In this document: piece by piece, positions 1-64,000 of the stretch
How positions within the stretch are numbered: the stretch's first letter is position 1
Layout of the letters: each line of letters begins with the position of its first letter
The notes under the pieces: model-generated
Seen by the model: the letters and a program-made list of their open reading frames with translations, nothing else
Told to the model about the DNA's origin: nothing
Databases searched by the model: none
Assembly (NCBI RefSeq): GCF_003334815.1
Contig: NZ_QOWO01000016.1
Reading direction: 5' to 3' (one strand)
Length of the DNA: 64,000 nucleotides
From: Escherichia coli
GTDB lineage: Bacteria; Pseudomonadota; Gammaproteobacteria; Enterobacterales; Enterobacteriaceae
Translations under genes and position numbers: made by a program

Positions 1-8797: not shown

Positions 8798-10625
8798 ATT
8801 TGAGCTTAAGGCGTTGATCACCGGTGTCGACAGGCTTTCTCCCGCGCTGTCGAAAATGCAAAAGAAAATCCGGGGATTTAAACGCCAGGCGGAAGAAGCG
8901 TCACAGGGGGGGCTGGCGCTTGGTGGCGGACTGGCAGCGGGTCTGACGCTTTCCCTGAAATCTTATGCCGATCAGGAAAACGCTGCCACCGGGCTGAAAG
9001 TCGCCATGATGGATGCGAACGGCGAGGTTGGAAAGCGCTTTCAGGACATCAATAAACTGGCTATTGGCCTGGGTAACCAGCTACCCGGTACAACGGCTGA
9101 TTTCCAGAACATGATGCAGATGCTGGTGCGTCAGGGGATCCCGGCAGAAAACATTCTTGGCGGTGTGGGTAAAGCGACAGCTTATCTTGCGGTACAACTG
9201 AAAAAAACACCGGAAGCGGCTGCCGAGTTTGCCGCAAAGATGCAGGATGCTACCGGAACGGCGTCAGAAGACATGATGGGGCTGTTCGACACAATTCAGA
9301 AGGCGTTTTATCTGGGCGTTGACGATACCAACATGTTGTCCTTCTTCACTAAAACCAGCTCTGTTCTGAAGATGGTGAACAAGGACGGTCTTCAGGCTGC
9401 ACAGAGCCTTGCCCCCATCAGCGTCATGATGGATCAGATGGGGATGAACGGGGAGTCGGCAGGTAACGCCCTGCGAAAAGTTATCCAGTCCGGATTAAGC
9501 GTTAAGAAAATCAGGGACGTCAATAAAATCATGGCCCGCCAGAAACTCGGGGTACAGCTCGATTTTACTGACGGCAAAGGGAGTTTTGGCGGTCTTGATA
9601 ACATGTTCAGGCAACTGGCAAAGCTGCGAAAACTGACCGACGTTAAACGAACTGGTGTACTTAAGGCAATATTTGGTGATGATGCTGAAACCCTTCAGGT
9701 GGTCAATGCGCTGATCGATAAAGGAAAGGATGGTTACGATCAGATCCAGCAGAAGATGAATAAACAGGCCAGCCTGAATAAACGTGTTCAGGCACAGCTT
9801 GGTACGCTGTCCAACCTGTGGGAGGCAATGACGGGGACCGCAACTAACGGTCTTGCAGCTATTGGCGGCGCATTTTCTGGTGACGCTAAAAATATCACGC
9901 AATGGCTGGGGGAGTTGGGGGAAAAATTCACGAAGTTTGCGGATGAAAATCCCCGGGTTATTCGCGGCGTCGTCGGGCTTGCTGCCGGTCTTGCGATTCT
10001 GAAACTGGGATTGATGGGCGTGGGCGGTGCCATCAGTATTGTCAGCAGGATCATGTCGATGACGCCGATTGGCATGATTGCGACGGCGATAGCCCTGGCT
10101 GCGGGATTAATTATCACTAACTGGGATGTTGTCGGACCTTATTTCAAGAAGCTCTGGGAAACCATTGGTCCTTATTTTGAGGCTGGCTGGGAACTCCTTA
10201 AGAAAGTTTTTGCCTGGTCGCCGCTGGGGATGGTGATCAATAACTGGGGGCCGGTTGTTAAGTGGTTTCAGGATATGTGGGACAAGCTGAAGCCAATTAT
10301 TGAGTGGTTTACCGACAGTTCCGGTGACACGGTCGATGCCATTAACTCTGCGCAGTGGGGCGCGGGTGCTTATGATGCTTATGGGACGGGAATACCGGCG
10401 CGGGGATACACACCTTATCCGGCGGTAGAGCCGGCTCAGTCAAACAACGCCTCCGATGCCACAGGCCCGAATCCCTTCATGATCAACAAAGCTTCTGCGC
10501 CAAAAGTTGATGGTGAGATCAAGGTCTCTTTTGTGAATTCGCCTCCGGGTATGCGGGTTATGGAAACGCGATCCAGCGGTTTTGATGTCAGCCATGATGT
10601 TGGCTATACGCGCTTTGGCAGGTAA
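8790..10625 (+). CDS. tail tape measure protein
   Basis: 611-aa ORF after chaperone pair; Ala/Gly-rich helical N-half and hydrophobic segment, typical of tape measure proteins. Confidence 0.85.
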   Translation: MAEFELKALITGVDRLSPALSKMQKKIRGFKRQAEEASQGGLALGGGLAAGLTLSLKSYADQENAATGLKVAMMDANGEVGKRFQDINKLAIGLGNQLPGTTADFQNMMQMLVRQGIPAENILGGVGKATAYLAVQLKKTPEAAAEFAAKMQDATGTASEDMMGLFDTIQKAFYLGVDDTNMLSFFTKTSSVLKMVNKDGLQAAQSLAPISVMMDQMGMNGESAGNALRKVIQSGLSVKKIRDVNKIMARQKLGVQLDFTDGKGSFGGLDNMFRQLAKLRKLTDVKRTGVLKAIFGDDAETLQVVNALIDKGKDGYDQIQQKMNKQASLNKRVQAQLGTLSNLWEAMTGTATNGLAAIGGAFSGDAKNITQWLGELGEKFTKFADENPRVIRGVVGLAAGLAILKLGLMGVGGAISIVSRIMSMTPIGMIATAIALAAGLIITNWDVVGPYFKKLWETIGPYFEAGWELLKKVFAWSPLGMVINNWGPVVKWFQDMWDKLKPIIEWFTDSSGDTVDAINSAQWGAGAYDAYGTGIPARGYTPYPAVEPAQSNNASDATGPNPFMINKASAPKVDGEIKVSFVNSPPGMRVMETRSSGFDVSHDVGYTRFGR

Positions 10626-10685
10626 TGAAAAATTAATCTGTTAATGAGTCCCACTCCGGTGGGATTTTTTATGTACGGAGTTTAT

Positions 10686-12014
10686 ATGACGTGGAAAGAC
10701 AGACTTCAGGACGCGTCATTTCGCGGTGTGCCGTTTAAGGTTGAAGAAGAAAGTGCGGGAACCGGTCGCCGTGTGGAAACACATGAATACCCGAACCGCG
10801 ACAAACCCTATACCGAAGACCTGGGGAAAATCACTTTCCGCCCGTCCATCACGGCTTATGTGGTGGGAGATGACTGTTTTGACCAGCGCGATCGCCTGAT
10901 TGACGCGCTGAATAAACCCGGTCCCGGCACGCTTGTCCATCCGACATACGGTGAGCTGAAAGTCTGTGTTGACGGGGAAGTTCGGGTCAGCACATCGAAA
11001 AGTGAAGGACGTATTGTCCGCTTTGACCTGAAGTTTGTCGAAGCGGGAGAACTCTCTTACCCCACATCAGGTGCGGCGACGGCGCAGACGCTGATGTCAT
11101 CCTGTTCTGCACTGGATGACTGCATCAGTGACAGTTTCAGTAGTTTCAGTATCGATGGCGTGGCAGATTTTGTGCAGAACGACGTCGTCGGTAATGCCAG
11201 CACAATGCTTGGGTATGTTTCTGATGCGATGAAAGTGGTGGATTCTGCCGTATCGGATGCCGCCAGGCTGTTGCAGGGGGATATCTCGGTACTTCTGCCG
11301 CCGCCATCGTCAGGCAAAAATTTCGTTGAGCAGGTGCAGAAAATGTGGCGTACCGGGAAACGCCTTTATGGTAACGCCAGCGACCTGGTCACCATGATCA
11401 AAACGCTTTCCGGTGTCAGCCTCGGCAGCGATCTGCAACCGCGCGGCGTCTGGAAAACGGACAGTAAAACCACCGCCACGGCTACGCAGCAGCGTAACGT
11501 GGTTGCCAGCACCCTTCGTACGACCGCAATCAGCGAAGCGGCGTATGCCGTCACCCGATTGCCTGCGCCAACAACTTCCGCGGTGATGCAGAATGCCGCA
11601 GTGGGGCAGGCAACAACACCTGCGCAGAGCACTGGCTGGCCTTCCGTCACGCATCCGGCACTGAACAATGCACCGGCGGTGAAAAACACAGTTGACCTGC
11701 CGACGTGGGAAGAACTGACTGACATTCGCGACACACTGAATACGGCAATTGATAAGGAGTTGTCCCGTACAACCAGTGATGCGCTGTTTCTGGCGCTGCG
11801 CCGGGTGAAAGCAGATCTGAATGCGGATATCAACACGCGCCTTGAACAGTCTGCACGGATCATTCAGCGCACGCCGGATGAGGTTTTACCCGCGCTGGTG
11901 CTGGCGGCGACCTGGTTTGATAACGCGGCGCGTGACGCGGACATTATCCGGCGTAATGCCATTACGCATCCCGGCTTTGTGCCGGTGATCCCTCTGAAGG
12001 TGCCAGTGCAATGA
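10686..12014 (+). CDS. DNA circularisation protein (Mu gpN-like)
   Basis: ORF open from 10644; start placed at ATG 10686 with GGAG 7 nt upstream (MTWKDRLQDASFRGVPF...); synteny after tape measure. Confidence 0.75.
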   Translation: MTWKDRLQDASFRGVPFKVEEESAGTGRRVETHEYPNRDKPYTEDLGKITFRPSITAYVVGDDCFDQRDRLIDALNKPGPGTLVHPTYGELKVCVDGEVRVSTSKSEGRIVRFDLKFVEAGELSYPTSGAATAQTLMSSCSALDDCISDSFSSFSIDGVADFVQNDVVGNASTMLGYVSDAMKVVDSAVSDAARLLQGDISVLLPPPSSGKNFVEQVQKMWRTGKRLYGNASDLVTMIKTLSGVSLGSDLQPRGVWKTDSKTTATATQQRNVVASTLRTTAISEAAYAVTRLPAPTTSAVMQNAAVGQATTPAQSTGWPSVTHPALNNAPAVKNTVDLPTWEELTDIRDTLNTAIDKELSRTTSDALFLALRRVKADLNADINTRLEQSARIIQRTPDEVLPALVLAATWFDNAARDADIIRRNAITHPGFVPVIPLKVPVQ

Positions 12015-13090
12015 ACGATAACGTCACGCTACGGGTAAATGGCCGGGAGTGGAATGGCTGGACATCGGTGCGCATCGGTGCCGGTATTGAACGGCTGGCG
12101 CGGGATTTCAGTGTGGAGATCACTCGCCAGTGGCCGGGAGATGAGGGTATCACCACGCTTCAGCCGCGCATTAAAAACGGTTCAAAAGTGGAAGTGCTGA
12201 TTGGTGATGAGCTGGTGATCACCGGCTGGGTGGAGGCGACGCCCGTTCGGTACGATGCCCGTTCGGTCAGCACCGGTATTGCCGGACGCAGTCTGACGGC
12301 TGACCTGATTGACTGTGCAGCCGAACCGACACAGTTTAACGGACGCTCGCTGGTGCAGATTGCGCAGGCGCTTGCTGCGCCTTTCGGTATTGAGGTGGTG
12401 AACAGCGGTGCGCCGTCGGGTGTTATTCCTGATGTTCAGCCTGATCACGGTGAAACGGTGATTGAGGTAATCAACAAAATACTCGGTCAGCAGCAGGCGC
12501 TGGCTTACGACGACCCGCACGGCAGGCTGGTGATTGGCGGTATTGGCTCAACGCGGGCACATACCGCGCTGGTACTTGGGGAAAACATCCTTTCCTGTGA
12601 TACGGAGAAGAGTATCCGGGAGCGGTTTTCTGTTTACCAGGTGGCGGGGCAGCGTGCCGGAAACGACGATGATTTCGGTGAGGCCACCACCACCGCGCTG
12701 CGGGCCCGCACAGAGGACGCATTTATTGCCCGTTACCGTCCGATGTATATCAGGCAGACAGGGCAGGCTACGGGGGCAGGCTGTATTGCGCGTGCTGACT
12801 TTGAAGCCCGGCAACGGGCGGCGCGGACGGATGAAACCACCTATGTGGTGCAGGGCTGGCGACAGGGTAACGGTACGCTGTGGCAACCCAACCAGCGGGT
12901 GATTGTCTTTGATCCGGTCTGTGGTTTTGACAATACCGAACTGCTTGTTTCGGAAGTCACGTTTACTCAGGACCAGAACGGCACCCTGACGGAAATCCGT
13001 GTCGGCCCGCCTGATGCTTATCTGCCTGAACCTGAAGCCCCCGGCGCGCGGAAAAAGAAAAAAGCCAGAGTACAGGAGGACCCGTTCTGA
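12011..13090 (+). CDS. tail/baseplate hub protein (Mu gpP / P2 gpD-like)
   Basis: 359-aa ORF overlapping previous stop; position in Mu-like tail module. Confidence 0.75.
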   Translation: MNDNVTLRVNGREWNGWTSVRIGAGIERLARDFSVEITRQWPGDEGITTLQPRIKNGSKVEVLIGDELVITGWVEATPVRYDARSVSTGIAGRSLTADLIDCAAEPTQFNGRSLVQIAQALAAPFGIEVVNSGAPSGVIPDVQPDHGETVIEVINKILGQQQALAYDDPHGRLVIGGIGSTRAHTALVLGENILSCDTEKSIRERFSVYQVAGQRAGNDDDFGEATTTALRARTEDAFIARYRPMYIRQTGQATGAGCIARADFEARQRAARTDETTYVVQGWRQGNGTLWQPNQRVIVFDPVCGFDNTELLVSEVTFTQDQNGTLTEIRVGPPDAYLPEPEAPGARKKKKARVQEDPF

Positions 13091-13638
13091 TGAGGACGAT
13101 TGAAGCCATGCAGCGACAACTTCTCGGCCTGATTGGGCGGGCAGTGGTGAAAAGCATCAGTGCCGCCACGAAATGTCAGACCGTGGATGTGTCCCTGATT
13201 GCCGGTGAACCCAAAGCCGGGGTTGAACATCTTGAACCCTACGGTTTTACCGCAAGGGCAAACAGCGGTGCGGAAGCGGTGGTGTTGTTTCCGGATGGCG
13301 ACCGTTCTCATGCGGTGGTTGTTACGGTGTCGGACCGGCGCTACCGCCTGAAAGGGCTGCAGACGGGTGAGGTGGCTGTCTATGACGATCAGGGGCAGTC
13401 TGTGACGCTGACCCGGGAGGGGATCGTGGTGGACGGTGCAGGTAAAACGATCACGTTTCGCAATGCGCCCAGAGCACGTTTTGAAATGGACCTGGAAGTG
13501 ACCGGACAGGTGAAAGACCTGTGCGACTCCGGCGGCACCACCATGTCAGCGATGCGGCTTGCCTATAACGGCCATTGTCACAGAGAGAACGGTCAGGGCA
13601 GTAACACCGACAAACCGGATAAAGCGATGGAGGCATGA
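13090..13638 (+). CDS. baseplate assembly protein V-like (spike)
   Basis: 182-aa ORF; synteny. Confidence 0.7.
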   Translation: MRTIEAMQRQLLGLIGRAVVKSISAATKCQTVDVSLIAGEPKAGVEHLEPYGFTARANSGAEAVVLFPDGDRSHAVVVTVSDRRYRLKGLQTGEVAVYDDQGQSVTLTREGIVVDGAGKTITFRNAPRARFEMDLEVTGQVKDLCDSGGTTMSAMRLAYNGHCHRENGQGSNTDKPDKAMEA

Positions 13639-14063
13639 TGGAACTGTGGCTGACGGTGAACGGTAAACGCACCTGCGCCAGCGCACCGCTGGATCCGCTG
13701 ACCCGCGCCGTGGTGATTTCCCTGTTTACCTGGCGGCGGGCGGAGCCTGATGACAATGCCGACGTCCCGATGGGATGGTGGGGGGATACCTGGCCTGCGG
13801 TACAGAATGACCGTTACGGCTCCCGGCTGTGGCTGCTTCAGCGCGGCAAACTGACCAATCAGCTGGTGCAGACGGTAAGGGGGTATATCCGCGAATGCCT
13901 GCAATGGATGATTGATGACGGTGTGGTGTCCCGTATTGATCTGGATATCCGCCGCACCGGGATTAATGAACTGGGTAACAGTATCACTCTCTGGCGTCGT
14001 GACGGACCGGTAATGATTTCTTTTGATGATCTGTGGAGTGCGATAACGCATGGCGGACAGTGA
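13635..14063 (+). CDS. baseplate protein (GP46 / gpW-like)
   Basis: 142-aa ORF with overlapping start; synteny between V-like and J-like genes. Confidence 0.7.
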   Translation: MMELWLTVNGKRTCASAPLDPLTRAVVISLFTWRRAEPDDNADVPMGWWGDTWPAVQNDRYGSRLWLLQRGKLTNQLVQTVRGYIRECLQWMIDDGVVSRIDLDIRRTGINELGNSITLWRRDGPVMISFDDLWSAITHGGQ

Positions 14064-15108
14064 ATTTCAGCGCCCGACGCTGGCAGAAAATATCAGTATG
14101 CTCCGTAACGATTTATTCGCCAGGCTGGACGTCAGCGACACGCTCCGGCGCATGGATGAAGACGTGCGGGCAAAGGTGTATGCGGCGGCGCTGCATACGG
14201 TTTACGGTTACATCGATTATCTGGCAATGAACATGCTGCCTGACCTGTGCGATGAGTCCTGGCTGGCGCGACATGCTGCGATGAAACGGTGTCCGCGCAA
14301 GGGGGCCACGTCTGCCAGCGGGTATATGCGCTGGGAAGGTGTCAGCGATGGCCTGAAGGTGACCGCCGGGAGTGTTATTCAGCGCGATGACCTGGTTCAG
14401 TACACGGCAACTTCTGATGCAACCAGCTCAGGTGGAGTCCTGCGCGTGCCGATCGCCTGCTCAACTGCAGGCGCGGTCGGTAACGCTGACGACGGTACGG
14501 CATTAATCCTGGTCACGCCGGTGAATGGTCTGCCGTCTTCCGGTGTGGCAGATACCCTGACTGGCGGATTCGATACTGAAGATCTGGAAACGTGGCGCGC
14601 CCGCGTCATTGAGCGGTATTACTGGACGCCGCAGGGCGGGGCTGACGGGGACTATGTCGTCTGGGCTAAAGAAGTGCCCGGCATTACCCGCGCATGGACA
14701 TACCGTCACTGGATGGGAACGGGGACTGTCGGTGTGATGATTGCCGGCAGTGACCTGATTAATCCCATTCCGGAAGAATCAACGGAAACGGCGGCAAGAC
14801 AACATATCGGGCCACTGGCCCCGGTGGCAGGCTCTGATTTGTATGTGTTCAGGCCGGCGGCGCATACGGTGGATTTTCATATCCGCGTGACGCCGGACAC
14901 ACCAGAAATACGGGCTGCCATTACCGCGGAGTTGCGTTCGTTCCTGCTGCGTGATGGTTATCCGCAGGGAGAACTGAAGGTATCGCGTATCAGTGAGGCG
15001 ATTTCCGGTGCGAACGGGGAATACAGCCATCAGTTGCTTGCACCGGCGGACAATATCTCCATTGCAAAAAATGAACTGGCGGTTCTGGGGACGATTTCAT
15101 GGACGTGA
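14050..15108 (+). CDS. baseplate J-like protein
   Basis: 352-aa ORF; synteny and size. Confidence 0.8.
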
Positions 15109-15683
15109 CAAACGATGATTACATCCGTCTGTTGTCGGCACTGCTGCCGCCCGGTCCGGCGTGGTCAGCCAGCGATCCGGCGATTGCCGGTACGGCACCG
15201 TCATTAACCCGTGTTCATCAGCGTGCGGATGCCCTGATGCGGGAGCTGGATCCGCGCACCACCACCGAACTGATAAACCGCTGGGAGCGTCTGTGCGGCC
15301 TGCCGGATGAATGTATTCCTACAGGGACACAGACCCTTCGCCAGCGCCAGCAACGGCTGGATGCGAAGGTTAACCTGTCGGGTGGCATCAACGAGGATTT
15401 TTATCTTGCACAGCTTGCTGCCCTGGGCAGACCAGATGCTACCATCACGCGATACGACAAAAGCACGTTCACCTGCTCATCGGCCTGTACTGACGCGGTG
15501 AATGCGCCGGAATGGCGGTATTACTGGCAGATCAACATGCCAGCCGCCACCAACACCACCTGGATGACATGTGGCGATCCCTGTGATTCCGCACTGCGTA
15601 TCTGGGGCGACACCGTTGTCGAATGTGTGCTTAACAAACTCTGCCCGTCGCATACCTACGTAATTTTTAAATATCCGGAGTAA
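15099..15683 (+). CDS. tail protein (Mu gp48-like)
   Basis: 194-aa ORF overlapping J-like gene; precedes tail fibre. Confidence 0.7.
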
Positions 15684-15686
15684 TCC

Positions 15687-16367
15687 ATGCATCGTATAGA
15701 CACGAAAACCGCGCAGAAGGATAAGTTCGGCGCGGGTAAGAACGGTTTTACCCGTGGTAACCCCCAGACTGGCACGCCTGCCACCGATCTGGATGATGAC
15801 TACTTTGATATGTTGCAGGAAGAACTCTGCAGCGTGGTGGAGGCATCCGGTGCCAGCCTGGAGAAGGCGCGGCACGACCAGTTGCTTACCGCGCTTCGTG
15901 CGCTGCTGTTAAGCCGCAAGAATCCGTTTGGCGATATCAAATCGGATGGCACGGTGAAAACGGCTCTCGAAAACCTTGGTTTGGGAGAAGCGGCAACGAG
16001 GAACGTCGGAACGGATACCGGGCAAGTACCAGATATGAGTAGTTTTACAACGGGGTACTCTGGAGCAGCAGACTGGCCGAATAGTAAATCTGGATGGAGT
16101 AAGGGGCCGGATGGGGTAATTACACAATGGGGTATTTTCGGTTTCCCCGTTGGACAGACAGGGACGAATGTTGTTTTCCCGCTACCTTTCCCCGCGCGGG
16201 TCGAATCAATTACACTGACAATGGCAGATATCCAGGAGTCTCTGCTTTCTCCAGCAACCATGCCTGCTTATGGAGTTAACTCAACTGGTACTTCAAGAAC
16301 GGGTTTTACAGCCCGTATGTCAGGCGCCGGTGGGTTTAATCTTTGCTATATAGCGAAAGGGAGATAA
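15687..16367 (+). CDS. tail fibre protein (constant N-terminal part + currently expressed variable C-terminal part)
   Basis: N-terminus [26 protein letters not shown]... is a conserved side-tail-fibre N-terminus; recombination site lies inside the gene at 15970..15990. Confidence 0.75.
15970..15990 (+). repeat. gix/hix-like inversion crossover site (left), AAACC-TT-GGTTT core
   Basis: 21-bp sequence whose 20 of 21 positions recur as an inverted repeat at 17856..17876; lies inside the tail fibre ORF at codons for LGLGE. Confidence 0.6.
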
Positions 16368-16371
16368 CAGA

Positions 16372-16815
16372 ATGAATAAAGTTAAAAGTGTTTACAGCCC
16401 GTCCGAAAATGCAATCTACAACGCAGCGCTATATGAAAGTTATATCAAGGAGGGGACATGGCCGCAGGATGGTATTGAAATCAGCGATGAGGATGCTGTC
16501 AGATTTAATGGGGGAAATAAGCCAACAGGAAAAATGCTGGGAATGGTTTCAGGGACCCTTGCATGGGTTGATGAGCCGCCGCTTTCACCAGAACAGAAAA
16601 TATCAGATGCAGAAAACATGAAAGCCACATTTCGTGCAAAAGCTGACAGTGAAATATCCTGGCGTCAGGATGCTGTTGATGCTGGTATCGCAACTGATGA
16701 AGAAACTTCAACTCTCACCCAATGGAAGAAATACCGTGTGCTGCTGATGCGTGTTGATACTTCAACAGCACCCGATATTGAATGGCCTACGCCTCCGGCA
16801 GTCCAGGCCAGATGA
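16372..16815 (+). CDS. tail fibre assembly protein (orientation currently expressed)
   Basis: 147-aa ORF right after tail fibre; C-terminal WPTPP motif shared with the opposite-strand paralogue (WPGLP). Confidence 0.8.
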   Translation: MNKVKSVYSPSENAIYNAALYESYIKEGTWPQDGIEISDEDAVRFNGGNKPTGKMLGMVSGTLAWVDEPPLSPEQKISDAENMKATFRAKADSEISWRQDAVDAGIATDEETSTLTQWKKYRVLLMRVDTSTAPDIEWPTPPAVQAR

Positions 16816-17389
16816 CGTCCGGCGCTGTGCTGGTATCTGTTGCCGTCACCGCGTCAATGTAATCCAGCACGGCGTTAAGTCGGGTTGTTTCTGCCGGCGT
16901 CAACTTCCGTCCGGCCTGTAATTTCAACTGAATCAGACTGATGGAAGCCATTGCAGCATCAATCAGATACTGGCGCTGTGCTTCTGCCGCTTCTACTGCG
17001 GCGCTATGCTGTGCCTCAGTATCCGTCACCCATTTCTCACCATCCCATTTATCGTATGGCGTTAATGGGGCGATAGTGGTTGTATTATCAGGGTAATCAC
17101 CCGGAGCTGTGATTTCTTTGGCGTCTCCCGTTTCGGTGCTATAGACAATTTCACCACGATGGTCTGACACATATTCCCATGATTTTAAATCCATAGAACG
17201 GCAGATAGCATAACCCGCCTTATATGTGCCAGGTTCATCCAGACAGGAATATGCAGGGATACCGACACCAATGGCAAGATATTCATTTGAAGTAGAAATA
17301 TATTCCCGAGTTTTACCATCATAGTTATAGACGGTAATATTCCCCGCCTTCGTGGCAATAAGCTCGCTATTTAATACGGCGTTATCCAT
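16787..17389 (-). CDS. tail fibre assembly protein (alternative, inverted orientation)
   Basis: 200-aa ORF on opposite strand inside the invertible segment, convergent with the + strand assembly gene. Confidence 0.8.
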   Translation of the reverse strand: MDNAVLNSELIATKAGNITVYNYDGKTREYISTSNEYLAIGVGIPAYSCLDEPGTYKAGYAICRSMDLKSWEYVSDHRGEIVYSTETGDAKEITAPGDYPDNTTTIAPLTPYDKWDGEKWVTDTEAQHSAAVEAAEAQRQYLIDAAMASISLIQLKLQAGRKLTPAETTRLNAVLDYIDAVTATDTSTAPDVIWPGLPEA

Positions 17390-17870
17390 TATGCAGCCCT
17401 CACGATATAGTTAAATGCAATATTTCGTGGACGGGTTTCACTCCCGCCAGTATTACCGATACTCCCTCGTGAATGAAGTGTCGGTGATGGGATCAGACTC
17501 CCTCCTGTATTTGTGGCATCAAGTCCCCGTCCTTGTGTGTATGTCTTTTTGAAAATCGTAGCCAGTTCCCATTCATCTTTTGTGTCGTAACCATCATTGG
17601 CAACAACAATATGGCGGTGTTTTTCCAGCATCCCTGTCTGAATGCTCAATAAAACACGTCCTGCATCAATACCGCGCCCGTCATCCCAGCCACGAATAAA
17701 CTCACCACGTAAATCAGGCAATTTATTTGTCGGATAAGCCTTTGCCAGTTCCGGGTATTCTTCAGCAGAAAAAGCCGCACCGTTGCATTTCAGCCAGCCT
17801 GTTGGCGGTGTGGCTGAAGGCCATGGAACAGGCACACCAACAGGTAATGCAGAGCCTTCTCCCAAACCAA
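17389..17870 (-). CDS. alternative tail fibre variable C-terminal segment (promoterless; expressed after inversion)
   Basis: minus-strand ORF reading from the right crossover site; translation contains VGLGE at the junction matching LGLGE of the + strand fibre. Confidence 0.7.
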
Positions 17871-17876
17871 CGTTTA
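17856..17876 (-). repeat. gix/hix-like inversion crossover site (right)
   Basis: reverse complement carries TTGGTTTGGGAGAAG, identical to 15976..15990. Confidence 0.6.
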
Positions 17877-17936
17877 TGAAAATGCAGAAATAACGAGCAA
17901 ATGGCATCATTCCTGCTTTTGTCAGGGAGATCTACT

Positions 17937-18491
17937 ATGCTTATTGGCTATGTACGTGTGTCAACAAATGACCAGAACACAGATCTACAACGTAATGCGC
18001 TGAACTGTGCAGGATGCGAGCTGATTTTTGAAGACAAGATAAGCGGTACAAAGTCCGAAAGGCCGGGACTGAAAAAACTGCTCAGGACATTATCGGCAGG
18101 TGACACTCTGGTTGTCTGGAAGCTGGATCGGCTGGGGCGTAGTATGCGGCATCTGGTCATTCTGGTTGAGGAGTTGCGCGAACGTGGCGTTAATTTTCGC
18201 AGCCTGACGGATGCTATTGATACCAGCACACCGATGGGGCGTTTTTTCTTTCATGTGATGGGTGCCCTGGCTGAAATGGAACGAGAACTGATTGTTGAAC
18301 GAACAAAAGCTGGACTGGAAGCTGCTCGCGCACAGGGACGAATTGGGGGACGTCGTCCCAAACTTACACCAGAACAATGGGCGCAGGCCGGGCGATTAAT
18401 TGCATCAGGCGTTCCTCGCCAGAAGGTGGCGATCATCTATGATGTTGGTGTATCGACACTGTATAAGAAGTTTCCGGTCGGAGATAAATGA
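17937..18491 (+). CDS. DNA invertase, serine recombinase of Gin/Pin/Hin family
   Basis: 184 aa starting MLIGYVRVSTNDQ (catalytic Ser motif); GGGAG RBS; C-terminal HTH; adjacent to invertible segment. Confidence 0.9.
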   Translation: MLIGYVRVSTNDQNTDLQRNALNCAGCELIFEDKISGTKSERPGLKKLLRTLSAGDTLVVWKLDRLGRSMRHLVILVEELRERGVNFRSLTDAIDTSTPMGRFFFHVMGALAEMERELIVERTKAGLEAARAQGRIGGRRPKLTPEQWAQAGRLIASGVPRQKVAIIYDVGVSTLYKKFPVGDK

Positions 18492-18590
18492 AACCGCAGG
18501 CTCGTCGTATGCAAGAAAGTGCTGCGGCTGGCTGGTTAACTTCCGATAGTGAGAGTATTGAATGATTTCCAGTCGTTATCGATTTTACGT
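18489..18590 (+). repeat. direct repeat copy 1 (~100 bp) at left edge of cargo region
   Basis: TGAAACCGCAGGCTCGTCGTATGCAAGAAAGTGCTGCGGCTGGCTGG... recurs at 21775..21877 with a handful of mismatches. Confidence 0.7.
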
Positions 18591-18849
18591 ATTTTTTGCA
18601 TGAGATGATTTGAACGCCCTAGCACCAACCGTTCATGATTGCACGCCACTGTCTCTAGAACTGCTATGAGCATGAAGCCGCTGTTCAAACTAAGAATTTA
18701 TATGGCACTAACAGAAAAAATGTTACATATATGTTGAGCTTTAACGCAACATAGACATGTTCTATAGTTTGTGTCTCACCACCAGTTGAAAAAAAACGAA
18801 AATAGATTAACAATGTTCAGAAGAAACCTTCATAATAGAAGAGGTATAA

Positions 18850-19104
18850 ATGGGTAAGATTATTCGGTGGATGCTTTTTTTTGTCGGATTATTTTCCGTT
18901 GCATATTCAATATATAAATATCAACAATCTCCGCAGAGTTTATTTTACATAATCGGTGCTATAGGAACACTTTTATCTGCTACATGTGGTTTACTTGAGA
19001 TAAAAAGCAAGAAATCGAATGGCAGTATAACTGCTGGCGACAACTCAAATATCGTTGTCATTAATGGTTCAGAAAACACATCAAAAATAAAAAATAGAGG
19101 GTGA
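18850..19104 (+). CDS. small two-helix membrane protein (84 aa), unknown family - cassette 1 gene A
   Basis: ATG with AGAGG RBS ~7 nt upstream; two hydrophobic helices (res ~5-22, ~31-50) then polar tail containing GDNSNIVVINGSENT; hand-counted GC ~30-35%. Confidence 0.6.
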   Translation: MGKIIRWMLFFVGLFSVAYSIYKYQQSPQSLFYIIGAIGTLLSATCGLLEIKSKKSNGSITAGDNSNIVVINGSENTSKIKNRG

Positions 19105-19106
19105 TT

Positions 19107-20042
19107 ATGTTTGATAAAGAGGTTAACTTAGGAGACAACTCAAACGTAGTAAAAACAGAAGGGAATAACAACACAACAATAATAAATAATTTTGATGAGA
19201 AGTTTATAGGTCACGTTGTAAGATCCATGCTTTATGAAAGTATGCCTTCCTTTCAAGAAGAAGCTAGAAAAAAGATAATTGCGTCAACTGATGAATACAT
19301 TAGAGAGCTAATATCTGAGTTAGTAATTCAAAAAACAGATGCAGATACATTAAACCAAAAACTATCAACGCCTGACGTTCAATACTCTCTTTTTGAATCA
19401 GCTAAATGTTTTGCAAAAAATCCAGAAAGAACAGCAAAATCAACTCTGTTAAATTTAGTTGTAAAAAAAATAAATGAATTGGATGGAGATCATGAAGAGC
19501 TTTCCTCTATCGATCTGGCAATAAACGTCGCTACAAAACTTAGCGTAAAGCAAATAAGGTATATATCTTTAATATACTATATTAAAGATATTGTAAAAAT
19601 ATCACAAGATAGTGCCGGCGCTTATTGCATAATAGATCCTTCAAAAGATACAACAGAAGAAGTTGACGATTTCTTTTTATTCCCAAATGATATAAAAAGG
19701 AACAAGCAGGATGTTTATGATCTTTATATCGATCTATATAACAATCAAATGGATGTTGTATTTAAAGATGAAGAGATTGGCCCAGTTGATTATAGTATGC
19801 TTATAGCATTGGGTTGTATCATTCAACCTGCATTCCCTCAGCGAACATTTGTACAAAATGTAAAGAAAAGAACAGGATTAGATTTAAACGACAGCGAACA
19901 AAAATTAAAGCTATCGACATTCATTGAGAAAATAGAAAAAGCTATAGAGATAGATTCTGTCGATTATATAGTATTAACTACGGTTGGTAGACAAATAGCT
20001 AACGCCTATATATCAACAAGAATGAGATTAGTTAACTTATAA
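19107..20042 (+). CDS. 312-aa soluble protein of unknown family - cassette 1 gene B
   Basis: ATG at 19107 with AGAGGG 6 nt upstream, 2 nt after gene A stop (ORF track start 19101 is an upstream GTG); N-terminus contains GDNSNVVKTEGNNNT; hand-counted GC ~27%; followed by hairpin terminator. Confidence 0.65.
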   Translation: MFDKEVNLGDNSNVVKTEGNNNTTIINNFDEKFIGHVVRSMLYESMPSFQEEARKKIIASTDEYIRELISELVIQKTDADTLNQKLSTPDVQYSLFESAKCFAKNPERTAKSTLLNLVVKKINELDGDHEELSSIDLAINVATKLSVKQIRYISLIYYIKDIVKISQDSAGAYCIIDPSKDTTEEVDDFFLFPNDIKRNKQDVYDLYIDLYNNQMDVVFKDEEIGPVDYSMLIALGCIIQPAFPQRTFVQNVKKRTGLDLNDSEQKLKLSTFIEKIEKAIEIDSVDYIVLTTVGRQIANAYISTRMRLVNL

Positions 20043-20063
20043 ATATCTCATATTTCTTCATCC

Positions 20064-20099
20064 AAGGTGGTGGCTTCATCATCCACCGCCTTCTTTTCT
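20064..20099 (+). terminator. rho-independent terminator of cassette 1
   Basis: AAGGTGGTGG-CTTCATCAT-CCACCGCCTT hairpin followed by CTTTTCT. Confidence 0.55.
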
Positions 20100-20103
20100 G
20101 CTC

Positions 20104-20240
20104 TTAAGAGTAGTGAACAAACCACTCGTCAGCAAACTCCCAAGTATCTTTCAGAGTCTCCTGAACAAAAGCCTTAGCAGAATCCTTATCTGCGGTGTAC
20201 GTAACAGGAAAATCATCGCTATGGTAGCTTTGACGCTCAC
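20104..20240 (-). pseudogene. truncated dinI-like remnant (3' portion only)
   Basis: nucleotide similarity to the 3' end of the intact dinI-like gene at 21881..22129 (GTGAACAAACCACTCGTCAGCA.ACTCCCA.GTATCTTTCAGAG...); no N-terminal part or start codon. Confidence 0.6.
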
Positions 20241-20366
20241 CCCCATACCATAAAATATCAAGAGATTACGACTCATTTCCCCATGACTCTTCACCAACCA
20301 ACAGTTCTATCAACATAAGATGTAAACTCATAAACTAAGCAAGATAAAAAAATTAACAGAATTTTG

Positions 20367-20395
20367 TTGATTTCATGTCTGTGGAGTGTTAACTT
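20367..20395 (+). promoter_or_regulatory. candidate sigma70 promoter for the XRE/ImmA operon
   Basis: TTGATT-17 nt-TAACTT about 50 nt upstream of the XRE start. Confidence 0.3.
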
Positions 20396-20445
20396 AAAAT
20401 GAGACCTGAAGTACTGAAGGTCTTTGACACACTGGAGAAGCAACT

Positions 20446-20805
20446 ATGTTAACGCCGTTTGGTAAGACAGTAAGAAAAATGCGCATAGACTTGGGGCTTA
20501 CGCTTAAAAGCATGGCTGAGGCTATGGGCATGACCTCGTCTTATCTTTCAGCGATCGAAACTGGTAAAAGGGCGGTCACTAAGCCCGTGCTTGATAGCAT
20601 CATTAGCTATTTTAATGCGGATGAAAAACAAAAAGAAAAGCTTATCAGTGCAGCTCGTGACTCTCAGCAGTCAGTAGAGATCAGCTTGTCAGGTAAGAAT
20701 GGCCACGCTCGTGAAGTCGCAATTGCGTTCGCTCGTAGTTTTGATGAATTAAATGAAGAAGACTTCCGTAATTTACGACAGATTTTGAATCGAAAACAGC
20801 AGTAG
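20446..20805 (+). CDS. XRE-family helix-turn-helix transcriptional regulator
   Basis: 119 aa; N-terminal HTH region (LGLTLKSMAEAMGMTSSYLSAIETGKR) typical of XRE/Cro-C1 repressors. Confidence 0.8.
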   Translation: MLTPFGKTVRKMRIDLGLTLKSMAEAMGMTSSYLSAIETGKRAVTKPVLDSIISYFNADEKQKEKLISAARDSQQSVEISLSGKNGHAREVAIAFARSFDELNEEDFRNLRQILNRKQQ

Positions 20806-20813
20806 GAGGCGGC

Positions 20814-21335
20814 TTGAGCGGACAAGATTATCGTGTACCTCCGCAGAATCGTGAATCAATACGTTCTATCGTCACATCTCTGCGGAGCGCATTTGGTATT
20901 ACTGGGCTTAAATTCCCTGTAATGGAGGTAATTGAGTTCGCATTGCCTCAGTTGATCCCGGATTTTGAGTTCCACATTGGTGGCATGAAAGAAATGGGAG
21001 AAACGCATGGTCTTACGTACCCACAGGAACATTTATTGATTCTGCGCGAAGACATTTACGAAGGCGCTTTGAATGGGGTAGGGCGAGATAGGATGACTGC
21101 CGCGCATGAATTGGGTCATCTTCTTATGCACAGGAACATCGCATTTGCTCGTTCTGCCCCAGGGGTAAAAATCCGCCCTTTTGAGAGTAGTGAATGGCAA
21201 GCTAAATGTTTTAGTGGTGAGTTATTAGTGCCGGCTATGCATGTCAGTATTTTAAAAGGTATGACGGCTGAGGATGTTGCTAAGGCATGCGGAGTTTCAT
21301 TAGTGGCAGCGCGTTATCAGCTAGACAGAATGTAA
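20814..21335 (+). CDS. ImmA/IrrE-family zinc metallopeptidase
   Basis: 173 aa; TTG start 4 nt after TAGGAGG; HEXXH motif (AAHELGHLLMH); immediately downstream of XRE gene, the classic HTH-peptidase pair. Confidence 0.8.
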   Translation: MSGQDYRVPPQNRESIRSIVTSLRSAFGITGLKFPVMEVIEFALPQLIPDFEFHIGGMKEMGETHGLTYPQEHLLILREDIYEGALNGVGRDRMTAAHELGHLLMHRNIAFARSAPGVKIRPFESSEWQAKCFSGELLVPAMHVSILKGMTAEDVAKACGVSLVAARYQLDRM

Positions 21336-21338
21336 AAA

Positions 21339-21373
21339 CCCCTTGCTTGGCGCCAACCAGTGCAAGGGGCTTT
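21339..21373 (+). terminator. stem-loop after ImmA-like gene (putative terminator)
   Basis: CCCCTTGC ... GCAAGGGG inverted repeat with large loop, then CTTT. Confidence 0.4.
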
Positions 21374-21488
21374 AGGTGATGAATCCAAGAGGCATCACCA
21401 CCGTGAACAGCTTCGATAGACAGCCTGAAATTAACACCTTCAGGGAAGATGTTCAAGGGAAAAATCTCTCTTGGTAAGGAGGTGTTTT

Positions 21489-21593
21489 ATGAATGGGTTT
21501 GAAATCAATTGCTTCAAAAGCGGCGCCCAAAGGGTTCCGTTGGGTTTTCTGCCGTTACCGCAAGGTGCGTGGGAAATCAAAAAAAGTCCTTGA
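21489..21593 (+). CDS. small ORF (34 aa) with strong ribosome-binding site, unknown function
   Basis: AAGGAGG 6 nt upstream of ATG; translation MNGFEINCFKSGAQRVPLGFLPLPQGAWEIKKSP; terminator 60 nt downstream; not in ORF track (under 60 aa). Confidence 0.35.
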   Translation: MNGFEINCFKSGAQRVPLGFLPLPQGAWEIKKSP

Positions 21594-21654
21594 TGCTCAT
21601 GATTACGGGTACGAGGCGTGGGCATTTTTAGTGCGCTGCTAAGGGTTAGTATTT

Positions 21655-21680
21655 AAGGCACCTGCGGGTGCCTTTTTTGT
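21655..21680 (+). terminator. rho-independent terminator
   Basis: GGCACC-TGCG-GGTGCC hairpin followed by TTTTTT. Confidence 0.65.
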
Positions 21681-21774
21681 ATCCTCTGACCCGATTGGTG
21701 TCTTGCTGAGCCTGATAACTACCAATTTTTGTTATTACTATTCTACTATCGCTCAATCATGATTGGCGGGAGTT

Positions 21775-21877
21775 GAAACCGCAGGCACGTCGTATGCAAG
21801 AACGTGCTGCGGCTGGCTGGTGAACTTCCGATAGTGCGAGTATTGAATGATTTCCAGCCGTTACAGATTTTACGTGC
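21775..21877 (+). repeat. direct repeat copy 2 (~100 bp) at right edge of cargo region
   Basis: near-identical to 18489..18590. Confidence 0.7.
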
Positions 21878-21880
21878 TAA

Positions 21881-22129
21881 TTAGTGAACAAACCACTCGT
21901 CAGCAGACTCCCAGGTATCTTTCAGAGTTTCCTGAACAAAAGTTTTAGCTGAATCTTTATCGGCGGTGCGCGTAACAGAAAGGCCATCGTTGCTGGTGGC
22001 TTTTACGATCACCTCTACATCGTCATAACGCTTACTGATGCGTCGAGTTAATTCTTCCTTTAACGCATCCACAGCACCGTTTGGCATTTTAGTCATTTTC
22101 TCTTTAGCTATGCAGATCTCAATACGCAT
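21881..22129 (-). CDS. DinI-family protein (prophage-encoded)
   Basis: 82 aa [11 protein letters not shown]...[11 protein letters not shown], resembles DinI; two LexA boxes in its upstream region. Confidence 0.85.
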
Positions 22130-22144
22130 AAAAATCCCTCTACA

Positions 22145-22160
22145 CTGTGTTTGTATACAG
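22145..22160. promoter_or_regulatory. LexA (SOS) box 1 upstream of dinI-like gene
   Basis: CTGTGTTTGTATACAG fits CTGT-N8-ACAG. Confidence 0.6.
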
Positions 22161-22172
22161 TGTTATTTTTAA

Positions 22173-22188
22173 CTGTATAAATAAACAG
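22173..22188. promoter_or_regulatory. LexA (SOS) box 2 upstream of dinI-like gene
   Basis: CTGTATAAATAAACAG fits CTGT-N8-ACAG. Confidence 0.6.
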
Positions 22189-22213
22189 TGTCAATGGAAC
22201 AAAGATTGCTGCA

Positions 22214-22329
22214 TGTACAAATGTTCTTTGGCTACAAATACACCTACTGATCATGTTCTGCTATGCTCTGATACCTCCAAAATGTACAATCAGCGGCATG
22301 AATTTTTCTTTGTACATATGATTGTACAT
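22214..22329. repeat. cluster of four TGTACA motifs incl. two TTCTTTG-N0-2-TACA(A/T) direct repeats upstream of prfC
   Basis: TGTACA at 22214, 22283, 22311, 22324. Confidence 0.4.
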
Positions 22330-22348
22330 AATTAAAGAGACAACAATT

Positions 22349-23935
22349 ATGACAAGCCTTTTGGCCGCAGAGGTAGCGAAAAGAAGAACCTTTGCAATTA
22401 TTTCTCACCCGGACGCCGGTAAAACTACCATCACCGAGAAGGTGCTGCTGTTCGGACAGGCCATTCAGACCGCCGGTACAGTAAAAGGCCGTGGCTCTAA
22501 CCAGCACGCTAAGTCGGACTGGATGGAGATGGAAAAGCAGCGTGGGATCTCCATTACCACGTCTGTGATGCAGTTTCCGTATCACGACTGCCTGGTTAAC
22601 CTGCTCGACACCCCGGGGCACGAAGACTTCTCGGAAGATACCTATCGTACCCTGACGGCGGTGGACTGCTGCCTGATGGTTATCGACGCTGCAAAAGGTG
22701 TTGAAGATCGTACCCGCAAGCTGATGGAAGTTACCCGTCTGCGCGACACGCCGATCCTCACCTTTATGAACAAACTTGACCGTGATATCCGCGACCCGAT
22801 GGAGCTGCTCGATGAAGTTGAGAACGAGCTGAAAATCGGCTGTGCACCGATCACCTGGCCGATTGGCTGCGGCAAGCTGTTTAAAGGCGTTTACCACCTT
22901 TATAAAGATGAAACCTATCTCTATCAGAGCGGTAAAGGCCACACCATTCAGGAAGTCCGCATTGTTAAAGGGCTGAATAACCCGGATCTCGACGCTGCGG
23001 TTGGTGAAGATCTGGCGCAGCAGCTGCGTGATGAACTGGAGCTGGTGAAAGGCGCGTCTAACGAGTTCGACAAAGAATTGTTCCTTGCGGGCGAAATCAC
23101 TCCGGTATTCTTCGGTACTGCGCTGGGTAACTTCGGCGTTGATCATATGCTGGATGGCCTGGTGGAGTGGGCACCTGCGCCGATGCCGCGTCAGACTGAT
23201 ACCCGTACTGTAGAAGCGAGCGAAGACAAATTTACCGGCTTCGTATTTAAAATTCAGGCCAACATGGACCCGAAACACCGTGACCGCGTGGCGTTTATGC
23301 GCGTGGTATCCGGTAAATATGAAAAAGGCATGAAGCTGCGCCAGGTGCGCACTGCGAAAGATGTGGTGATCTCCGACGCGCTGACCTTTATGGCGGGCGA
23401 CCGTTCGCACGTTGAAGAAGCGTATCCGGGCGATATCCTCGGCCTGCATAACCACGGCACTATTCAGATCGGCGACACCTTTACCCAGGGTGAGATGATG
23501 AAGTTCACTGGTATTCCGAACTTCGCGCCGGAACTGTTCCGTCGTATCCGCCTGAAAGATCCGCTGAAGCAAAAACAGCTGCTCAAAGGGCTGGTACAGC
23601 TTTCCGAAGAGGGCGCGGTGCAGGTGTTCCGTCCGATCTCCAACAACGACCTGATCGTTGGTGCAGTTGGTGTGCTGCAGTTTGATGTGGTGGTATCGCG
23701 CCTGAAGAGCGAATACAACGTTGAAGCAGTGTATGAGTCAGTCAACGTTGCCACTGCCCGCTGGGTAGAATGTGCGGACGCGAAGAAATTCGAAGAGTTC
23801 AAGCGTAAGAACGAAAGCCAACTGGCGCTTGATGGCGGCGATAACCTCGCTTACATCGCTACCAGCATGGTAAACCTGCGCCTGGCGCAGGAACGTTATC
23901 CGGACGTTCAGTTCCACCAGACCCGCGAGCATTAA
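22349..23935 (+). CDS. prfC: peptide chain release factor 3
   Basis: 528 aa from ATG 22349 ([27 protein letters not shown]...); GTPase motifs; ORF track start 22322 is an upstream in-frame ATG. Confidence 0.95.
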
Positions 23936-24327
23936 TTCTTGCCTCCAGGGCGCGGTAGCCGCTGCGCCCTGTCAATTTCCCTTCCTTATTAGCCGCTTAC
24001 GGAATGTTCTTAAAACATTCACTTTTGCTTATGTTTTAGCTGATATCCCGAGCGGTTTCAAAATTGTGATCTATATTTAACAAAGTAATGACATTTCTGA
24101 CGGCGTTAAATACCGTTCAATGCGTAGATATCAGTATCTAAAGCCGTCGATTGTCATTCTACCGATATTAATAACTGATTCAGAGGCTGTAATGGTCGTT
24201 ATTCATCACCCATCGCTTTTGTGATGGCGGCCATTGACTTCTGTAGAGGGTGAAGTCTCTCCCTATTCAGCAATGCAACCTCGTGTTGCCAGGCTCAAAT
24301 TATGAGCAAACATACAGGAATAAATCG

Positions 24328-24933
24328 ATGACTATGACAAGACTGAAGATTTCGAAAACTCTGCTGGCTGTAATGTTGACCTCTGCCGTCGCGACCGGCT
24401 CTGCCTACGCGGAAAACAACGCGCAGACTACCAATGAAAGCGCAGGGCAAAAAGTCGATAGCTCTATGAATAAAGTCGGTAATTTCATGGATGACAGCGC
24501 CATCACCGCGAAAGTGAAGGCGGCCCTGGTGGATCATGACAACATCAAGAGCACCGATATCTCTGTCAAAACCGATCAAAAAGTCGTGACCCTGAGCGGT
24601 TTCGTTGAAAGCCAGGCTCAGGCCGAAGAGGCAGTGAAAGTGGCCAAAGGCGTTGAAGGCGTGACCTCTGTCAGCGACAAACTGCACGTTCGCGACGCTA
24701 AAGAAGGCTCTGTGAAGGGCTACGCGGGTGACACCGCCACCACCAGTGAAATCAAAGCCAAACTGCTGGCGGACGATATCGTTCCTTCACGTAAAGTGAA
24801 AGTTGAAACCACCGATGGTGTGGTTCAGCTCTCCGGTACCGTAGATTCTCAGGCACAAAGTGACCGTGCTGAAAGTATCGCCAAAGCGGTAGATGGTGTG
24901 AAAAGCGTTAAAAATGATCTGAAAACTAAGTAA
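24328..24933 (+). CDS. osmY: osmotically inducible periplasmic protein OsmY
   Basis: 201 aa starting [28 protein letters not shown] (signal peptide), two BON-like halves. Confidence 0.95.
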
Positions 24934-24948
24934 TTCGTCGTAATTCGT

Positions 24949-24970
24949 CCTCCCGAACTTTGTCGGGAGG
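24949..24970 (+). terminator. stem-loop downstream of osmY
   Basis: CCTCCCGA-ACTTT-GTCGGGAGG hairpin. Confidence 0.4.
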
Positions 24971-25059
24971 CGCGATGTGCACCACACTAAAAATATCGCA
25001 TTGAGTGATTTTCACGCTCATATCAAGCGGTGACATTAACTATGGTAAAGGAGACGCTT

Positions 25060-25221
25060 ATGTTTCGTTGGGGCATCATATTTCTGGTTATCGCGTTAAT
25101 CGCCGCCGCACTTGGGTTTGGTGGTCTGGCCGGTACCGCTGCAGGCGCAGCTAAAATTGTCTTTGTCGTCGGGATTATTCTGTTCCTGGTGAGTTTGTTC
25201 ATGGGCCGAAAACGACCCTAG
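25060..25221 (+). CDS. ytjA: small membrane protein YtjA
   Basis: 53 aa [22 protein letters not shown]...; AAGGAG RBS. Confidence 0.85.
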
Positions 25222-25342
25222 ATTTCAGACCATTAAGAAAATTTTATCCAAAGCCAGTCCAGCGGACTGGCTTTTGTGGTTTTAGCGAATAATAAATTGC
25301 GTTACTTTGTCATTCTTTCACAACAAAAACAGGAAGGCAGAG

Positions 25343-26416
25343 GTGGGGCAGCGAATACCTGTAACGCTTGGTAATATTGCGCCGTTGTCGCTAAGGCCGT
25401 TCCAGCCTGGACGAATAGCTCTGGTGTGCGAAGGCGGCGGACAGCGTGGAATTTTCACGGCTGGCGTGCTGGATGAGTTTATGCGCGCGCAGTTTAATCC
25501 TTTCGATCTTTATCTCGGCACATCTGCCGGGGCGCAGAACCTCTCGGCGTTTATCTGCAATCAGCCCGGTTACGCGCGCAAAGTCATCATGCGCTATACC
25601 ACAAAACGCGAATTTTTCGATCCATTGCGCTTTGTCCGTGGAGGAAATCTTATCGATCTCGACTGGCTGGTGGAGGCCACTGCAAGCCAGATGCCGTTGC
25701 AAATGGATACCGCCGCGCGGTTGTTTGACAGCGGCAAATCGTTTTATATGTGCGCCTGTCGTCAGGATGACTACGCGCCGAATTACTTTTTACCAACCAA
25801 ACAAAACTGGCTGGATGTGATTCGCGCCTCCAGTGCGATACCTGGCTTTTATCGTAGCGGAGTGTCGCTGGAAGGCATTAACTACCTGGATGGCGGGATC
25901 AGTGATGCGATTCCGGTTAAAGAGGCGGCAAGGCAGGGTGCTAAAACGTTGGTCGTCATTCGCACTGTGCCGTCACAAATGTACTACACGCCGCAGTGGT
26001 TCAAACGCATGGAACGCTGGCTGGGTGACAGTAGCCTGCAGCCGCTGGTCAATCTGGTGCAGCATCATGAAACCAGCTATCGTGACATTCAGCAATTTAT
26101 TGAGAAACCACCGGGCAAGCTGCGGATATTCGAAATTTATCCACCGAAGCCATTACATAGTATCGCGCTTGGCAGTCGGATTCCGGCGCTGCGTGAAGAC
26201 TATAAACTTGGGCGTTTATGCGGTCGTTATTTCCTCGCCACGGTTGGCAAGCTATTAACTGAAAAAGCGCCGCTTACCCGCCATCTGGTGCCAGTGGTGA
26301 CGCCGGAATCGATTGTCATTCCGCCTGCGCCAGTCGCCAACGATACGCTGGTTGCCGAAGTGATTGACGCTCCGCAGGCGAACGACCCGACATTTAACAA
26401 TGAGGATCTGGCTTGA
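25343..26416 (+). CDS. yjjU: patatin-like phospholipase YjjU
   Basis: GTG start after AGGAAGG; GGGQRG and GTSAG patatin motifs. Confidence 0.9.
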   Translation: MGQRIPVTLGNIAPLSLRPFQPGRIALVCEGGGQRGIFTAGVLDEFMRAQFNPFDLYLGTSAGAQNLSAFICNQPGYARKVIMRYTTKREFFDPLRFVRGGNLIDLDWLVEATASQMPLQMDTAARLFDSGKSFYMCACRQDDYAPNYFLPTKQNWLDVIRASSAIPGFYRSGVSLEGINYLDGGISDAIPVKEAARQGAKTLVVIRTVPSQMYYTPQWFKRMERWLGDSSLQPLVNLVQHHETSYRDIQQFIEKPPGKLRIFEIYPPKPLHSIALGSRIPALREDYKLGRLCGRYFLATVGKLLTEKAPLTRHLVPVVTPESIVIPPAPVANDTLVAEVIDAPQANDPTFNNEDLA

Positions 26417-27195
26417 TTTGCCGTTTTATCGACACCCACTGCCATTTTGATTTCCCGCCGTTTAGTGGCGATGAAGAGGCCAGCCTGCAACGCGCGGCAC
26501 AAGCGGGCGTAGGCAAGATCATTGTTCCGGCGACAGAGGCGGAAAATTTTGCCCGTGTGCAGGCGTTAGCGGAAAAATATCAACCGCTGTATGCCGCATT
26601 GGGCTTGCATCCTGGTATGTTGGAAAAACATAGCGATGTGTCTCTTGATCAGCTACAGCAGGCGCTGGAAAGGCGTCCGGCGAAGGTGGTGGCGGTGGGG
26701 GAGATCGGTCTGGATCTCTTCGGCGACGATCCGCAATTTGAGAGGCAGCAGTGGTTACTCGACGAACAACTGAAACTGGCGAAACGCTACGATCTGCCGG
26801 TGATCCTGCATTCACGGCGCACACACGACAAATTGGCGATGCATCTTAAACGCCACGATTTATCGCGCACTGGCGTGGTTCACGGTTTTTCCGGCAGCCT
26901 GCAACAGGCCGAGCGGTTTGTACAGTTGGGCTACAAAATCGGCGTAGGCGGTACTATCACCTATCCACGCGCCAGTAAAACCCGCGATGTCATCGCAAAA
27001 TTACCGCTGGCATCGTTGTTGCTGGAAACCGACGCGCCGGATATGCCGCTCAACGGCTTTCAGGGGCAGCCTAACCGCCCGGAACAGGCTGCACGGGTGT
27101 TTGACGTGCTTTGCGAGTTGCGCCCGGAACCAGAAGATGAGATTGCCGAAGTGTTGCTTAATAATACGTATGCGGTGTTTAGCGTTCGTGGGTAG
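26413..27195 (+). CDS. yjjV: TatD-family metal-dependent hydrolase YjjV
   Basis: 260 aa, TTG start overlapping yjjU stop; DTHCH motif. Confidence 0.9.
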   Translation: MICRFIDTHCHFDFPPFSGDEEASLQRAAQAGVGKIIVPATEAENFARVQALAEKYQPLYAALGLHPGMLEKHSDVSLDQLQQALERRPAKVVAVGEIGLDLFGDDPQFERQQWLLDEQLKLAKRYDLPVILHSRRTHDKLAMHLKRHDLSRTGVVHGFSGSLQQAERFVQLGYKIGVGGTITYPRASKTRDVIAKLPLASLLLETDAPDMPLNGFQGQPNRPEQAARVFDVLCELRPEPEDEIAEVLLNNTYAVFSVRG

Positions 27196-40285: not shown

Positions 40286-41518
40286 ATGTCGTCATTTGAT
40301 TACCTGAAAACTGCCATCAAGCAACAGGGCTGCACGCTACAGCAGGTAGCTGATGCCAGCGGTATGACCAAAGGGTATTTAAGCCAGTTACTGAATGCCA
40401 AAATCAAAAGCCCTAGCGCGCAAAAGCTGGAGGCGTTGCACCGTTTTTTGGGGCTTGAATTTCCCCGACAGAAGAAAACGATCGGTGTGGTATTCGGTAA
40501 GTTCTACCCGCTGCATACCGGACATATCTATCTTATCCAGCGCGCCTGTAGCCAGGTTGACGAGCTGCATATCATTATGGGTTTTGACGATACCCGTGAC
40601 CGCGCGTTGTTCGAAGACAGTGCCATGTCGCAGCAGCCGACCGTGCCGGATCGTCTGCGCTGGTTATTGCAAACTTTTAAATATCAGAAAAATATTCGCA
40701 TTCATGCTTTCAACGAAGAGGGCATGGAGCCGTATCCGCACGGCTGGGATGTGTGGAGCAACGGTATCAAAAAGTTTATGGCTGAAAAAGGGATCCAGCC
40801 GGATCTGATCTACACCTCGGAAGAAGCCGATGCGCCACAGTATATGGAACATCTGGGGATCGAGACGGTGCTGGTCGATCCGAAACGTACCTTTATGAGT
40901 ATCAGCGGTGCGCAGATCCGCGAAAACCCGTTCCGCTACTGGGAATATATTCCTACCGAAGTGAAGCCGTTTTTTGTGCGTACCGTGGCGATCCTTGGCG
41001 GCGAGTCGAGCGGTAAATCCACCCTGGTAAACAAACTTGCCAATATCTTCAACACCACCAGTGCGTGGGAATATGGCCGCGATTATGTCTTTTCACACCT
41101 CGGCGGTGATGAGATCGCATTGCAGTATTCCGACTACGATAAAATCGCGTTGGGCCACGCACAATACATTGATTTTGCAGTGAAATACGCCAATAAAGTG
41201 GCGTTTATTGACACCGATTTTGTCACTACCCAGGCGTTCTGCAAAAAGTACGAAGGGCGTGAGCATCCGTTCGTGCAGGCGCTGATTGATGAATACCGTT
41301 TCGATCTGGTGATCCTGCTGGAGAACAACACGCCGTGGGTGGCGGATGGTTTACGCAGCCTCGGCAGTTCGGTGGATCGCAAAGAGTTCCAGAACTTGCT
41401 GGTGGAGATGCTGGAAGAGAACAATATCGAATTCGTGCGGGTTGAAGAGGACGATTACGACAGCCGTTTCCTGCGCTGCGTGGAGCTGGTGCGGGAGATG
41501 ATGGGGGAGCAAGGATAA
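40286..41518 (+). CDS. nadR: NMN adenylyltransferase / ribosylnicotinamide kinase / repressor NadR
   Basis: 410 aa MSSFDYLKTAIKQQGCTLQQVADASGMTKGYLSQ...; GGAGG RBS. Confidence 0.95.
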   Translation: MSSFDYLKTAIKQQGCTLQQVADASGMTKGYLSQLLNAKIKSPSAQKLEALHRFLGLEFPRQKKTIGVVFGKFYPLHTGHIYLIQRACSQVDELHIIMGFDDTRDRALFEDSAMSQQPTVPDRLRWLLQTFKYQKNIRIHAFNEEGMEPYPHGWDVWSNGIKKFMAEKGIQPDLIYTSEEADAPQYMEHLGIETVLVDPKRTFMSISGAQIRENPFRYWEYIPTEVKPFFVRTVAILGGESSGKSTLVNKLANIFNTTSAWEYGRDYVFSHLGGDEIALQYSDYDKIALGHAQYIDFAVKYANKVAFIDTDFVTTQAFCKKYEGREHPFVQALIDEYRFDLVILLENNTPWVADGLRSLGSSVDRKEFQNLLVEMLEENNIEFVRVEEDDYDSRFLRCVELVREMMGEQG

Positions 41519-41551
41519 CCGTGACGAAACTGCTCAAAGGCGAGGTATAAA

Positions 41552-41719
41552 ATGAGTTTTTTTGATGAGTTGAAAACCTCTCTGGAAGAGGCTGTCGAGA
41601 TTAAACAAGGTTTGAAAAAACCTGCACGGGTGACCCGCCACGAAATTGAGGATGCTAAGGCTGTTGTCGACCGGAAAAGGTGTTCACGCCGCATCCGGCA
41701 TTCGGTGCTCAATGCCTGA
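41552..41719 (+). CDS. small ORF (55 aa) with antitoxin-like N-terminus, runs into REP element; possibly truncated gene
   Basis: ATG with GAGG 6 nt upstream; MSFFDELKTSLEEAVEIKQGLKKPARVTRHEIEDAKAVVDR then frame continues into REP-derived sequence. Confidence 0.35.
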   Translation: MSFFDELKTSLEEAVEIKQGLKKPARVTRHEIEDAKAVVDRKRCSRRIRHSVLNA

Positions 41720-41825
41720 TGCGACGCTTACCGCGTCTTATCAGGCCTGGAGATTCACAACGTATTGAAATTTCTTGGTTTGTAGGCCGGATAAGGCGTT
41801 CACGCCGCATCCGGCATTTTACGCA
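41683..41825. repeat. REP elements between nadR and ettA
   Basis: two REP units. Confidence 0.85.
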
Positions 41826-43493
41826 TTACTTCGCAATACGCTTGTACTTGATACGCTTCGGCTCCAGTGCGTCTGCGCCCAGCGTGCGTTTCTTGTACTC
41901 TTCGTACTCAGTAAAGTTACCTTCGAAGAACTCAACTTTACCTTCATCCTGGTAGTCCAGGATGTGCGTGGCGATACGGTCGAGGAACCAACGGTCGTGC
42001 GAGATAACCATCGCACAGCCCGGGAACTCCAGCAGGGCGTTTTCCAGCGCGCGCAGGGTTTCGATATCCAGGTCGTTGGTTGGTTCGTCGAGCAGCAGCA
42101 TGTTGCCGCCAACCTGCAGCAGCTTCGCCAGATGCAGACGACCGCGCTCACCACCGGAAAGTTCGCCAACACGTTTACCCTGATCAACCCCTTTAAAGTT
42201 AAAGCGGCCAACGTAGGCGCGGCTTGGCATCTCGGTGTTGCCGATCTTCATAATATCCAGCCCGCCGGAAACTTCTTCCCAAACGGTTTTGCTGTTATCC
42301 ATTGAGTCACGGAACTGATCAACCGATGCCAGTTTCACCGTTTCACCCAAAGTGATGGTGCCGCTGTCCGGCTGTTCCTGACCGGAGATCATACGGAACA
42401 GGGTCGATTTACCCGCGCCGTTCGGACCGATGATCCCGACGATCGCCCCTTTCGGGATCGAGAAGCTCAGGTCATCAATCAGCAGGCGATCGCCGTAGGA
42501 TTTACGCAGGTTGCTGACTTCCAGCACTTTATCGCCCAGACGCGGTCCAGGTGGAATAAACAGTTCGTTGGTTTCGTTACGTTTCTGATATTCGGTGCTG
42601 TTCAGCTCTTCAAAACGTGCCAGACGTGCTTTACCTTTCGACTGACGGCCTTTAGTACCCTGACGTACCCACTCCAGCTCTTTCTCGATCGACTTACGAC
42701 GCGCCGCTTCTTGTGAAGCTTCCTGCGCCAGACGCTGATCTTTCTGCTCCAGCCAGGAGGAGTAGTTACCTTCCCACGGAATACCTTCACCGCGGTCCAG
42801 TTCGAGGATCCAGCCTGCAACGTTATCGAGGAAGTAACGGTCGTGAGTAATCGCCACCACGGTGCCTTCGAAGTCGTGCAGGAAGCGTTCCAGCCACGCC
42901 ACGGATTCGGCATCCAGGTGGTTGGTCGGTTCGTCGAGCAGCAGCATGTCTGGTTTTTCCAGCAGCAGGCGGCACAACGCCACGCGACGACGCTCACCAC
43001 CGGAGAGGTTAGCGATTTTCGCGTCCCAATCTGGCAGACGCAGCGCATCCGCCGCACGCTCCAGCTGTACGTTCAGGTTATGACCGTCGTGAGCCTGAAT
43101 GATCTCTTCCAGACGGCCTTGTTCAGCGGCCAGCTTGTCAAAATCGGCATCCGGATCGGCGTACAGCGCATACACTTCATCCAGGCGTTTCAGGGCGTTA
43201 ACCACTTCAGAAACCGCTTCTTCAATGGACTCACGCACGGTGTGTTCCGGGTTCAGCTGCGGTTCCTGCGGCAGATAACCAATCTTGATGTCTGGCTGCG
43301 GACGTGCTTCACCTTCGATGTCTTTATCAATGCCCGCCATAATGCGCAGCAGGGTAGACTTACCCGCGCCGTTCAGACCCAGGACACCAATTTTTGCCCC
43401 AGGGAAGAAACTCAGAGAGATGTTTTTCAAAATATGACGTTTCGGCGGAACAACTTTGCCGACACGATGCATGGTATAAACGAATTGAGCCAC
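41826..43493 (-). CDS. ettA: energy-dependent translational throttle protein EttA (ABC-F ATPase)
   Basis: 555 aa MAQFVYTMHRVGKVVPPKRHILKNISLSFFPGAKIGVLGLNGAGKST...; two ABC cassettes. Confidence 0.95.
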   Translation of the reverse strand: MAQFVYTMHRVGKVVPPKRHILKNISLSFFPGAKIGVLGLNGAGKSTLLRIMAGIDKDIEGEARPQPDIKIGYLPQEPQLNPEHTVRESIEEAVSEVVNALKRLDEVYALYADPDADFDKLAAEQGRLEEIIQAHDGHNLNVQLERAADALRLPDWDAKIANLSGGERRRVALCRLLLEKPDMLLLDEPTNHLDAESVAWLERFLHDFEGTVVAITHDRYFLDNVAGWILELDRGEGIPWEGNYSSWLEQKDQRLAQEASQEAARRKSIEKELEWVRQGTKGRQSKGKARLARFEELNSTEYQKRNETNELFIPPGPRLGDKVLEVSNLRKSYGDRLLIDDLSFSIPKGAIVGIIGPNGAGKSTLFRMISGQEQPDSGTITLGETVKLASVDQFRDSMDNSKTVWEEVSGGLDIMKIGNTEMPSRAYVGRFNFKGVDQGKRVGELSGGERGRLHLAKLLQVGGNMLLLDEPTNDLDIETLRALENALLEFPGCAMVISHDRWFLDRIATHILDYQDEGKVEFFEGNFTEYEEYKKRTLGADALEPKRIKYKRIAK

Positions 43494-43703
43494 GTTGGAC
43501 TTCGCCTCTATGTTTATCGTGATGATGAGTTTTCAAAGGCGAAGTGTAGCCTTTTTCCCCGCCTAATCCCAGTTGGTCGATTACCTTCGCAGTAAAAGTA
43601 AAAAAGTGTCCGTAACGTGGCGTAAACGGCAATGACTGGTTAGCATAAATCTATTACGCGGCATGACGCTGCATTGATGTATTTACACTTAGAGGATGCG
43701 CTT

Positions 43704-45641
43704 GTGGAAAAAGCCAAACAAGTTACCTGGCGGCTGTTGGCTGCCGGTGTCTGTCTGCTGACGGTCAGCAGCGTGGCGCGAGCCGACTCACTGGATGAGC
43801 AGCGTAGCCGTTACGCGCAAATCAAGCAGGCCTGGGATAATCGACAGATGGATGTGGTCGAACAAATGATGCCTAGACTGAAGGATTATCCGCTTTATCC
43901 CTACCTGGAATACCGCCAGATCACCGATGATCTGATGAATCAACCGGCGGTGACGGTCACTAACTTTGTTCGCGCTAACCCCACGCTTCCTCCCGCTCGC
44001 ACGCTGCAATCTCGTTTCGTCAATGAACTGGCGCGGCGTGAAGACTGGCGTGGCTTGTTAGCCTTTAGCCCGGAAAAGCCCGGAACTACCGAAGCGCAAT
44101 GTAATTACTACTATGCGAAATGGAACACCGGGCAGAGTGAAGAAGCCTGGCAAGGGGCGAAAGAGCTGTGGCTAACCGGCAAGAGCCAGCCTAACGCCTG
44201 TGACAAGTTATTTAGCGTCTGGCGTGCGTCAGGTAAACAAGATCCGCTGGCGTATTTAGAGCGTATCCGTCTGGCGATGAAAGCGGGTAACACTGGCCTG
44301 GTAACAGTGCTGGCAGGGCAGATGCCTGCCGATTACCAGACTATCGCCTCGGCAATCATTTCACTGGCGAACAACCCTAATACGGTACTGACCTTCGCGC
44401 GTACAACCGGAGCGACCGATTTTACCCGTCAAATGGCAGCGGTGGCGTTTGCCAGTGTGGCGCGGCAGGATGCTGAAAATGCACGGCTGATGATCCCGTC
44501 GCTTGCCCAGGCGCAGCAGCTTAATGAAGATCAGATTCAGGAGCTGCGCGATATCGTCGCCTGGCGTTTGATGGGCAACGATGTCACCGACGAGCAGGCG
44601 AAATGGCGCGATGACGCCATTATGCGCTCGCAATCCACGTCGTTGATTGAACGCCGTGTGCGAATGGCACTTGGCACCGGCGATCGTCGCGGCCTGAATA
44701 CCTGGCTGGCGCGTCTGCCGATGGAAGCAAAAGAGAAAGATGAATGGCGTTACTGGCAGGCGGATTTATTGCTGGAACGCGGACGTGAAGCTGAAGCAAA
44801 AGAGATTTTGCATCAACTCATGCAACAGCGTGGTTTCTACCCGATGGTTGCAGCACAACGCATCGGAGAAGAGTATGAGCTGAAGATTGATAAAGCGCCG
44901 CAGAATGTTGACAGCGCCCTGACTCAGGGGCCGGAGATGGCGCGCGTGCGCGAGTTGATGTACTGGAATCTCGATAACACCGCGCGTAGCGAGTGGGCCA
45001 ATCTGGTGAAGAGCAAGTCAAAAACAGAGCAGGCTCAACTGGCTCGGTATGCTTTCAATAACCAATGGTGGGATCTTAGCGTTCAGGCAACGATCGCCGG
45101 GAAGCTTTGGGATCATCTGGAAGAGCGATTCCCGCTGGCTTACAACGATCTTTTCAAACGTTACACCAGTGGGAAAGAGATCCCGCAAAGCTATGCGATG
45201 GCGATTGCCCGTCAGGAGAGCGCCTGGAATCCGAAAGTGAAATCACCGGTAGGGGCCAGCGGCCTGATGCAGATTATGCCTGGTACAGCGACCCATACGG
45301 TGAAGATGTTCTCTATTCCTAGTTATAGCAGCCCTGGGCAATTGCTGGATCCGGAAACGAACATCAACATTGGCACCAGTTACCTGCAATATGTTTATCA
45401 GCAGTTTGGCAATAACCGTATTTTCTCCTCAGCAGCTTATAACGCCGGACCTGGACGGGTGCGAACCTGGCTTGGCAACAGCGCCGGGCGTATCGACGCT
45501 GTGGCATTTGTCGAGAGTATTCCGTTCTCCGAGACGCGCGGTTATGTGAAGAACGTGCTGGCTTATGACGCTTACTACCGCTATTTCATGGGGGATAAAC
45601 CGACGTTGATGAGCGCCACGGAATGGGGACGTCGTTACTGA
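43704..45641 (+). CDS. slt: soluble lytic murein transglycosylase
   Basis: 645 aa from GTG 43704 (MEKAKQVTWRLLAAGVCLLTVSSVARA signal peptide). Confidence 0.95.
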   Translation: MEKAKQVTWRLLAAGVCLLTVSSVARADSLDEQRSRYAQIKQAWDNRQMDVVEQMMPRLKDYPLYPYLEYRQITDDLMNQPAVTVTNFVRANPTLPPARTLQSRFVNELARREDWRGLLAFSPEKPGTTEAQCNYYYAKWNTGQSEEAWQGAKELWLTGKSQPNACDKLFSVWRASGKQDPLAYLERIRLAMKAGNTGLVTVLAGQMPADYQTIASAIISLANNPNTVLTFARTTGATDFTRQMAAVAFASVARQDAENARLMIPSLAQAQQLNEDQIQELRDIVAWRLMGNDVTDEQAKWRDDAIMRSQSTSLIERRVRMALGTGDRRGLNTWLARLPMEAKEKDEWRYWQADLLLERGREAEAKEILHQLMQQRGFYPMVAAQRIGEEYELKIDKAPQNVDSALTQGPEMARVRELMYWNLDNTARSEWANLVKSKSKTEQAQLARYAFNNQWWDLSVQATIAGKLWDHLEERFPLAYNDLFKRYTSGKEIPQSYAMAIARQESAWNPKVKSPVGASGLMQIMPGTATHTVKMFSIPSYSSPGQLLDPETNINIGTSYLQYVYQQFGNNRIFSSAAYNAGPGRVRTWLGNSAGRIDAVAFVESIPFSETRGYVKNVLAYDAYYRYFMGDKPTLMSATEWGRRY

Positions 45642-45715
45642 TCCGCACGTTTATGATATGCTATCGTACTCTTTAGCGAGTACAACCGGGGGAGGCATTT
45701 TGCTTCCCCCGCTAA

Positions 45716-46057
<342 letters not shown>

Positions 46058-46061
46058 TTTT

Positions 46062-46675
<614 letters not shown>

Positions 46676-46714
46676 TCAGAAAATTAACGTTACAGCAGTA
46701 TACGGAAAAAAAGC

Positions 46715-47362
46715 ATGTTACAGGTATACCTAGTCCGCCACGGTGAAACGCAGTGGAACGCCGAGCGACGTATTCAGGGCCAGTCTGACAGCCCGCTGAC
46801 CGCCAAAGGTGAGCAACAGGCGATGCAGGTGGCAACCCGTGCCAAAGAGCTTGGCATTACGCATATTATCAGTAGCGATTTAGGACGCACCCGGCGTACG
46901 GCGGAAATCATCGCCCAGGCCTGCGGCTGTGACATCATCTTTGATTCTCGCCTGCGTGAATTAAACATGGGTGTGCTGGAAAAAAGACATATCGATTCTC
47001 TGACCGAAGAAGAAGAGAACTGGCGTCGGCAGCTGGTCAATGGCACCGTTGACGGGCGTATTCCTGAAGGCGAGTCAATGCAGGAGCTCAGCGATCGCGT
47101 CAATGCGGCACTGGAATCTTGCCGGGACTTACCGCAGGGAAGCCGACCGCTGCTGGTGAGCCATGGTATTGCACTGGGATGTCTGGTGAGTACGATTCTC
47201 GGATTACCAGCATGGGCAGAGCGCCGCTTACGTCTACGTAACTGTTCTATTTCGCGCGTGGATTATCAGGAAAGCCTGTGGCTGGCGTCTGGCTGGGTCG
47301 TTGAAACCGCAGGGGACATCTCGCATCTGGACGCCCCTGCATTAGATGAGCTGCAGCGTTAA
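46715..47362 (+). CDS. gpmB: probable phosphoglycerate mutase GpmB
   Basis: 215 aa MLQVYLVRHGETQWN... histidine phosphatase RHG motif. Confidence 0.95.
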   Translation: MLQVYLVRHGETQWNAERRIQGQSDSPLTAKGEQQAMQVATRAKELGITHIISSDLGRTRRTAEIIAQACGCDIIFDSRLRELNMGVLEKRHIDSLTEEEENWRRQLVNGTVDGRIPEGESMQELSDRVNAALESCRDLPQGSRPLLVSHGIALGCLVSTILGLPAWAERRLRLRNCSISRVDYQESLWLASGWVVETAGDISHLDAPALDELQR

Positions 47363-48228
47363 CGGCGGATAGGAATCAGCAGTTCACAGCGCAGATTAAT
47401 TGGGCGATCTCCCGCTTTGGCGTCTTCTGCCGGGTAGTATCGCTCAATATCCTGACCTTTACGGCGCGTCAGATTGAGCATTGGCATGCACGTTCCGTAT
47501 ACCGTCAGGATAAACTCCTGCACGCCGGTTCCCAGACCTTCATAGGTAAACATCACATATTCGCCGCCCTGCAGCATCACCGGATGCCCTGTCAGTACAT
47601 AGCCATCTGCCTGATCCTGGGCTAACGCGGTGGTATAGAATACCTCTTGTTCGTCGTCTTTATCCTGACTCGGACGCGTTTCATTCAGGCCGTAGAGCAC
47701 CGGCGGAATGGTCGGCGCGTTGCCGAGAAAATCGTGCCAGAACTGATAACGCATTTCATGGCGGAAATCAGAGATTTGCTCCAGCGAACAGGAGTAGCTC
47801 TGGGTAACACCAATCAGCGGCGTATCTTCCAGGGTGACAAATTTGTGCTCTGGCATTGTGAATTCACCCAGACGTAGCGGCGGGCGAATACCAAAGGCGC
47901 TCCATTCAGGAGAACGGCGGTAAAGTGCAGGAGTCTGGGCAAACTGCTTCTTGAATGCGCGGGTAAATGTCTGTTGAGAGTCGAAGCGGTATTGCAGCGC
48001 GATGTCCAGAATCGGACGCGCAGTCAGGCGTAGTGCGACCGCCGATTTCGACAAACGACGAGCACGAATATACGCGCCAATAGCATGGCCAGTGACATCT
48101 TTAAACATTCTCTGTAAGTGCCACTTGGAATAACCTGCTTTCGCCGCTACATTGTCGAGCGACAGGGGCTGATCCAGATGACCTTCCAGCCAGATTAAAA
48201 GGTCGCGAATAATGCCGGCCTGATCCAT
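47359..48228 (-). CDS. rob: AraC-family right origin-binding protein Rob
   Basis: 289 aa, N-terminal AraC HTH. Confidence 0.95.
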   Translation of the reverse strand: MDQAGIIRDLLIWLEGHLDQPLSLDNVAAKAGYSKWHLQRMFKDVTGHAIGAYIRARRLSKSAVALRLTARPILDIALQYRFDSQQTFTRAFKKQFAQTPALYRRSPEWSAFGIRPPLRLGEFTMPEHKFVTLEDTPLIGVTQSYSCSLEQISDFRHEMRYQFWHDFLGNAPTIPPVLYGLNETRPSQDKDDEQEVFYTTALAQDQADGYVLTGHPVMLQGGEYVMFTYEGLGTGVQEFILTVYGTCMPMLNLTRRKGQDIERYYPAEDAKAGDRPINLRCELLIPIRR

Positions 48229-48438
48229 AAAATATCCTCATCCTTTCAACAACGAGCACCTGACATCAGGTAATTGGATAATAGCATTTTTTGCTGTTTT
48301 AGCATTCAGTGTTTTTTTCTTAGTAGAGTATGTTTTAGGGCTTGACGGAAATAAAAGAATTGAGATTTTGTTCTTAATCAATATGTTATTTACCGTGACG
48401 AACTAATTGCTCGTGTAATAGATAAAAATGGTAACAAT

Positions 48439-48912
48439 ATGAAATACAAGCATTTGATCCTGTCTTTAAGCCTGATAATGCTGGGGCCATTGGCTCATGC
48501 AGAAGAGATTGGTTCGGTCGACACCGTATTTAAAATGATCGGCCCGGATCACAAAATTGTTGTGGAAGCCTTTGACGATCCCGATGTGAAAAATGTCACC
48601 TGTTATGTGAGCCGGGCGAAAACCGGTGGTATTAAAGGGGGATTGGGCCTGGCAGAAGATACCTCCGATGCGGCCATTTCTTGTCAGCAAGTCGGGCCGA
48701 TTGAACTGTCGGATCGTATTAAAAACGGCAAAGCTCAGGGCGAGGTAGTATTCAAAAAACGCACGTCCCTGGTCTTTAAGTCGTTACAGGTCGTGCGCTT
48801 TTATGACGCCAAACGCAACGCGCTCGCTTATCTGGCTTACTCCGACAAAGTTGTAGAAGGTTCGCCGAAAAACGCGATTAGCGCGGTTCCTGTCATGCCG
48901 TGGCGGCAATAA
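48439..48912 (+). CDS. creA: CreA protein
   Basis: 157 aa with signal peptide; first gene of cre cluster. Confidence 0.9.
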
Positions 48913-48924
48913 CAGAGGCGATTT

Positions 48925-49614
48925 ATGCAACGGGAAACGGTCTGGTTAGTGGAAGATGAGCAAGGGATAGCCGACACGCTGGTCTACATGTTGCAGCAGG
49001 AAGGTTTTGCCGTCGAGGTCTTTGAGCGAGGTTTGCCGGTGCTGGATAAAGCTCGCCAGCAGGTTCCCGACGTCATGATTCTCGACGTTGGTTTGCCTGA
49101 TATCAGTGGCTTTGAATTGTGCCGCCAGTTACTGGCGCTCCATCCGGCGTTACCTGTACTGTTCCTGACGGCCCGAAGTGAAGAGGTCGATCGCCTGCTT
49201 GGGCTGGAAATTGGCGCTGACGACTATGTGGCTAAACCGTTTTCACCCCGCGAAGTGTGCGCCAGGGTGCGCACCTTACTGCGTCGGGTGAAGAAGTTCT
49301 CGACGCCGTCTCCCGTCATCCGTATTGGTCATTTTGAATTGAATGAACCCGCGGCGCAGATCAGCTGGTTTGACACGCCATTAACGCTGACGCGGTATGA
49401 GTTTTTATTGCTGAAGACGTTACTCAAGTCGCCAGGCCGCGTCTGGTCCCGCCAGCAACTAATGGATAGCGTGTGGGAAGATGCGCAGGACACCTACGAT
49501 CGCACCGTCGATACCCACATTAAAACGCTGCGTGCCAAGCTGCGCGCCATCAACCCCGATCTTTCACCGATTAATACTCATCGCGGCATGGGATATAGCC
49601 TGAGGGGCTTGTAA
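48925..49614 (+). CDS. creB: two-component response regulator CreB
   Basis: 229 aa, receiver + OmpR-type winged helix. Confidence 0.95.
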   Translation: MQRETVWLVEDEQGIADTLVYMLQQEGFAVEVFERGLPVLDKARQQVPDVMILDVGLPDISGFELCRQLLALHPALPVLFLTARSEEVDRLLGLEIGADDYVAKPFSPREVCARVRTLLRRVKKFSTPSPVIRIGHFELNEPAAQISWFDTPLTLTRYEFLLLKTLLKSPGRVWSRQQLMDSVWEDAQDTYDRTVDTHIKTLRAKLRAINPDLSPINTHRGMGYSLRGL

Positions 49615-51038
49615 TGCATATCGGCATGCGGTTGCTGCTGGGCTATTTTTTACTGGTGGCGGTGGCGGCCTGGTTCGTACTGGCTATTTTTGTCAAAGAA
49701 GTTAAACCGGGCGTGCGAAGAGCAACGGAGGGGACGTTGATCGACACGGCAACGTTACTGGCGGAGCTGGCGCGTCCCGATTTGCTCTCTGGGGACCCAA
49801 CGCATGGGCAACTGGCGCAGGCGTTTAATCAGCTACAACATCGCCCGTTTCGCGCCAATATTGGTGGCATTAACAAAGTGCGCAATGAATATCATGTCTA
49901 TATGACCGATGCGCAGGGCAAAGTATTGTTCGATTCGGCAAATAAAGCCGTTGGACAGGATTATTCGCGCTGGAATGACGTCTGGCTAACGTTGCGTGGT
50001 CAGTATGGTGCGCGTAGCACGTTGCAAAATCCTGCCGATCCCGAAAGTTCGGTGATGTATGTTGCCGCGCCGATTATGGACGGCTCGCGGCTTATTGGCG
50101 TTTTGAGCGTAGGCAAACCGAACGCGGCGATGGCTCCGGTCATTAAACGCAGCGAGCGGCGAATTTTATGGGCCAGCGCCATTTTGTTGGGGATCGCACT
50201 GGTGATTGGCGCAGGCATGGTTTGGTGGATCAACCGCTCCATTGCCCGGCTCACTCGCTATGCTGATTCCGTCACTGACAATAAGCCCGTTCCTCTTCCC
50301 GATCTCGGTAGTAGCGAACTGCGTAAACTCGCGCAGGCGCTGGAAAGTATGCGCGTGAAGCTGGAAGGGAAAAACTATATTGAGCAGTATGTTTATGCGT
50401 TAACCCATGAGCTAAAAAGCCCACTGGCGGCGATTCGTGGCGCGGCGGAAATTTTACGCGAAGGTCCGCCGCCGGAAGTGGTGGCTCGTTTTACCGACAA
50501 CATTCTGACGCAAAATGCGCGAATGCAGGCACTGGTGGAAACGTTACTACGCCAGGCAAGACTGGAGAATCGTCAGGAAGTCGTTTTGACTGCTGTTGAT
50601 GTGGCGGCATTATTCCGCCGCGTCAGCGAAGCGCGCACCGTGCAGTTGGCAGAAAAAAACATCACTCTACATGTTACGCCCACCGAGGTTAATGTTGCTG
50701 CTGAACCGGCGTTACTGGATCAGGCGCTGGGGAATTTACTGGATAACGCCATCGATTTTACCCCCGAGAGCGGTCGTATAACGCTAAGCGCCGAAGTGGA
50801 TCAGGAACACGTCACGCTTAAGGTGCTGGATACCGGTAGTGGTATTCCTGACTACGCGCTGTCACGCATTTTTGAACGCTTTTACTCTTTGCCGCGTGCA
50901 AATGGGCAAAAAAGCAGCGGTCTGGGGTTGGCGTTCGTCAGTGAGGTCGCCCGTTTGTTTAACGGCGAAGTCACGCTGCGCAACGTGCAGGAAGGTGGCG
51001 TGCTGGCCTCGCTACGACTTCACCGTCACTTCACATAG
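49614..51038 (+). CDS. creC: sensor histidine kinase CreC
   Basis: 474 aa, TM segments, H-box, ATPase domain. Confidence 0.95.
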   Translation: MHIGMRLLLGYFLLVAVAAWFVLAIFVKEVKPGVRRATEGTLIDTATLLAELARPDLLSGDPTHGQLAQAFNQLQHRPFRANIGGINKVRNEYHVYMTDAQGKVLFDSANKAVGQDYSRWNDVWLTLRGQYGARSTLQNPADPESSVMYVAAPIMDGSRLIGVLSVGKPNAAMAPVIKRSERRILWASAILLGIALVIGAGMVWWINRSIARLTRYADSVTDNKPVPLPDLGSSELRKLAQALESMRVKLEGKNYIEQYVYALTHELKSPLAAIRGAAEILREGPPPEVVARFTDNILTQNARMQALVETLLRQARLENRQEVVLTAVDVAALFRRVSEARTVQLAEKNITLHVTPTEVNVAAEPALLDQALGNLLDNAIDFTPESGRITLSAEVDQEHVTLKVLDTGSGIPDYALSRIFERFYSLPRANGQKSSGLGLAFVSEVARLFNGEVTLRNVQEGGVLASLRLHRHFT

Positions 51039-51095
51039 CTTCAAATTCTTCCCACATAGCCTTCGTATCCTGCTGCCATTGCAAAGGAGAAGACT

Positions 51096-52448
51096 ATGTT
51101 GAAATCCCCCCTGTTCTGGAAAATGACCACCTTGTTTGGTGCAGTATTGCTGTTGTTGATTCCGATAATGCTGATTCGGCAAGTGATTGTCGAACGTGCC
51201 GATTACCGTAGCGATGTGGAAGATGCGATTCGCCAAAGTACCAGCGGGCCGCAAAAACTCGTTGGGCCGCTTATCGCTATTCCTGTGACCGAGCTTTATA
51301 CGGTGCAGGAAGAGGATAAAACCGTGGAGCGGAAACGAAGTTTTATCCATTTTTGGTTACCTGAGTCATTGATGGTTGATGGCAATCAGAACGTGGAAGA
51401 ACGCAAGATAGGGATTTATACCGGTCAGGTCTGGCACAGTGATTTAACGCTAAAAGCCGATTTCGATGTTTCGCGTCTTAGCGAGCTCAACGCGCCAAAT
51501 ATCATCTTAGGCAAGCCCTTTATTGTGATTAGCGTCGGGGATGCGCGTGGTATTGGTGTGGTGAAAGCGCCTGAAGTTAACGGAACGGCGCTGACCATTG
51601 AACCCGGTACCGGGTTAGAGCAAGGCGGGCAGGGCGTGCATATCCCTTTACCCGAAGGGGACTGGCGCAAGCAGAACCTGCAGCTGAATATGGCACTGAA
51701 TTTAAGCGGTACCGGCGATCTTTCTGTGGTGCCTGCCGGGCGTAATAGCGAAATGACCTTAACCAGCAACTGGCCGCATCCCAGTTTTTTAGGTGATTTT
51801 CTACCAGCCAAACGGGAAGTTAGCGAGTCAGGTTTTCAGGCGCAATGGCAAAGCAGCTGGTTTGCTAATAATCTCGGTGAGCGTTTTGCTTCAGGCAATG
51901 ATACCGGCTGGGAAAACTTCCCCGCGTTTAGCGTCGCAGTGACGACGCCAGCAGATCAATACCAATTAACTGACCGGGCGACTAAGTATGCCATTCTGCT
52001 GATTGCGCTGACTTTTATGGCGTTCTTTGTTTTTGAAACGCTCACCGCGCAACGCTTACACCCAATGCAATATTTGCTGGTGGGGCTTTCATTGGTGATG
52101 TTTTATTTGCTCTTGCTGGCGCTTTCTGAACATACCGGTTTTACCGTGGCATGGATAATCGCCAGTCTGATTGGGGCGTTAATGAACGGTATTTATTTGC
52201 AGGCGGTATTGAAAGGCTGGCGCAACAGCATGTTGTTTACCCTCGCGCTGTTGTTGCTGGATGGTGTGATGTGGGGACTGCTCAACTCTGCCGATAGCGC
52301 GCTGTTGTTGGGAACCAGTGTGCTGGTGGTGGCGCTGGCCGGCATGATGTTTGTGACTCGTAATATCGACTGGTATGCGTTTTCACTGCCGAAAATGAAA
52401 GCCAGTAAAGAAGTTACAATGGACGATCAATTACGTATCTGGAAATAA
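51096..52448 (+). CDS. creD: inner membrane protein CreD
   Basis: 450 aa, multiple TM helices. Confidence 0.95.
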   Translation: MLKSPLFWKMTTLFGAVLLLLIPIMLIRQVIVERADYRSDVEDAIRQSTSGPQKLVGPLIAIPVTELYTVQEEDKTVERKRSFIHFWLPESLMVDGNQNVEERKIGIYTGQVWHSDLTLKADFDVSRLSELNAPNIILGKPFIVISVGDARGIGVVKAPEVNGTALTIEPGTGLEQGGQGVHIPLPEGDWRKQNLQLNMALNLSGTGDLSVVPAGRNSEMTLTSNWPHPSFLGDFLPAKREVSESGFQAQWQSSWFANNLGERFASGNDTGWENFPAFSVAVTTPADQYQLTDRATKYAILLIALTFMAFFVFETLTAQRLHPMQYLLVGLSLVMFYLLLLALSEHTGFTVAWIIASLIGALMNGIYLQAVLKGWRNSMLFTLALLLLDGVMWGLLNSADSALLLGTSVLVVALAGMMFVTRNIDWYAFSLPKMKASKEVTMDDQLRIWK

Positions 52449-52454
52449 GGTTGA

Positions 52455-52491
52455 AAAATAAAAACGGCGCTAAAAAGCGCCATTTTTTTTG
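52455..52491. terminator. bidirectional rho-independent terminator between creD and arcA
   Basis: AAAAACGGCGC-TAAAAA-GCGCCATTTTTTTT, A-run on one side and T-run on the other. Confidence 0.75.
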
Positions 52492-52507
52492 ACGGTGGTA
52501 ACGCCGA

Positions 52508-53224
52508 TTAATCTTCCAGATCACCGCAGAAGCGATAACCTTCACCGTGGATGGTGGCGATGATTTCCGGCGTATCCGGCGTAGATTCGAAATGTTTACG
52601 AATACGGCGGATCGTCACGTCTACAGTACGGTCGTGTGGTTTCAGCTCACGGCCGGTCATTTTCTTCAGCAGTTCAGCACGGGACTGAATTTTGCCTGGG
52701 TTTTCACAGAAGTGAAGCATGGCGCGGAACTCGCTGCGCGGCAGCTTGTACTGCTCGCCATCAGGGCCGATCAACGAACGGCTGTTGATGTCCAGTTCCC
52801 AACCATTGAACTTGTAGCTTTCAACGCTACGACGTTCTTCGCTGACAGTACCCAGATTCATGGTACGGGACAGCAGGTTGCGTGCACGAATCGTCAGTTC
52901 ACGCGGGTTGAACGGTTTGGTGATGTAGTCATCTGCACCGATTTCGAGGCCGAGAATTTTATCGACTTCGTTGTCACGGCCAGTCAGGAACATCAACGCA
53001 ACATTCGCCTGCTCGCGCAGTTCACGCGCTAACAGAAGACCGTTCTTACCCGGCAGATTGATATCCATGATCACCAGGTTGATGTCATATTCAGAGAGGA
53101 TCTGATGCATTTCCGCGCCATCTGTCGCTTCGAAAACATCATAGCCTTCCGCTTCGAAAATACTTTTCAACGTGTTGCGTGTTACCAACTCGTCTTCAAC
53201 GATAAGAATGTGCGGGGTCTGCAT
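52508..53224 (-). CDS. arcA: aerobic respiration control response regulator ArcA
   Basis: 238 aa [30 protein letters not shown]... Confidence 0.97.
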
Positions 53225-53319
53225 GTTTGCTACCTAAATTGCCAACTAAATCGAAACAGGAAGTACAAAAGTCCCTGACCTGCCTGATGCATGCTGCAAA
53301 TTAACATGATCGGCGTAAC

Positions 53320-53460
53320 ATGACTAAAGTACGTAATTGCGTTCTTGATGCACTTTCCATCAACGTCAACAACATCATTAGCTTGGTCGTGGGTACTTTC
53401 CCTCAGGACCCGACAGTGTCAAAAACGGCTGTCATCCTAACCATTTTAACAGCAACATAA
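53320..53460 (+). CDS. yjjY: small protein YjjY (46 aa)
   Basis: MTKVRNCVLDALSINVNNIISLVVGTFPQDPTVSKTAVILTILTAT in arcA upstream region; below ORF-track cutoff. Confidence 0.7.
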   Translation: MTKVRNCVLDALSINVNNIISLVVGTFPQDPTVSKTAVILTILTAT

Positions 53461-53859
53461 CAGGCTAAGAGGGGCCGGACACCCAATAAAACTACGCTTC
53501 GTTGACATATATCAAGTTCAATTGTAGCACGTTAACAGTTTGATGAAATCATCGTATCTAAATGCTAGCTTTCGTCACATTATTTTAATAATCCAACTAG
53601 TTGCATCATACAACTAATAAACGTGGTGAATCCAATTGTCGAGATTTATTTTTTATAAAATTATCCTAAGTAAACAGAAGGATATGTAGCATTTTTTAAC
53701 AATTCAACCGTTAGTACAGTCAGGAAATAGTTTAGCCTTTTTTAAGCTAAGTAAAGGGCTTTTTCTGCGACTTACGTTAAGGATTTGTAAATTCGCACCG
53801 CGTAATAAGTTGACAGTGATCACCCTGTTCGCGGTCATTTGGTCAAGAAGAGTGGCAAT

Positions 53860-54546
53860 ATGCGTATAACGATTATTCTGGTCGCACCCGCCAGAGCAGA
53901 AAATATTGGGGCAGCGGCGCGGGCAATGAAAACGATGGGGTTTAGCGAACTGCGGATTGTCGATAGTCAGGCACATCTGGAGCCAGCCACTCGCTGGGTC
54001 GCACATGGATCTGGTGATATTATTGATAATATTAAAGTTTTCCCGACACTGGTTGAATCGTTACACGATGTCGATTTCACTGTCGCCACCACTGCGCGCA
54101 GTCGGGCGAAATATCATTACTACGCCACGCCAGTTGAACTGGTGCCGCTGTTAGAGGAAAAATCTTCATGGATGAGCCATGCCGCGCTGGTGTTTGGTCG
54201 CGAAGATTCCGGGTTGACTAACGAAGAGTTAGCGTTGGCTGACGTTCTTACTGGTGTGCCGATGGTGGCGGATTATCCTTCGCTCAATCTGGGGCAGGCA
54301 GTGATGGTCTATTGCTATCAATTAGCAACATTAATACAACAACCGACGAAAAGTGACACAACGGCAGACCAACATCAACTGCAAGCTTTACGCGAACGAG
54401 TCATGGCATTGCTGACGACTCTGGCAGTGGCAGATGACATAAAACTGGTCGACTGGTTACAGCAACGCCTGGGGCTTTTAGAGCAACGAGACACGGCAAT
54501 GTTGCACCGTTTGCTGCATGATATTGAAAAAAATATCACCAAATAA
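53860..54546 (+). CDS. yjtD: SpoU-family tRNA/rRNA methyltransferase YjtD (LasT)
   Basis: 228 aa from MRITIILVAPARAENIGAAARAMKTMGF... Confidence 0.9.
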   Translation: MRITIILVAPARAENIGAAARAMKTMGFSELRIVDSQAHLEPATRWVAHGSGDIIDNIKVFPTLVESLHDVDFTVATTARSRAKYHYYATPVELVPLLEEKSSWMSHAALVFGREDSGLTNEELALADVLTGVPMVADYPSLNLGQAVMVYCYQLATLIQQPTKSDTTADQHQLQALRERVMALLTTLAVADDIKLVDWLQQRLGLLEQRDTAMLHRLLHDIEKNITK

Positions 54547-54756
54547 AAAACGCCTTAGTAAGTATTTTTCAGCTTTTCATTCTGACTGCAATGGGCAATA
54601 TGTCTCTGTGTGGATTAAAAAAAGAGTCTCTGACAGCAGCTTCTGAACTGGTTACCTGCCGTGAGTAAATTAAAATTTTATTGACTTAGGTCACTAAATA
54701 CTTTAACCAATATAGGCATAGCGCACAGACAGATAAAAATTACAGAGTACACAACA

Positions 54757-54825
<69 letters not shown>

Positions 54826-54847
54826 CGCGTACAGGAAACACAGAAAA

Positions 54848-54880
54848 AAGCCCGCACCTGACAGTGCGGGCTTTTTTTTT
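54848..54880 (+). terminator. thr attenuator (rho-independent terminator)
   Basis: AAGCCCGCAC-CTGACA-GTGCGGGCTTTTTTTTT. Confidence 0.9.
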
Positions 54881-54906
54881 CGACCAAAGGTAACGAGGTA
54901 ACAACC

Positions 54907-57369
54907 ATGCGAGTGTTGAAGTTCGGCGGTACATCAGTGGCAAATGCAGAACGTTTTCTGCGGGTTGCCGATATTCTGGAAAGCAATGCCAGGCAGGGGC
55001 AGGTGGCCACCGTCCTCTCTGCCCCCGCCAAAATCACCAACCACCTGGTGGCGATGATTGAAAAAACCATTAGCGGCCAGGATGCTTTACCCAATATCAG
55101 CGATGCCGAACGTATTTTTGCCGAACTTTTGACGGGACTCGCCGCCGCCCAGCCGGGATTCCCGCTGGCGCAATTGAAAACTTTCGTCGACCAGGAATTT
55201 GCCCAAATAAAACATGTCCTGCATGGCATTAGTTTGTTAGGGCAGTGCCCGGATAGCATTAACGCTGCGCTGATTTGCCGTGGCGAGAAAATGTCGATCG
55301 CCATTATGGCCGGCGTGTTAGAAGCGCGTGGTCACAACGTTACCGTTATCGATCCGGTCGAAAAACTACTGGCAGTGGGGCATTACCTCGAATCTACCGT
55401 CGATATTGCTGAGTCCACCCGCCGTATTGCGGCAAGTCGTATTCCGGCTGATCACATGGTGCTGATGGCAGGCTTCACCGCCGGTAATGAAAAAGGCGAA
55501 CTGGTGGTACTTGGACGCAACGGTTCCGACTACTCCGCGGCGGTGCTGGCTGCCTGTTTACGCGCCGATTGTTGCGAGATTTGGACGGACGTTGACGGGG
55601 TCTATACCTGCGACCCGCGTCAGGTGCCCGATGCGAGGTTGTTGAAGTCGATGTCCTACCAGGAAGCGATGGAGCTTTCCTACTTCGGCGCTAAAGTTCT
55701 TCACCCCCGCACCATTACCCCCATCGCCCAGTTCCAGATCCCTTGCCTGATTAAAAATACCGGAAATCCTCAAGCACCAGGTACGCTCATTGGTGCCAGT
55801 CGTGATGAAGACGAATTACCGGTCAAGGGCATTTCCAATCTGAATAACATGGCAATGTTCAGCGTTTCCGGCCCGGGGATGAAAGGAATGGTCGGCATGG
55901 CGGCGCGCGTCTTTGCCGCGATGTCACGCGCCCGTATTTCCGTGGTGCTGATTACGCAATCATCTTCCGAATACAGTATCAGTTTCTGCGTTCCGCAAAG
56001 CGACTGTGTGCGGGCTGAACGGGCAATGCAGGAAGAGTTCTACCTGGAACTGAAAGAAGGCTTACTGGAGCCGCTGGCGGTGACGGAACGGCTGGCCATT
56101 ATCTCGGTGGTAGGTGATGGTATGCGTACCTTGCGTGGGATCTCGGCGAAATTCTTTGCCGCGCTGGCCCGCGCCAATATCAACATTGTCGCTATTGCTC
56201 AGGGATCTTCTGAACGCTCAATCTCTGTCGTGGTAAATAACGATGATGCGACCACTGGCGTGCGCGTTACTCATCAGATGCTGTTCAATACCGATCAGGT
56301 TATCGAAGTGTTTGTGATTGGCGTCGGTGGCGTTGGCGGTGCGCTGCTGGAGCAACTGAAGCGTCAACAAAGCTGGCTGAAGAATAAACATATCGACTTA
56401 CGTGTCTGCGGTGTTGCCAACTCGAAGGCACTGCTCACCAATGTGCATGGCCTAAATCTGGAAAACTGGCAGGAAGAACTGGCGCAAGCCAAAGAGCCGT
56501 TTAATCTCGGGCGCTTAATTCGCCTCGTGAAAGAATATCATCTGCTGAACCCGGTCATTGTTGACTGCACCTCCAGCCAGGCAGTGGCGGATCAATATGC
56601 CGACTTCCTGCGCGAAGGTTTCCACGTTGTCACGCCGAACAAAAAGGCCAACACCTCGTCGATGGATTACTACCATCTGTTGCGTCATGCGGCGGAAAAA
56701 TCGCGGCGGAAATTCCTCTATGACACCAACGTTGGGGCTGGATTACCGGTTATTGAAAACCTGCAAAATCTGCTCAATGCTGGTGATGAATTGATGAAGT
56801 TCTCCGGCATTCTTTCAGGATCGCTTTCTTATATCTTCGGCAAGTTAGACGAAGGCATGAGTTTCTCCGAGGCGACCACGCTGGCACGGGAAATGGGTTA
56901 TACCGAACCGGATCCGCGAGATGATCTTTCTGGTATGGATGTGGCGCGTAAACTATTGATTCTCTCCCGTGAAACGGGACGTGAACTGGAGCTGGCGGAT
57001 ATTGAAATTGAACCTGTGCTGCCCGCAGAGTTTAACGCCGAGGGTGATGTTGCCGCTTTTATGGCGAATCTGTCACAGCTCGACGATCGCTTTGCCGCGC
57101 GCGTGGCGAAGGCCCGTGATGAAGGAAAAGTTTTGCGCTATGTTGGCAATATTGATGAAGATGGCGTCTGTCGCGTGAAGATTGCCGAAGTGGATGGTAA
57201 TGATCCGCTGTTCAAAGTGAAAAATGGCGAAAACGCCCTGGCCTTCTATAGCCACTATTATCAGCCGCTGCCGTTGGTGCTGCGCGGATATGGTGCGGGC
57301 AATGACGTTACCGCTGCTGGTGTCTTTGCCGATCTGCTGCGTACCCTCTCATGGAAGTTAGGAGTCTGA
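54907..57369 (+). CDS. thrA: bifunctional aspartokinase I / homoserine dehydrogenase I
   Basis: 820 aa [53 protein letters not shown]... Confidence 0.97.
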
Positions 57370-57370
57370 C

Positions 57371-58303
57371 ATGGTTAAAGTTTATGCCCCGGCTTCCAGT
57401 GCCAATATGAGCGTCGGGTTTGATGTGCTCGGGGCGGCGGTGACACCCGTTGATGGTGCATTGCTCGGAGATGTAGTTACGGTTGAGGCGGCAGAGATAT
57501 TCAGTCTCAACAACCTCGGGCGCTTTGCCGATAAGCTGCCGTCAGAACCACGGGAAAATATCGTTTATCAGTGCTGGGAGCGTTTTTGCCAGGAGCTTGG
57601 CAAGCAAATTCCAGTGGCGATGACTCTGGAAAAGAATATGCCGATCGGTTCGGGCTTAGGCTCCAGCGCCTGTTCGGTGGTCGCGGCGCTGATGGCGATG
57701 AATGAACACTGCGGCAAGCCGCTTAATGACACTCGTTTGCTGGCTTTGATGGGCGAGCTGGAAGGACGTATCTCCGGCAGCATTCATTACGACAACGTGG
57801 CACCGTGTTTTCTAGGTGGTATGCAGTTGATGATCGAAGAAAACGACATCATCAGCCAGCAAGTGCCTGGGTTTGATGAGTGGCTGTGGGTGCTGGCGTA
57901 TCCGGGGATTAAAGTCTCGACGGCAGAAGCCCGGGCTATTTTACCGGCGCAGTATCGCCGCCAGGATTGCATTGCGCACGGGCGACATCTGGCAGGCTTC
58001 ATTCACGCCTGCTATTCCCGTCAGCCTGAGCTTGCCGCGAAGCTGATGAAAGATGTTATCGCTGAACCCTACCGTGAACGATTACTGCCAGGCTTCCGGC
58101 AGGCGCGGCAGGCGGTCGCGGAAATCGGCGCGGTAGCGAGCGGTATCTCCGGCTCCGGCCCGACCTTGTTCGCTCTGTGTGACAAGCCGGATACCGCCCA
58201 GCGCGTTGCCGACTGGTTGGGTAAGAACTACCTGCAAAATCAGGAAGGTTTTGTTCATATTTGCCGGCTGGATACGGCGGGCGCACGAGTACTGGAAAAC
58301 TAA
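57371..58303 (+). CDS. thrB: homoserine kinase
   Basis: 310 aa [24 protein letters not shown]... Confidence 0.97.
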
Positions 58304-59590
58304 ATGAAACTCTACAATCTGAAAGATCACAACGAGCAGGTCAGCTTTGCGCAAGCCGTAACCCAGGGGTTGGGCAAAAATCAGGGGCTGTTTTTTCCGC
58401 ATGACCTGCCGGAATTCAGCCTGACTGAAATTGATGAGATGCTGAAGCTGGATTTTGTCACCCGCAGTGCGAAGATCCTCTCGGCGTTTATTGGTGATGA
58501 AATCCCGCAGGAAATCCTGGAAGAGCGCGTGCGCGCGGCGTTTGCCTTCCCGGCTCCGGTCGCCAATGTTGAAAGCGATGTCGGTTGTCTGGAATTGTTC
58601 CACGGGCCAACGCTGGCATTTAAAGATTTCGGCGGTCGCTTTATGGCACAAATGCTGACCCATATTGCGGGTGATAAGCCAGTGACCATTCTGACCGCGA
58701 CCTCCGGTGATACCGGAGCGGCAGTGGCTCATGCTTTCTACGGTTTGCCGAATGTGAAAGTGGTTATCCTCTATCCACGAGGCAAAATCAGTCCACTGCA
58801 AGAAAAACTGTTCTGTACATTGGGCGGCAATATCGAAACTGTTGCCATCGACGGCGATTTCGATGCCTGTCAGGCGCTGGTGAAGCAGGCGTTTGATGAT
58901 GAAGAACTGAAAGTGGCGCTGGGGTTAAACTCAGCTAACTCGATTAACATCAGCCGTTTGCTGGCGCAGATTTGCTACTACTTTGAAGCTGTTGCGCAGC
59001 TGCCGCAGGAGGCGCGCAACCAGCTGGTTGTTTCGGTACCAAGCGGAAACTTCGGCGATTTGACGGCGGGTCTGCTGGCGAAGTCACTCGGTCTGCCGGT
59101 GAAACGTTTTATTGCTGCGACCAACGTGAACGATACCGTGCCACGTTTCCTGCACGACGGTCAGTGGTCCCCCAAAGCGACTCAGGCGACGTTATCCAAC
59201 GCGATGGACGTGAGTCAGCCGAACAACTGGCCGCGTGTGGAAGAGTTGTTCCGCCGCAAAATCTGGCAACTGAAAGAGCTGGGTTATGCAGCCGTGGATG
59301 ATGAAACCACGCAACAGACAATGCGTGAGTTAAAAGAACTGGGCTACACCTCGGAGCCGCACGCTGCCGTAGCGTATCGTGCGCTGCGTGACCAGTTGAA
59401 TCCAGGCGAATATGGCTTGTTCCTCGGCACCGCGCATCCGGCGAAATTTAAAGAGAGCGTGGAAGCGATTCTCGGTGAAACGTTGGATCTGCCAAAAGAG
59501 CTGGCAGAACGTGCTGATTTACCCTTGCTTTCACATAATCTGCCCGCCGATTTTGCTGCGTTGCGTAAATTGATGATGAATCATCAGTAA
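58304..59590 (+). CDS. thrC: threonine synthase
   Basis: 428 aa MKLYNLKDHNEQVSFAQAVTQGLGKNQGLFFP... Confidence 0.97.
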   Translation: MKLYNLKDHNEQVSFAQAVTQGLGKNQGLFFPHDLPEFSLTEIDEMLKLDFVTRSAKILSAFIGDEIPQEILEERVRAAFAFPAPVANVESDVGCLELFHGPTLAFKDFGGRFMAQMLTHIAGDKPVTILTATSGDTGAAVAHAFYGLPNVKVVILYPRGKISPLQEKLFCTLGGNIETVAIDGDFDACQALVKQAFDDEELKVALGLNSANSINISRLLAQICYYFEAVAQLPQEARNQLVVSVPSGNFGDLTAGLLAKSLGLPVKRFIAATNVNDTVPRFLHDGQWSPKATQATLSNAMDVSQPNNWPRVEELFRRKIWQLKELGYAAVDDETTQQTMRELKELGYTSEPHAAVAYRALRDQLNPGEYGLFLGTAHPAKFKESVEAILGETLDLPKELAERADLPLLSHNLPADFAALRKLMMNHQ

Positions 59591-59612
59591 CATCTATTCA
59601 TTATCTCAATCA

Positions 59613-59647
59613 GGCCGGGTTTGCTTTTATGCAGCCCGGCTTTTTTG
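59613..59647 (+). terminator. rho-independent terminator after thrC
   Basis: GCCGGG-loop-CCCGGC followed by TTTTTT. Confidence 0.8.
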
Positions 59648-59803
59648 TGAAGAAAATATGGAGAGAAACGACAGGGAAAAAGGAGAAATTCTCAATAAAT
59701 GCGGTAACTTAGAGATTAGGATTGCGGAGAATAACAACCGCCGTTCTCATCGCGTAATCTCCGGATATCGACCCATAACGGGCAATGATAAAAGGAGTAA
59801 CCT

Positions 59804-60100
59804 GTGAAAAAGATGCAATCTATCGTACTCGCACTTTCCCTGGTTCTGGTCGCTCCCATGGCAGCGCAGGCTGCGGAAATTACGTTAGTCCCGTCAGTAA
59901 AATTACAGATAGGCGATCGTGATAATCGCGGTTATTACTGGGATGGCGGTCACTGGCGCGACCACGGCTGGTGGAAACAACATTATGAATGGCGAGGCAA
60001 TCGCTGGCACCCACACGGACCGCCGCCACCGCCGCGTCACCATAAGAAAGCTCATCATGATCATCACGGCGGTCATGGTCCAGGCAAACATCACCGCTAA
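59804..60100 (+). CDS. yaaX: small secreted protein YaaX
   Basis: 98 aa, signal peptide, His/Trp/Pro-rich C-terminus. Confidence 0.9.
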
Positions 60101-60109
60101 ATGACAAAT

Positions 60110-60250
60110 GCCGGGTAACAATCCGGCATTCAGCGCCTGATGCGACGCTGGCGCGTCTTATCAGGCCTACGTGAATTCTGCAATATATTGAATCTGCATG
60201 CTTTTGTAGGCCGGATAAGGCGTTCACGCCGCATCCGGCATTGACTGCAA
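60110..60250. repeat. REP elements between yaaX and yaaA
   Basis: GCCTGATGCGACGCTGGCGCGTCTTATCAGGCCTAC and GCCGGATAAGGCGTTCACGCCGCATCCGGC units. Confidence 0.85.
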
Positions 60251-60252
60251 AC

Positions 60253-61029
60253 TTAACGCTGCTCGTAGCGTTTAAACACCAGTTCGCCATTGCTGGAGGA
60301 AGCTTCATCAAAGAAGTAACCTTCGCTATTAAAACCAGTCAGTTGCTCTGGTTTGGTCAGCCGATTTTCAATAATAAAACGACTCATCAGACCGCGTGCT
60401 TTCTTAGCGTAGAAGCTGATTATCTTAAATTTGCCGTTCTTCTCATCGAGGAACACCGGCTTGATAATCTCGGCATTCAATTTCTTCGGCTTCACCGATT
60501 TAAAATACTCATCTGACGCCAGATTAATCACCACATTATCGCCTTGTGCTGCGAGCGCCTCGTTCAGCTTGTTGGTGATGATATCTCCCCAGAATTGATA
60601 CAGATCTTTCCCTCGGGCATTCTCAAGACGGATCCCCATTTCCAGACGATAAGGCTGCATTAAATCGAGCGGGCGCAGTACGCCATACAAGCCGGAAAGC
60701 ATTCGCAAATGCTGTTGGGCAAAATCGAAATCGTCTTCGCTGAAGGTTTCGGCCTGCAAGCCGGTGTAGACATCACCTTTAAACGCCAGAATCGCCTGGC
60801 GGGCATTCTCCGGCGTGAAATCTGGCTGCCAGTCATGAAAGCGAGCGGCGTTGATACCCGCCAGTTTGTCGCTGATGCGCATCAGCGTGCTAATCTGCGG
60901 AGGCGTCAGTTTCCGCGCTTCATGGATCAACTGCTGGGAATTGTCTAACAGCTCCGGCAGCGTATAGCGCGTGGTGGTCAACGGGCTTTGGTAATCAAGC
61001 GTTTTCGCAGGTGAAATAAGAATCAGCAT
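60253..61029 (-). CDS. yaaA: peroxide stress protein YaaA
   Basis: 258 aa [28 protein letters not shown]... Confidence 0.95.
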
Positions 61030-61098
61030 ATCCAGTCCTTGCAGGAAATTTATGCCGACTTTAGCAAAAAAAGAGAATGAGTTGATCGATAGTTGTGA

Positions 61099-62529
61099 TT
61101 ACTCCTGCGAAACATCATCCCACGCGTCCGGAGAAAGCTGGCGGCCGATATCCGGATAACGCAACGGATCAAACACCGGGCGCACGCCGAGTTTACGCTG
61201 GCGTAGATAATCACTGGCAATGGTATGAACCACAGGCGAGAGCAGTAAAATGGCGGTCAAATTGGTAATAGCCATGCAGGCCATTATGATATCTGCCAGT
61301 TGCCACATCAGCGGAAGACTTAGCAAGGTGCCGCCGATGACCGTTGCGAAGGTGCAGATCCGCAAACACCAGATCGCTTTAGGGTTGTTCAGGCGTAAAA
61401 AGAAGAGATTGTTTTCGGCGTAAATGTAGTTGGCAACGATGGAGCTGAAGGCAAACAGAATAACCACGAGGGTAACAAACTCAGCACCCCAGGAACCCAT
61501 TAGCACCCGCATCGCCTTCTGGATAAGCTGAATACCTTCCAGCGGCATGTAGGTTGTGCCGTTACCCGCCAGTAATATCAGCATGGCGCTTGCCGTACAG
61601 ATGACCAGGGTGTCGATAAAAATGCCAATCATCTGGACAATCCCTTGCGCTGCCGGATGCGGAGGCCAGGACGCCGCTGCCGCTGCCGCGTTTGGCGTCG
61701 ACCCCATTCCCGCCTCATTGGAAAACATACTGCGCTGAAAACCGTTAGTAATCGCCTGGCTTAAGGTATATCCCGCCGCGCCGCCTGCCGCTTCCTGCCA
61801 GCCAAAAGCACTCTCAAAAATAGACCAAATGACGTGGGGAAGTTGCCCGATATTCATTACGCAAATCACCAGGCTGGTCAGTACCCAGATTATCGCCATC
61901 AACGGGACAAACCCCTGCATGAGCCGGGCGACGCCATGAAGACCGCGAGTGATCACCAGCAGAGCAAAGACAGCGAGAATAATACCTGTCACCAGCGGGG
62001 GAAAATCAAAAGAAAAACTCAGGGCTCGCGCAACGGCGTTCGCCTGAATTCCGCTGAAAATTATGCCGTAGGCGATGAGCAAAAAGACGGCGAACAGAAC
62101 GCCCATCCAGCGCATCCCCAGCCCGCGCGCCATATACCATGCCGGTCCGCCACGAAACTGCCCATTGGCATCACGTTCTTTATAAAGCTGTGCGAGGGAA
62201 CATTCGGCAAACGAGGTCGCCATGCCGATAAACGCGGCAACCCACATCCAGAAGACGGCTCCAGGTCCACCGGCGGTAATTGCCAGCGCAACGCCGGCCA
62301 GGTTGCCGCTACCCACGCGCGCCGCAAGACTGGTACACAATGACTGAAATGAGGTTAAACCGCCTGGCTGTGGATGAATGCTATTTTTAAGACTTTTGCC
62401 AAACTGGCGGATGTAGCGAAACTGCACAAATCCGGTGCGAAAAGTGAACCAACAACCTGCGCCGAAGAGCAGGTAAATCATTACCGATCCCCAAAGGACG
62501 CTGTTAATAAAGGAGAAAAAATCTGGCAT
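61099..62529 (-). CDS. yaaJ: alanine/sodium symporter-family transporter YaaJ
   Basis: 476 aa, multi-pass membrane protein. Confidence 0.95.
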   Translation of the reverse strand: MPDFFSFINSVLWGSVMIYLLFGAGCWFTFRTGFVQFRYIRQFGKSLKNSIHPQPGGLTSFQSLCTSLAARVGSGNLAGVALAITAGGPGAVFWMWVAAFIGMATSFAECSLAQLYKERDANGQFRGGPAWYMARGLGMRWMGVLFAVFLLIAYGIIFSGIQANAVARALSFSFDFPPLVTGIILAVFALLVITRGLHGVARLMQGFVPLMAIIWVLTSLVICVMNIGQLPHVIWSIFESAFGWQEAAGGAAGYTLSQAITNGFQRSMFSNEAGMGSTPNAAAAAASWPPHPAAQGIVQMIGIFIDTLVICTASAMLILLAGNGTTYMPLEGIQLIQKAMRVLMGSWGAEFVTLVVILFAFSSIVANYIYAENNLFFLRLNNPKAIWCLRICTFATVIGGTLLSLPLMWQLADIIMACMAITNLTAILLLSPVVHTIASDYLRQRKLGVRPVFDPLRYPDIGRQLSPDAWDDVSQE

Positions 62530-62807
62530 GCATATCCCTCTTATTGCCGGTCGCGATGACTTTCCTGTGTAAACGTTACCAATTGTTTAAGAAGTATATA
62601 CGCTACGAGGTACTTGATAACTTCTGCGTAGCATACATGAGGTTTTGTATAAAAATGGCGGGCGATATCAACGCAGTGTCAGAAATCCGAAACAGTCTCG
62701 CCTGGCGATAACCGTCTTGTCGGCGGTTGCGCTGACGTTGCGTCGTGATATCATCAGGGCAGACCGGTTACATCCCCCTAACAAGCTGTTTAAAGAGAAA
62801 TACTATC

Positions 62808-63761
62808 ATGACGGACAAATTGACCTCCCTTCGTCAGTACACCACCGTAGTGGCCGACACTGGGGACATCGCGGCAATGAAGCTGTATCAACCGCAGGAT
62901 GCCACAACCAACCCTTCTCTCATTCTTAACGCAGCGCAGATTCCGGAATACCGTAAGTTGATTGATGATGCTGTCGCCTGGGCGAAACAGCAGAGCAACG
63001 ATCGCGCGCAGCAGATCGTGGACGCGACCGACAAACTGGCAGTAAATATTGGTCTGGAAATCCTGAAACTGGTTCCGGGCCGTATCTCAACTGAAGTTGA
63101 TGCGCGTCTTTCCTATGACACCGAAGCGTCAATTGCGAAAGCAAAACGCCTGATCAAACTCTACAACGATGCTGGTATTAGCAACGATCGTATTCTGATC
63201 AAACTGGCTTCTACCTGGCAGGGTATCCGTGCTGCAGAACAGCTGGAAAAAGAAGGCATCAACTGTAACCTGACCCTGCTGTTCTCCTTCGCTCAGGCTC
63301 GTGCTTGTGCGGAAGCGGGCGTGTTCCTGATCTCGCCGTTTGTTGGCCGTATTCTTGACTGGTACAAAGCGAATACCGATAAGAAAGAGTACGCTCCGGC
63401 AGAAGATCCGGGCGTGGTTTCTGTATCTGAAATCTACCAGTACTACAAAGAGCACGGTTATGAAACCGTGGTTATGGGCGCAAGCTTCCGTAACATCGGC
63501 GAAATTCTGGAACTGGCAGGCTGCGACCGTCTTACCATCGCACCTACACTGCTGAAAGAGCTGGCTGAGAGCGAAGGGGCTATCGAACGTAAACTGTCTT
63601 ACACCGGCGAAGTGAAAGCGCGTCCGGCGCGTATCACTGAGTCCGAGTTCCTGTGGCAGCACAACCAGGATCCAATGGCAGTAGATAAACTGGCGGAAGG
63701 TATCCGTAAGTTTGCTATTGACCAGGAAAAACTGGAAAAAATGATCGGCGATCTGCTGTAA
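62808..63761 (+). CDS. talB: transaldolase B
   Basis: 317 aa from ATG 62808 ([21 protein letters not shown]...); ORF track start 62745 is upstream in-frame. Confidence 0.97.
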
Positions 63762-63770
63762 TCATTCTTA

Positions 63771-64000: not shown

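Follow-up and report, generated by a model that had tools for sequence, protein, structure and literature searches.

The window, that is, the whole stretch of 64,000 nucleotides of Escherichia coli DNA that was analysed, carries an HK97-type head module and Mu-type baseplate, sheath and tape-measure genes upstream of the locus described here, and the chromosomal prfC-osmY-deo region lies downstream of the prophage. From this arrangement, with HK97-type head and Mu-type contractile tail genes on one side and prfC-osmY-deo on the other, it follows that the window holds the right-hand portion of a prophage of E. coli. The late region of this prophage is apparently complete from terminase to baseplate, and its left end is located beyond the window. 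For the genes downstream of the invertase gene (pin), PADLOC returned regulator-type matches only.

The tail-fibre gene in its present form (15687-16367, + strand) is an ORF of 226 aa that can be divided into two regions. Codons 1-97 (15687-15976) constitute a constant head, to which PHROG tail-fibre families match over residues 1-102, and the present tip (15978-16367) shows a Pfam Gp53-like_C match at residues 141-225. The next gene on the same strand encodes the 147-aa assembly chaperone of this P-side cassette (16372-16815; Pfam Caudo_TAP, 1.2e-32; phrog_188, tail fiber assembly). An alternative cassette occupies the - strand and is composed of an stfE-type fibre tip (17389-17868) and the gene for a tfaE-type assembly chaperone of 200 aa (16787-17389; Caudo_TAP, 1.6e-30), whose 3' end overlaps the 147-aa chaperone gene by 29 bp on opposite strands. 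When the alternative tip is fused in silico to the constant head, the product matches the Pfam Phage Tail Collar family (Collar, 4.5e-15). The alternative tip also matches phrog_523 (tail collar fiber). The two convergent cassettes, each consisting of a fibre tip and its own Caudo_TAP chaperone, differ in the C-terminal domain of the tip, which is Gp53-like_C in one of them and Collar in the other. For the fibre and chaperone proteins the informative collections were PHROGs and Pfam, since NCBIfam gave no family match at all. Both the ORFs and these matches agree with the initial annotation, which had described a + strand tip and assembly gene facing a convergent - strand pair. Annotation pipelines call the tip ORFs that are in the "off" position as separate short "tail fiber protein" genes.

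The cassettes are enclosed by an inverted repeat whose arms (15971-15990 and 17856-17875) are 20 nt long and 95% complementary (19/20). An inverted repeat with 20 matches out of 21 bp and an AAACC-TT-GGTTT core had been reported at 15970-15990 and 17856-17876; its place and the core of the left arm were correct, while the count over those 21 nt is 19, the two mismatches being the outermost base and one core base, and the right arm reads, once reverse-complemented, AAACG-TT-GGTTT. If up to three mismatches are allowed, the 19-nt repeat pattern is present in only two places of the 64 kb window, on opposite strands. Shuffling gave a chance expectation of 0.04, and none of 100 shuffles contained two matches.

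Two 26-bp recombination sites can be delimited around these arms. The left one, pixL (15964-15989), reads CTCTCGAAAACC-TT-GGTTTGGGAGAA and has its crossover dinucleotide at 15976-15977; in the right one, pixR (17857-17882), which reads TTCTCCCAAACC-AA-CGTTTATGAAAA, the crossover dinucleotide occupies 17869-17870. The sites are in inverted relative orientation, and in both of them 12-bp half-sites surround a 2-bp core; the two inner half-sites match each other perfectly in inverted orientation, whereas the outer half-sites are different from each other. Both sites share their central dinucleotide (TT on the left and AA, that is, TT inverted, on the right). The Mu gix sites share this 12-2-12 anatomy, in which AAACC occupies positions 8-12 of the half-site; when the pix sites are compared with gix, AAAC is found at positions 8-11 of all eight half-sites. 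Within the fibre ORF of 226 aa, pixL covers codons 93-101 and encodes the fibre peptide ...ENLGLGE.... From crossover to crossover, the invertible segment (15977-17869) measures 1,893 bp. A search for extra sites, as in a multi-site shufflon, only found two unrelated near-matches to AAACCNNGGTTT, at positions 5456 and 63463 of the window, both without flanking half-site sequence. The switch is therefore a simple two-state device with two sites only, unlike a multi-site shufflon.

The repeat is short and encodes the peptide NLGLGE, which is common to both fibre forms, and it might thus be regarded as a chance match, or as a by-product of homologous fibre genes that face each other, in which no recombination takes place. 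However, such an origin is hard to reconcile with the low expectation obtained by shuffling, with the gix-like anatomy, with the invertase gene that adjoins the repeat and with the naturally flipped relatives described below, which break exactly within it. Already contradicted by the junctions present in public genomes, a chance repeat was rejected on the basis of the shuffling expectation and of the breakpoints of the flipped relatives, and it is barely conceivable.

Just outside pixR, as expected from the proposal that a serine invertase lies adjacent to the segment, an intact gene (pinE, 17937-18491, + strand) encodes a serine DNA invertase of 184 aa. The protein contains a Resolvase domain (residues 3-135; Pfam, 1.1e-51) followed by an HTH_7 domain (residues 138-180; 7.3e-14), and it aligns from end to end with the Gin structures 3UJ3 and 4M6F (1e-93), the catalytic residue Ser9 being present within MLIGYVRVSTNDQ. 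NCBIfam matches of the invertase were found only below the curated cut-offs. PinE shares 176 out of 184 residues (95.7%, 8 substitutions) with K-12 PinE and 141 out of 180 (78%) with Mu Gin.

Invertases of the Hin/Gin/Cin/Pin family require a Fis-bound enhancer. At the 5' end of pin, a recombinational enhancer composed of two Fis-like 15-mers (17959-17973 and 18007-18021) can be predicted. The matches to the degenerate Fis motif KNNYRNNWNNYRNNM are at gene positions 23 and 71, 48 bp apart, and Mu gin carries its own at the same positions; the predicted enhancer spans 63 bp, and 96.5 bp separate the centre of its proximal 15-mer from the pixR crossover. A Fis-like pair with such spacing appeared in 0.75% of the shuffles and is present three times in the whole window. 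When pin was compared with Mu gin at synonymous sites, the predicted enhancer showed no excess of conservation (10/20 versus 53/115 codons, p = 0.81). Since this test was negative, the prediction rests on motif, spacing and position. Inversion would probably depend on Fis. [quoted passage not shown]

The closest known counterpart of the locus is the P segment of the K-12 element e14, in which the gene order ymfQ-stfP-tfaP-tfaE(-)-stfE(-)-pinE is the same as here. Both 26-bp sites are identical to those of the K-12 P segment at all 26 positions, the fibre head differs from that of K-12 StfP by 2 residues, TfaE shares 174 out of 200 residues with its K-12 counterpart, and the K-12 reference sequence shows the same orientation as the window. 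The tfaE/stfE side presents 88-92% DNA identity to K-12, the middle of the StfE-type tip being mosaic. However, the segment measures 1,893 bp in the window and 1,827 bp in K-12, and the P-side tip together with most of its chaperone gene (15997-16752) has no DNA match to K-12 and represents a different allele; the likeness of TfaP to the K-12 protein is limited to the C-terminal 74 residues. Thus, the stfP/tfaP-side cassette is an allelic variant, and the cassette content is not the same as that of K-12 e14. The allele itself recurs in about 40 other complete genomes. The two elements also differ in that e14 has lost by deletion the late region that is apparently complete here, and in their chromosomal sites (icd for e14, prfC for this prophage). 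The locus is, with high confidence, a P-segment/PinE DNA-inversion switch of an e14/SfV-like prophage located in the E. coli chromosome upstream of prfC. The initial annotation had assigned it to the Gin/Pin type, which is right as to the type of switch and can be refined specifically to e14 P-segment/PinE on account of synteny, the identical sites and the PinE identity. RefSeq genomes annotate the locus as pinE/tfaE.

Inversion of the segment in silico leaves the fibre in frame and yields a protein of 256 aa that ends with the collar tip. The junctions predicted by this operation exist in nature. The inverted left junction, in which the head is followed by the collar tip, is contiguous, at 98-99% identity, in 514 complete E. 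coli genomes, and the inverted right junction, in which the reverse-complemented gp53-like tip abuts pin, is found in 16 (best 99.0%); the left junction observed in the window, formed by the head and the present gp53-like tip, is contiguous in 24 (best 99.5%). The in-frame fusion and the presence of the inverted junctions in public genomes bear out the earlier proposal that inversion would swap the fibre tip. Between conserved flanks, the segment lies flipped in L003-L007. In four of these relatives (L003-L005 and L007) the flanks are colinear with the window and the interior is reversed, with the breakpoints inside the 20-bp repeat. L007 is the closest of the flipped relatives, its baseplate being 98.7% identical. 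In these relatives the outer half-sites CTCTCGAAAACC and CGTTTATGAAAA stay in place, and such a combination of breakpoints within the repeat and fixed outer half-sites is that predicted for an exchange at the central dinucleotide. The segment is therefore found in both orientations across genomes. The window contains, in intact form, all the structural components of a Gin/Pin-type fibre switch, which supports the interpretation put forward initially.

Different reports have shown that the e14 system is active. [quoted passage not shown] The switch is probably active in the source strain as well. The locus could instead be a frozen relic whose segment has ceased to invert in this strain, for instance because pin is not expressed. 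The window contains a single orientation, and a scan for consensus promoters and terminators between 15000 and 19000, in which site counts were no higher than chance, recognised a promoter neither of pin nor of the fibre operon. Degraded versions of the locus do exist, such as that of phage SfIV, in which an IS element is inserted in the segment and the invertase is absent. However, both recombination sites are those of the active e14 system without a single change, PinE is full length and only 8 substitutions away from the active K-12 protein, and the same cassette allele is present in both orientations among genomes (24 versus 16). In addition, other invertases of the Pin family can act in trans (PMC12529663). 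A relic of this kind is consequently considered very unlikely, and a working switch is the preferred reading.

The - strand pair had initially been described as promoterless. In the same scan of positions 15000-19000 no convincing - strand promoter was found. On the other hand, the - strand tip ORF does not end at the segment border but continues across pixR as far as an in-frame ATG that lies beyond the segment, at 17910 in the upstream spacer of pin. This run-on ORF has 173 aa in the present orientation and would have 143 aa after inversion. Its leader of 18 aa, MMPFA(R/C)YF(C/F)IFINVGLGE, and the ATG are kept in the eight loci examined. Therefore, the "off" pair is not demonstrably promoterless or devoid of an ORF.

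These features raise the question of whether the switch also, or even mainly, serves the lysogen, a role that would be compatible with that in host range: the "off" tip preceded by the 18-aa leader could block the adsorption of superinfecting phages. An ORF that runs from the ATG at 17910 into whichever cassette is "off", in both orientations, and the retention of leader and ATG in all eight loci are in line with such a function, and the inversion of the e14 P segment is said to yield StfE2, which inhibits the adsorption of phage T2 (PMC12529663). However, the P-side tip of the window is another allele than K-12 StfP, with no DNA match and with protein likeness in the head only, and because of this difference in allele the published StfE2 effect is not transferable. 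The best - strand promoter candidate has a score of 9/12, the number of sites being equal to that expected by chance, and the AGGA motif abuts the first ATG, which constitutes poor spacing. Moreover, the leader is located in the short spacer upstream of pin, so that the regulation of pin or constraints on the site could account for its conservation, a run-on ORF of this kind is also present in Mu, and the host-range role alone suffices in an apparently complete prophage. A function in the lysogen is hence doubtful. Slightly more doubtful is the specific version in which one flip would do two jobs in an intact inducible prophage, setting the host range of the virion and, at the same time, the phase-variable blocking of receptors against superinfecting phages by a leader-tip protein expressed in the lysogen. 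If true, this version would extend the StfE2 claim from the cryptic e14 to a different tip allele.

The host-range switch remains the preferred reading, and a mechanism can be proposed for it from what is known of the invertase family, the occurrence of inversion being taken from the literature on the nearly identical e14 system. PinE dimers would bind both 26-bp sites and the host protein Fis would occupy the predicted enhancer within the 5' part of pin; on supercoiled DNA, the PinE-site and Fis-enhancer complexes would combine to form an invertasome. The Ser9 residue of every subunit would cut at the central TT/AA dinucleotide, one pair of subunits would rotate 180 degrees and religation would leave the 1,893 bp inverted. 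Fibre codons 1-97, the putative baseplate-attachment head, would stay fixed behind the late operon, whereas the rest of the fibre would be exchanged together with its dedicated chaperone. In the present orientation the product would be the 226-aa fibre with the gp53-like tip, assisted by the 147-aa chaperone, and in the other orientation the 256-aa fibre with the tail-collar tip, assisted by the 200-aa TfaE chaperone. The two tips would probably confer different host ranges. Since switching would happen in the lysogen, an induced lysate would hold particles of two receptor specificities.

The locus belongs to a system that has been known for a long time within the Hin/Gin/Cin/Pin family, and nothing in it departs from established biology. 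This is in agreement with the initial annotation, which had considered it established phage biology, and the biology in question is that of the e14 P-segment/PinE switch. The window offers a clean and complete example of a textbook switch, which matters little beyond correct annotation. It shows the K-12 e14 P segment to be the remnant of a working host-range switch of SfV/e14-like prophages, and it is a reminder that genome assemblies record one arbitrary orientation. The variation of the stfP-side cassettes among strains has a bearing on the prediction of prophage host range.

Beyond e14, the same layout is found in the Mu G segment and its invertase Gin. Both systems share a constant head, a site within the fibre gene that encodes NLGL, two convergent cassettes of tip and chaperone and an invertase gene just outside the segment; the sites have the same 12-2-12 anatomy with AAACC ends, and the positions of the Fis-like sites within the gene coincide. 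However, the Mu segment is of about 3 kb, with a constant head of 169 aa and fibres of 504 aa, whereas here the head measures 97 aa and the fibre 226 aa in one orientation and 256 aa in the other. The Mu sites have TC/GA as their central dinucleotide instead of the TT/AA of the window, and the Mu tips are unrelated in sequence to those described here.

The Hin/H segment system of Salmonella enterica also works on 26-bp sites, and its mechanism, with a Fis-bound enhancer in the invertase gene and subunit rotation (PMC3798978), is that proposed here for the family member in the window. The geometry of the predicted enhancer is close, since the 65 bp and the distance of about 100 bp from hix in Hin compare with the predicted 63 bp and 96.5 bp from the site in the window. 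The outcome is different: Hin flips a promoter and so switches flagellins, and hin is inside the segment, whereas here the 3' coding ends of a fibre gene are swapped and the invertase gene is outside.

The cassettes also move between phages. The tfaE/stfE cassette shows 86-90% DNA identity to P2-like phages of Escherichia, Klebsiella, Salmonella and Citrobacter, some of which carry a DNA invertase. In P2-like prophages, for instance Escherichia phage pro483, and in the P1 Cin and p15B Min systems, the fibre heads and baseplates are different from those of the window; Min is, in addition, a multi-site shufflon, in contrast to the two sites present here. The very same segment and pinE are found in another locus (L006) behind a baseplate gene set of a different type, and the isolated phage SKA5 has the same architecture as the locus in the window.

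The reading frame of the fibre tip that is not currently joined to the constant fibre head (the "off" tip) begins outside the invertible segment. An in-frame ATG located there starts an 18-aa leader, MMPFARYFCIFINVGLGE (window 17869-17910, minus strand), whose frame crosses the right inversion site, pixR, and enters whichever tip is "off". This leader is kept in all eight loci compared, and PGAP annotates the leader plus the "off" tip ORF as a gene of its own. The "StfE/StfE2" proteins described in PMC12529663 begin with this 18-aa leader.

At the other end of the cassettes, the 3' ends of the two chaperone genes, which lie on opposite strands, share 29 bp, so that both strands are coding in window 16753-16815. 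Similarity to the K-12 e14 prophage restarts at 16753, a position within DTSxAPDIEWP, the conserved motif at the C-terminus of the 147-aa P-side chaperone, and therefore cassette alleles may be exchanged by homologous recombination between this motif and the left inversion site. The collar-type tip (window 17389-17868) is a mosaic when compared to K-12 StfE (L002 6120-6606). Near identity extends over the N-terminal ~85 residues and the final ~17 residues, while the ~70 central residues between them are unrelated, a pattern that suggests the swapping of an internal receptor-binding block.

The region directly 3' of the invertase gene pin (window 18850-20042), at the prophage end, appears to be a slot for variable cargo or defence genes. 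It contains an 84-aa hydrophobic ORF and a gene coding for a 313-aa LPO_1073/Vpar_1526-family protein, the latter without any PADLOC match; in relatives, the slot is occupied by mcrA (K-12), a LEM-3-like GIY-YIG nuclease gene or a TrlF-like ATPase gene. A paired HTH gene and ImmA/IrrE metallopeptidase gene (20446-21335) are similar to CapH/CapP, which regulate defence systems (PADLOC hits at 3.6e-10 and 4.9e-11), and no recognised effector adjoins them. This pair is missing from the closest prophage relative (L001). Strain 510016 (L009) carries it, and upstream of it in that strain lie a reverse transcriptase gene and a SLATT gene disrupted by IS1.

The same invertible segment and a 97% identical pinE are present in E. 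coli Eco_23-2667 (L006 2358-4960). The baseplate gene set joined to the switch is of a different type in this locus, and the constant fibre region common to both is only 79 bp (100% identity). This different association provides evidence for the movement of the whole inversion switch between phage types. Shigella phage SfIV (L011 3188-5912) carries a decayed version of the segment that retains the fibre gene and two chaperone genes; since this locus has no invertase and its second chaperone gene is truncated by an IS element, the orientation of the segment is frozen.

Follow-up and report, generated by a model that had tools for sequence, protein, structure and literature searches.

What does it mean that about 100 bp directly downstream of a DNA invertase gene recur next to a dinI-like gene near the end of the same prophage? 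This question was raised by a first-pass annotation of the window, by which we mean the whole 64,000-nucleotide stretch of Escherichia coli DNA that was analysed. It had read the repeat as a recombination scar, left when accessory cassettes were inserted into an ancestral invertase-dinI junction. A repeat search of the window recovered both copies of the repeat (rep100; Table 1), which align without gaps at 93% identity over 102 nt and contain the only two rep100 cores in the 64 kb. The first base of copy A is also that of the invertase stop codon (TGA, 18489-18491), and the stop codon of the intact dinI lies 5 nt past copy B. The open reading frame list bore out the contents noted between the copies, namely cassette 1, a dinI 3' fragment and cassette 2. 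This fragment, previously described as a truncated dinI, indeed matches the 3' end of the intact gene (20111-20218 versus 21882-21989, 87% over 108 nt, extended to ~132 nt at 85%), and it is regarded as a promoterless 3' remnant (dinI') because it has no start codon and is preceded by an in-frame stop. The blastn E values within the compared stretches (8e-39 for the repeat pair, ~2e-36 for the dinI pair) exclude a chance match.

Table 1. Positions of the features discussed in the text, numbered along the window.
Feature	Position	Strand	Remarks
pin, Pin/Gin-family serine DNA invertase	17937..18491	+	left anchor of slot, conserved
rep100 copy A	18489..18590		hairpin 18494-18527 and 63-nt core; degenerate
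ext	18591..18674		conserved non-coding, about 85 nt; prolongs the flank in the lineage of copy A
cassette 1	18675..20108	+	self-contained two-gene mobile unit
cassette 1 ORF, 84 aa	18850-19104	+	two-helix membrane
cassette 1 ORF, 311 aa	19107-20042	+	PF28206/LPO_1073-Vpar_1526
cassette 1 terminator hairpin	20064-20092		followed by T-run
dinI', 3' remnant of second dinI allele	20104..20240	-	crossover interval 20111-20131 at its 3' end
cassette 2	20241..21773	+	portable core 20276-21677
cassette 2 XRE/CapH-like HTH	20446-20805	+	PADLOC capH 3.6e-10
cassette 2 ImmA/IrrE (CapP-like, HEXXH) metallopeptidase	20814-21335	+	PADLOC capP 4.9e-11
cassette 2 basic ORF, 49 aa	21493-21642	+	PHROG 33859 at 1.5e-26
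cassette 2 intrinsic terminator	21655-21674	+	terminator scan
rep100 copy B	21774..21875		intact hairpin 21779-21812 and conserved core; 100% identical to L002
intact dinI-like gene, 82 aa	21881..22129	-	right anchor of slot, conserved
dinI promoter, SOS-type	22145..22194	-	-35 22194-22189; -10 22170-22165 (promoter scan)
attR, right prophage/host junction	22330..22370		within 5' end of prfC (22349-23935)

Since mis-assembly is typical of direct repeats that lie a few kb from each other close to the end of a prophage, the duplication might be an assembly artefact, or otherwise a recent in situ tandem duplication of the rep100-dinI unit. However, the rep100 copies differ by 7% and the dinI copies by 13%, so that they are not recent duplicates; each half of the window is matched near-perfectly in independent complete genomes, and the dinI'-cassette 2-rep100 block is present in three other records. 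This copy divergence and the independent matching genomes effectively refute such an origin, which we give practically no chance.

The earlier reading proved largely right, though in need of refinement, and each check suggested for it turned out in its favour. Comparison with 5,426 complete E. coli genomes revealed that empty slots, in which the invertase, a single repeat copy and dinI are contiguous, exist in 12 of them. Alternative cargo is abundant at the same junctions, in line with the earlier proposal of a recombination hotspot for accessory genes. This cargo comprises known defence systems (Avs2, Septu PtuAB, and RT_UG17 with SLATT, with PD-T7-1 close to the slot), virulence genes (cdtABC with cif, and NleG7/EspS), and genes for DUF4145, an SDH protease and a GIY-YIG protein. 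The interval represents a single mosaic example of a hotspot that is widespread among phages and in which recombination exchanges genes for defence and virulence. On its left side, the pin ORF is 99.8% identical to that of locus L001, and the homologues in L001 and L003 are annotated pinE. On its right side, the intact dinI matches NCBIfam PRK10597 (3e-20) and PHROG 189 (4e-31), and the counterpart gene is annotated DinI-like in all related loci. Two matches to the established LexA-box consensus CTGT-N8-ACAG could be read directly off the sequence of the dinI promoter (22145-22160 and 22173-22188). At the attachment site the first prfC codons are supplied by the phage, so that the N-terminus of PrfC reads MTSLLAAEV..., as it does in other strains with a prophage here; cdtI and Stx phages have the same attachment-site segment.

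The two halves of the window have different closest relatives. Positions 17857-20110 differ at 3 of 2254 sites from L001 (pin-rep100-cassette 1-dinI-prfC), and positions 20111 to ~22360 differ at 5 of ~2250 from L002, a lambdoid locus with the order RT/SLATT-dinI'-cassette 2-rep100-dinI-prfC. From 20111 on, dinI' is identical to the L002 remnant except for one mismatch at 20113, and the switch from L001 to L002 falls exactly at TGAACAAACCACTCGTCAGCA, which is common to the full dinI of L001 and the dinI' of L002. The window is a recombinant, and its crossover lies in these ~21 bases, common to both dinI 3' ends. Everything to the right, dinI' through the arm of the attachment site, stems from a lambdoid phage whose morphotype is different. 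Near-perfect identity to L002 ends at ~22360, and the ~2.5% divergence of prfC beyond this point indicates that only phage DNA was exchanged. The idea that the cassettes were inserted by recombination within the flank and dinI sequences holds insofar as the join lies inside dinI 3' sequence, but the first insertion of each cassette probably occurred through illegitimate joins at transcription-unit edges.

Both cassettes are found elsewhere. Cassette 1, with promoter-like sites at 18741-18836 in the promoter scan, is rare (4 of the 5,426 genomes) and is 86% identical over 1440 nt, with sharp ends, to a Providencia P2-like prophage (L165, 5566-7002). Three further settings that have neither pin nor rep100, namely the P2 gpA-gpQ hotspot, P4-like elements and an int/AlpA island, carry it with identical ends. 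Its 311-aa ORF matches NCBIfam NF045477 at 3e-24, and PADLOC and Pfam-A searches with the cassette gave zero matches. Because it also occupies the gpA-gpQ defence hotspot and P4-like elements, we consider cassette 1 a candidate new defence system. As had been suggested, cassette 2 travels with a dinI 3' remnant: the dinI'-cassette 2-rep100 block is 98.8-99.8% identical in L002, L133 and L015, and the order rep100-dinI'-cassette 2-rep100 recurs in L133 and L015 with the same 1771-nt spacing. The core of cassette 2, 89% identical, adjoins an integrase in another prophage (L132). Its PADLOC matches include RmrA, and it would, like cassette 1, presumably serve defence.

As for the repeat itself, the duplication is a scar, but the element is a discrete, conserved and functional-looking non-coding module and not merely a scar, given its covarying hairpin, its invariant core, and its presence in phage lambda and in 58% of complete E. 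coli genomes (3,147 of 5,426, at 5,159 places). It is found in 199 phage records, including lambda, HK97, phi80 and phage 21, and in Stx phages too. Its edges are sharp, with at least 10 left-flank classes that all stop at the hairpin base, and with about 8 right-flank classes, some without dinI, of which 7 begin directly after ...GATTTTAC. Compensatory changes occur in 5 of 6 hairpin pairs (23 cells in total), a value reached by none of 500 shuffles. The core of ~65 nt is near-invariant in 48 distinct copies, while the hairpin is variable (diversity π of 0.07 for the 65-nt core, 0.24 for the hairpin and 0.16 for dinI third positions, a comparison confounded by locus ascertainment). Because of this confounding, and because the exact core is confined to Escherichia, core conservation may stem from recent spread and homogenisation instead of function. 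The adjacent ext, which the boundary comparison places outside cassette 1, lies beside rep100 whenever cargo sits on the right of rep100. It occurs in the phage lambda b region (24257-24340), to which it is 75-84% identical, as it is to L008, L013, L015, L045, L051, L059, L101, L114, L121, L133 and L162. No name for the rep100/ext element was found in the literature searched.

These properties could also mean that rep100, alone or together with ext, functions first of all as an RNA, namely an sRNA that is derived from the 3' UTR of the SOS-induced prophage dinI transcript or transcribed independently, like DinR of Klebsiella. The duplication would then be incidental, and copy A a decaying orphan severed from any minus-strand promoter. 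Copy B lies directly 3' of the dinI stop and makes up the 3' UTR of the dinI transcript with its terminator-like end, where it presumably terminates transcription; it ends in the covarying hairpin followed by U's, and the predicted architecture is a stem-loop, an A/U-rich linker, a stem-loop and a terminator. On the minus strand copy B folds better than shuffled sequences (-31 kcal/mol, z = -2.64), whereas copy A does not (-17 kcal/mol, z = +0.29), its hairpin being weakened and its sequence deviating from the consensus of the family in columns with a conservation of 90% or more. The LexA boxes, the near-invariant core and the sharp edges kept in different contexts fit an sRNA as well. A U-run follows the hairpin on the minus strand in lambdoid contexts; in the window it is short (UUUCA) in both copies, and the terminator scan flagged neither hairpin. 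Several results speak against an sRNA, however. No Rfam family scored above threshold, and the match of copy B to the CssrB 3' hairpin (24.8 bits) covers only 36 of 180 positions on the opposite strand. Compensatory change was looked for in the GGCUGG/CCAGCC helix and none was seen, the rep100 sequence was absent from the literature searched and from the Pas sRNAs, and the restriction of the exact core to Escherichia and the ascertainment bias of the conservation measure weigh in the same direction. We therefore consider a primary RNA role unlikely, though worth keeping in mind, and it is compatible with the recombination account.

Unrelated cargo joins at the same nucleotides, namely the right end of rep100 (...GATTTTAC), the end of ext (...CTGCTATG) and the dinI stop, and a serine recombinase gene is located immediately upstream of the slot. 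In addition, an AAACC motif, which we take to be reminiscent of Din-family half-sites, can be read from the sequence at the left end of rep100. It could be argued on these grounds that cassettes enter by site-specific recombination, either integron-like or by Pin acting at quasi-sites, with rep100, ext and the dinI stop as attachment sites. However, the repeat search of the window found no inverted or direct repeats flanking either cassette, and the cassettes are without attC-like structure or integrase (the Rfam attI/attC-type match has E = 9.5). Moreover, cassette 1 keeps identical ends in the three other settings without pin and rep100, the same rep100-dinI junctions are present in lambdoid phages without any invertase, and the only datable event maps onto a homologous stretch. 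The junctions also fall on the borders of functional units, namely stop codons and terminators, which is the pattern to be expected after purifying selection. Site-specific entry is thus very improbable in our view.

The account that we favour, with considerable though not complete confidence, is that of an accessory slot with anchor-mediated swapping and two recorded events. On this account, the interval is a slot for accessory genes at the right-hand end of a temperate coliphage, the counterpart of the lambda b region, running from the tail-fibre/invertase genes to dinI and att. Its conserved parts are pin, rep100, the optional ext of ~85 nt and dinI with its LexA-controlled promoter, the rep100 hairpin being structurally constrained where rightward late transcription and leftward SOS-induced transcription of dinI (or int) converge. 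On both sides of rep100 sit cassettes that are self-contained, in that each has a promoter, genes and a terminator of its own. As the anchors are common to many otherwise different phages, homologous recombination among co-resident or superinfecting phages would exchange whatever sits between them, probably in a relaxed manner by phage Rad52-like recombinases. In a presumably older and probably illegitimate event, cassette 2 would have been placed between a truncated rep100-dinI unit and a complete one, creating the direct repeat rep100-dinI' ... rep100-dinI. In the presumably recent event, a homologous crossover in the ~21 identical bases would have linked the main part of a pin phage with a contractile tail and the order rep100-ext-cassette 1-dinI to the right end of a prfC-integrating lambdoid phage with dinI'-cassette 2-rep100-dinI and the att arm.

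Some observations sit uneasily with this account. The ~21 identical nt at the crossover barely reach, or fall short of, what RecA or Red usually needs, and the surrounding ~130 nt are 85% identical. The short U-runs of both window copies, whose hairpins the terminator scan passed over, and the doubt about what the low diversity of the 65-nt core means also weigh against it. With respect to the order of events, L001-type loci could derive from the window-type arrangement by dinI'-dinI deletion. The sharp boundaries shared by unrelated cargo classes argue against random illegitimate insertion; a more specific mechanism may lie behind them, or else intact units may be strongly selected.

Several known systems resemble parts of this interval. 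The XRE HTH gene followed by a HEXXH ImmA/IrrE peptidase gene in cassette 2 recalls the CapH/CapP, ImmR/ImmA and DdrO/IrrE pairs. Unlike CapH/CapP, however, this pair is adjoined by no CBASS or other effector operon, and the sole co-transcribed candidate is the 49-aa basic ORF; L002 has a divergent UG17 RT-SLATT pair upstream of cassette 2, but on the far side of the dinI remnant. The lambda b region extends from the side tail-fibre genes to att and is non-essential, and lambdoid morons, in the Hendrix/Juhala concept, are autonomously expressed accessory genes that bring their own promoter and terminator. In lambda, rep100 and ext are located at 24162-24340, between ea47 and the Septu-like ea31/ea59 pair, whereas the window phage has an invertible tail-fibre segment with pin, and dinI as the last gene before att. 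DinR, the 3'-UTR-derived sRNA of Klebsiella dinI (PMC10907235), resembles rep100 in its place at the end of a dinI mRNA under LexA control and in its final hairpin of terminator type, but its source is the dinI of the chromosome, and it requires a stretch that is specific to Klebsiella. Even where the sequences have diverged, homologous recombination lets lambda take up DNA from prophages; Red-beta requires about 30 bp, and 'HR traces' flank the resulting mosaics (De Paepe et al. 2014, PMC3945230). The window similarly has near-identical blocks (at least 99.8%) bordering moderately similar dinI/rep100 stretches (85-93%), although its crossover identity, as seen by sequence comparison, is very short (about 21 nt). 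Finally, the P2-like gpA-gpQ (old/tin) hotspots and P4-like satellites (Rousset et al. 2022, PMC9122126) share with the pin-dinI slot a fixed position with conserved phage borders, many alternative gene sets in which known defence systems are mixed with unknowns, and cassette 1 itself. The slot described here differs from these in that it belongs to lambdoid and HK97-head/contractile-tail pin phages, lies between tail-fibre/invertase and dinI-att and not beside cos, also holds virulence cargo (cdtABC, cif, nleG7), and has a non-coding module among its anchors in addition to core genes.

The final 4 kb of the prophage form a slot between the Pin-family invertase gene (pin) and dinI, which the first-pass annotation had proposed as a recombination hotspot for accessory genes. 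Comparison with other loci supported this proposal, with both empty and alternative slots being found: pin, a repeat of ~100 nt (rep100) and dinI follow one another directly in 12 genomes, and at least 10 different cargos were seen at the slot. To the right of pin and rep100, with or without the conserved ~85-nt segment that can follow it (ext), we found cassette 1, Avs2, Septu PtuAB, a GIY-YIG protein, or the attachment site directly. To the left of rep100 the cargo consisted of DUF4145 plus an SDH protease (with pin truncated), cdtABC with cif, NleG7/EspS, or RT_UG17/SLATT. Within 3.5 kb of rep100 there were 253 ORF clusters, many of them spurious. Phage hotspots of this sort, in which homologous recombination reshuffles accessory or defence genes, are already known; to judge from the sources searched, this slot has apparently not been described before, nor have its non-coding anchors or cassette 1.

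In this segment of the E. coli chromosome, window bases 1 to ~22360 cover the right-hand two-thirds of a prophage with an HK97-type head, a contractile tail and baseplate, an invertible tail-fibre segment and the Pin-family invertase, and the chromosomal remainder runs from prfC through the thr operon. The right prophage end lies inside the 5' end of prfC, already known as an integration site for cdtI and Stx phages. Identity of the phage DNA to another lysogen ends at ~22360 within this 5' end, and prfC takes its replacement promoter region, as well as its first codons (MTSLLAAEV...), from the prophage. Upstream of pin, the tail-fibre C-terminal/assembly segment is reversed in L001, a pin prophage with cassette 1 (it aligns to 2245-1123 at 91%), and its flanks are collinear between the two; this is direct evidence of a Pin-invertible segment switched between near-identical prophages. 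The naRNA4/REP-type clusters, the Thr leader and ES036 in the chromosomal part belong to the usual features of E. coli DNA and have no bearing on the slot.

Coordinates of the slot and of neighbouring features in the window
Feature	Coordinates	Remark
Tail-fibre C-terminal/assembly segment	16753-17875	reversed in L001
pin	17937-18491	invertase gene
rep100 copy A	18489-18590	starts with the invertase stop codon
ext	18591-18674	
Cassette 1	18675-20108	
Promoter-like sites	18741-18836	in silico
84-aa protein	18850-19104	motif at C-terminus
311-aa protein, N-terminus	19107-19200	motif
Hairpin with T-run	20064-20092	in silico
dinI'	20104-20240	C-terminal remnant of a second dinI allele, without start
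Cassette 2	20241-21773	
Terminator	21655-21674	in silico
rep100 copy B	21774-21875	
Intact dinI	21881-22129	82 aa; stop codon 5 nt after copy B
Right prophage end	22330-22370	
prfC	22349-23935	
naRNA4/REP-type clusters	27292-27571; 41669-41747; 46065-46142	Rfam RF02564
Thr leader	54761-54880	

Both duplications that had been noticed in the sequence were recovered, the two rep100 copies being 93% identical over 102 nt, and the truncated dinI between the cassettes (dinI') aligning at 20111-20218, extendable to ~20240, with 21882-21989 at 87% (E-values of both pairs ~1e-36 to 1e-39). The repeat core occurs only twice in the 64-kb window.

The slot could be divided into two halves of different relationship. 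Positions 17857-20110 differ at 3 places from L001, which stands for four E. coli genomes with the layout pin-rep-ext-cassette 1-dinI-prfC, and positions 20111 to ~22360 differ at 5 places from strain 510016 (L002), whose lambdoid, non-invertase prophage at prfC has the layout RT_UG17/SLATT-dinI'-cassette 2-rep-dinI. Beyond ~22367 prfC diverges from L002 by 2.5%, and therefore only phage DNA was exchanged. The switch between the halves falls in TGAACAAACCACTCGTCAGCA, which is common to the intact dinI of L001 and the remnant of L002, and the combined arrangement was found in no complete E. coli genome searched. Assembly by recombination within the flank and dinI sequences, as first suggested, stands and is narrowed to a datable crossover in the dinI 3' end; likewise, cassette 2 did arrive together with a dinI 3' end, as part of a whole right block from a lambdoid phage. 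Two further loci (L133 and L015) also have the order rep-dinI'-cassette 2-rep, at an unchanged spacing of 1771 nt, so that the unit of rep100 and dinI 3' end must have been duplicated before the recent crossover. For this duplication the best explanation would be a single illegitimate join of two phages, both with a rep-dinI unit. Shared anchors (pin, the 100-nt non-coding module and dinI) would let a contractile-tailed and a lambdoid phage swap right ends. Experiments have established that temperate phages exchange DNA with prophages by relaxed homologous recombination, with 'HR traces' at mosaic borders (PMC3945230). One other locus considered as a second two-copy slot (L056) proved to be an IS1-rearranged double prophage end and was rejected.

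Searching with copy B as the query, we found rep100 at 5,159 places in 3,147 of the 5,426 complete E. coli genomes (58%), where it is almost always unannotated and sometimes labelled a 'capsid protein' pseudogene. A distant search placed it in 199 phage records, including lambda, HK97, phi80, phage 21, HK629, mEp460, cdtI and many Stx phages. In lambda (L131, NC_001416) rep100 and ext lie at 24162-24340, between ea47 and ea31 in the b region; the lambda record has an unexplained misc_recomb feature at 24389^24390, ~50 nt to the right of ext, and lambda ea59/ea31 match the PADLOC PtuA/PDC-M01 (Septu-like) models at ~1e-185 and 1e-113. In a species-wide scan the exact core was confined to Escherichia, apart from chance matches or contaminant-like tiny contigs. 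It occurs in low-coverage contigs of 262-401 nt from Alkalicoccobacillus, Lysobacter and Chryseobacterium assemblies (L152, L157, L158), most likely through contamination with E. coli or coliphage DNA.

Annotated loci and 120 viral contigs collected via the 20-nt rep100 core gave 84 distinct copies of the element, whose edges are sharp. On the left it always begins at the hairpin base, and this holds after the stop codons of pin and cdtC as well as after various tail-fibre and cargo genes, and at the right edge 7 of ~8 unrelated flank classes start right after ...GATTTTAC. In ~61% of sampled copies dinI follows directly, and in the remainder an integrase, other cargo or ext. Bases to the left of rep100 in HK97 (L022 3600-3625; ...gagtttcgggagataaaTGA) resemble the last pin codons (...gtttccggtcggagataaaTGA), with a more degenerate likeness to the left of copy B (21750-21776; ...ggcgggagtTGA); this likeness suggests a pin-rep junction in the ancestry of lambdoid phages that lack an invertase. 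The cargo starts just past ext (window 18675-18700, L162 and lambda) and the start of cassette 1 in a Providencia locus (L165) are loosely similar (GGAGCGGATGTTAAAC / GAAGCCGCTGTTCAAAC / AAGCCACAGTGCAAAC), a likeness that may be fortuitous or may mark one more short motif shared at the junction.

We read rep100 as a putative boundary module that consists of a terminator-like hairpin and a 65-nt core and sits where the rightward-running late operon meets the leftward-running dinI/int unit. The suggestion that the repeat is a recombination scar is not retained, as it reads better as a conserved boundary module; the insertion-slot reading of the locus holds. The G+C-rich stem of the rep100 hairpin varies with compensatory changes, five of the six pairs being changed on both sides (23 cells), a value that 0 of 500 shuffles reached. 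On the minus strand the U-run after the stem is UUUUU in many lambdoid copies and just UUUCA in both window copies; on the plus strand the hairpin has no U-run, and the terminator scan did not flag it. The 65 nt after the hairpin are nearly invariant, and no covariation was found in their predicted helix. Copy A has a weaker hairpin (-17 versus -31 kcal/mol), substitutions at positions conserved in other copies and no minus-strand promoter upstream, and looks like a decaying orphan.

A coding role for rep100 was rejected, as substitutions lack a 3-nt periodicity and the 'capsid protein' frame has stops in many copies, including copy A (GGTTAA). PGAP calls part of rep100 an N-terminally truncated 'capsid protein' pseudogene in other E. 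coli (among them L127 4082-4168 and L130 2519-2605), a label that, because of these stops, looks like propagated mis-annotation. A near-Chi octamer (GCTGGTGA) in the core was dropped, its position varying among copies and never being exact Chi, and by eye no convincing IHF-like or sigma-70-like motif was present in the core and ext. Rfam searches of the window and related loci, in gathering and E-value modes, gave no family for rep100 or ext. CssrB (RF02799) was rejected at 24.8 bits against a gathering threshold of 76, covering model positions 145-180 only (the 3' hairpin), and no full match was found in related loci; a weak STnc130 match, to the terminator portion only, was likewise discarded. 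The core sequence, in both orientations and as DNA and RNA, was not found in the literature searched, and it is absent from the paper on Pas sRNAs, supplement included.

A possible RNA role of the core was considered by analogy with DinR, an sRNA from the dinI 3'-UTR. [quoted passage not shown] This precedent is suggestive and for rep100 an analogy only. Weighing against it are the negative Rfam and literature searches and the confinement of the exact core to Escherichia. Conservation of the core relative to dinI codon positions is suggestive too, and confounded by collecting loci through an exact 20-mer. On this reading of the sequence, rep100 (with ext) would be an undescribed, widespread phage non-coding element, either a bidirectional boundary/terminator or an SOS-linked RNA, and would also provide the portable homology that makes the hotspot work.

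Cassette 1 has sharp boundaries. Over 1440 nt it is 86% identical to part of a Providencia P2-like prophage, located between portal gpQ and gpA, which is exactly the position of the P2 defence hotspot. Its 84-aa and 311-aa gene pair also occurs in P4-like satellite remnants and an int/AlpA island; in E. coli it is rare (4 genomes). No PADLOC, Pfam-A or PDB sequence match was obtained. Because of guilt by association, we consider it a good candidate defence system: it may be an undescribed anti-phage system, an intact promoter-to-terminator unit that moves among hotspots of unrelated elements (this slot, P2 gpA-gpQ, P4-like satellites and the int/AlpA island). The 84-aa protein at its C-terminus (ITAGDNSNIVVINGSENTS) and the 311-aa protein at its N-terminus (NLGDNSNVVKTEGNNNTT) have a GDNSN(I/V)V...N..NT motif in common; in the 311-aa protein, G9, D10, N13, V15, T17, G19 and N22 do not vary across the family alignment. 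The motif may serve in interaction or beta-augmentation. We put the chances at even that at least one of two things is true, namely that cassette 1 shows anti-phage activity or that rep100 (with ext) has an RNA or regulatory function beyond termination.

Cassette 2 has genes for a CapH-like HTH protein, a HEXXH peptidase like CapP/ImmA and a basic protein of 49 aa. PADLOC matches (capH 3.6e-10, capP 4.9e-11) and HELGH in the translation identify an HTH and M78-type peptidase pair, and the cassette core recurs at 89% adjoining the integrase of another prophage. Beside the pair we found no effector operon, just the 49-aa ORF after it and the dinI pseudogene upstream, and it therefore could not be assigned to the CapH/CapP-regulated systems. 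In L002 (2101-4777), RT_UG17 (PADLOC 1.5e-158) and a SLATT-domain partner split by IS1A are divergent from the CapH/CapP-like pair, nothing but the dinI remnant separating the two pairs; together these may be a formerly regulated defence operon.

Altogether, the locus shows the accessory-gene trade of temperate coliphages at nucleotide resolution, with one slot that accommodates defence systems (Avs2, Septu, reverse transcriptases) along with toxins and type III effectors. With the anchors defined, thousands of E. coli genomes can be mined easily for further cargo. The locus nominates two candidates, cassette 1, also found in the P2 hotspot and P4-like elements, and cassette 2, an orphan module resembling CapH/CapP. 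In addition it draws attention to a conserved element that has gone unannotated and occurs even in phage lambda.

With respect to known systems, integron-type cassettes were rejected: no inverted repeats flank the cassettes, an attI/attC-type Rfam match had E = 9.5, and cassette 1 occurs elsewhere in unrelated surroundings that lack an integron integrase. As judged for morons in silico, cassette 1 has promoter-like sites and a hairpin with T-run within the portable unit, and cassette 2 ends in a clean terminator. The slot shares with the phage hotspots of Rousset 2022 a fixed position, many arrangements plus an empty state, and known defence systems: its left border is formed by pin and rep100 (with or without ext) and its right border by dinI/att or int, both conserved in E. 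coli genomes and 120+ viral contigs, and the anti-phage systems at the slot or nearby include Avs2 (E = 0), PtuA (9e-185) with PtuB, RT_UG17 (1.5e-158) and PD-T7-1 (2e-68).

Follow-up and report, generated by a model that had tools for sequence, protein, structure and literature searches.

What is the role of two AT-rich genes that lie immediately after the tail-fibre invertase of an Escherichia coli prophage, and by what means might their products act together? The genes, here called A and B, drew attention through an original prediction made from the letters of a 64,000-nt stretch of E. coli DNA (contig NZ_QOWO01000016.1, the whole of which I will call the window). It proposed that they constitute an undescribed, horizontally acquired defence module, in which a small membrane protein is paired with a larger cytoplasmic partner.

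Locus and identity of the cassette

Gene A (18850-19104, plus strand, 84 amino acids) and gene B (19107-20042, plus strand, 311 amino acids) form a single operon of 31-33% GC, located between the tail-fibre invertase and the end of the prophage that adjoins prfC. Its organization is as predicted. A Pin-type invertase (17901-18491; PHROG 125, 1e-97) precedes the cassette, the TGA stop codon of A (19102-19104) is separated by 2 nt from the ATG of B, and each gene has its own ribosome binding site (a Shine-Dalgarno sequence of the GAGG type, 6-8 nt ahead of the gene). An intrinsic terminator follows at 20064..20100 on the plus strand, in which a 10-bp stem closed by a 9-nt loop precedes a U-rich tract. 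Its calculated stability (ΔG -15.3 kcal/mol, z -5.2) was equalled by 0 of 200 shuffled sequences, and the length of its loop is the reason that a consensus scanner missed it. The best match to a sigma-70-like promoter upstream of A is a candidate at 18807..18836 on the plus strand (TTAACA, 18-nt spacer, CATAAT; 10/12), in a region where the number of such sites is that expected from shuffled sequences. The operon was driven by its native promoter in the experiments of Nagy et al. (bioRxiv 2025.07.02.662641).

Two numbers in the prediction need correction. The length of B had been given as 312 residues, while translation from the ATG at 19107 gives 311, in agreement with the RefSeq annotation (with the alternative start codon, GTG at 19101, the protein would have 313). 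The contrast in composition is real with respect to the cassette (GC fraction 0.327 over 18600-20100; 0.333 in A and 0.310 in B) and to the XRE/ImmA genes nearby (0.453), but the tail genes stand at 0.556 and not at the approximately 0.65 that had been claimed. The GC fraction of the window as a whole is 0.525.

The cassette proves to be PD-T2-1, an antiphage system of two genes carried on a prophage, and at the level of protein the identity is exact. A is identical in all 84 of its 84 residues (100%) to the coding sequence annotated WP_075861856.1 in NZ_CM128598.1, an accession listed by Nagy et al., and B is identical in 311 of 311 residues (100%) to WP_087894771.1, the product of the gene directly 3' of A. 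The accession of PD-T2-1B is printed by those authors as 'WP_08789477.1', one digit short; since this truncated accession and the adjacency to A agree, B may be equated with PD-T2-1B. The genes of PD-T2-1, taken from E. coli ECOR03 (Nagy, Gersabeck, Conte and Whiteley, bioRxiv 10.1101/2025.07.02.662641; PMC12236752), have the same two-gene operon and prophage location as those of the window and differ from them in no respect. The system is thus already known, from a preprint of July 2025, and any claim to the discovery of a new defence system is pre-empted. What the preprint does provide, by this identity and by the phenotypes it reports, is support for the prediction that the genes are an acquired defence module combining a small membrane protein with a larger cytoplasmic one. 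[quoted passage not shown]

The pair also has the distribution of variable cargo, as had been supposed, and not that of a strictly conserved part of its prophage, a finding that would have counted against the prediction. It is present in 4 of 5426 complete E. coli genomes, the same slot after pinE holds other cargo in related prophages, and the same pair occurs in a P4-like satellite remnant of Atlantibacter. Only 6 clusters lie close to protein A, and every one belongs to the Enterobacterales. A scan of genome contigs with one of the alignments made for this study (A2) found no relative, and a scan of viral contigs with the same alignment found only one near-identical locus.

On the 3' side of the cassette in the window lie a DinI-like fragment and then the XRE/ImmA block, whose genes resemble capH and capP. 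I considered this block as a possible regulator or component of the cassette and rejected it, because it is absent from the four complete genomes that carry the pair, and because A and B by themselves are sufficient in MG1655 (Nagy et al.).

The two proteins and the motif they share

The predicted architecture of A, two hydrophobic segments and a polar tail, is borne out by Kyte-Doolittle analysis. The segments comprise residues 4-22 and 31-49 (19-residue means of 1.66 and 1.93) and together (18859..18996, plus strand) are predicted to form a helical hairpin; Nagy et al. predict only one transmembrane (TM) segment (PMC12236752). Two hydrophobic segments are found as well in most partners of B homologues. 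The topology of A is predicted to be N-in/C-in, judging from the counts of lysine plus arginine in the N-terminus (2), the loop (1) and the tail (6). The protein matches nothing in Pfam, NCBIfam or PADLOC.

For B, the earlier statement that no family could be recognized is outdated. The protein matches NCBIfam NF045477 (LPO_1073/Vpar_1526), for which the cut-off is 45 bits, with a score of 85.9 (E 3.4e-24), and PF28206 (Vpar_1526) is the precomputed Pfam label on all of its close homologues. The family amounts to 89 representative clusters from many phyla, typically in the positions that morons occupy in prophages. B and 58 family members found no match in a local copy of Pfam-A that lacks PF28206, a sequence-profile search of the PDB gave nothing below E 0.1, and a search of viral folds in BFVD gave no match. 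PADLOC-DB v2.0.0, whose use the original prediction had recommended, returned 0 families at E ≤ 1 for either A or B. No catalytic motif is evident in B. The possibility that the protein serves in phage structure, in lysis or in regulation, which the prediction had named as telling against it, was rejected, as no such homology was found.

B carries the Vpar_1526 domain only. In its AlphaFold2 model (pLDDT 85, pTM 0.79), residues 1-27 are disordered (pLDDT below 50) and are followed by an all-helical, conserved N-domain (residues 31-161; 19197..19589, plus strand) that the majority of the 89 representative homologues have in common. The C-terminal half (residues 164-311; 19596..20039, plus strand), made up of a small β unit and helices, is poorly conserved across the family; I infer that it is the part responsible for specificity or sensing. 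Certain homologues have additional modules. Two of them (P0047 and P0074) begin with a defence-type HNH nuclease that matches the PADLOC families PDC-M68A, SduA and Cap5-type effectors (1e-24 to 1e-29) as well as PDB entries 9om4 and 7rwm, and others (P0011, P0059, P0099 and P0050) have fused TM segments, P0011 being an A-B fusion known from a single 1.6-kb contig. These HNH or TM modules take the place of a separate A, which amounts to effector swapping.

A small membrane gene lies 5' of every unfused B homologue examined (loci L002, L015, which is partial, L016, L018-L020 and L022-L040). It usually overlaps the B gene by 4 nt, and it encodes one or more hydrophobic segments and a polar tail. 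The C-terminal tail of these partners repeats the disordered N-terminal motif of their own B. In the case of the window, residues 60-82 of A (ITAGDNSNIVVINGSENTSKIKN; 19027..19095, plus strand) resemble residues 5-27 of B (VNLGDNSNVVKTEGNNNTTIINN; 19119..19187, plus strand), which fall within the segment that AlphaFold2 leaves disordered and which include G9 and D10, both invariant in alignment A2. The Smith-Waterman score of the A tail against the N-terminus of B is 60, while shuffled sequences average 26.9 (sd 5.3; z 6.3) and reach 60 in 0 of 2000 instances. Cognate tails and N-termini score above shuffles in 11 of 13 pairs (z 2.9 to 12.3), and the pair at L022 has no significant similarity (z 0.3). 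The motif falls into subtypes that co-vary within pairs (GDNSN-VV, INSGRDT, IQAGND and GIQ(I/V)GGN); the L020-type pair, for example, reads IGKNSSGIQVGGNLTIG / VGDNSSAIQVAGNATIG. Recent duplication of DNA was rejected as the source of the similarity, since codons differ at 44 of 100 shared residues.

The A-type tails of 10 of 12 relatives of PD-T2-1 contain the sequence G-φ-Q-φ-G, which is the signature of RHIM, PP and BASS3 motifs according to Dyrka et al. (bioRxiv 10.1101/2020.01.06.895854). Neither PD-T2-1A nor PD-T2-1B has it, their motifs reading NIVVING and NVVKTEG, respectively, and the Pfam RHIM model did not match the one A homologue compared with it, the partner at L023. An AlphaFold2 construct with the motif in tandem was modelled with three strands per copy, at a low mean pLDDT of 44. 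The results on pairing, on the shared motif, on codons, on the G-φ-Q-φ-G sequence of the relatives and on the homologues with HNH or TM modules are new here; the paper describing PD-T2-1 gives no mechanism and leaves open how the system works (PMC12236752).

How the pair might work

The layout of the genes is like that of amyloid-signalling pairs such as Bab/Agp, a precedent in E. coli. I propose that B may be a sensor and A a membrane executioner, the two coupled in amyloid-like fashion through the shared β-motif; in its logic such a pair would resemble Bab/Agp (BASS11) and the effector-NLR amyloid signalling of fungi and bacteria, though sensor and effector are both of another kind. I would give this reading an even chance of being correct. 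B, by virtue of its Vpar_1526 domain, would be the cytoplasmic sensor, and A, a helical hairpin in the inner membrane whose tail lies in the cytoplasm, would execute the response. The coupling would be through the G/N-rich, β-prone motif of approximately 20 residues at the C-terminus of A and in the disordered N-terminus of B. Late in infection, a tail-fibre protein, or some consequence of its folding, would cause B to oligomerise. The clustered N-terminal motifs of B would then take on a stacked β (amyloid-like) fold that recruits the tails of A and templates them, and the clustered hairpins of A would damage the membrane, so that growth stops before progeny phage mature (abortive infection). 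Where a homologue begins with an HNH nuclease, it is this nuclease that oligomerisation of the same kind would activate. The motif is no more than an internal linker in the fusions with HNH or TM modules, so templating between two proteins is not obligatory, and the motif could serve plain self-association.

The gene order, the translational coupling and the shared motif would also fit a static tether, similar to a toxin-antitoxin pair, where B, in uninfected cells, keeps A, a constitutively toxic membrane peptide, inactive by pairing of the two motifs as ordinary β-strands, and tail-fibre proteins, by titrating B, or the loss of B set A free, with neither templating nor amyloid. Effector genes are commonly found beside their inhibitors in abortive-infection modules. 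Such an arrangement also suits the observation of Nagy et al. that, of 48 transposon insertions that acted as suppressors, 28 lay within the PD-T2-1 operon (PMC12236752). However, the HNH and TM fusions join an effector and the Vpar_1526 domain in cis, which better fits a sensor that activates than an antitoxin that can be titrated, two loci (L037 and L039) have one A followed by two B paralogues, and AF3 finds no stable complex of A with B (ipTM at most 0.5 in Nagy et al.; PMC12236752). I regard the tether as unlikely, though it is the most serious competitor.

Still less probable is that B is itself the effector, through some activity, hitherto unrecognized, of a Vpar_1526 fold that is maybe akin to Abiα (DUF4393), and that A only anchors or localises it at the membrane through the motif. 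Foldseek does find DUF4393-annotated proteins among the structures close to that of B (E 3.5e-9, TM 0.61/0.69), and Abiα is a single-gene abortive-infection system that acts by premature lysis (PMC6356687). Against this stand the lack of a catalytic motif in B, the failure of all 58 members of an alignment of the family (A1) to match Pfam Abi_alpha (PF14337), and the recurrence of N-terminal nuclease or TM modules, which suggest that killing is done outside the Vpar_1526 domain. Superinfection exclusion at the envelope, in which A and B would block adsorption or DNA entry without killing the infected cell, accords with a prophage accessory module that includes a membrane protein and has T-even phages as its main targets (PMC12236752), but it is very hard to credit, since tail-fibre genes expressed from a plasmid inside cells that carry the system suffice to stop their growth (PMC12236752), which argues for cytoplasmic sensing and self-harm and not for the blocking of entry.

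A sensor B that acts on an executioner A through an amyloid-like motif thus seems to me the best of the available readings, and a broader claim may be built upon it, more tentatively: PD-T2-1 and the wider Vpar_1526 family might represent a second widespread class of amyloid-like (RHIM/BASS-type) bacterial immune modules, in which a sensor other than an NLR would respond to phage tail-fibre proteins by nucleating a cross-β motif, which then templates a minimal two-helix executioner or activates a fused HNH nuclease. The terminal motif, shared and co-varying as it is, offers a concrete and cheaply testable hypothesis for the mechanism of PD-T2-1. If that hypothesis were true, signalling of the amyloid type would not be limited to Bab/Agp but would take in a broad family without NLR or TGP sensors, RHIM-like G-φ-Q-φ-G cores would be common in the cargo of enterobacterial prophages, and a membrane effector of minimal size would be tied to the sensing of a late structural protein. 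The fusions with HNH and TM modules, moreover, single out the Vpar_1526 domain as a putative sensor module that is portable.

Comparison with known systems

Lambda RexA/RexB is a two-gene prophage module that combines a cytoplasmic sensor with a membrane protein, RexB, which has four TM segments and depolarises the cell upon infection by T-even-type phages. RexA and RexB are not known to share a terminal motif, and no homology of A or B to any PADLOC model was detected.

Abiα, the DUF4393 protein of prophage 6 of Enterococcus faecalis V583 (EF2833; Lossouarn et al. 2019, PMC6356687), is like B in being prophage-encoded, an abortive-infection protein of about 270 amino acids, and AlphaFold models of proteins annotated as DUF4393 are among the structural neighbours that B has. 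A single gene suffices for the action of Abiα, and the B family has no sequence match to it (0 of 58 members of alignment A1 against Pfam Abi_alpha). The relation, as it appears from the models, is a lead at the level of fold only.

The Bell/NLR pairs described by Dyrka et al. (bioRxiv 10.1101/2020.01.06.895854) come closer. They have the effector gene upstream, often with a 4-bp overlap, and a motif common to the C-terminus of the effector and the N-terminus of the sensor. The PD-T2-1 family likewise has adjacent, co-oriented genes, that of the putative effector upstream (the two are 2 nt apart in the window and overlap by 4 nt in most relatives), and a motif in the same two places (z 6.3 in the window; 11 of 13 pairs). 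In contrast to those pairs, PD-T2-1 has neither an NB-ARC or NACHT (NLR) sensor nor a TGP sensor in B, and A is membrane-targeting and not a helical effector of the Bell/HeLo type. Pairs like PD-T2-1 occur in Enterobacterales and prophages, Bell/NLR pairs in filamentous bacteria. The G-φ-Q-φ-G core connects the relatives of PD-T2-1 to BASS3, RHIM and PP, whereas the motif of PD-T2-1 itself lacks the central Q.

Bab/Agp of E. coli ECOR25 (OWC60847.1 and OWC60848.1), an amyloid-signalling abortive-infection system with a BASS11 motif (Ibarlosa et al., bioRxiv 10.1101/2024.11.07.622273), differs from PD-T2-1 in that Bab has a Bell-type helical domain while A has a two-segment TM hairpin, and amyloid behaviour has been shown for Bab/Agp whereas the motif of PD-T2-1 is known here from sequence. 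Both systems consist of adjacent prophage genes with abortive infection as the outcome, and in both, a motif of about 20 amino acids is found at the C-terminus of a small membrane-targeting protein and again at the N-terminus of a larger protein, the sensor in Bab/Agp and the putative sensor in PD-T2-1.

The cassette and its identity

Two co-oriented genes, A (18850-19104, + strand, an 84-aa open reading frame) and B (19107-20042, + strand), lie directly after a Pin-type invertase (17901-18491; PHROG 125, 1e-97), close to the right-hand end of a prophage whose insertion site adjoins prfC (22322-23935). Only 2 nt separate the TGA of A from the ATG of B, a GAGG-type ribosome-binding site precedes each gene, and the pair ends in a terminator (20064-20100; a 10-bp stem and then a U-tract, -15.3 kcal/mol, z -5.2), overlooked by a pattern scanner because its loop is 9 nt long. 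The A protein has hydrophobic segments at residues 4-22 and 31-49, followed by a lysine-rich polar tail. The original prediction had described the two genes, their spacing and separate ribosome-binding sites, the downstream terminator, the two helices and polar tail of A and the position just after the tail-fibre invertase, and in all of this it is borne out. Its length of 312 aa for B needs correction, as the ATG gives 311 aa and the GTG at 19101 gives 313. The GC contrast it reported is real (0.333 for A and 0.310 for B, against 0.453 for the XRE/ImmA genes and 0.525 for the whole window), though it put the tail genes too high, at 65% instead of 0.556.

A is identical to WP_075861856.1 (84/84 residues) and B to WP_087894771.1 (311/311). 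A full-text search for both accessions led to one preprint (Nagy, Gersabeck, Conte, Whiteley, bioRxiv 10.1101/2025.07.02.662641), which names them PD-T2-1A and PD-T2-1B of ECOR03. The preprint prints the latter accession as 'WP_08789477.1', one digit shorter than WP_087894771.1, the RefSeq protein adjoining PD-T2-1A. Among suppressors of T7 gp17 toxicity in ECOR03, 28 of 48 transposon insertions fell in the PD-T2-1 operon, and co-expression with T7 gp17 or with T2 gp37, gp34 or gp12 caused growth arrest; the authors call their analysis of sequence and structure 'largely uninformative' and leave the mechanism open (bioRxiv 10.1101/2025.07.02.662641).

B, for which no family had been recognized, scores 85.9 bits (cut-off 45) with NCBIfam NF045477 ('LPO_1073/Vpar_1526 family'), and the precomputed Pfam label of its close homologues is PF28206 (Vpar_1526). 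Neither protein matched PADLOC v2, nor did B match the local copy of Pfam-A. The cassette is PD-T2-1, and B belongs to NF045477/PF28206. The feature is real and the guess of a defence function was right, the identical proteins being those of a published system; what had been taken for undescribed was already known (bioRxiv 10.1101/2025.07.02.662641). This analysis adds a specific lead on mechanism that can be tested, and recognition of the wider architecture of the family.

A variable cargo slot

Among 5426 complete E. coli genomes searched by megablast, only four have the pair, at 98.7% DNA identity; in each it lies in the same slot, in the order pinE, A, B, DinI-like, prfC, and the two genes are annotated WP_075861856.1 and WP_087894771.1. 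The slot after pinE varies: in four sampled relatives it is occupied by other genes, encoding hypothetical proteins, an FRG-domain protein and a '4-fold beta flower' protein. In strain 510016, a lambdoid prophage inserted at prfC, as in the window, carries as cargo an IS1-disrupted reverse transcriptase paired with SLATT, followed by the block of DinI fragment, XRE, ImmA and DinI seen in the window.

In the window that block begins 3' of the terminator with a truncated DinI-like pseudogene (about 20103-20215, - strand), which has lost its N-terminus and keeps about 35 intact C-terminal codons. There follow an XRE-family HTH gene (20446-20805, + strand; PADLOC capH match, 3.6e-10), an ImmA/IrrE metallopeptidase gene (20814-21335, + strand; PADLOC capP match, 4.9e-11), about 545 bp with short open reading frames only (21336-21880), and a second, intact DinI-like gene (21881-22129, - strand), next to prfC. 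CapH and CapP are DNA-damage-responsive regulators of defence operons; PD-T2-1 does not need the XRE and ImmA genes. The sequence left of the DinI fragment matches an E600003-type prophage at 98.3% and the sequence on the other side strain 510016 at 99.8%, while the window's whole arrangement was found in no complete E. coli genome. The comparison points to the fragment as a putative mosaic junction, formed by recombination of two prfC-site prophages within their dinI-like genes. On the other side of the cassette, an invertible tail-fibre segment (16372-17910) carries the tail-fibre C-terminus and assembly genes on the + strand (16372-16815) and an alternative set on the - strand (16787-17389 and 17389-17910) that abuts the Pin invertase, as is typical of Mu/P1/e14-type host-range switching.

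A 90%-identical pair occurs in a P4-like satellite remnant (Atlantibacter hermannii, metagenomes) with the Pfam labels Psu, Ogr/Delta and Pox_D5 and with RhuM, HicB and SymE genes beside the pair. Directly 3' of psu in the Atlantibacter element (loci L002-L006, 397-4057) lie a UvrD-like helicase gene and a 263-aa gene without a Pfam match, which may be another defence cargo of this satellite hotspot. More distant pairs are found in lambdoid prophages on the opposite strand, with the lysis module on one side and the terminase module on the other, a classic moron position. In the lambdoid prophage of locus L020 (7213-8903), an HNH_2 gene and a CAP12-PCTIR_TIR gene within a few kb of the pair suggest a small defence cluster.

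Architecture of the B family and a motif shared with A

The family is small, with 89 representative clusters (E<=1e-3) among 1.84 billion proteins. An AlphaFold2 model of B built from 58 homologues is confident (pLDDT 85.2, pTM 0.79) : residues 1-27 at the N-terminus are disordered (pLDDT below 50), residues 31-161 form an all-helical domain, and a small β unit (164-199) is followed by helices. Since most distant homologues align to B only over residues ~5-165, the family conserves the N-terminal leader and helical domain as its core, while the C-terminal half varies; I infer that the latter sets specificity. Foldseek against AFDB50 returned family members across many phyla and also some DUF4393-annotated proteins (E 3.5e-9, TM 0.61/0.69). 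The DUF4393 family includes Abiα of E. faecalis, which acts in abortive infection as a one-gene prophage system (PMC6356687). Because the DUF4393 Pfam model matched 0 of 58 aligned B-family members, this likeness is a lead at the level of fold, not membership.

Two independent homologues, P0047 and P0074, have an HNH nuclease of about 100 aa ahead of the Vpar_1526 domain, and this nuclease matches PADLOC PDC-M68A, SduA and CBASS SAVED-HNH effectors (1e-15 to 1e-29) as well as PDB 9om4 and 7rwm. In both fusions the HNH is of Cap5, Shedu and PDC-M68A type; the gene for P0047 (locus L017, 144-2992) is followed by two unannotated genes (296 and 192 aa). Hydrophobic N-terminal segments are fused in cis in P0059, P0099 and P0050, and P0011 is, as read, a straight A-B fusion. 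Sensor-effector immune proteins typically keep one domain constant and exchange the killing module at its N-terminus, and the interchangeable modules found here indicate A as the effector, with sensing or regulation falling to the Vpar_1526 domain.

Every unfused B homologue with readable upstream DNA is preceded by a small gene (63-106 aa), mostly overlapping it by 4 nt, whose product combines a polar tail with one or two hydrophobic segments. Over its final ~20 residues this tail resembles the first ~25 of the cognate B: ITAGDNSNIVVINGSENTS and VNLGDNSNVVKTEGNNNTT in the window, QSSGNQSKTINSGRDTKITV and QSSGDNSNTINSGRDTTVTV at L015, QKIGDGGFGIQAGNDINI and QKVGDGSTAIQAGNDVVI at L032, QSIGKNSSGIQVGGNLTIG and QHVGDNSSAIQVAGNATIG at L020, and NKQSQKLGNQSTGIQVGGDISI and NKQSQKVGDNSTSIQAGGNVKI at L038. 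Smith-Waterman scores of cognate pairs exceeded those of 2000 composition-preserving shuffles in 11 of 13 cases (z 2.9 to 12.3; window, 6.3); the similarity at L022 was not significant against shuffles. The best non-self partner of each tail belongs to the same motif subtype. In nine pairs, 44 of 100 identical residues use different synonymous codons, so the likeness is maintained at the protein level; recent DNA duplication as its source is rejected on the same count.

The tails of relatives contain G-(I/L)-Q-(I/V/A)-G in 10 of 12 cases. Leaders of 26 of 88 representative homologues have the strict φ-Q-φ-G pattern, and most others a related G/N/Q/T-rich leader. PD-T2-1 is a divergent subtype without Q (NIVVING in A, NVVKTEG in B). 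At L037 (232-2244) and L039/L040 (1831-3852), two Vpar_1526 paralogues lie in tandem behind a single small two-segment membrane gene, and each has its own N-terminal x-φ-Q-A-G-G motif, a layout of one effector and two sensors. A minimal pair occurs at L038 (780-3974), in a phage of a Gram-positive-type host: the small partner has 63 aa, a single TM and a GIQVGG tail, the Vpar_1526 protein has 351 aa, and a lysis cassette of holin and amidase genes follows directly downstream.

A candidate mechanism and its relation to amyloid signalling

By analogy with the Bab/Agp system, a mechanism can be proposed to which I give an even chance. B would sense tail-fibre protein, if not directly then by way of a folding intermediate, indirect sensing being favoured by the authors who described PD-T2-1 (bioRxiv 10.1101/2025.07.02.662641). 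B would then oligomerise, stacked β structure of its N-terminal motifs would template the tail of A, clustered A hairpins would damage the inner membrane, and growth arrest would precede the release of progeny phage. The topology of A is predicted to be N-in/C-in (K+R counts 2/1/6), which places its tail in the cytoplasm with B. Against the mechanism count the absence of a RHIM core from the motif of PD-T2-1 itself, the lack of any match to the Pfam RHIM model, and the single TM predicted in A by Nagy et al. (bioRxiv 10.1101/2025.07.02.662641). It also counts against it that in cis-fused homologues the motif lies inside one protein as a linker, where templating between proteins is not required. 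An AlphaFold2 construct of three B leaders and three A tails gave three short strands per copy, but at a mean pLDDT of 44.

The matched termini might instead act as a static tether, or hold A until a release of toxin-antitoxin type, which I think rather unlikely. That B is the effector and A its anchor, the reverse of the roles indicated by the interchangeable modules, seems improbable. Exclusion at the envelope is contradicted by the cytoplasmic trigger phenotype and hardly deserves credence.

The templating mechanism invites comparison with known amyloid-signalling systems. Dyrka et al. describe effector/NLR gene pairs with a 4-bp overlap, in which the motif ends the effector and begins the sensor. 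A and B share the gene layout and paired motif of BASS-type signalling but have neither a Bell-type effector nor an NLR/TGP sensor; the RHIM/BASS3 signature is present in most relatives but not in PD-T2-1 itself. None of the papers searched connects PD-T2-1 or Vpar_1526 with amyloid signalling. The nearest worked-out parallel is Bab/Agp, a prophage gene pair of E. coli ECOR25, in which the BASS11 motif occurs at the C-terminus of the small membrane-targeting Bab and the N-terminus of the sensor Agp, motif peptides form fibrils, assembly on T5 infection depends on Agp, and abortive infection is lost when either copy carries β-breaker mutations (Ibarlosa et al., bioRxiv 10.1101/2024.11.07.622273).

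Follow-up and report, generated by a model that had tools for sequence, protein, structure and literature searches.

The closest described system is PD-T2-1, an anti-phage operon of the Escherichia coli strain ECOR03 (bioRxiv 10.1101/2025.07.02.662641; PMC12236752), which consists of PD-T2-1A (WP_075861856.1) and PD-T2-1B (WP_087894771.1, an accession number that was printed in that paper with one digit missing). [quoted passage not shown] It is triggered by tail-fiber proteins: transposon insertions that hit it alleviate T7 gp17 toxicity, and PD-T2-1 is also toxic in combination with T2 gp37, gp34, and gp12, each of them a trimeric β-helix fiber protein (PMC12236752). Its authors described sequence analysis as “largely uninformative,” predicted one transmembrane segment in A, found no interaction between A and B (AF3 ipTM of 0.5 or less), and gave no mechanism (PMC12236752).

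The gene pair analyzed here lies within a 64-kb stretch of E. coli DNA, hereafter the window. Judged by its sequence, this pair is the PD-T2-1 system of ECOR03: the window translations of A and B match the RefSeq proteins WP_075861856.1 and WP_087894771.1, respectively, with 100% identity, and the locus is the same two-gene operon, in which A codes for a membrane protein and B for an unannotated one, with no sequence difference. The gene pair and its role in defense are already known. What appears to be new in the literature searched is the pairing of a short motif between the two proteins, the spread of this pairing over the whole protein family, and the mechanistic hypothesis that we derive from it. 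The motif is mentioned neither in the PD-T2-1 paper nor elsewhere in the literature searched; that paper is also silent on the family-wide pairing and on the membership of B in the LPO_1073/Vpar_1526 family, all of which come from the present analysis.

The best explanation of the whole, to which we assign a probability of roughly 55%, is that PD-T2-1 is carried as cargo at a prophage end near prfC and that matched β-prone “zipper” motifs couple B to A.

The gene pair and its surroundings

[quoted passage not shown] The tail is probably cytoplasmic, because K/R residues flank the N-terminus and come after the second transmembrane segment (TM2). No family match for A was found in NCBIfam, PADLOC, PHROGs, or profile searches.

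Table 1. Features of the PD-T2-1 locus in the window
Feature	Position	Strand	Description
Promoter-like site TTAACA-18-CATAAT	18807..18836	+	14 nt upstream of gene A; 10/12 matches, weak
Gene A (PD-T2-1A)	18850..19104	+	84 aa, small inner-membrane protein, proposed effector
Motif copy 1	19036..19089	+	A residues 63-80, GDNSNIVVINGSENTSKI, C-terminal tail
A-B junction	19090..19109	+	End of A, TGA at 19102-19104, GAGGG Shine-Dalgarno-like sequence, ATG of B at 19107 (2-nt gap)
Gene B (PD-T2-1B)	19107..20042	+	311 aa, LPO_1073/Vpar_1526 family, proposed cytoplasmic sensor
Motif copy 2	19131..19184	+	B residues 9-26, GDNSNVVKTEGNNNTTII, N-terminus before folded domain
Folded body of B	19197..20021	+	Helical N-domain (31-161), alpha/beta C-domain (164-305)
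Intrinsic-terminator-like hairpin	20064..20099	+	10-bp stem, hairpin at 20064-20092, then U-rich tract; closes the two-gene operon

Protein B was initially taken to have 312 residues; its actual length is 311 aa when counted from the ATG at 19107, as in RefSeq, or 313 aa from a GTG at 19101. It scores 85.9 bits (E = 3.3e-24) against the NCBIfam profile NF045477 (LPO_1073/Vpar_1526), for which the cutoff is 45 bits, and is a member of this family. That is its only match in NCBIfam, PADLOC, and Pfam-A, with no NTPase, TPR, or PIN family found. The Pfam entry PF28206 is on record for all close homologs of B, and neither B nor 64 of its relatives had a match in the Pfam-A library searched. PADLOC returned nothing for either window protein, its PDC-S47 profile giving a weak match to the N-terminus of distant B relatives only, and PHROGs yielded nothing useful. 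Sequence and profile searches of the PDB with B were empty as well, and the predicted fold of B has no PDB match. The AF2 model of B has a pLDDT of 85.9, with residues 1 to 22 below 50.

The layout of the A-B junction suggests translational coupling of the two genes. Promoter-like sites are no commoner in this region than in shuffled sequences. The terminator-like hairpin has a folding energy of -15.3 kcal/mol (z = -4.8 versus shuffles); it was missed by a pattern scan because its loop is 9 nt long. The pair sits in an island of 31% GC at the end of a prophage whose tail module is Mu-like, with the Pin-type invertase of this prophage on one side and dinI and prfC at a greater distance on the other. 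Just 4 of 5,426 complete E. coli genomes carry it, all at the same place. A CapH/CapP-like gene pair lies directly downstream in the window; none of the other E. coli loci identified has it.

A motif shared by partner proteins

The first-pass annotation had pointed to an approximately 18-residue motif common to the tail of A and the N-terminus of B, and to a DNA repeat about 80 nt apart across the gene boundary; both observations hold. The motif is 18 to 21 residues long, and the ungapped alignment of A residues 60 to 80 (ITAGDNSNIVVINGSENTSKI, nt 19027-19089) with B residues 6 to 26 (VNLGDNSNVVKTEGNNNTTII, nt 19122-19184) contains 10 identities in 21 positions. When the A tail is compared with the B head under BLOSUM62, the highest ungapped score is 60, a value reached in 0 of 3,000 composition-preserving shuffles (mean, 23.4; standard deviation, 4.6; maximum, 49). 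At the DNA level, the 15-mer GGMGACAACTCAAAY is present in exactly two copies in the 64-kb window (19036-19050 and 19131-19145), where none would be expected by chance. These copies are direct, not inverted, and start 95 nt apart, leaving a gap of 80 nt. At the 10 identical residues, 6 codons are identical, as compared to 4.4 expected from codon usage. Since this codon identity is no higher than codon usage predicts, the DNA repeat is a by-product of the peptide match and no signal in its own right.

An exhaustive phmmer search yielded 89 representatives of the B family, nearly all of them 260 to 350 aa long, with a G/N/S/Q-rich start whose consensus is close to KQxQxVGDNSxAIQAGGNVxI. The motif is found at the start of most LPO_1073/Vpar_1526 proteins. 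A PSSM built from the A tails alone has a significant best match in 48 of 84 B representatives, and in 45 of these 48 the match falls within the first 40 residues. In all loci with upstream DNA to inspect, except for those named below (20 distinct loci in total), a protein of 60 to 106 aa with one or two transmembrane segments abuts B or is fused to it, and its tail, following a K/R cluster, repeats the motif variant of its own B. The two-gene layout is seen in 18 loci, and the distance from the stop codon of A to the start of B ranges from -23 to +14 nt. Besides the window, the 20 loci include metagenomic ones in which B is 34 to 53% identical to the window protein (L002, L005, L006, L008, L010, L011, and L013) and the distant loci L014 and L015, with B about 20% identical. 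They also include eight genomes or metagenome-assembled genomes (MAGs) of Salinimonas, Motilimonas, Aliivibrio, Jezberella, Methylocystaceae, Rhodoferax, a deltaproteobacterium, and Burkholderiaceae, as well as L024, found in an E. coli P2-like prophage or phage-plasmid, and L028, which belongs to a further clade. The loci thus span Enterobacterales through Burkholderiales and include a deltaproteobacterial MAG as well as a phage-like contig. Alignment of the homologs therefore shows the motif to be conserved independently in A and in B in all 20 loci, down to B identities of about 20%, and the notion of a chance match between low-complexity segments is not borne out, as the motif is present in the homologs.

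There are two kinds of exceptions to the paired arrangement. In L012, the N-terminus of B has been replaced (this is a truncated copy) and there is no A; L027 carries an HNH fusion, and the 143 nt of upstream sequence available contain no A gene. A profile search of genome contigs with the alignment of the close subfamily gave no match, nor did a tblastn search of a phage collection with B and P0102; among viral contigs, only one near-identical locus was found. As with the window pair at its prophage end, the surroundings of some relatives fit a role in defense: one is located in the variable cargo region adjoining the portal gene of a P2-like phage, and another one adjoins a phage lysis cassette.

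Homologs in which A and B form a single open reading frame, which the first-pass annotation had proposed to look for, do exist. On a short metagenomic contig (L006), A and B are in one frame, and in P0011 and P0099 both motif copies occur in one chain; P0037 and P0050 combine a transmembrane segment, the motif, and the domain in a single chain. Other N-terminal additions were seen as well: a transmembrane segment precedes a complete Vpar_1526 domain in P0037, P0050, P0059, and P0099, and an HNH nuclease is fused to the N-terminus of a complete Vpar_1526 domain in P0047 and P0074 (PADLOC E values of 1e-24 to 1e-30). This HNH type is the effector type of CBASS and Shedu. The HNH fusions retain a copy of the motif, which argues that the motif is not simply an adaptor that is replaced by a fused effector. 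It looks more like an assembly element that belongs to the B module, and it could serve B for self-assembly in general.

The motif variants of A and B match by pair. Among 17 pairs, motif identity is 7.8/18 for cognate partners, as compared to 5.0 for non-cognate ones, 5.5 for A with A, and 5.6 for B with B. When partners were permuted, the observed value was reached in 0 of 100,000 permutations overall, with p = 0.011 for the window clade and p = 1e-5 for the wider clade, counts that are inflated by kinship and correspond to about five clearly independent co-changes. “QAGRD” is found in both partners of L019 and L020, “TINSGRDT” together with the same one-residue deletion in both partners of L013, “NVVQV.GS” in both partners of L021, and “QKG.NN.QIG” in both partners of L028. 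At the same time, the A-side and B-side motifs each have a conserved flavor of their own. Identical codons at identical A/B residues number 47 in 17 loci, versus 54.5 expected (z = -1.4), and nucleotide identity over the motif is 23 to 34 of 54 positions in all loci, synonymous positions being free. As shared synonymous codons are not in excess, the match is maintained by selection on the peptides and not by exchange of DNA or a recent duplication. In our judgment, the motif is very likely a selected, co-evolving element that couples A to B. Of the interpretations originally offered, a shared interaction or strand-exchange peptide is therefore the one that we favor, with the motif conserved in both partners in 20 loci and covarying pairwise.

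Possible mechanism and competing explanations

Bacterial amyloid signaling sequences (BASS) are β-prone motifs of about 20 to 25 residues in which N, G, Q, V, and I are overrepresented and P, L, and K underrepresented. The motif described here is enriched in N (4.1-fold), G (2.3-fold), I (1.8-fold), Q (1.3-fold), and V (1.3-fold), as well as in S and T, contains no P or F, and is depleted in L (0.22-fold) and K (0.74-fold). Strands and glycines follow each other in the order strand, G, strand, G-G/N, strand; I/V residues alternate, and Asn residues are conserved. In composition, length, and β-propensity, it resembles the BASS/FASS class. As in that class, the motif copies are found at the C-terminus of the putative effector and the N-terminus of the putative receptor encoded by adjacent genes, both in the window and in 19 further loci, and the permutation tests show cognate motifs to be closer to each other than non-cognate ones. 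The receptors and effectors are of other types: B is neither an NLR with NB-ARC or NACHT and repeats nor a TGP such as Agp, and A has no Bell/HeLo-like or known immune effector domain.

Comparison with a published sample of BASS1 to BASS10 sequences (PMC8086366, supplementary file 2) revealed order-dependent similarity to BASS1, BASS6, and BASS9, with a mean z of about 2.5 and an overall range of 2 to 8. The similarity of the L019 and L020 variants to BASS1 is strong (z = 6 to 8); that of the window variant to the BASS sets is weak (z = 2.6 to 3.3), and no single BASS family fits. AF2 predicts both motif copies, in A and in B, to be flexible, with short strands. In an AF2 model of concatenated A and B (12-row paired alignment), residues 50 to 112 have pLDDT values below 50 and form four short strands, with no confident pairing of the motifs. 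As both motifs are below 50 and unpaired, this model is uninformative on the A-B contact. Mimicry by the trigger, that is, a tail fiber that itself carries the motif, was considered and failed for T7 gp17: with the PSSM of the window clade, searched against 31 T7 proteins, the best score of gp17 was 1.4 (z = 0.18), and nothing resembling the motif was seen.

These features could be combined in the following scheme. One copy of the zipper, of about 20 residues, would be located on the cytoplasmic tail of A and the other on the flexible N-terminus of cytoplasmic B. B would be the sensor, as suggested by its relatives with an N-terminal HNH nuclease or transmembrane segment: because these modules are fused N-terminally to the Vpar_1526 domain, B is likely a sensor or regulator whose N-terminal side serves as output. 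We infer from the same architectures that signaling runs from B to A. Tail-fiber proteins produced during infection, the trigger reported in PMC12236752, would activate B directly or indirectly, and the N-terminal motifs of activated B may then gather into an ordered β, amyloid-like nucleus. As the pair-specific co-evolution suggests, this nucleus would recruit or template the matching A tails. By analogy with Bab/Agp and HET-S/NWD2, the A hairpins would then cluster, damage the inner membrane, and abort the infection; since the motif tails are only about 10 residues from TM2, the hairpins might be forced into membrane-damaging arrays. That the coupling between A and B is amyloid-type templating, and not plain docking, we propose only tentatively, with the chances falling just short of even.

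An extension of this scheme, which we put forward with still less assurance, is that Vpar_1526 proteins and their small membrane partners represent a large unrecognized class of amyloid-signaling-type immune pairs in unicellular bacteria and phages. In such a class, a non-NLR sensor would polymerize via a BASS-like N-terminal motif and thereby cluster either minimal transmembrane effectors in trans or transmembrane segments and HNH nucleases in cis. The folding of trimeric β-helix tail fibers would thus be read out by templated β-assembly.

The alternative that survives best, although we consider it unlikely, is plain docking, in which a stoichiometric β-strand zipper tethers B to A permanently at the membrane, with neither templating nor polymerization, and activation takes place elsewhere, e.g., through a conformational change in B that is transmitted to A. 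Pair-specific covariation and tight operon coupling would suit any direct interface equally well, and the fused A-B chains P0011 and P0099 are what one would expect of constitutive partners. However, no heterodimer interface was predicted with confidence by AF2 in this work or by AF3 (PMC12236752). The motif is also of the BASS type, both in its N/G-rich composition without P and in its strand-G-strand-GG-strand layout, and the HNH fusions retain it although their effector is covalently attached, so that a mere tether would be superfluous.

Independent self-assembly, in which the motif would serve homo-oligomerization only (for example, as a trimeric β-helix cap) and the likeness between A and B would reflect common descent, appears improbable. 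It predicts no excess of similarity between cognate partners, whereas none of the 100,000 permutations matched the observed pairing and cognate A-B motifs are closer to each other than either A to A or B to B. The retention of the motif in HNH-fused and stand-alone members, as well as the lack of an A gene in the 143 nt upstream in L027, would nevertheless fit this explanation.

We see very little room for the proposal that a recent duplication, gene split, or pseudogene formation left behind a motif without function, even though A and B share one frame in L006 and the 15-mer is repeated in the DNA. Both open reading frames are intact, occur in identical form in several E. coli genomes, and are experimentally active (PMC12236752), so the single gene disrupted by a frameshift that had been considered for this locus can be set aside; the two-gene layout recurs in 18 loci. 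A frameshift fusion of A and B was also rejected, as the A AAA AAT run close to the end of gene A is followed immediately by a TAG in the -1 frame. Gene conversion or recent duplication was rejected on the codon counts (47 versus 54.5 expected). The earlier suggestion that a short duplication created or split the gene pair thus fails as a recent event, both on these counts and because each side of the motif has its own flavor; as an ancient event, fission or duplication is a plausible origin of the motif pair, because chains combining a transmembrane segment, the motif, and the domain (P0037 and P0050) and chains with two motif copies (P0011 and P0099) exist. Hardly any weight can be given to a nucleic-acid element, in which the 15-mer, found twice where none is expected by chance, would act in regulation, translational coupling, or recombination, given that its copies are direct, the motif is only 23 to 34/54 identical at the nucleotide level, and conservation is confined to the amino acid level.

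For PD-T2-1, a validated system with an unexplained mechanism, the motif pair offers a hypothesis that can be tested by mutation, with named residues. If the amyloid-like reading is true, amyloid signaling would extend beyond NLR/TGP sensors and Bell effectors to a different sensor family and minimal membrane effectors; besides multicellular bacteria, it would take in Enterobacteria, Burkholderiales, other bacteria, and phages. There would also be an explanation for the conserved N-terminus found throughout an NCBIfam/Pfam family without assigned function, and PD-T2-1 would be the first experimentally tractable member of the class. If only docking is true, the A-B interface would still be defined, along with a matching-variant rule for spotting cognate partners.

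Comparison with known systems

Apart from PD-T2-1 itself, several defense and signaling systems resemble the A/B pair in some respects. Abi-alpha (DUF4393; Pfam ID PF14337), encoded in prophage 6 of Enterococcus faecalis, is a prophage-borne abortive-infection protein of similar size that causes premature lysis and acts as a single gene. Structural neighbors of B identified with Foldseek include models annotated as DUF4393 (E = 7e-9, TM about 0.6). As neither B nor any of 64 relatives matches PF14337 in Pfam-A, this likeness is at the fold level only.

The BASS1 to BASS10 Bell-NLR pairs (Dyrka et al. 2020) and the fungal HET-S/NWD2 pair follow the same gene-pair logic as A/B, with the same motif position, length, and composition bias. 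In BASS1 to BASS10, as in the A/B pairs measured here, cognate partners are closer than non-cognate ones, and the “QAGRD” variants of L019 and L020 resemble the BASS1 core. Unlike the receptors of the BASS and HET-S systems, B lacks repeats as well as an NTPase of the NB-ARC or NACHT kind, and unlike the Bell effectors of BASS pairs, the A-type effectors are minimal proteins with one or two transmembrane segments. The hosts differ as well: A/B pairs come from unicellular Proteobacteria, phages, and others, whereas BASS1 to BASS10 come from multicellular Actinobacteria and Cyanobacteria. As both the receptor and the effector are of a different type and the amyloid behavior is putative, we do not file the A/B pair as a member of a BASS family.

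A further parallel is with Bab/Agp (BASS11) of E. coli ECOR25 (bioRxiv 10.1101/2024.11.07.622273). The effectors are unlike: Bab, a soluble helical domain related to Bell, has to move to the membrane, in which A, as a transmembrane hairpin, already resides. At the positions of the Bab residues reported as essential (D2, G11, Y14, and D15), A has, by inspection only, G2, F11, L14, and F15. The architectures are much alike. Both are pairs of adjacent genes in a prophage defense locus, with a motif of about 23 residues in Bab/Agp at the C-terminus of a small effector and a matching motif at the N-terminus of the sensor, and both motifs, BASS11 being compared by its description, carry a conserved D-N and several glycines.

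Membrane topology and variants of protein A

A single transmembrane (TM) domain was predicted in protein A, the membrane component of the two-gene anti-phage system PD-T2-1, in the paper on that system (10.1101/2025.07.02.662641; PMC12236752). In the protein encoded here, hydropathy and the AF2 model (positions 18850-19002) point to two helices, at residues 2-26 and 31-52, that make up a hairpin. Such a hairpin would put both termini of A, including the C-terminal tail with the motif that is also found at the N-terminus of protein B, in the cytoplasm.

The A proteins of three other loci with B homologues (L015, L021, and L022) are of a single-TM type and have in common a conserved N-terminal segment, xW(V/I)FSGIGV, which suggests a distinct and recurrent effector module with the same tail motif. 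At L015, whose B protein is a distant relative, the A/B pair (2146-3974) is followed directly, on a phage-like contig, by phage lysis genes for a holin and an amidase endolysin.

Fused and motif-less B homologues

The metagenomic homologue P0011 (L006, 76-1290) is a 404-aa protein whose one reading frame spans both A and B, with both copies of the motif retained. As its sole source is one 1.6-kb contig, this fusion may be an assembly error. In P0047 and P0074 (L027, 144-1547), a defense-type HNH nuclease is fused N-terminally to the full Vpar_1526 domain, the family domain of B, with a copy of the motif kept between the two. No A-like gene was seen in the 143 nt inspected upstream of this fusion gene, which is followed by two unannotated genes.

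At L012 (879-1846), unrelated sequence takes the place of the N-terminal motif of B and no A gene was found upstream; this copy has probably decayed or been rearranged. The match on a Pantoea vagans plasmid (H6) likewise begins at residue 30.

Prophage setting and the downstream gene pair

Features flanking PD-T2-1 in the window
Feature	Position	Strand	Remark
Tail-fiber/tail-fiber-assembly gene	16372-16815	+	
Tail-fiber/tail-fiber-assembly genes	16787-17389 and 17389-17910	-	
Pin/Gin-type serine invertase	17901-18491		adjoins opposed tail-fiber genes
HTH protein (119 aa) and ImmA/IrrE-type metallopeptidase (173 aa)	20446-21335	+	directly 3' of PD-T2-1
DinI-like gene	21881-22129	-	prophage end marker
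prfC	22322-23935	+	after DinI-like gene

The invertase and the DinI-marked end of the prophage bracket the low-GC cargo (18600-20400, ~31% GC). Immediately 5' of it, with convergent tail-fiber and tail-fiber-assembly genes on opposite strands, the segment 15687-18491 looks like an invertible host-range segment. In an E. coli P2-like element (L024), three unannotated genes (227, 359, and 333 aa; 1690-4440, minus strand), located near the portal gene, separate dinI from the A/B pair and are possibly another defense cargo.

The HTH protein and the metallopeptidase are similar to the CBASS regulators CapH and CapP (PADLOC; E = 3.6e-10 and 4.9e-11, respectively). This pair is missing from the remaining E. 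coli PD-T2-1 loci (L001) and adjoins dinI in 9 genomes where PD-T2-1 is absent; therefore, the CapH/CapP-like pair is a module separate from PD-T2-1 that occupies the same variable spot.

Follow-up and report, generated by a model that had tools for sequence, protein, structure and literature searches.

Few two-gene modules are as common on mobile elements as pairs of an XRE-family repressor and an ImmA/IrrE-type (M78) metallopeptidase. To our knowledge, their outputs and triggers have been established for few model cases, namely ImmR/ImmA, DdrO/IrrE, CapH/CapP and Rosmer. One such pair lies in a prophage of Escherichia coli, in the 64,000-nucleotide stretch of DNA analysed here (the window), where a sequence-only reading had found no obvious regulated target in the operon and had considered that the pair might be an orphan switch. 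The question raised by this locus is what the pair controls. Our best reading, to which we give an even chance when its two parts are taken together, is that window positions ~20276-21680 form an autonomous three-gene accessory cassette (a moron) of 1.4 kb that resides at the termini of temperate phages and of satellites, and that this cassette works as an autorepressed, protease-triggered switch with a small protein as its output. It begins with the promoter and operator; the genes for the XRE repressor and the M78 peptidase come next, then the structured leader, the gene for the 49-aa basic protein and the terminator. The parts of the locus, with a dinI remnant to the left of the cassette, are:

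20111..20241, minus strand: what is left of the 3′ end of a dinI-like gene, with 85% identity to intact dinI (21882-22013)
20351..20371, no strand assigned: candidate XRE operator, palindrome A-TTAACA-GAATTT-TGTTGA-T, overlapping the -35 element and seen as a footprint in 7 relatives
20368..20395, plus strand: putative cassette promoter of the sigma-70 type (-35 TTGATT at 20368-20373, 16-nt spacer, TG-extended -10 TAACTT at 20390-20395)
20402..20423, plus strand: 5′ UTR hairpin AGACCT-N10-AGGTCT, its pairing kept while the stem sequence changes
20446..20805, plus strand: XRE-family repressor, 119 aa (Pfam HTH_31 and HTH_3; PADLOC capH)
20814..21335, plus strand: ImmA/IrrE-type M78 zinc peptidase, 173 aa, TTG start (Pfam Peptidase_M78; AlphaFold model)
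21336..21492, plus strand: conserved structured leader (nucleotide identity, pairing test, fold z-score)
21339-21369: leader hairpin H1, terminator-like, with loop TTGGCGCCAACCA
21375-21399: leader hairpin H2
21405-21454 and 21424-21444: nested leader hairpins H4 and H3
21385-21391 with 21468-21474: pairing of the H2 loop with the distal leader
21476-21482: Shine-Dalgarno sequence AAGGAGG in the leader
21493..21642, plus strand: third gene, 49-aa basic protein with 12 Lys/Arg and 3 Asp/Glu (phrog_33859; dN/dS)
21655..21680, plus strand: intrinsic terminator closing the cassette, AAGGCACCTGCGGGTGCCTT followed by TTTTTG (terminator scan)

Both open reading frames of the pair were confirmed where the sequence-only reading had placed them, and HMM searches returned the expected HTH and M78 domains. 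The repressor matched HTH_31 (E 1.5e-10) and HTH_3 (E 4.3e-10) over residues 5-63, a Cro/C1-type HTH, and, along its entire length, PADLOC capH (E 3.6e-10). Its N-terminal helix-turn-helix is followed by a C-terminal domain with a near-invariant I93-A-F95-A-R97, and a FAR-type motif is kept in ~42 of 45 unique repressor partners. The peptidase, which starts 8 nt past the XRE stop codon, matched Peptidase_M78 (PF06114, E 8.5e-9), PADLOC capP (E 4.9e-11, at positions 56-147 of the 242 in the HMM only) and the NCBIfam spr1629 repressor/antitoxin model. The HELGH motif, correctly recognised before as typical of ImmA/IrrE peptidases, corresponds to H98-E99-x-x-H102. These three residues and E127, the third zinc ligand, do not vary among 24 relatives. 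AlphaFold gave a confident model (pLDDT 92.9, pTM 0.89, dipping to 70 at residues 111-120) consisting of a peptidase domain and a short C-terminal HTH-like subdomain, without a GAF domain. The best solved structures found by Foldseek were CapP 7t5t (E 6.9e-5) and IrrE 3dti/3dte, with PprI among the top matches; CapP and IrrE were matched at probability 1.0, although the alignments cover the whole query and only part of the targets (TMt 0.36-0.43), which have extra residues. The metallopeptidase fold is thus upheld, and the enzyme is predicted to be catalytically competent and of the ImmA type. A related XRE gene lies -5 to +39 nt upstream in every full-length locus of the peptidase subfamily (~58). 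The XRE gene (dN/dS 0.07) and the peptidase gene are under strong purifying selection, and dN/dS lies between 0.05 and 0.08 for the repressor, peptidase and small genes alike.

The description of the pair as a switch without a target did not hold up. A small gene stands behind the peptidase in ~50 of the 58 full-length relatives fetched, down to ~27% peptidase identity, and it lies 90-220 nt downstream with order, strand and spacing kept across deep divergence. Loci with the generic M78 core alone had neither the related XRE gene nor the small gene. When we searched in reverse from the small protein, an XRE-M78 pair was found upstream in 32 of 39 viral loci; a fifth of the viral loci carried the small gene without any M78 gene. 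Solo copies in other phages and elements lie between terminase and portal, after a lysozyme, before ParA or opposite a small HTH gene. The switch is therefore not a strict requirement for the small gene, which could be a moron in its own right.

The sequence-only reading had named a small ORF among the possible targets of the pair. This remains the favoured target, but the 34-aa reading frame assigned to it (ATG 21489) was the wrong one: the differences from the 89%-identical copy in relative L003 are mostly synonymous in the 49-aa frame that begins at ATG 21493 (13 synonymous and 3 non-synonymous changes, dN/dS 0.05), and some RefSeq genomes list this frame as a CDS. The 49-aa protein matched phrog_33859, listed in PHROGs as a family of "unknown function", with E 1.5e-26, and its family comprises 1588 cluster representatives (50% identity) at E<=1e-3, with lengths of 37-115 aa among the matches listed. 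It is very basic, rich in aromatic residues and predicted to be all-beta (model pLDDT 89). No match was obtained in Pfam, NCBIfam or PADLOC, and the PDB yielded neither a fold match nor a sequence match better than E 0.07. We regard the small protein as the most likely thing controlled by the switch. As it belongs to no recognisable fold or family, its role as effector is assigned from genomic position only. It would probably bind nucleic acids or interfere in some other way with growth or phage.

The leader between the peptidase gene and the small gene is the most conserved DNA of the cassette, above the coding genes, with nucleotide identities to relatives of 0.94, 0.90 and 0.83 as compared with 0.87, 0.76 and 0.67 for the peptidase gene. 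In the pairing test 82.9% of cells were able to pair, whereas 37-55% did so with the partners slid, and double changes were found at 11 pairs as opposed to 1-7; the fold z-score was -3.25. G-U pairs in H2 favour a structure on the plus strand. No Rfam family was detected in the leader at E<=1. RNAalifold also suggested that TAACACCTTC pairs with AAGGAGGTGTT, for which there is no covariation because both segments are invariant. A sigma-70 promoter of the small gene's own was considered and rejected: one was found in only 2 of 42 leaders, and -10-like strings spotted by eye failed. The small gene is therefore taken to be co-transcribed with the pair and, as a hairpin with a T-rich tail lies between peptidase and small gene, read-through into the latter has to be assumed. 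H1 resembles a canonical terminator on the minus strand, where a scan found no promoter for an antisense RNA ending at it. The idea that the leader hides the ribosome-binding site was also dropped (median pairing of the Shine-Dalgarno region 0.37, versus 0.35 in shuffles, over 27 leaders). At the far side of the small gene, homology to the L003 copy stops at the closing terminator.

Upstream of the pair, the candidate operator is the sole strongly conserved block in otherwise diverged sequence, as judged from an alignment of 7 relatives. The family consensus is ATCAAC-N8-GTTGAT; the arms are perfect in L003 (TCAACA/TGTTGA), and distant trios have the same half-site in front of XRE. Of 45 upstream regions, 18 contained a perfect 7/7 inverted repeat, as compared with 4 of 45 control coding stretches. 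The -35 and -10 positions of the putative promoter are kept in the same 7-relative alignment, with TAACTT, TATCTT, TATATT and TAATAT as variants of the -10; we count this promoter as inferred since it was read by direct inspection and the automatic scan did not call it at its own threshold. Operator-like repeats, which the sequence-only reading had proposed to look for at 18600..18850 and 21336..21488, were found as a palindrome at the pair's own promoter, and neither in the leader nor, in a scan of the window for the palindrome, upstream of the preceding genes that it called cassette 1. Elsewhere in the prophage part of the window there was no further copy; the only other match in the window, at 52770-52789, is chromosomal and no more than would be expected by chance. 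For a second operator in the leader, substrings shared between promoter and leader were no longer than in shuffles (47 loci), and a AAATTAACA match in the window showed no co-variation. Conservation of the palindrome over the -35 element suggests that the operon regulates itself through binding of the repressor there. The 5′ UTR hairpin is of another kind: its stems read AGACCC/GGGTCT in L003, GCAAGC/GCTTGC in Klebsiella, AGAGTC/GACTCT in L025 and AGACCTG/CAGGTCT in L021, and since the letters vary while pairing persists, it fits an RNA structure rather than an operator.

The distribution of the cassette points to a mobile unit. Among 5426 complete E. coli genomes, 13 carry it, and in 13 of 13 it is whole (at least 90% coverage). 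These 13 have the cassette alone and at least four genomes have cassette 1 alone, with no record of both at 80% or more coverage of the combined region. Because each occurs without the other, the cassette does not regulate cassette 1, contrary to what had been suggested. In the window it sits at the distal prophage end, past the tail-fibre invertase and between the dinI remnant and dinI; the remnant, annotated as a partial DinI-like CDS in relatives L001 and L002, indicates the left junction, at which recombination brought the cassette in behind cassette 1. Elsewhere its neighbours are a reverse transcriptase and an IS1-disrupted SLATT gene in one context, a GIY-YIG remnant in another and integrases in further ones. 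It is present in a P4-like satellite and in the late-gene regulatory region of a lambdoid prophage, and the same trio was found in accessory regions of Burkholderia and coliphage LLS and in Ralstonia phage records. With hosts that span lambdoid, P2-like and e14-like prophages and P4-like satellites, the earlier placement of the pair on a mobile element is borne out and, given neighbours that differ wholly from place to place, the cassette moves as a unit between unrelated prophages and satellites. Candidate defence genes near it in prophage accessory regions include the LPO_1073 family, reverse transcriptase with SLATT, SIR2-HerA and AAA_15/21; across the contexts compared, no output gene other than the small gene travels with it. 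The layout is that of a compact, autoregulated operon with a patchy spread (13 of 5426 genomes, several insertion contexts, an operator at its own promoter).

A different arrangement of the same parts would be a two-gene toxin-antitoxin system in which the M78 protein is the toxin, the XRE protein is the antitoxin and autorepressor, and the small gene is an unrelated hitch-hiking moron. Xre-COG2856 has been predicted to be a mobile, toxin-antitoxin-like pair (Makarova, Wolf, Koonin 2009, PMC2701414), the Xre-peptidase fusion of PD-lambda-2B is toxic by itself (PMC9519451), the molecule in PDB entry 7t5t is named "CapP toxin", and both the terminator-like hairpin in front of the small gene and its solo occurrences fit a hitch-hiker. 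The 2009 study nevertheless judged the likeliest role of the protease to be cleavage of the Xre repressor, by which a third component is controlled, and wherever Rosmer and RipAB systems have been characterised the HTH-peptidase acts as antitoxin rather than toxin. Together with the deep conservation of the small gene's position and the leader's exceptional conservation, this makes the toxin-antitoxin arrangement unlikely. The closest parallels on this side are the RosmerTA, RipAB and PD-lambda-2 systems, in which HTH-M78 fusion antitoxins are combined with diverse toxins and which share with the cassette a mobile, prophage-borne XRE-M78 unit and a small, variable partner gene. PADLOC RmrA models (357-400 positions) matched the N-terminal part of the XRE protein and the central part of the peptidase, each partially. 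RosmerTA, however, has a single HTH-M78 protein of 360-400 aa where the cassette has two of 119 and 173 aa, and the partner gene of the cassette lies downstream behind a long structured leader and encodes a soluble basic beta protein that matches no RmrT model. The three-component Xre-COG2856-toxin systems predicted in the 2009 study are likewise mobile and patchy, with a protease that would cleave the Xre repressor and free a third, effector component. Their predicted third components are RelE or PIN nucleases beside a fused Xre-COG2856, whereas the cassette has its first two components split and a new 40-50-aa family in third place.

The small protein could instead be a cofactor or sensor of the peptidase, either a RapI-like activator or a detachable nucleic-acid module that replaces the GAF domain, with cleavage of other proteins or XRE repression in trans as the output. 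The peptidase does lack a GAF domain, which in CapP and IrrE makes up the ssDNA groove, the basic and aromatic-rich make-up of the small protein is typical of nucleic-acid binders, and a separate small protein, RapI, can activate ImmA. A cofactor would, on the other hand, be expected in the same translational unit, not behind a terminator-like hairpin and a leader of 110-180 nt; the solo copies in viral loci also argue against this role, as does the finding that no other output gene travels with the cassette. We consider it improbable.

The best PADLOC matches of the pair are to capH and capP, and the best structural match of the peptidase is CapP; CapH/CapP regulate CBASS as well as further defence operons (Lau et al. 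2022; Calloji et al. 2026). These matches, and the candidate defence genes nearby, would favour an orphan, DNA-damage-responsive regulator of a defence operon elsewhere, be it cassette 1 or a distant locus. CapH is an HTH repressor with a C-terminal oligomerisation domain that is cut after Phe (F82|R83), and the autoinhibitory switch loop of CapP corresponds in position to the loop of the cassette peptidase. CapH/CapP, however, lie upstream of and divergent from their immune operon, whereas the cassette is co-directional with its own terminator, and their output is a multi-gene immune system as opposed to the 49-aa protein proposed here. CapP also differs in its GAF domain with the ssDNA groove and, in many but not all CapP proteins, in a switch cysteine, in place of which the cassette peptidase has an Arg within a substrate-like Phe-Ala-Arg. 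With neighbours that change from context to context, no genome shared with cassette 1 and an operator confined to the cassette's own promoter, a regulator of a defence operon elsewhere is quite doubtful.

ImmR/ImmA of Bacillus subtilis ICEBs1 and phage phi105 is close in architecture, although its sequence similarity to the cassette pair is at the family level only. It too combines a separate XRE repressor with an adjacent short (~170 aa), GAF-less M78 protein on a mobile element, and the cassette peptidase is similarly short at 173 aa and follows its repressor after the 8-nt gap. ImmR regulates its own expression, and a cut after Phe in its C-terminal part (F95|M96) inactivates it. It differs in driving the excision and transfer genes of its element from a divergent promoter, a control for which the cassette has no counterpart; the cassette is dispensable for its prophage, and the conserved small gene is its only candidate output. 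That the pair is the resident prophage's own lysogeny switch, of the ImmR/ImmA repressor and anti-repressor type, is very improbable even though ImmR/ImmA, phage phi105 and Rir/Crh pairs control mobile-element induction, since the same e14-like prophage type occurs at the same prfC site without the cassette (L006), unrelated prophages and satellites carry it, no divergent early or excision genes adjoin it, and it lies at the distal prophage end.

A feature that links peptidase and repressor in the proposed autorepressed, protease-triggered switch is the loop of the peptidase, its least confidently modelled part. The string IAFARS is identical in the repressor (residues 93-98) and in the loop (109-114), which thus contains I109-A-F-A-R113. 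A Phe/Leu/Tyr/Met-Ala-Arg/Lys motif is present in 33 of 41 peptidase loops and ~42 of 45 repressors, and is missing from 8 of the 41 peptidases of the subfamily and from 30 of 31 peptidases of other subfamilies. Partners change together, with FAK in both in L044 and LAR in both in L026 and L039. In CapP the switch loop comprises residues 109-122 with C114 (domains 1-141, 142-182 and 182-288). R113 was aligned by phmmer with the Cys of the 7t5t loop motif SFQCS, which we take to be the switch cysteine, and the cassette peptidase has no Cys between H102 and E127. Since the loop at the position of the CapP cysteine switch carries the repressor's near-invariant Phe/Leu-Ala-Arg, this arrangement suggests a pseudosubstrate lock on the peptidase. 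The likeness between repressor and loop spans just three residues, which counts against the idea, as do the 8 peptidases of the subfamily that lack the motif.

In the autorepressed switch as we propose it, an XRE dimer would bind the TCAAC-N-GTTGA palindrome over the -35 element and hold the whole operon low. In the resting peptidase, the switch loop with its repressor-like motif would fill the active site as a pseudosubstrate. A signal would then release the loop; this could be DNA damage, relayed by RecA as it is for ImmA, or something produced by an infecting phage. As the protein has no GAF domain, the signal cannot be ssDNA bound in a groove between peptidase and GAF domains. By analogy with ImmA on ImmR, IrrE on DdrO and CapP on CapH, the peptidase might cut the repressor at or near F95-A96-R97, upon which dimerisation and DNA binding would be lost; the conserved Phe-Ala-Arg motif in the repressor's C-terminal domain lends indirect support to such a cut. 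In the Deinococcus case, the XRE repressor DdrO is likewise cleaved in its C-terminal dimerisation domain by the M78 protein IrrE (fold match TMq 0.57), but IrrE has a GAF domain and binds ssDNA, and the genes are chromosomal, unlinked and in charge of a DNA-repair regulon. Once derepressed, the operon would be transcribed past the weak terminator-like hairpin and on through the leader, so that the small basic protein would be produced. It might serve the lysogen or the prophage, for example in exclusion or abortive infection.

Beyond this locus, we put forward tentatively that the trio represents an unrecognised and widespread phage-borne class of trigger-effector systems, in which a pseudosubstrate-locked, GAF-less M78 peptidase, released by infection or DNA damage, would free all-beta basic effectors of 40-50 residues that are directed at nucleic acids and act in exclusion or abortive infection, with the leader as a second, RNA-level control. 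A literature search, itself incomplete, found no description of the three-gene arrangement and no mention of the RefSeq accessions or PHROG id of the cassette proteins; an earlier description is possible.

The cassette provides a defined output candidate for such pairs in the form of a large unannotated family of small proteins that gene callers often miss, and at 1.4 kb it is a compact, directly clonable unit. The substrate-mimicking loop that changes together with the repressor motif is a specific hypothesis, accessible to mutagenesis, of what keeps GAF-less peptidases inactive. Even if the small protein should not be an effector, "orphan" XRE/ImmA pairs merit a check for uncalled small genes downstream. 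If it is an anti-phage or growth-arrest effector, the cassette would be a new system in the prophage-encoded defence repertoire.

We found the pairing of an XRE regulator with an ImmA/IrrE-type peptidase proposed by the sequence-only reading to be real, since both ORFs are present and match the XRE helix-turn-helix and Peptidase_M78 families, whereas its interpretation stood only in part. The two genes lie with a third in one block of about 1.4 kb:

20276-21680, three-gene block (approximate limits)
20351-20371, candidate operator
20446-20805, XRE helix-turn-helix protein, 119 aa
20814-21335, Peptidase_M78 protein, 173 aa, TTG start
21336-21492, leader, from the peptidase stop to the small gene
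21493-21642, small basic protein, 49 aa, downstream of the peptidase and within the block
21655-21680, intrinsic terminator, right end of the block

The pair was said to be followed only by a 34-aa ORF. A small ORF does follow, but the true gene is in another frame and encodes 49 residues. We rejected the 34-aa frame because substitutions in the 49-aa frame are mainly synonymous (dN/dS 0.05), its product matches phrog_33859, and it is called as a CDS in several RefSeq genomes. The protein has 12 Lys/Arg and 3 Asp/Glu, falls in no Pfam, NCBIfam or PADLOC family and has no solved sequence relative. Its family is nevertheless a large one: a profile search returned 1,588 matches at E ≤ 1e-3 among 1.84 billion cluster representatives, and the best 150 of these are 37-115 residues long.

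The layout of 119 aa, 173 aa, ~157 nt and 49 aa is kept in order and spacing in Klebsiella and Yersinia, and also in Aeromonas, whose peptidase shares 54% identity and whose small gene is uncalled in the annotation. Coliphage LLS, Burkholderia phage vB_SBP36 and Ralstonia phages keep the trio at 30-36% peptidase identity, and their small proteins are still recognisable as homologues. Scanning viral contigs with an alignment of the peptidase yielded 80 loci. A related XRE gene lay -5 to +39 nt upstream in every locus that fully matched this peptidase subfamily, and after one HMM iteration the small gene was found 90-220 nt downstream on the same strand in nearly all of them, so the pair can no longer be described as having no obvious target. 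Loci matching the generic M78 core alone had neither a related XRE gene nor the small gene. The reverse search, from the small protein, found XRE-M78 upstream in 32 of 39 viral loci.

The 157-nt leader is the most conserved DNA of the cassette, with identities to three relatives of 0.94, 0.90 and 0.83 vs 0.87, 0.76 and 0.67 for the peptidase gene; synonymous divergence in these comparisons exceeds 1. It opens with a terminator-like hairpin (21339-21369) whose stem co-varies and whose loop (TTGGCGCCAACCA) is nearly invariant; the loop includes TTGGCGCCAA, a perfect 10-nt palindrome unchanged from genus to genus. Read on the minus strand, the same hairpin resembles a canonical terminator with T5 after it. 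At the corresponding place, relatives with peptidases only 36-41% identical (L027, L058) also have hairpins with a CGCCAAC loop. The leader folds into several helices, and the loop of helix 2 pairs with sequence just 5′ of the ribosome-binding site. Pairing was kept in 82.9% of cells vs 37-55% when partners were slid, and double changes were seen at 11 pairs vs 1-7, in eight sequences from which the structure itself had been derived; this comparative evidence supports an RNA structure but does not settle it. The leader has no match in Rfam, and we detected in it neither a copy of the operator nor any general masking of the ribosome-binding site.

Upstream of the XRE gene, the sole conserved block in otherwise diverged sequence is a palindrome (consensus ATCAAC-N8-GTTGAT) that overlaps a -35 element, TTGATT, with a conserved -10 (TAACTT and variants) 16 nt further on. 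Distant trios have its TCAAC/GTTGA half-site upstream of their XRE genes as well, and perfect 7-bp inverted repeats were present in 18 of 45 upstream regions vs 4 of 45 control coding stretches. Within the window, the palindrome matches only at the XRE promoter and, at chance level, once inside a chromosomal gene. Taken as a sequence pattern, it bears the hallmark of an autorepressed promoter. A second palindrome (20402-20423) changes in sequence with its pairing kept and is therefore better read as a hairpin at the mRNA 5′ end.

The condition named as refuting the reading, a second protein without a metallopeptidase fold, did not hold. The AlphaFold model of this protein is confident (pLDDT 92.9), the closest solved structures are CapP, IrrE/PprI and mycobacterial XRE-M78 regulators, and no variation is seen at the catalytic residues H98, E99, H102 and E127 in 24 relatives. 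The chain ends after a short HTH-like subdomain, and neither profile nor structure comparison found a GAF domain in its 173 residues. CapP and IrrE sense single-stranded DNA in the peptidase/GAF groove, and sensing of that type is therefore excluded here.

The XRE partners combine an N-terminal HTH with a C-terminal domain bearing a near-invariant Phe/Leu-Ala-Arg (I93-A-F-A-R97 in the window). In characterised relatives the C-terminal dimerisation domain of the repressor is cut next to Phe or Leu: at the F95|M96 bond of ImmR, at F82|R83 of CapH, and within the loop that separates DdrO's final two helices. The peptidase subfamily shows the repressor's motif at the loop position aligned to the autoinhibitory cysteine-switch motif of CapP, R113 aligning to the Cys of SFQCS (7t5t). 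IAFARS is identical in the window's two proteins (repressor 93-98, peptidase 109-114), and some partner motifs elsewhere change together, FAK with FAK (locus L044) and LAR with LAR (L026, L039). A Phe/Leu/Tyr/Met-Ala-Arg/Lys loop motif occurs in 33 of 41 unique peptidases and in 1 of 31 from other subfamilies, three of which have a CapP-like Cys instead. This loop is the lowest-confidence segment of the model.

Beyond a conserved, autoregulated and catalytically intact cassette, we infer the whole of the mechanism, including the nature of the signal: the loop would sit in the active site as a pseudosubstrate lock until a signal displaces it, and repressor cleavage would in turn free the operon from repression. 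The small gene would be expressed by read-through, because no consistent promoter is evident in the leaders, and the small protein is the sole conserved product besides the switch itself. What chiefly supports reading it as the output is how deep and geometrically constant the three-gene linkage is, along with the conservation of the leader. What speaks most against this view is that the small gene is also found by itself, family members occurring in other phages and elements without any XRE-M78 pair. The small protein may instead be a cofactor or sensor of the peptidase, or a two-gene toxin-antitoxin pair may be at work, with the peptidase as its toxin and the small gene a passenger. Solo genes (L100 3001-3132, L103 571-762, L111 2980-3162, L125 2851-3117) were seen opposite a 74-aa HTH gene next to a serine recombinase, immediately ahead of a ParA gene, in a terminase-portal interval and after a lysozyme gene; L125 retains the leader of a trio-type relative and has lost both upstream genes.

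The block lies in an e14-like prophage, with head and tail genes and an invertible tail-fibre segment, upstream of prfC; chromosomal E. coli genes (prfC, osmY, ytjA, yjjU, yjjV) run from 22322 onward. Past the invertase the order is cassette 1, a dinI-like remnant, the pair and an intact dinI-like gene:

17901-18491, Pin-type invertase (phrog_125, Pin/Gin-type, E 1e-97)
18850-20042, cassette 1, an 84-aa predicted membrane protein and a 313-aa LPO_1073/Vpar_1526-family protein
20111-20241, minus strand, dinI-like gene, 3′ remnant
21881-22129, minus strand, dinI-like gene, intact

The invertible region (15687-18491) has alternative C-termini of the fibre and assembly genes, placed on opposite strands next to the invertase, a layout also found in e14, Mu and P1. 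The 313-aa protein matches its NCBIfam family at 3.4e-24 and phrog_19542 (function unknown); cassette 1 has no PADLOC match and may be an uncharacterised accessory or defence pair.

Megablast over 5,426 complete E. coli genomes found cassette 1 together with the pair in none of them, and the pair without cassette 1 in 13, each time as a single 1.4-kb block. In L006, the same prophage at the same prfC site, cassette 1 is followed directly by dinI and the pair is absent. Cassette 1 and the pair are thus separate modules. This distribution contradicts both the proposal that the pair acts in trans on cassette 1 or another operon and the alternative that it is the prophage's own lysogeny switch. 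The block limits come from alignment with a copy of 89% identity that adjoins an integrase at yejO (L003), homology running from ~170 nt 5′ of the XRE gene to the terminator. The dinI-like genes flanking the trio are 85% identical over 131 nt, and the bracket looks like a recombination scar between dinI copies that stacked two accessory cassettes at one prophage end. Between terminator and dinI, a sub-threshold Rfam match to the enterobacterial sRNA STnc130 (21646-21758, minus strand; 30.2 bits vs a gathering score of 55, E 0.057) is probably chance.

Other e14-like prophages at prfC carry cassette 1 in the same post-invertase slot, with the trio absent. In E. coli 510016 (L001, 2101-4777), also at this prfC site, the place of cassette 1 is taken by a reverse transcriptase gene and a SLATT-domain gene disrupted by IS1; the region after the tail fibres in this prophage type therefore acts as a hotspot where accessory or defence cassettes are exchanged. 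In Yersinia contigs L011-L014 the trio lies between two integrases, and the island beyond the first, upstream of the trio, has, by isolate, AAA_15/AAA_21 ATPase genes, SIR2 together with a HerA-like gene, or a RES-domain gene, which suggests tandem mobile elements at one attachment site with differing defence-like cargo.

Functionally, the cassette resembles the protease-triggered repressor switches ImmR/ImmA, DdrO/IrrE and CapH/CapP. In logic it matches the three-component Xre-COG2856-toxin systems that were predicted in 2009 (PMC2701414), as well as the Rosmer, RipAB and PD-lambda-2 modules. It lacks the GAF domain, cysteine switch and divergent immune operon that define CapH/CapP, does not control an element's own excision genes as ImmR/ImmA does, and has neither the HTH-peptidase fusion nor the recognisable RmrT of Rosmer. 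We found no paper with the cassette accessions or the three-gene arrangement in a literature search of incomplete coverage. The cassette is thus a split, GAF-less XRE/M78 switch joined to a new small-protein family via a conserved structured leader. It is still a variation on a familiar theme, but it goes beyond an ordinary orphan regulator: the three-gene module is conserved, compact and open to testing, includes a dark small protein and offers a specific hypothesis of autoinhibition.

Follow-up and report, generated by a model that had tools for sequence, protein, structure and literature searches.

A near-perfect ribosome-binding site in the prophage cargo of an Escherichia coli genome, found in a stretch of 64,000 nucleotides that was analysed as a whole (hereafter the window), raises the question of which reading frame it serves and how the expression of that frame might be controlled. 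A preliminary description had placed behind it an overlooked small protein gene of 34 codons, bracketed by two terminators.

Reading frames behind the Shine-Dalgarno sequence

Four features of the plus strand frame the problem:

21476-21482, plus strand: Shine-Dalgarno (SD) sequence AAGGAGG, read directly from the sequence and invariant across the leader alignments
21489-21593, plus strand: the 34-codon ORF of the preliminary description, out of register with the conserved gene
21493-21642, plus strand: the real coding sequence, by purifying selection, homologues, phrog_33859 and PGAP WP_023277296.1, for a 49-aa basic protein, MGLKSIASKAAPKGFRWVFCRYRKVRGKSKKVLDAHDYGYEAWAFLVRC
21655-21680, plus strand: intrinsic terminator of the small gene (terminator scan)

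All elements of the described gene are present at 21476-21593. The AAGGAGG box is followed by a 6-nt spacer (TGTTTT) and an ATG (21489-21491), which opens a 34-codon frame encoding MNGFEINCFKSGAQRVPLGFLPLPQGAWEIKKSP and ending with the TGA at 21591-21593; the ORF list enters the same frame from an upstream TTG (21471-21593). A second ATG at 21493, 10 nt past the SD, opens an overlapping ORF of 49 codons (21493-21642) in the +1 frame. All 39 distinct leaders of the window type retain the succession of GGAGGTG and an ATG 4-6 nt further on, and so the SD/start arrangement is not a product of chance.

A check of conservation and of synonymous substitution went against the 34-codon frame as a conserved gene. 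Among 23 distinct 147-nt homologues, the synonymous share of codon differences is 8% in this frame versus 71% in the +1 frame, in which the variable sites are distributed over the three codon positions as 21/14/46. Between the window type and a type about 90% identical to it (two E. coli variants), all 8 changed codons are non-synonymous in the 34-codon frame, versus 13 synonymous and 2 non-synonymous changes in the +1 frame. The length of the 34-codon ORF ranges in relatives from 4 to 34 codons, the offset of its AUG frame to the conserved gene differs by lineage (+2, +4 or +7), and protein family and homologue searches with the 34-aa product returned no homologue and no family match. Programmed frameshifting that would take ribosomes from the first AUG to the conserved frame was rejected on the grounds of this varying offset and of a first ORF that can be as short as 4 codons. 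Judged by these comparisons, the real gene is the 49-codon +1 frame at 21493-21642, served by the same ribosome-binding site. The expectation of a missed small protein gene in prophage cargo, equipped with a strong SD and a terminator of its own, is thus borne out, but the gene is not the one that had been drawn.

That the 34-aa ORF is nevertheless a functional small protein (a toxin, an anti-defence factor or a regulator) appears very improbable in view of its substitution pattern, its variable length and offset and its lack of a family. Its AUG does stand at the textbook 6-nt distance from AAGGAGG, and the retention of an out-of-frame AUG at that distance in 39/39 leaders means that initiation there may well occur; AUG 21489 is a possible decoy or competing start. 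Even less weight falls to the proposal that the region is purely non-coding RNA, with an SD and AUG that are structural and never translated. The SD does lie between paired segments, in a leader with strong overall structure (z = -3.4), but the 49-aa frame displays clear codon-position periodicity along with its synonymous excess, its protein is 50-98% identical across phyla while the DNA diverges, and the AF2 model of this protein is confident. The earlier suspicion that the SD could belong to an RNA structure was half right: it lies within a structured, pseudoknotted leader, yet the gene is there, in the conserved 49-aa frame.

The strong terminator described downstream was found on the plus strand at 21655-21674, 62 nt past the stop of the 34-codon ORF. 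It consists of 8 pairs followed by TTTTTT, with a stem that begins 12 nt past the end of the 49-codon ORF, and counterpart elements (a hairpin with a U-run) sit downstream in other loci.

The 49-aa protein matches phrog_33859 (function not known) with E = 1.5e-26, its residues 1-49 aligning with profile positions 1-55 of 57, and has homologues with E down to 6e-26. PGAP annotates it as WP_023277296.1 in a sister strain, inconsistently so: the small gene is called in some strains and missed in others with identical DNA. The family, annotated as "hypothetical" throughout, comprises 101 representatives at 50% clustering, nearly all of 41-60 aa, and is found in 80 species-representative genomes of Gamma-, Beta- and Alphaproteobacteria, Nitrospirae, Planctomycetota, Synergistota and Brachyspira. 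The exact 49-aa protein occurs in hundreds of Escherichia contigs, and close relatives in more than 1000 Klebsiella contigs as well as in Citrobacter, Yersinia and Moraxella. The protein has 12 Lys/Arg versus 3 Asp/Glu (net charge about +9), no hydrophobic stretch and a small beta sheet in the AF2 model (pLDDT 88.6), and is probably nucleic-acid-binding. Searches against Pfam, NCBIfam and PADLOC yielded no match, including none to a defence or toxin model; a PDB sequence profile search found no relative, and a literature search for the accession and sequence motifs found no paper. A DUF2880 match in three family members (E = 8e-3) was disregarded. Disrupted copies occur, one by an IS1 insertion (L006) and one by a frameshift (P0028), and prove nothing with regard to toxicity.

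Folded leader and pseudoknot

Approximately 150 nt upstream of the small gene form a structured leader, in which HP1, HP2 and P3/P4 display covariation:

21339-21369, minus strand: HP1, a 12-pair hairpin with loop CGCCAA (sequence, fold, covariation)
21375-21399, plus strand: HP2, stem GGUGAUG/CAUCACC with loop AAUCCAAGAGG (RNAalifold)
21385-21392, plus strand: 5' strand of the pseudoknot PK1, CCAAGAGG, in the HP2 loop and complementary to 21467-21474
21401-21458, plus strand: P3 helix (21401-21414 with 21445-21458), enclosing the P4 hairpin (covariation)
21464-21469, plus strand: anti-SD AUCUCU, which can pair with GGAGGU at 21478-21483 as a candidate OFF hairpin (RNAalifold helix)
21467-21474, plus strand: 3' strand of PK1, UCUCUUGG, overlapping the anti-SD (covariation, duplex test)

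The structure is supported across the leaders as a whole. In a structure-blind MAFFT alignment 80% of the cells are paired versus 35-50% in slid controls; in the model-based alignment the paired share is 85.9%, 41 of the 44 pairs have changed on both sides, and covariation scores 0.444 versus 0.147 in shuffled alignments. When a model was trained on 19 enterobacterial leaders, it also picked up distant ones (Pseudomonas, Stenotrophomonas, Acinetobacter and others), positioned exactly 5' of the small ORF. Rfam returned no match to the leader on either strand (E <= 1 for the window, E <= 0.1 for 10 distant loci); weak STnc130 and CssrB matches were dismissed as mere terminator-like hairpins outside the leader.

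HP1, in which 9 of 9 inner pairs have changed on both sides, is with HP2 one of two hairpins upstream of the SD, where a stem-loop had been described. As a plus-strand terminator of the protease gene ahead of it, it was rejected, most copies having no U-tract on that strand. With AAAAA ahead of it and no plus-strand U-tract, HP1 reads as a minus-strand terminator. Other interpretations of HP1 were also discarded: a sigma-54 site (TGGCGC-N-TGCA) has a spacing that is one off and, by eye, is not conserved; an integron attC-like loop does not fit RYYYAAC/GTTRRRY; and kissing of the GGCGCC in the HP1 loop with the GGCGCC in the ORF shows no co-variation between the E. coli variants.

HP2 carries an SD-like GAGG in its loop. 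It is paired in 96.7% of the cells, all 7 of its pairs have changed on both sides, and its mismatches are G.U in 16 cases versus A.C in 2, an excess which indicates that the hairpin is selected on the plus strand. P3 (83% paired, 11/11 pairs changed on both sides) and the P4 hairpin at 21424-21444 (loop AUUAACACC; 74% paired, 5/6 pairs changed on both sides) are less well supported than HP2 and PK1. The P3/P4 region doubles as the predicted antisense promoter presented below; since in P4 the A.C mismatches exceed G.U, and the conservation of the P4 loop is explained by the antisense -10 element, the inner fold of the leader is less certain. The anti-SD helix is paired in 94% of the cells, and both of its sides are nearly invariant, so that covariation cannot test it.

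We evaluated PK1 on an alignment of 56 distinct sequences (A7), made with a model from which the pseudoknot was absent. Pairing holds in 84.5% of the cells of this alignment, and changes on both sides are seen in 7 of the 8 pairs. The number of cells changed on both sides is 53, versus 18.6 +/- 5.5 after shuffling (0 of 500 shuffles reach the observed value), and the covariation is 0.341 versus at most 0.126 in slid controls. A duplex test, comparing the pairing of strands from the same locus with that of strands from other loci, gave p = 6e-9, with controls that were not significant. Covariation and duplex tests together show that the HP2 loop forms a pseudoknot with the 8 nt that lie just ahead of the SD; its 3' strand stops 1 nt short of the AAGGAGG box and 3 nt short of the GGAGG core.

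A second pseudoknot, between the P4 loop (AACACC) and GGUGUU just 3' of the SD, was not adopted: the same own-versus-other-locus test gave p = 0.02, which makes it tentative only, and the loop conservation behind it is explained by the antisense -10. By eye, this pairing, with its counterpart in Pseudomonas (UAGUCA with UGACUA), is appealing.

Predicted antisense RNA

Two further features were predicted on the opposite strand of the leader:

21428-21456, minus strand: predicted antisense sigma-70 promoter (PWM scan of leaders)
21334-21421, minus strand: predicted cis-antisense sRNA of ~87 nt, deduced from promoter and terminator

The putative promoter is composed of a -35 element TTGAAC (21456->21451), a 17-nt spacer ending in TGT and a -10 element TAATTT (21433->21428), with a start site predicted near 21421. 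Across 83 distinct leaders, the best PWM scores averaged 10.8 on the minus strand versus 5.2 on the plus strand and 5.9 in shuffled sequences (p ~ 4e-15). The minus-strand -10 reads TAnnnT in 79 of the 83 and lies 46-53 nt from the SD in 65, most often at -50. A promoter tool scored 10/12 matches at the same place in two other loci (L116 and L110); the window's own TAATTT, with 3/6 matches and a TG extension, falls below the threshold of that tool.

At the other end, HP1 on the minus strand is followed by UUUUU (21338->21334), the predicted intrinsic terminator of the antisense RNA. Of 85 distinct leaders, 68 have a minus-strand hairpin with a T-run, which the tool scan confirmed in L116 and L110. 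The conserved promoter and terminator are thereby predicted to delimit an antisense RNA of ~87 nt, with a median length of 86 nt across loci. It would consist of a 5' tail followed by a stem-loop that is complementary to HP2 and has the loop CCUCUUGGAUU, and of the terminator hairpin with its U-run, and folds as two hairpins with -39.5 kcal/mol. As it would be cis-encoded, it would be fully complementary to HP2, and its predicted loop contains the pseudoknot-strand sequence.

Upstream genes, proposed control and known systems

In the window, two co-oriented genes precede the leader:

20446-20805, plus strand: XRE-family helix-turn-helix (HTH) repressor gene, 119 aa, first of the cassette (ORF, PGAP, PADLOC)
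20814-21335, plus strand: ImmA/IrrE (COG2856, peptidase M78) metalloprotease gene, 173 aa (ORF, PGAP, PADLOC)

The repressor, named 'helix-turn-helix domain-containing protein' by PGAP, matches PADLOC capH (E = 3.6e-10) and HTH_VI (E = 5e-12). The protease, named 'ImmA/IrrE family metallo-endopeptidase', matches PADLOC capP (E = 4.9e-11) and carries the HEXXH motif as HELGH (AHELGH in the translation); PF06114 is recorded on the equivalent genes of three other loci (L015, L017 and L020). Its ORF stops 157 nt ahead of the start codon of the small gene, and the sole overlapping ORF begins past the SD. An inverted repeat, TTAACAGAATTTTGTTGA, lies within 20330-20445, ahead of the repressor gene.

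The small gene unit always stands behind a co-oriented gene, most often the XRE repressor with the ImmA/IrrE metalloprotease. This pair is the immediate upstream neighbour, at a distance of about 140-210 nt, in the majority of viral loci and in 37 of the 80 genomes. In about half of the genome loci XRE/ImmA is absent, and phrog_2602, RNR, UmuC, RadC, a Cas3-like protein or TIR is found upstream instead, so a link to a stress switch is frequent and not obligatory. Flanking genes beyond HTH/ImmA all differ between loci and none is conserved; those upstream of the HTH gene are often divergent and defence-like (RT+SLATT, GIY-YIG nuclease, T5orf172, AHH plus Imm11). No CBASS or other recognised immune operon was found at the locus, whose neighbours vary. 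A sense promoter for the small gene was likewise not found, either as a conserved element in -290..-95 or in the promoter scan of the window.

We propose, with a probability of roughly 60%, that the locus is a self-contained control module around the 49-aa gene and not around the 34-aa ORF; the product of the 49-aa gene would be a small basic effector, stress-gated, antisense-checked and pseudoknot-activated, comparable to a type I toxin or to IncI repZ control. The XRE repressor would hold the operon off until stress (DNA damage, infection) activates the protease and the repressor is cleaved, as in ImmR/ImmA, DdrO/IrrE and CapH/CapP; the transcript would then read through into the leader. There, the anti-SD AUCUCU would sequester the SD by default, and capture of the anti-SD stretch by the SD-mimicking HP2 loop, in the pseudoknot, would free the SD and allow the small protein to be made. 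A constitutive antisense RNA, sharing the pseudoknot-strand sequence at the HP2 loop, would occupy that loop and thus block activation until outnumbered by the mRNA, and the out-of-frame AUG at optimal spacing may divert ribosomes, dampening output further. For the 49-aa protein itself, a dose-sensitive effector that inhibits growth or phage is the most plausible role, and this is the weakest step of the model. More tentatively, the module may be an undescribed and widespread one in which the soluble, strongly basic protein of 49 aa serves as a new kind of non-membrane type I toxin or as an effector of abortive infection. It would be released only once the XRE/ImmA damage switch has fired and the mRNA exceeds the cis-antisense RNA that blocks the SD-mimic pseudoknot, and elsewhere the RNA-gated gene would ride on various stress, repair and defence genes (UmuC, RNR, RadC, Cas3-like, TIR).

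Two other explanations address the leader and the role of the protein. The leader might be a purely cis-acting sensor (a riboswitch, a thermosensor or a protein-binding leader) with no antisense RNA, the minus-strand motifs being by-products of plus-strand structure and of the upstream gene's terminator. The -35 does lie within the P3 3' strand and the -10 within the P4 loop, where RNA constraints could keep both, HP1 could serve the upstream gene, and the window's -10 is weak; yet TTG-N(16-18)-TAnnnT recurs at a near-constant position in wholly different sequences (TAGAAT, TACAAT, TATAAT, TAACAT), the U-run of HP1 is on the minus and not the plus strand, and leader scans gave no promoter signal on the plus strand, which together make this sensor improbable. 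A stronger contender, although still an unlikely one, is that the 49-aa protein joins the regulators as a third component, for example by modulating XRE/ImmA or as an RNA/DNA-binding autoregulator of its leader, and that the variable neighbouring cargo genes are the real outputs. Divergent defence-like genes upstream of the HTH gene are an arrangement described for CapH/CapP (10.1101/2022.04.27.489752), and a basic, beta-rich protein is compatible with nucleic-acid binding. The small protein is also far more conserved than its partners, which could equally fit a regulator of a universal host target. Against this, no neighbour besides HTH/ImmA is conserved, the small gene also stands behind unrelated genes without any XRE/ImmA, and gating by antisense and pseudoknot is typical of dose-sensitive products.

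A gene of 49 codons escapes standard ORF tracks, and a near-perfect SD-AUG pair can mislead to the wrong frame. If the model is right, a new protein family and two RNA elements without an Rfam counterpart (leader and antisense) join the antisense-controlled small proteins, the "pseudoknot versus antisense" logic of IncI plasmids and timPR recurs in prophage cargo, and a large clade of orphan XRE/ImmA pairs gains a concrete output.

Among known systems, the mRNA of a small protein in hok/mok/sok folds into an inactive form, carries a second reading frame across the initiation region and is accompanied by a short antisense RNA; mok starts upstream, hok translation is coupled to mok, and Hok is a membrane toxin. 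The present locus resembles it in the overlapping second frame, the folded mRNA and the predicted short antisense, and differs in that a single SD serves both the out-of-frame AUG and the real start, and in that the ORF opened by the former varies in length. In symE/symR, tisB/istR-1 and dinQ/agrB, three layers silence a small protein gene: a repressor that responds to damage, the structure of the mRNA, and an sRNA that is antisense to it or overlaps it. The symER sRNA is transcribed from a promoter within the 5' region of the toxin gene. SymE itself is no membrane peptide; it and RalR are examples of exceptions among type I toxins, which are typically hydrophobic and membrane-bound. An RNA antitoxin with its own promoter pairing with the toxin mRNA, as in type I toxin-antitoxin systems, is predicted here, and the basic 49-aa product is not the hydrophobic membrane peptide of <60 aa that is typical of that class. 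As in the SOS-controlled type I systems (for the pseudoknot and standby site of tisB, see PMC7708055), three levels of repression are proposed to act on a small protein gene; unlike in those systems, the damage sensor would be XRE/ImmA and not LexA, and the predicted antisense targets an upstream activator hairpin and not the ribosome-binding site.

In ImmR/ImmA (ICEBs1, phi105), DdrO/IrrE (Deinococcus) and CapH/CapP (CBASS regulators), an M78 HEXXH protease cleaves an XRE repressor on DNA damage (10.1101/2022.04.27.489752; PMC13228613; PMC10904395). The window pair has the same order of an XRE HTH gene and a COG2856/M78 HEXXH metallopeptidase gene, matches the capH and capP models, and its protease of 173 aa is of ImmA size; by analogy, we infer damage- or ssDNA-stimulated cleavage of the repressor and de-repression of the adjacent operon. 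Unlike CapH/CapP, it has no CBASS attached, and no element-excision genes are present here. The conserved downstream partner of the window pair, the small ORF with its RNA control elements, is not mentioned in the literature cited for these three systems. Xre-COG2856 has been proposed as part of three-component toxin systems (PMC2701414).

In the enterobacterial type I toxin-antitoxin system timPR (RyfA/TimP-TimR), the toxin mRNA alternates between two forms, one with a sequestered ribosome-binding site and one that is active and depends on a pseudoknot in the 5' UTR; the antitoxin sRNA destabilises this pseudoknot (PMC11228461, PMC13000454). The predicted pseudoknot-dependent translation opposed by a predicted sRNA is alike here. 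However, TimP is a small inner-membrane toxin, whereas the 49-aa protein is basic and soluble-looking; the sequences are unrelated, and unlike the stand-alone timR/timP locus the present unit is promoterless and rides on the upstream operon.

In repZ of IncI1/IncB plasmids, translation requires a pseudoknot whose formation is prevented by an antisense RNA (PMC8053102, citing Asano and Mizobuchi 1998, PMC1170848). The present module has no sequence similarity to these plasmids and no Rfam match, controls a 49-aa prophage cargo protein and not a Rep protein that initiates replication, and, unlike repY/repB coupling, has no leader peptide ending at the start codon, the out-of-frame AUG standing in its place. 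It shares with IncI1 (ColIb-P9)/IncB repZ-repA a far-upstream hairpin loop complementary to SD-adjacent sequence, and, with Inc RNA/RNAI, a short constitutive cis-antisense RNA, here predicted, that would compete for the same loop.

Reading frame and protein family

Behind a near-consensus Shine-Dalgarno (SD) box, the preliminary description had placed a 34-codon ORF bracketed by a stem-loop and a terminator. All of these elements were found, with hairpins present 5' of the SD, and a second ATG, four bases past the first, opens a longer ORF in the +1 frame of the ORF list that ends 12 nt short of the terminator stem:

21476-21482, +, SD box AAGGAGG, followed by a 6-nt spacer
21489-21593, +, 34-codon ORF opening with the first ATG
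21493-21642, +, 49-codon ORF opening with the second ATG
21655-21674, +, terminator

Only 13 of 5426 complete E. coli genomes carry the ~360-bp stretch, as two variants ~90% identical to each other. In the 49-aa frame, 13 of the codon changes between them are silent and 2 alter the amino acid, versus 8/8 non-synonymous in the 34-codon frame. In a set of 23 distinct, ungapped homologues, the variable sites of the 49-aa frame were distributed over codon positions 1/2/3 as 21/14/46, and the synonymous share of pairwise codon differences was 71%, against 8% in the 34-codon frame. In relatives the latter runs for just 4 to 34 codons before a stop, and its peptide had no match in family or profile searches. 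Given this substitution pattern, the lack of homologues and the variable length, the 34-aa frame is not conserved: the features described were real, the frame was wrong, and the true gene is the 49-aa one at 21493-21642.

The product (MGLKSIASKAAPKGFRWVFCRYRKVRGKSKKVLDAHDYGYEAWAFLVRC) matches phrog_33859 (E = 1.5e-26) and belongs to a protein family with the near-invariant core motif G[FY]RWVFxRYRxV(R/K)..S.KVLDAxDYGYxAWxFLV, for which a word index gave 28 homologues and clustering at 50% identity gave 101 representatives, almost all 41-60 aa long. AlphaFold gave a confident model (pLDDT 88.6) with a small antiparallel sheet and one helical turn. The protein had no match in Pfam, NCBIfam or PADLOC and no relative in a PDB sequence search, and an AFDB search matched only uncharacterised members of its own family; homology therefore gives it no function. 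Sources name it "hypothetical protein" or, at times, "Transposase", and PGAP calls on the same DNA are unequal (WP_023277296.1 in strain IPCEC31, locus L001 4154-4303; none in strain 510016, locus L002). Its charged residues (12 K/R versus 3 D/E) suggest nucleic-acid binding.

Some copies are disrupted. In E. coli WP5-S17-ESBL-11 (L006 4200-4913) the small gene is split by IS1 at about codon 22; among the family proteins, P0028 is a frameshift chimera joining the 34-aa and 49-aa frames, and P0058 is a deletion product with the ImmA N-terminus fused to the small protein.

Genomic neighbourhood of the small gene

The window is E. coli chromosome adjoining prfC (22322-23935) and osmY. Two genes lie directly 5' of the small ORF on the same strand:

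20446-20805, +, XRE-type helix-turn-helix (HTH) gene, PADLOC capH match (3.6e-10)
20814-21335, +, ImmA/IrrE HEXXH metalloprotease gene, PADLOC capP match (4.9e-11)

The order HTH, protease, gap of ~140-210 nt, small ORF and terminator recurs between entirely different flanking genes, including in prophages and islands from metagenomes. Among 80 viral-contig loci about three quarters show it, as do 37 of 80 species-representative genomes; in many prophages the cassette has the integrase gene on one side and the host junction on the other. The small protein is far better conserved than its partners, with 96% identity where ImmA has 66%, and 65-70% where ImmA has 35-45%.

Linkage to XRE/ImmA is frequent, and at loci lacking the pair the small ORF still lies 3' of a gene in the same orientation, about as far away. 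Products of such genes include a phrog_2602 protein (17 loci), members of a ~260-aa family (7 loci), a class II RNR-like protein, UmuC (Neisseria), a RadC-like JAB protein, a Cas3-like helicase (Halomonas, Onishia) and a TIR protein. Behind the RNR-like, UmuC, Cas3-like and RadC-like genes (loci L146, L148, L149, L153; L169-L170; L172, L177; L126, L156) the leader accompanies the small ORF. No sense promoter is conserved within 200 nt ahead of the leader, and a promoter scan of the window found none there either; the small gene, which depends on an upstream gene, therefore appears to be carried on that gene's transcript.

Several further features surround the cassette in the window:

18850-19104, +, 84-aa membrane-like ORF
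19101-20042, +, 313-aa ORF overlapping it
20067-20177, -, intact DinI-like gene
20340-20445, inverted repeat TTAACAGAATTTTGTTGA 5' of the HTH gene
21772-21880, ~100-bp block shared with phages
21881-22129, -, truncated second DinI-like copy

The inverted repeat overlaps a promoter-like TTGATT-17-(TGT)TAACTT, and similar repeats precede the HTH gene in loci L015 and L020; it is likely the operator of the XRE repressor. Because the two DinI-like copies bracket the cassette, we suggest that it inserted or recombined into the dinI locus of a lambdoid prophage remnant beside prfC. Neither the 84-aa nor the 313-aa ORF matched a PADLOC model. In sister strains the equivalent position holds RT+SLATT split by IS1 (L002) or a LEM-3-like GIY-YIG nuclease (L001, L006), and it resembles a slot for variable cargo or defence genes. 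Many lambdoid and Stx phages (e.g. HK97 20941-21041) carry the ~100-bp block at 91-96% identity, without annotation; the strong hairpin in the block, CCGCAGGCACG...CGTGCTGCGG (about 21779-21812), weakly matches the 3' end of CssrB, and the block may be a phage terminator or sRNA that has been conserved. C4 antisense RNA, a1/b1 targets and isrK (P1/P7-type immunity RNAs) lie near the cassette in two prophages, L015 (1413-1646, +; ~4.2 kb away) and L054 (1498-1698, -; ~1.3 kb away).

Leader fold, pseudoknot and predicted antisense unit

The leader folds into hairpins HP1 and HP2, helices P3/P4 and a pseudoknot:

21339-21369, HP1
21375-21399, +, HP2
21385-21392, +, HP2 loop strand of the pseudoknot, CCAAGAGG
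21467-21474, +, partner strand, UCUCUUGG, stopping 1 nt ahead of the AAGGAGG box
about 21421 to about 21334, -, predicted antisense RNA (promoter and terminator motifs)

Distant loci share the leader hairpins; their stem sequences differ while complementarity is kept. When 19 leaders were aligned with MAFFT, blind to structure, this fold was 80% paired versus 35-50% in registers slid by one to three columns, and 29 of 43 pairs were changed on both sides, a value reached by 0/500 shuffles. With the same 19 leaders as its seed, a covariance model gave full-length matches in distant, non-seed loci, always ending at the small ORF start. In its alignment 85.9% of cells pair, both sides have changed in 41 of 44 pairs, and the covariation score is 0.444 (shuffled, 0.147; slid registers, <=0.115). 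No Rfam family matched either strand of the window leader or of ten distant loci.

The pseudoknot pairing was left out of the covariance model, so the alignment was not fitted to it. In 56 distinct sequences 84.5% of its cells pair, with both sides changed in 7 of 8 pairs; cells changed on both sides number 53 versus 18.6 +/- 5.5 after shuffling (0/500 reach the observed value).

Covarying pseudoknot pairs (HP2 loop / SD flank)
CUGGGAG / CUCUCAG
CCGGGAGGA / UCCUCCCGG
CCCAAGG / CCUUGGG
UGGAGCC / GGCUCCA
AACAGCGG / CCGCUGUU
GUAACCGA / UCGGUUAC

An alignment-free test agreed: binding of the SD-flank strand is stronger to the upstream region of its own locus than to those of other loci (p = 6e-9), and wrong-region controls were not significant. 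An SD-like GAGG or GGAG is present in every HP2 loop and an anti-SD-like CUCU or CUCC in every partner strand, which overlaps the AUCUCU that RNAalifold pairs with GGAGGU. We therefore read the pseudoknot as a putative SD mimic that would draw the anti-SD away from the real SD; both sides of the predicted anti-SD helix are invariant, which places it beyond a covariation test.

Among the "unpaired" leader nucleotides, conservation is highest at GUUCAAG and at the P4 loop UAACAC. On the minus strand this region reads TTGAAC, a 17-nt spacer, TGn and TAATTT, a predicted extended -10 promoter. With a simple sigma-70 matrix applied to both strands of 83 distinct leaders and to shuffles, the mean best score was 10.8 on the minus strand versus 5.2 on the plus strand and 5.9 when shuffled (p ~ 4e-15). 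The site lies 46-53 nt from the SD in 65/83 leaders, most commonly at -50, and its -10 is TAnnnT in 79/83, including lineages with wholly different hexamers (TAGAAT in Stenotrophomonas, TACAAT in Acinetobacter, TATAAT in Brachyspira, TAACAT in Pseudomonas). HP1 lies ~80 nt downstream on that strand, with a U-run after it in 68/85 leaders; HP1 resembles a terminator without a U-tract because it would terminate the opposite strand. An independent promoter/terminator scan gave exactly the same minus-strand pair in loci L116 and L110. Both predicted motifs are conserved.

The predicted antisense RNA (median length 86 nt across leaders) would comprise a 5' tail, a stem-loop complementary to HP2 and the terminator hairpin. 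Its loop carries CUCUUGG, identical to the pseudoknot strand, and it would therefore compete for the HP2 loop. G.U pairs outnumber A.C mismatches in HP2 (16 versus 2), which argues that HP2 is selected as a plus-strand hairpin too. The HP1 loop holds an octamer, GCGCCAAC (21349-21358), conserved across distant taxa and present as its reverse complement, GTTGGCGC, in several lineages (loci L054, L073, L080, L097, L154, L084); such conservation in the loop of an antisense terminator hairpin was unexpected.

In 39/39 GGAGGUG-type leaders the first AUG after the SD, 4-6 nt past GGAGG (21489 in the window), is out of frame. The conserved ORF starts 2, 4 or 7 nt beyond it, at a real start 8-13 nt from the SD that is often GUG. 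The out-of-frame AUG may be a decoy start dampening output; alternatively, it may be constrained by a GUUCA:UGAAU helix (88% paired, both sides changed in 3 pairs).

Proposed control and precedents

Repressor cleavage by a protease is described for ImmR/ImmA, DdrO/IrrE and CapH/CapP (10.1101/2022.04.27.489752; PMC13228613; PMC10904395). By extension, DNA damage or infection would lead the ImmA-type protease to cleave the XRE repressor, giving an operon transcript that includes the leader. The antisense RNA would titrate the HP2 loop until mRNA is in excess; a free loop would then form the pseudoknot, release the SD and allow the 49-aa protein to be made. Layered repression and defence-rich neighbourhoods make a toxin or abortive-infection effector a plausible product. 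As early as 2009, Xre-COG2856 pairs were proposed as members of three-component toxin systems (PMC2701414). The main rival reading gives the protein a regulatory role instead.

With its predicted control by antisense RNA and pseudoknot, the locus adds a new form to the small-protein genes regulated in this way; the module is widespread, and Rfam, Pfam, NCBIfam and PADLOC all lack it. The logic proposed here is that of IncI1/IncB repZ, where an antisense RNA opposes an activating pseudoknot (PMC8053102), and of the type I toxin-antitoxin system timPR (PMC11228461, PMC13000454).

Follow-up and report, generated by a model that had tools for sequence, protein, structure and literature searches.

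The right-hand attachment site of a temperate lambdoid prophage in the first codons of prfC in Escherichia coli

The stretch of DNA analysed here (the window) comprises 64 kb of an Escherichia coli genome, and its features are listed in Table 1. Phage genes occupy the left part of the window, and its left edge cuts the gene for the large terminase. The Shigella phages SfV, SfII, SfI and SfIV share the late region at positions 1-15990 with 97% identity (97.4-97.7% for SfII, SfI and SfV). Convergent tail-fibre and assembly genes were observed on both strands beside a pin/pinE-type invertase, forming an invertible tail-fibre segment (16372-18491). A similar arrangement is present in e14 and Mu-like phages.

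Table 1. Features around the prophage-prfC junction (positions in the 64-kb window)
Feature	Position	Strand	Description
Late region: head, contractile tail, baseplate, invertible tail-fibre/pin	1-18491	+	Functions from the 98%-identical annotated GPEC620 prophage
Cargo zone between pin and dinI	18489-21880		G+C about 0.32; from repeats, PADLOC and homologue annotation
84-aa membrane ORF	18850-19104		First gene of the low-GC pair
313-aa LPO_1073/Vpar_1526-family protein	19101-20042		Second gene of the low-GC pair; homologue annotation
Second dinI, 3' remnant	20111-20218		87% match to 21882-21989
XRE-family HTH protein (119 aa) and ImmA/IrrE metalloprotease (173 aa)	20446-20805, 20814-21335		PADLOC capH/capP-like
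dinI-like gene, intact, last prophage gene	21881-22129	-	82 aa; PHROG 'RecA filament binding protein DinI', E=4e-31
Two LexA-box-like palindromes, CTGT-N8-ACAG	22145-22160, 22173-22188		Only two matches in the window
dinI promoter-like site	-35 TTGACA 22194-22189, -10 22170-22165	-	Score 10/12; overlaps both palindromes
prfC-specific arm (P arm of attP, phage side of attR)	22195-22396	+	In about 700 E. coli genomes, with 98-100% identity and invariably beside prfC
Four TGTACA motifs	22214, 22283, 22311, 22323		Span 22214-22328, within 115 bp; last two form the 12-bp-spaced pair TGTACATATGATTGTACATAAT
Phage-supplied prfC translation start	22334-22396	+	SD-like AAAGAG 22334-22339, ATG 22349-22351, codons 1-16
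Recombination core ATTATTTCTCACCC	22397-22410	+	prfC codons 17-21 (I-I-S-H-P); common to attP, attB, attL and attR
Host-derived rest of prfC	22411-23935	+	Hybrid ORF 22349-23935 encodes a 528-aa RF3

In the cargo zone, the 313-aa protein matched only a PHROG of unknown function, and PADLOC returned no match for the low-GC pair to which it belongs (18850-20042) or for dinI. The best PADLOC matches of the XRE/ImmA pair were CapH and CapP, which are DNA-damage-responsive regulators of CBASS, and no effector operon was found beside the pair in the window. In strain 510016 (locus L002, 15562-19686), the same XRE/ImmA pair is divergent from an IS1-disrupted operon of SLATT and reverse-transcriptase genes. 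Direct repeats with 93% identity were found at 18489-18590 and 21774-21875, with the 87% dinI repeat nested among them; recombination at such shared sequences seems to have piled up cargo modules in the interval from pin to dinI. Related prophages carry cdtABC, a reverse transcriptase with SLATT, or nothing at this spot. Just downstream of dinI, a sub-threshold Rfam match to the sRNA STnc130 was noted on the minus strand (21646-21758; 30 bits against a gathering score of 55), and it overlaps a predicted plus-strand intrinsic terminator (21655-21674) which would end the XRE/ImmA transcript.

The homologues of the dinI-like gene in related genomes are annotated as 'DinI-like family protein', and the start codon of this minus-strand gene is at the end nearest prfC. 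The spacer between the two genes (22130-22348) is 219 bp long, ending at the prfC ATG at 22349. The G+C content is 0.35 at 22100-22399 versus 0.55 inside prfC. An earlier sequence-only reading had described an intact phage dinI-like gene about 220 bp upstream of prfC and an AT-rich spacer with TGTACA repeats, and the gene of 82 aa, the spacer length, the G+C of 35% and the four TGTACA agree with both statements. The CTGT-N8-ACAG palindromes would be LexA boxes of the divergent dinI-like gene, a suggestion made because of the known biology of dinI. Since the first 65 bp of the spacer (22130-22194) are common to many phages that integrate elsewhere, the prfC-specific arm begins at 22195. Besides E. 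coli genomes, this arm is found in phages cdtI, 2H10 and PhiR63_1 and in Stx1a/Stx2c phages.

On the other side of the spacer, the RF3 of the window starts with MTSLLAA. K-12 PrfC (WP_000175940.1, the PrfC accession in both DH1 and the strain taken as the empty site) starts with MTLSPYLQEVAKRR, which differs from the start in the window, as the earlier reading had stated. From E8 of the window protein and E9 of the K-12 protein onwards, 520 of 521 residues are identical. Seven residues are thus present in place of eight, host residues 2-8 being exchanged for six others, and the hybrid protein is one residue shorter. Codons 8-16 encode EVAKRRTFA as in the host, with differences at 8 of 27 bases, all eight of which are synonymous; in 200,000 random trials with eight substitutions in these codons, none was fully synonymous. 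Because all of the recoding is synonymous, the phage-borne segment appears to be under selection, and we regard this as strong evolutionary evidence that the segment was selected to encode a working RF3 N-terminus. At the base level, the alignment with the empty site showed synonymous differences through codon 16, and past ATTATTTCTCACCC the sequences agree save for scattered strain polymorphisms. The replacement start that had been read from about eight divergent codons followed by identity was therefore real, but its length was underestimated: the phage-derived stretch is 16 codons, nine of which are synonymously recoded.

The origin of this stretch was established by a four-way comparison of attP from the free phage cdtI, attB from a prophage-free genome, attR from the window and attL from a related complete prophage in strain GPEC620. 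The arms are exchanged among the four sites exactly as for site-specific recombination, and hence the core is at 22397-22410, just ahead of the GTPase P-loop of RF3. Left of the core, the DNA is that of the phage throughout, including the ribosome-binding site, the ATG and the 16 codons. In the free genome of phage cdtI, the equivalent of 22130-22396, the 14 bp, an int-proximal arm of the GPEC620 type and int follow one another uninterrupted (the arm, core, second arm and int are at record positions 26707-28435), and the window is 98-99% identical to this phage over 22130-22410. Independently of the present alignment, the identical 14 bp are annotated as a 'duplication due to insertion' in the Stx2c phage record LC727876. 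The core occurs once in the window. No tRNA or tmRNA gene was found near the junction, and hence it is not a tRNA-type att site; an Rfam search at a permissive E-value gave no match in 22130-22400 and two sub-threshold matches further left. The host genes that follow prfC, namely osmY, ytjA and yjjU, are also those found there in genomes without the prophage.

We therefore assign 22130-22410, with high confidence, to attR, the right-hand junction of a temperate lambdoid phage in the first codons of prfC. The same comparison bears out what the sequence-only reading had proposed, namely a prophage/host junction at the 5' end of prfC, made by a phage that integrates there and supplies a replacement start. 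Its range of 22130-22390 had the location right and the end too short, as the core is 7 bp beyond 22390. Alignment with the prfC upstream region of prophage-free E. coli set the breakpoint at 22397-22410; in these genomes the upstream DNA differs from that of the window, and yjjG is there, ending 90 bp upstream of prfC. An extremely improbable alternative is that the divergent 5' end is a host allele produced by recombination or polymorphism, with the prophage boundary in intergenic DNA upstream of the ATG. The resumption of protein identity at residue 8 is the only point in its favour, whereas free phage genomes, which have no host prfC, carry the ATG, the ribosome-binding site and the 16 codons, and a lysogen still has the native prfC 5' end at its attL. 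The four-way comparison thus refuted a host allele and placed the prfC start within attR.

The GPEC620 prophage is 98% identical to window positions 1-22400. In this genome, yjjG is followed by a prfC stub of 69 nt and the gene for a tyrosine integrase of 412 aa and then, after about 41 kb of prophage, by dinI and prfC. Its attL consists of yjjG, the native prfC 5' end, the core ATTATTTCTCACCC and the int-proximal arm CAATAATTAA, which gives the attL-type order yjjG, ATGACGTTGTCTCCTTATTTGCAAGAGGTGGCGAAGCGCCGCACTTTTGCC-ATTATTTCTCACCC-CAATAATTAA and then the integrase (WP_001218297.1 type). The int gene is directly next to the arm and is oriented towards the prophage interior. The GPEC620 integrase is 98% identical to that of cdtI (PF13356, PF22022 and PF00589), and this Int of the related genome has the combination that characterizes the IntSXT cluster, an N-terminal DUF4102/Arm-DNA-bind_3 domain with a catalytic domain. 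A gene annotated as 'anti-phage dCTP deaminase' adjoins the integrase (GPEC620 locus L004, 3295-4890), so that cargo or defence genes have a further position at the opposite end of this type of prophage. After integration, the native promoter-like element TTGCCT-16-TAAAAT is left at attL, where it is directed at the 24-codon stub and int, and no terminator was predicted between this element and int (L004, 6230-6700). The host prfC promoter may drive int in lysogens.

The junction is best explained as follows. Site-specific recombination by a tyrosine recombinase inserted the phage at prfC codons 17-21, within the core ATTATTTCTCACCC, and separated prfC from its native promoter and ribosome-binding site and from its first 16 codons. 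In the related lysogen, this severed 5' end is at attL, about 41 kb away. The phage arm, with its surrogate ribosome-binding site, ATG and 16 codons, rebuilds a full-length RF3 ORF of 528 aa in which only residues 2-8 are changed.

The sequence-only reading had placed an integrase and a second att copy beyond the left edge of the window, and this fits the homologous 41-kb GPEC620 prophage, by analogy with which int and attL of the present prophage are predicted to be left of the window. The present prophage could nevertheless be truncated or non-excisable. The window stops inside the terminase gene, with int and attL outside it, and other genomes have IS-disrupted, truncated prophages at the prfC site, for instance strain 510016 (IS100, IS66 and IS1, with partial tail genes). 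Still, it is unlikely that this genuine attR belongs to a fixed remnant in which int or attL has been lost or rearranged and excision no longer occurs, because the late genes of the window are all intact and 97-98% identical to those of functional phages, and the same genes match the complete 41-kb prophage bounded by int and attL.

The site in prfC is also that of SXT/R391 elements (Hochhut & Waldor 1999, as cited in passages of PMC2791158, PMC4885824 and PMC12210918), and SXT integration restores a functional prfC (PMC12210918). With a published primer sequence as the pattern, 38 SXT/R391-type left ends were recovered from genome loci. In 19 of the 22 left ends with full flanks, the same 14-bp core, followed by TGA to give the 17-bp SXT core, is 140 bp from a pair of GTACA motifs. 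Like the window, these elements restore prfC with element-borne sequence and have GTACA-N7-GTACA in the arm, and like the GPEC620 prophage they encode a DUF4102/Arm-DNA-bind_3 tyrosine integrase, homologous to that of the prophage. However, they are conjugative elements of about 100 kb, whose int faces attL from some 3.4 kb away, and their int expression depends on SetCD (PMC4344509). Because the target site is the same (PMC2791158), the inserted element might be read as an SXT/R391-type conjugative element or another genomic island. This has hardly any chance of being correct: the neighbouring 22 kb contain genes for portal, capsid, sheath, baseplate and tail fibres with 97% identity to Shigella phages, and no SXT/R391 conjugative backbone was found beside the junction, where the adjacent DNA consists of phage head and tail genes. 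The SXT/R391 family is defined by an Int that is nearly identical (about 99%) to IntSXT (PMC2791158), whereas the Int tested here, from the related GPEC620 prophage, shares only 38% identity with that of SXT type. An SXT/R391 or island identity was rejected on the adjacent head and tail genes, and the element is regarded as a phage.

TGTACA occurs 9 times in the window versus 10.4 expected, which is at chance level, but four copies in the 154-bp arm are not due to chance (Poisson P=2.6e-7, given the local composition). The int-proximal arm holds four more, and the motif is thus in both arms of attP. The window has a single GTACA-N7-GTACA, at 22312; this form was also found in the int-proximal arm in eight Int lineages (50-100% identical) and in 36 of 36 SXT-type left ends. 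The Int homologues examined from Xenorhabdus (63% identity), Serratia (60%), Pseudomonas (52%), Vibrio (51%) and Shewanella (50%) all adjoin a prfC stub with ATYATHTCNCACCC at its end, and all have GTACA-N7-GTACA in the arm. The differing neighbours of the Shewanella and Pseudomonas homologues of about 50% identity had suggested other integration sites, which was rejected as the prfC stubs are present. The new detail is that the 12-bp-spaced GTACA pair is kept in the arms of all diverged relatives examined, SXT-type ends included.

Only one locus among the Int homologues examined, from a Morganella-like contig (L093, 2255-2510), is without the prfC core. Its Int, 51% identical to the phage Int, follows trkA with no prfC-like core upstream, and the contig keeps a TGTACA-N6-TGTACA pair; within the clade, this Int may have been redirected to a different site. 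Viral contigs searched with the integrase yielded 119 relatives (the best 80 of the 119 being 95-100% identical), and no new upstream arms were obtained from them, most contigs starting at int.

The TGTACA/GTACA repeats are probably arm-type binding sites of the integrase, because the pair is conserved across otherwise unalignable arms and keeps its place relative to the core even when int is 3.4 kb away. The N-terminal Arm-DNA-bind_3 domain would bind the repeats in the AT-rich arm, and TGTACATATGATTGTACA is the candidate sequence for this binding. Position and conservation of the motif are what favours Int over the alternatives of excisionase, host factor or promoter element. It is possible, though rather unlikely, that the repeats instead serve as operators for another protein, such as an excisionase/RDF or a host factor, or form part of promoters for the surrogate prfC and int units. 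The best weak plus-strand -10 (TATGAT, 22317-22322) is exactly between the paired TGTACA, and in the phage lineages the pair is 30-90 bp upstream of the int ATG, a promoter or operator position. In SXT-type elements, however, the distance between the pair and the core is constant at 140 bp, even though int is some 3.4 kb off and oppositely oriented, and this favours a function in the att arm over one in an int promoter. The presence of the motif in both attP arms and of an arm-binding domain in all these integrases likewise speaks for the arm-type assignment.

[quoted passage not shown] A consensus sigma-70 scan of the plus strand before prfC gave no match of at least 9/12. At a relaxed 8/12, only weak candidates were found, the best being GCGGCA-18-TATGAT at 22293-22322, the one with its -10 in the TGTACA pair. 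For a Stx1 phage in prfC, Ogura et al. [quoted passage not shown] The hybrid prfC, with its intact reading frame, is presumed to be expressed in the lysogen. The surrogate upstream region may not merely replace the prfC promoter but put RF3 synthesis under phage control, since the only plausible -10 is between paired TGTACA that are probably occupied by the integrase, and the native prfC promoter is redirected into int; we consider such control distinctly unlikely. Prophage integration at prfC has been counted among gene 'disruptions' in the survey of Bobay et al. (PMC3603311). Here prfC is an intact hybrid gene, and the label is not strictly right.

Phages at this site have been described before. 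Stx1 and cdt phages at prfC were already published in 2007, Stx1a and Stx2c phages at prfC were catalogued in the CC119 lineage (PMC10132054), and the cdt1 phage Int and IntSXT were placed in one prfC-targeting cluster (Smyshlyaev et al. 2021, PMC8138268). The phage comparators used here were cdtI (AB285204; Asakura et al. 2007, as cited in a passage of PMC8138268) and records LC727876-LC727902. Over 22130-22410, the att arm of phage cdtI and the Stx1a/Stx2c phages is 98-99.5% identical to that of the window, and they share the 14-bp core, the RF3 N-terminus MTSLLAA and a dinI-like gene by the arm. The cdtI and Stx phages differ in having lambda-like long non-contractile tails and cdt or stx cargo (PMC10132054), whereas the window prophage combines the cdtI-type att module with an SfV/SfII-like contractile-tail late region and other cargo. 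This is one more combination within a known set. No match to the prfC-specific arm was found in the Shigella Sf phages in the phage search. SfV, SfII, SfI and SfIV reportedly integrate at tRNA-Thr (thrW) with a different integrase. A related strategy is known from phage 21 and e14 at icd, whose att arm has a diverged copy of the gene end, so that the ORF is intact after insertion. These phages replace the 3' end of the gene, whereas the phage of the window replaces the 5' end. Phages that insert in a coding sequence and duplicate its end were discussed by Bobay et al. (PMC3603311).

The arrangement is frequent. A 1-kb query across the site matched all 5426 complete E. coli genomes, the whole query being matched in 474, and the arm is beside prfC in 699-700 of the 5426. 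In the roughly 4,700 genomes without the arm, homology in megablast starts only at window position 22369. The arrangement is thus real, correctly interpreted, already known and common in E. coli.

For annotation, prfC in such strains should be treated as an intact hybrid gene, and the prophage boundary should be placed at 22397-22410. If phage control of RF3 synthesis were true, RF3 levels, and hence the fidelity of termination and quality control, would be tied to the prophage state in about one eighth of E. coli strains. The prfC site is used in common by Stx, Cdt and SfV-like phages and by SXT/R391 resistance elements, and its occupancy may affect which elements a strain can acquire.
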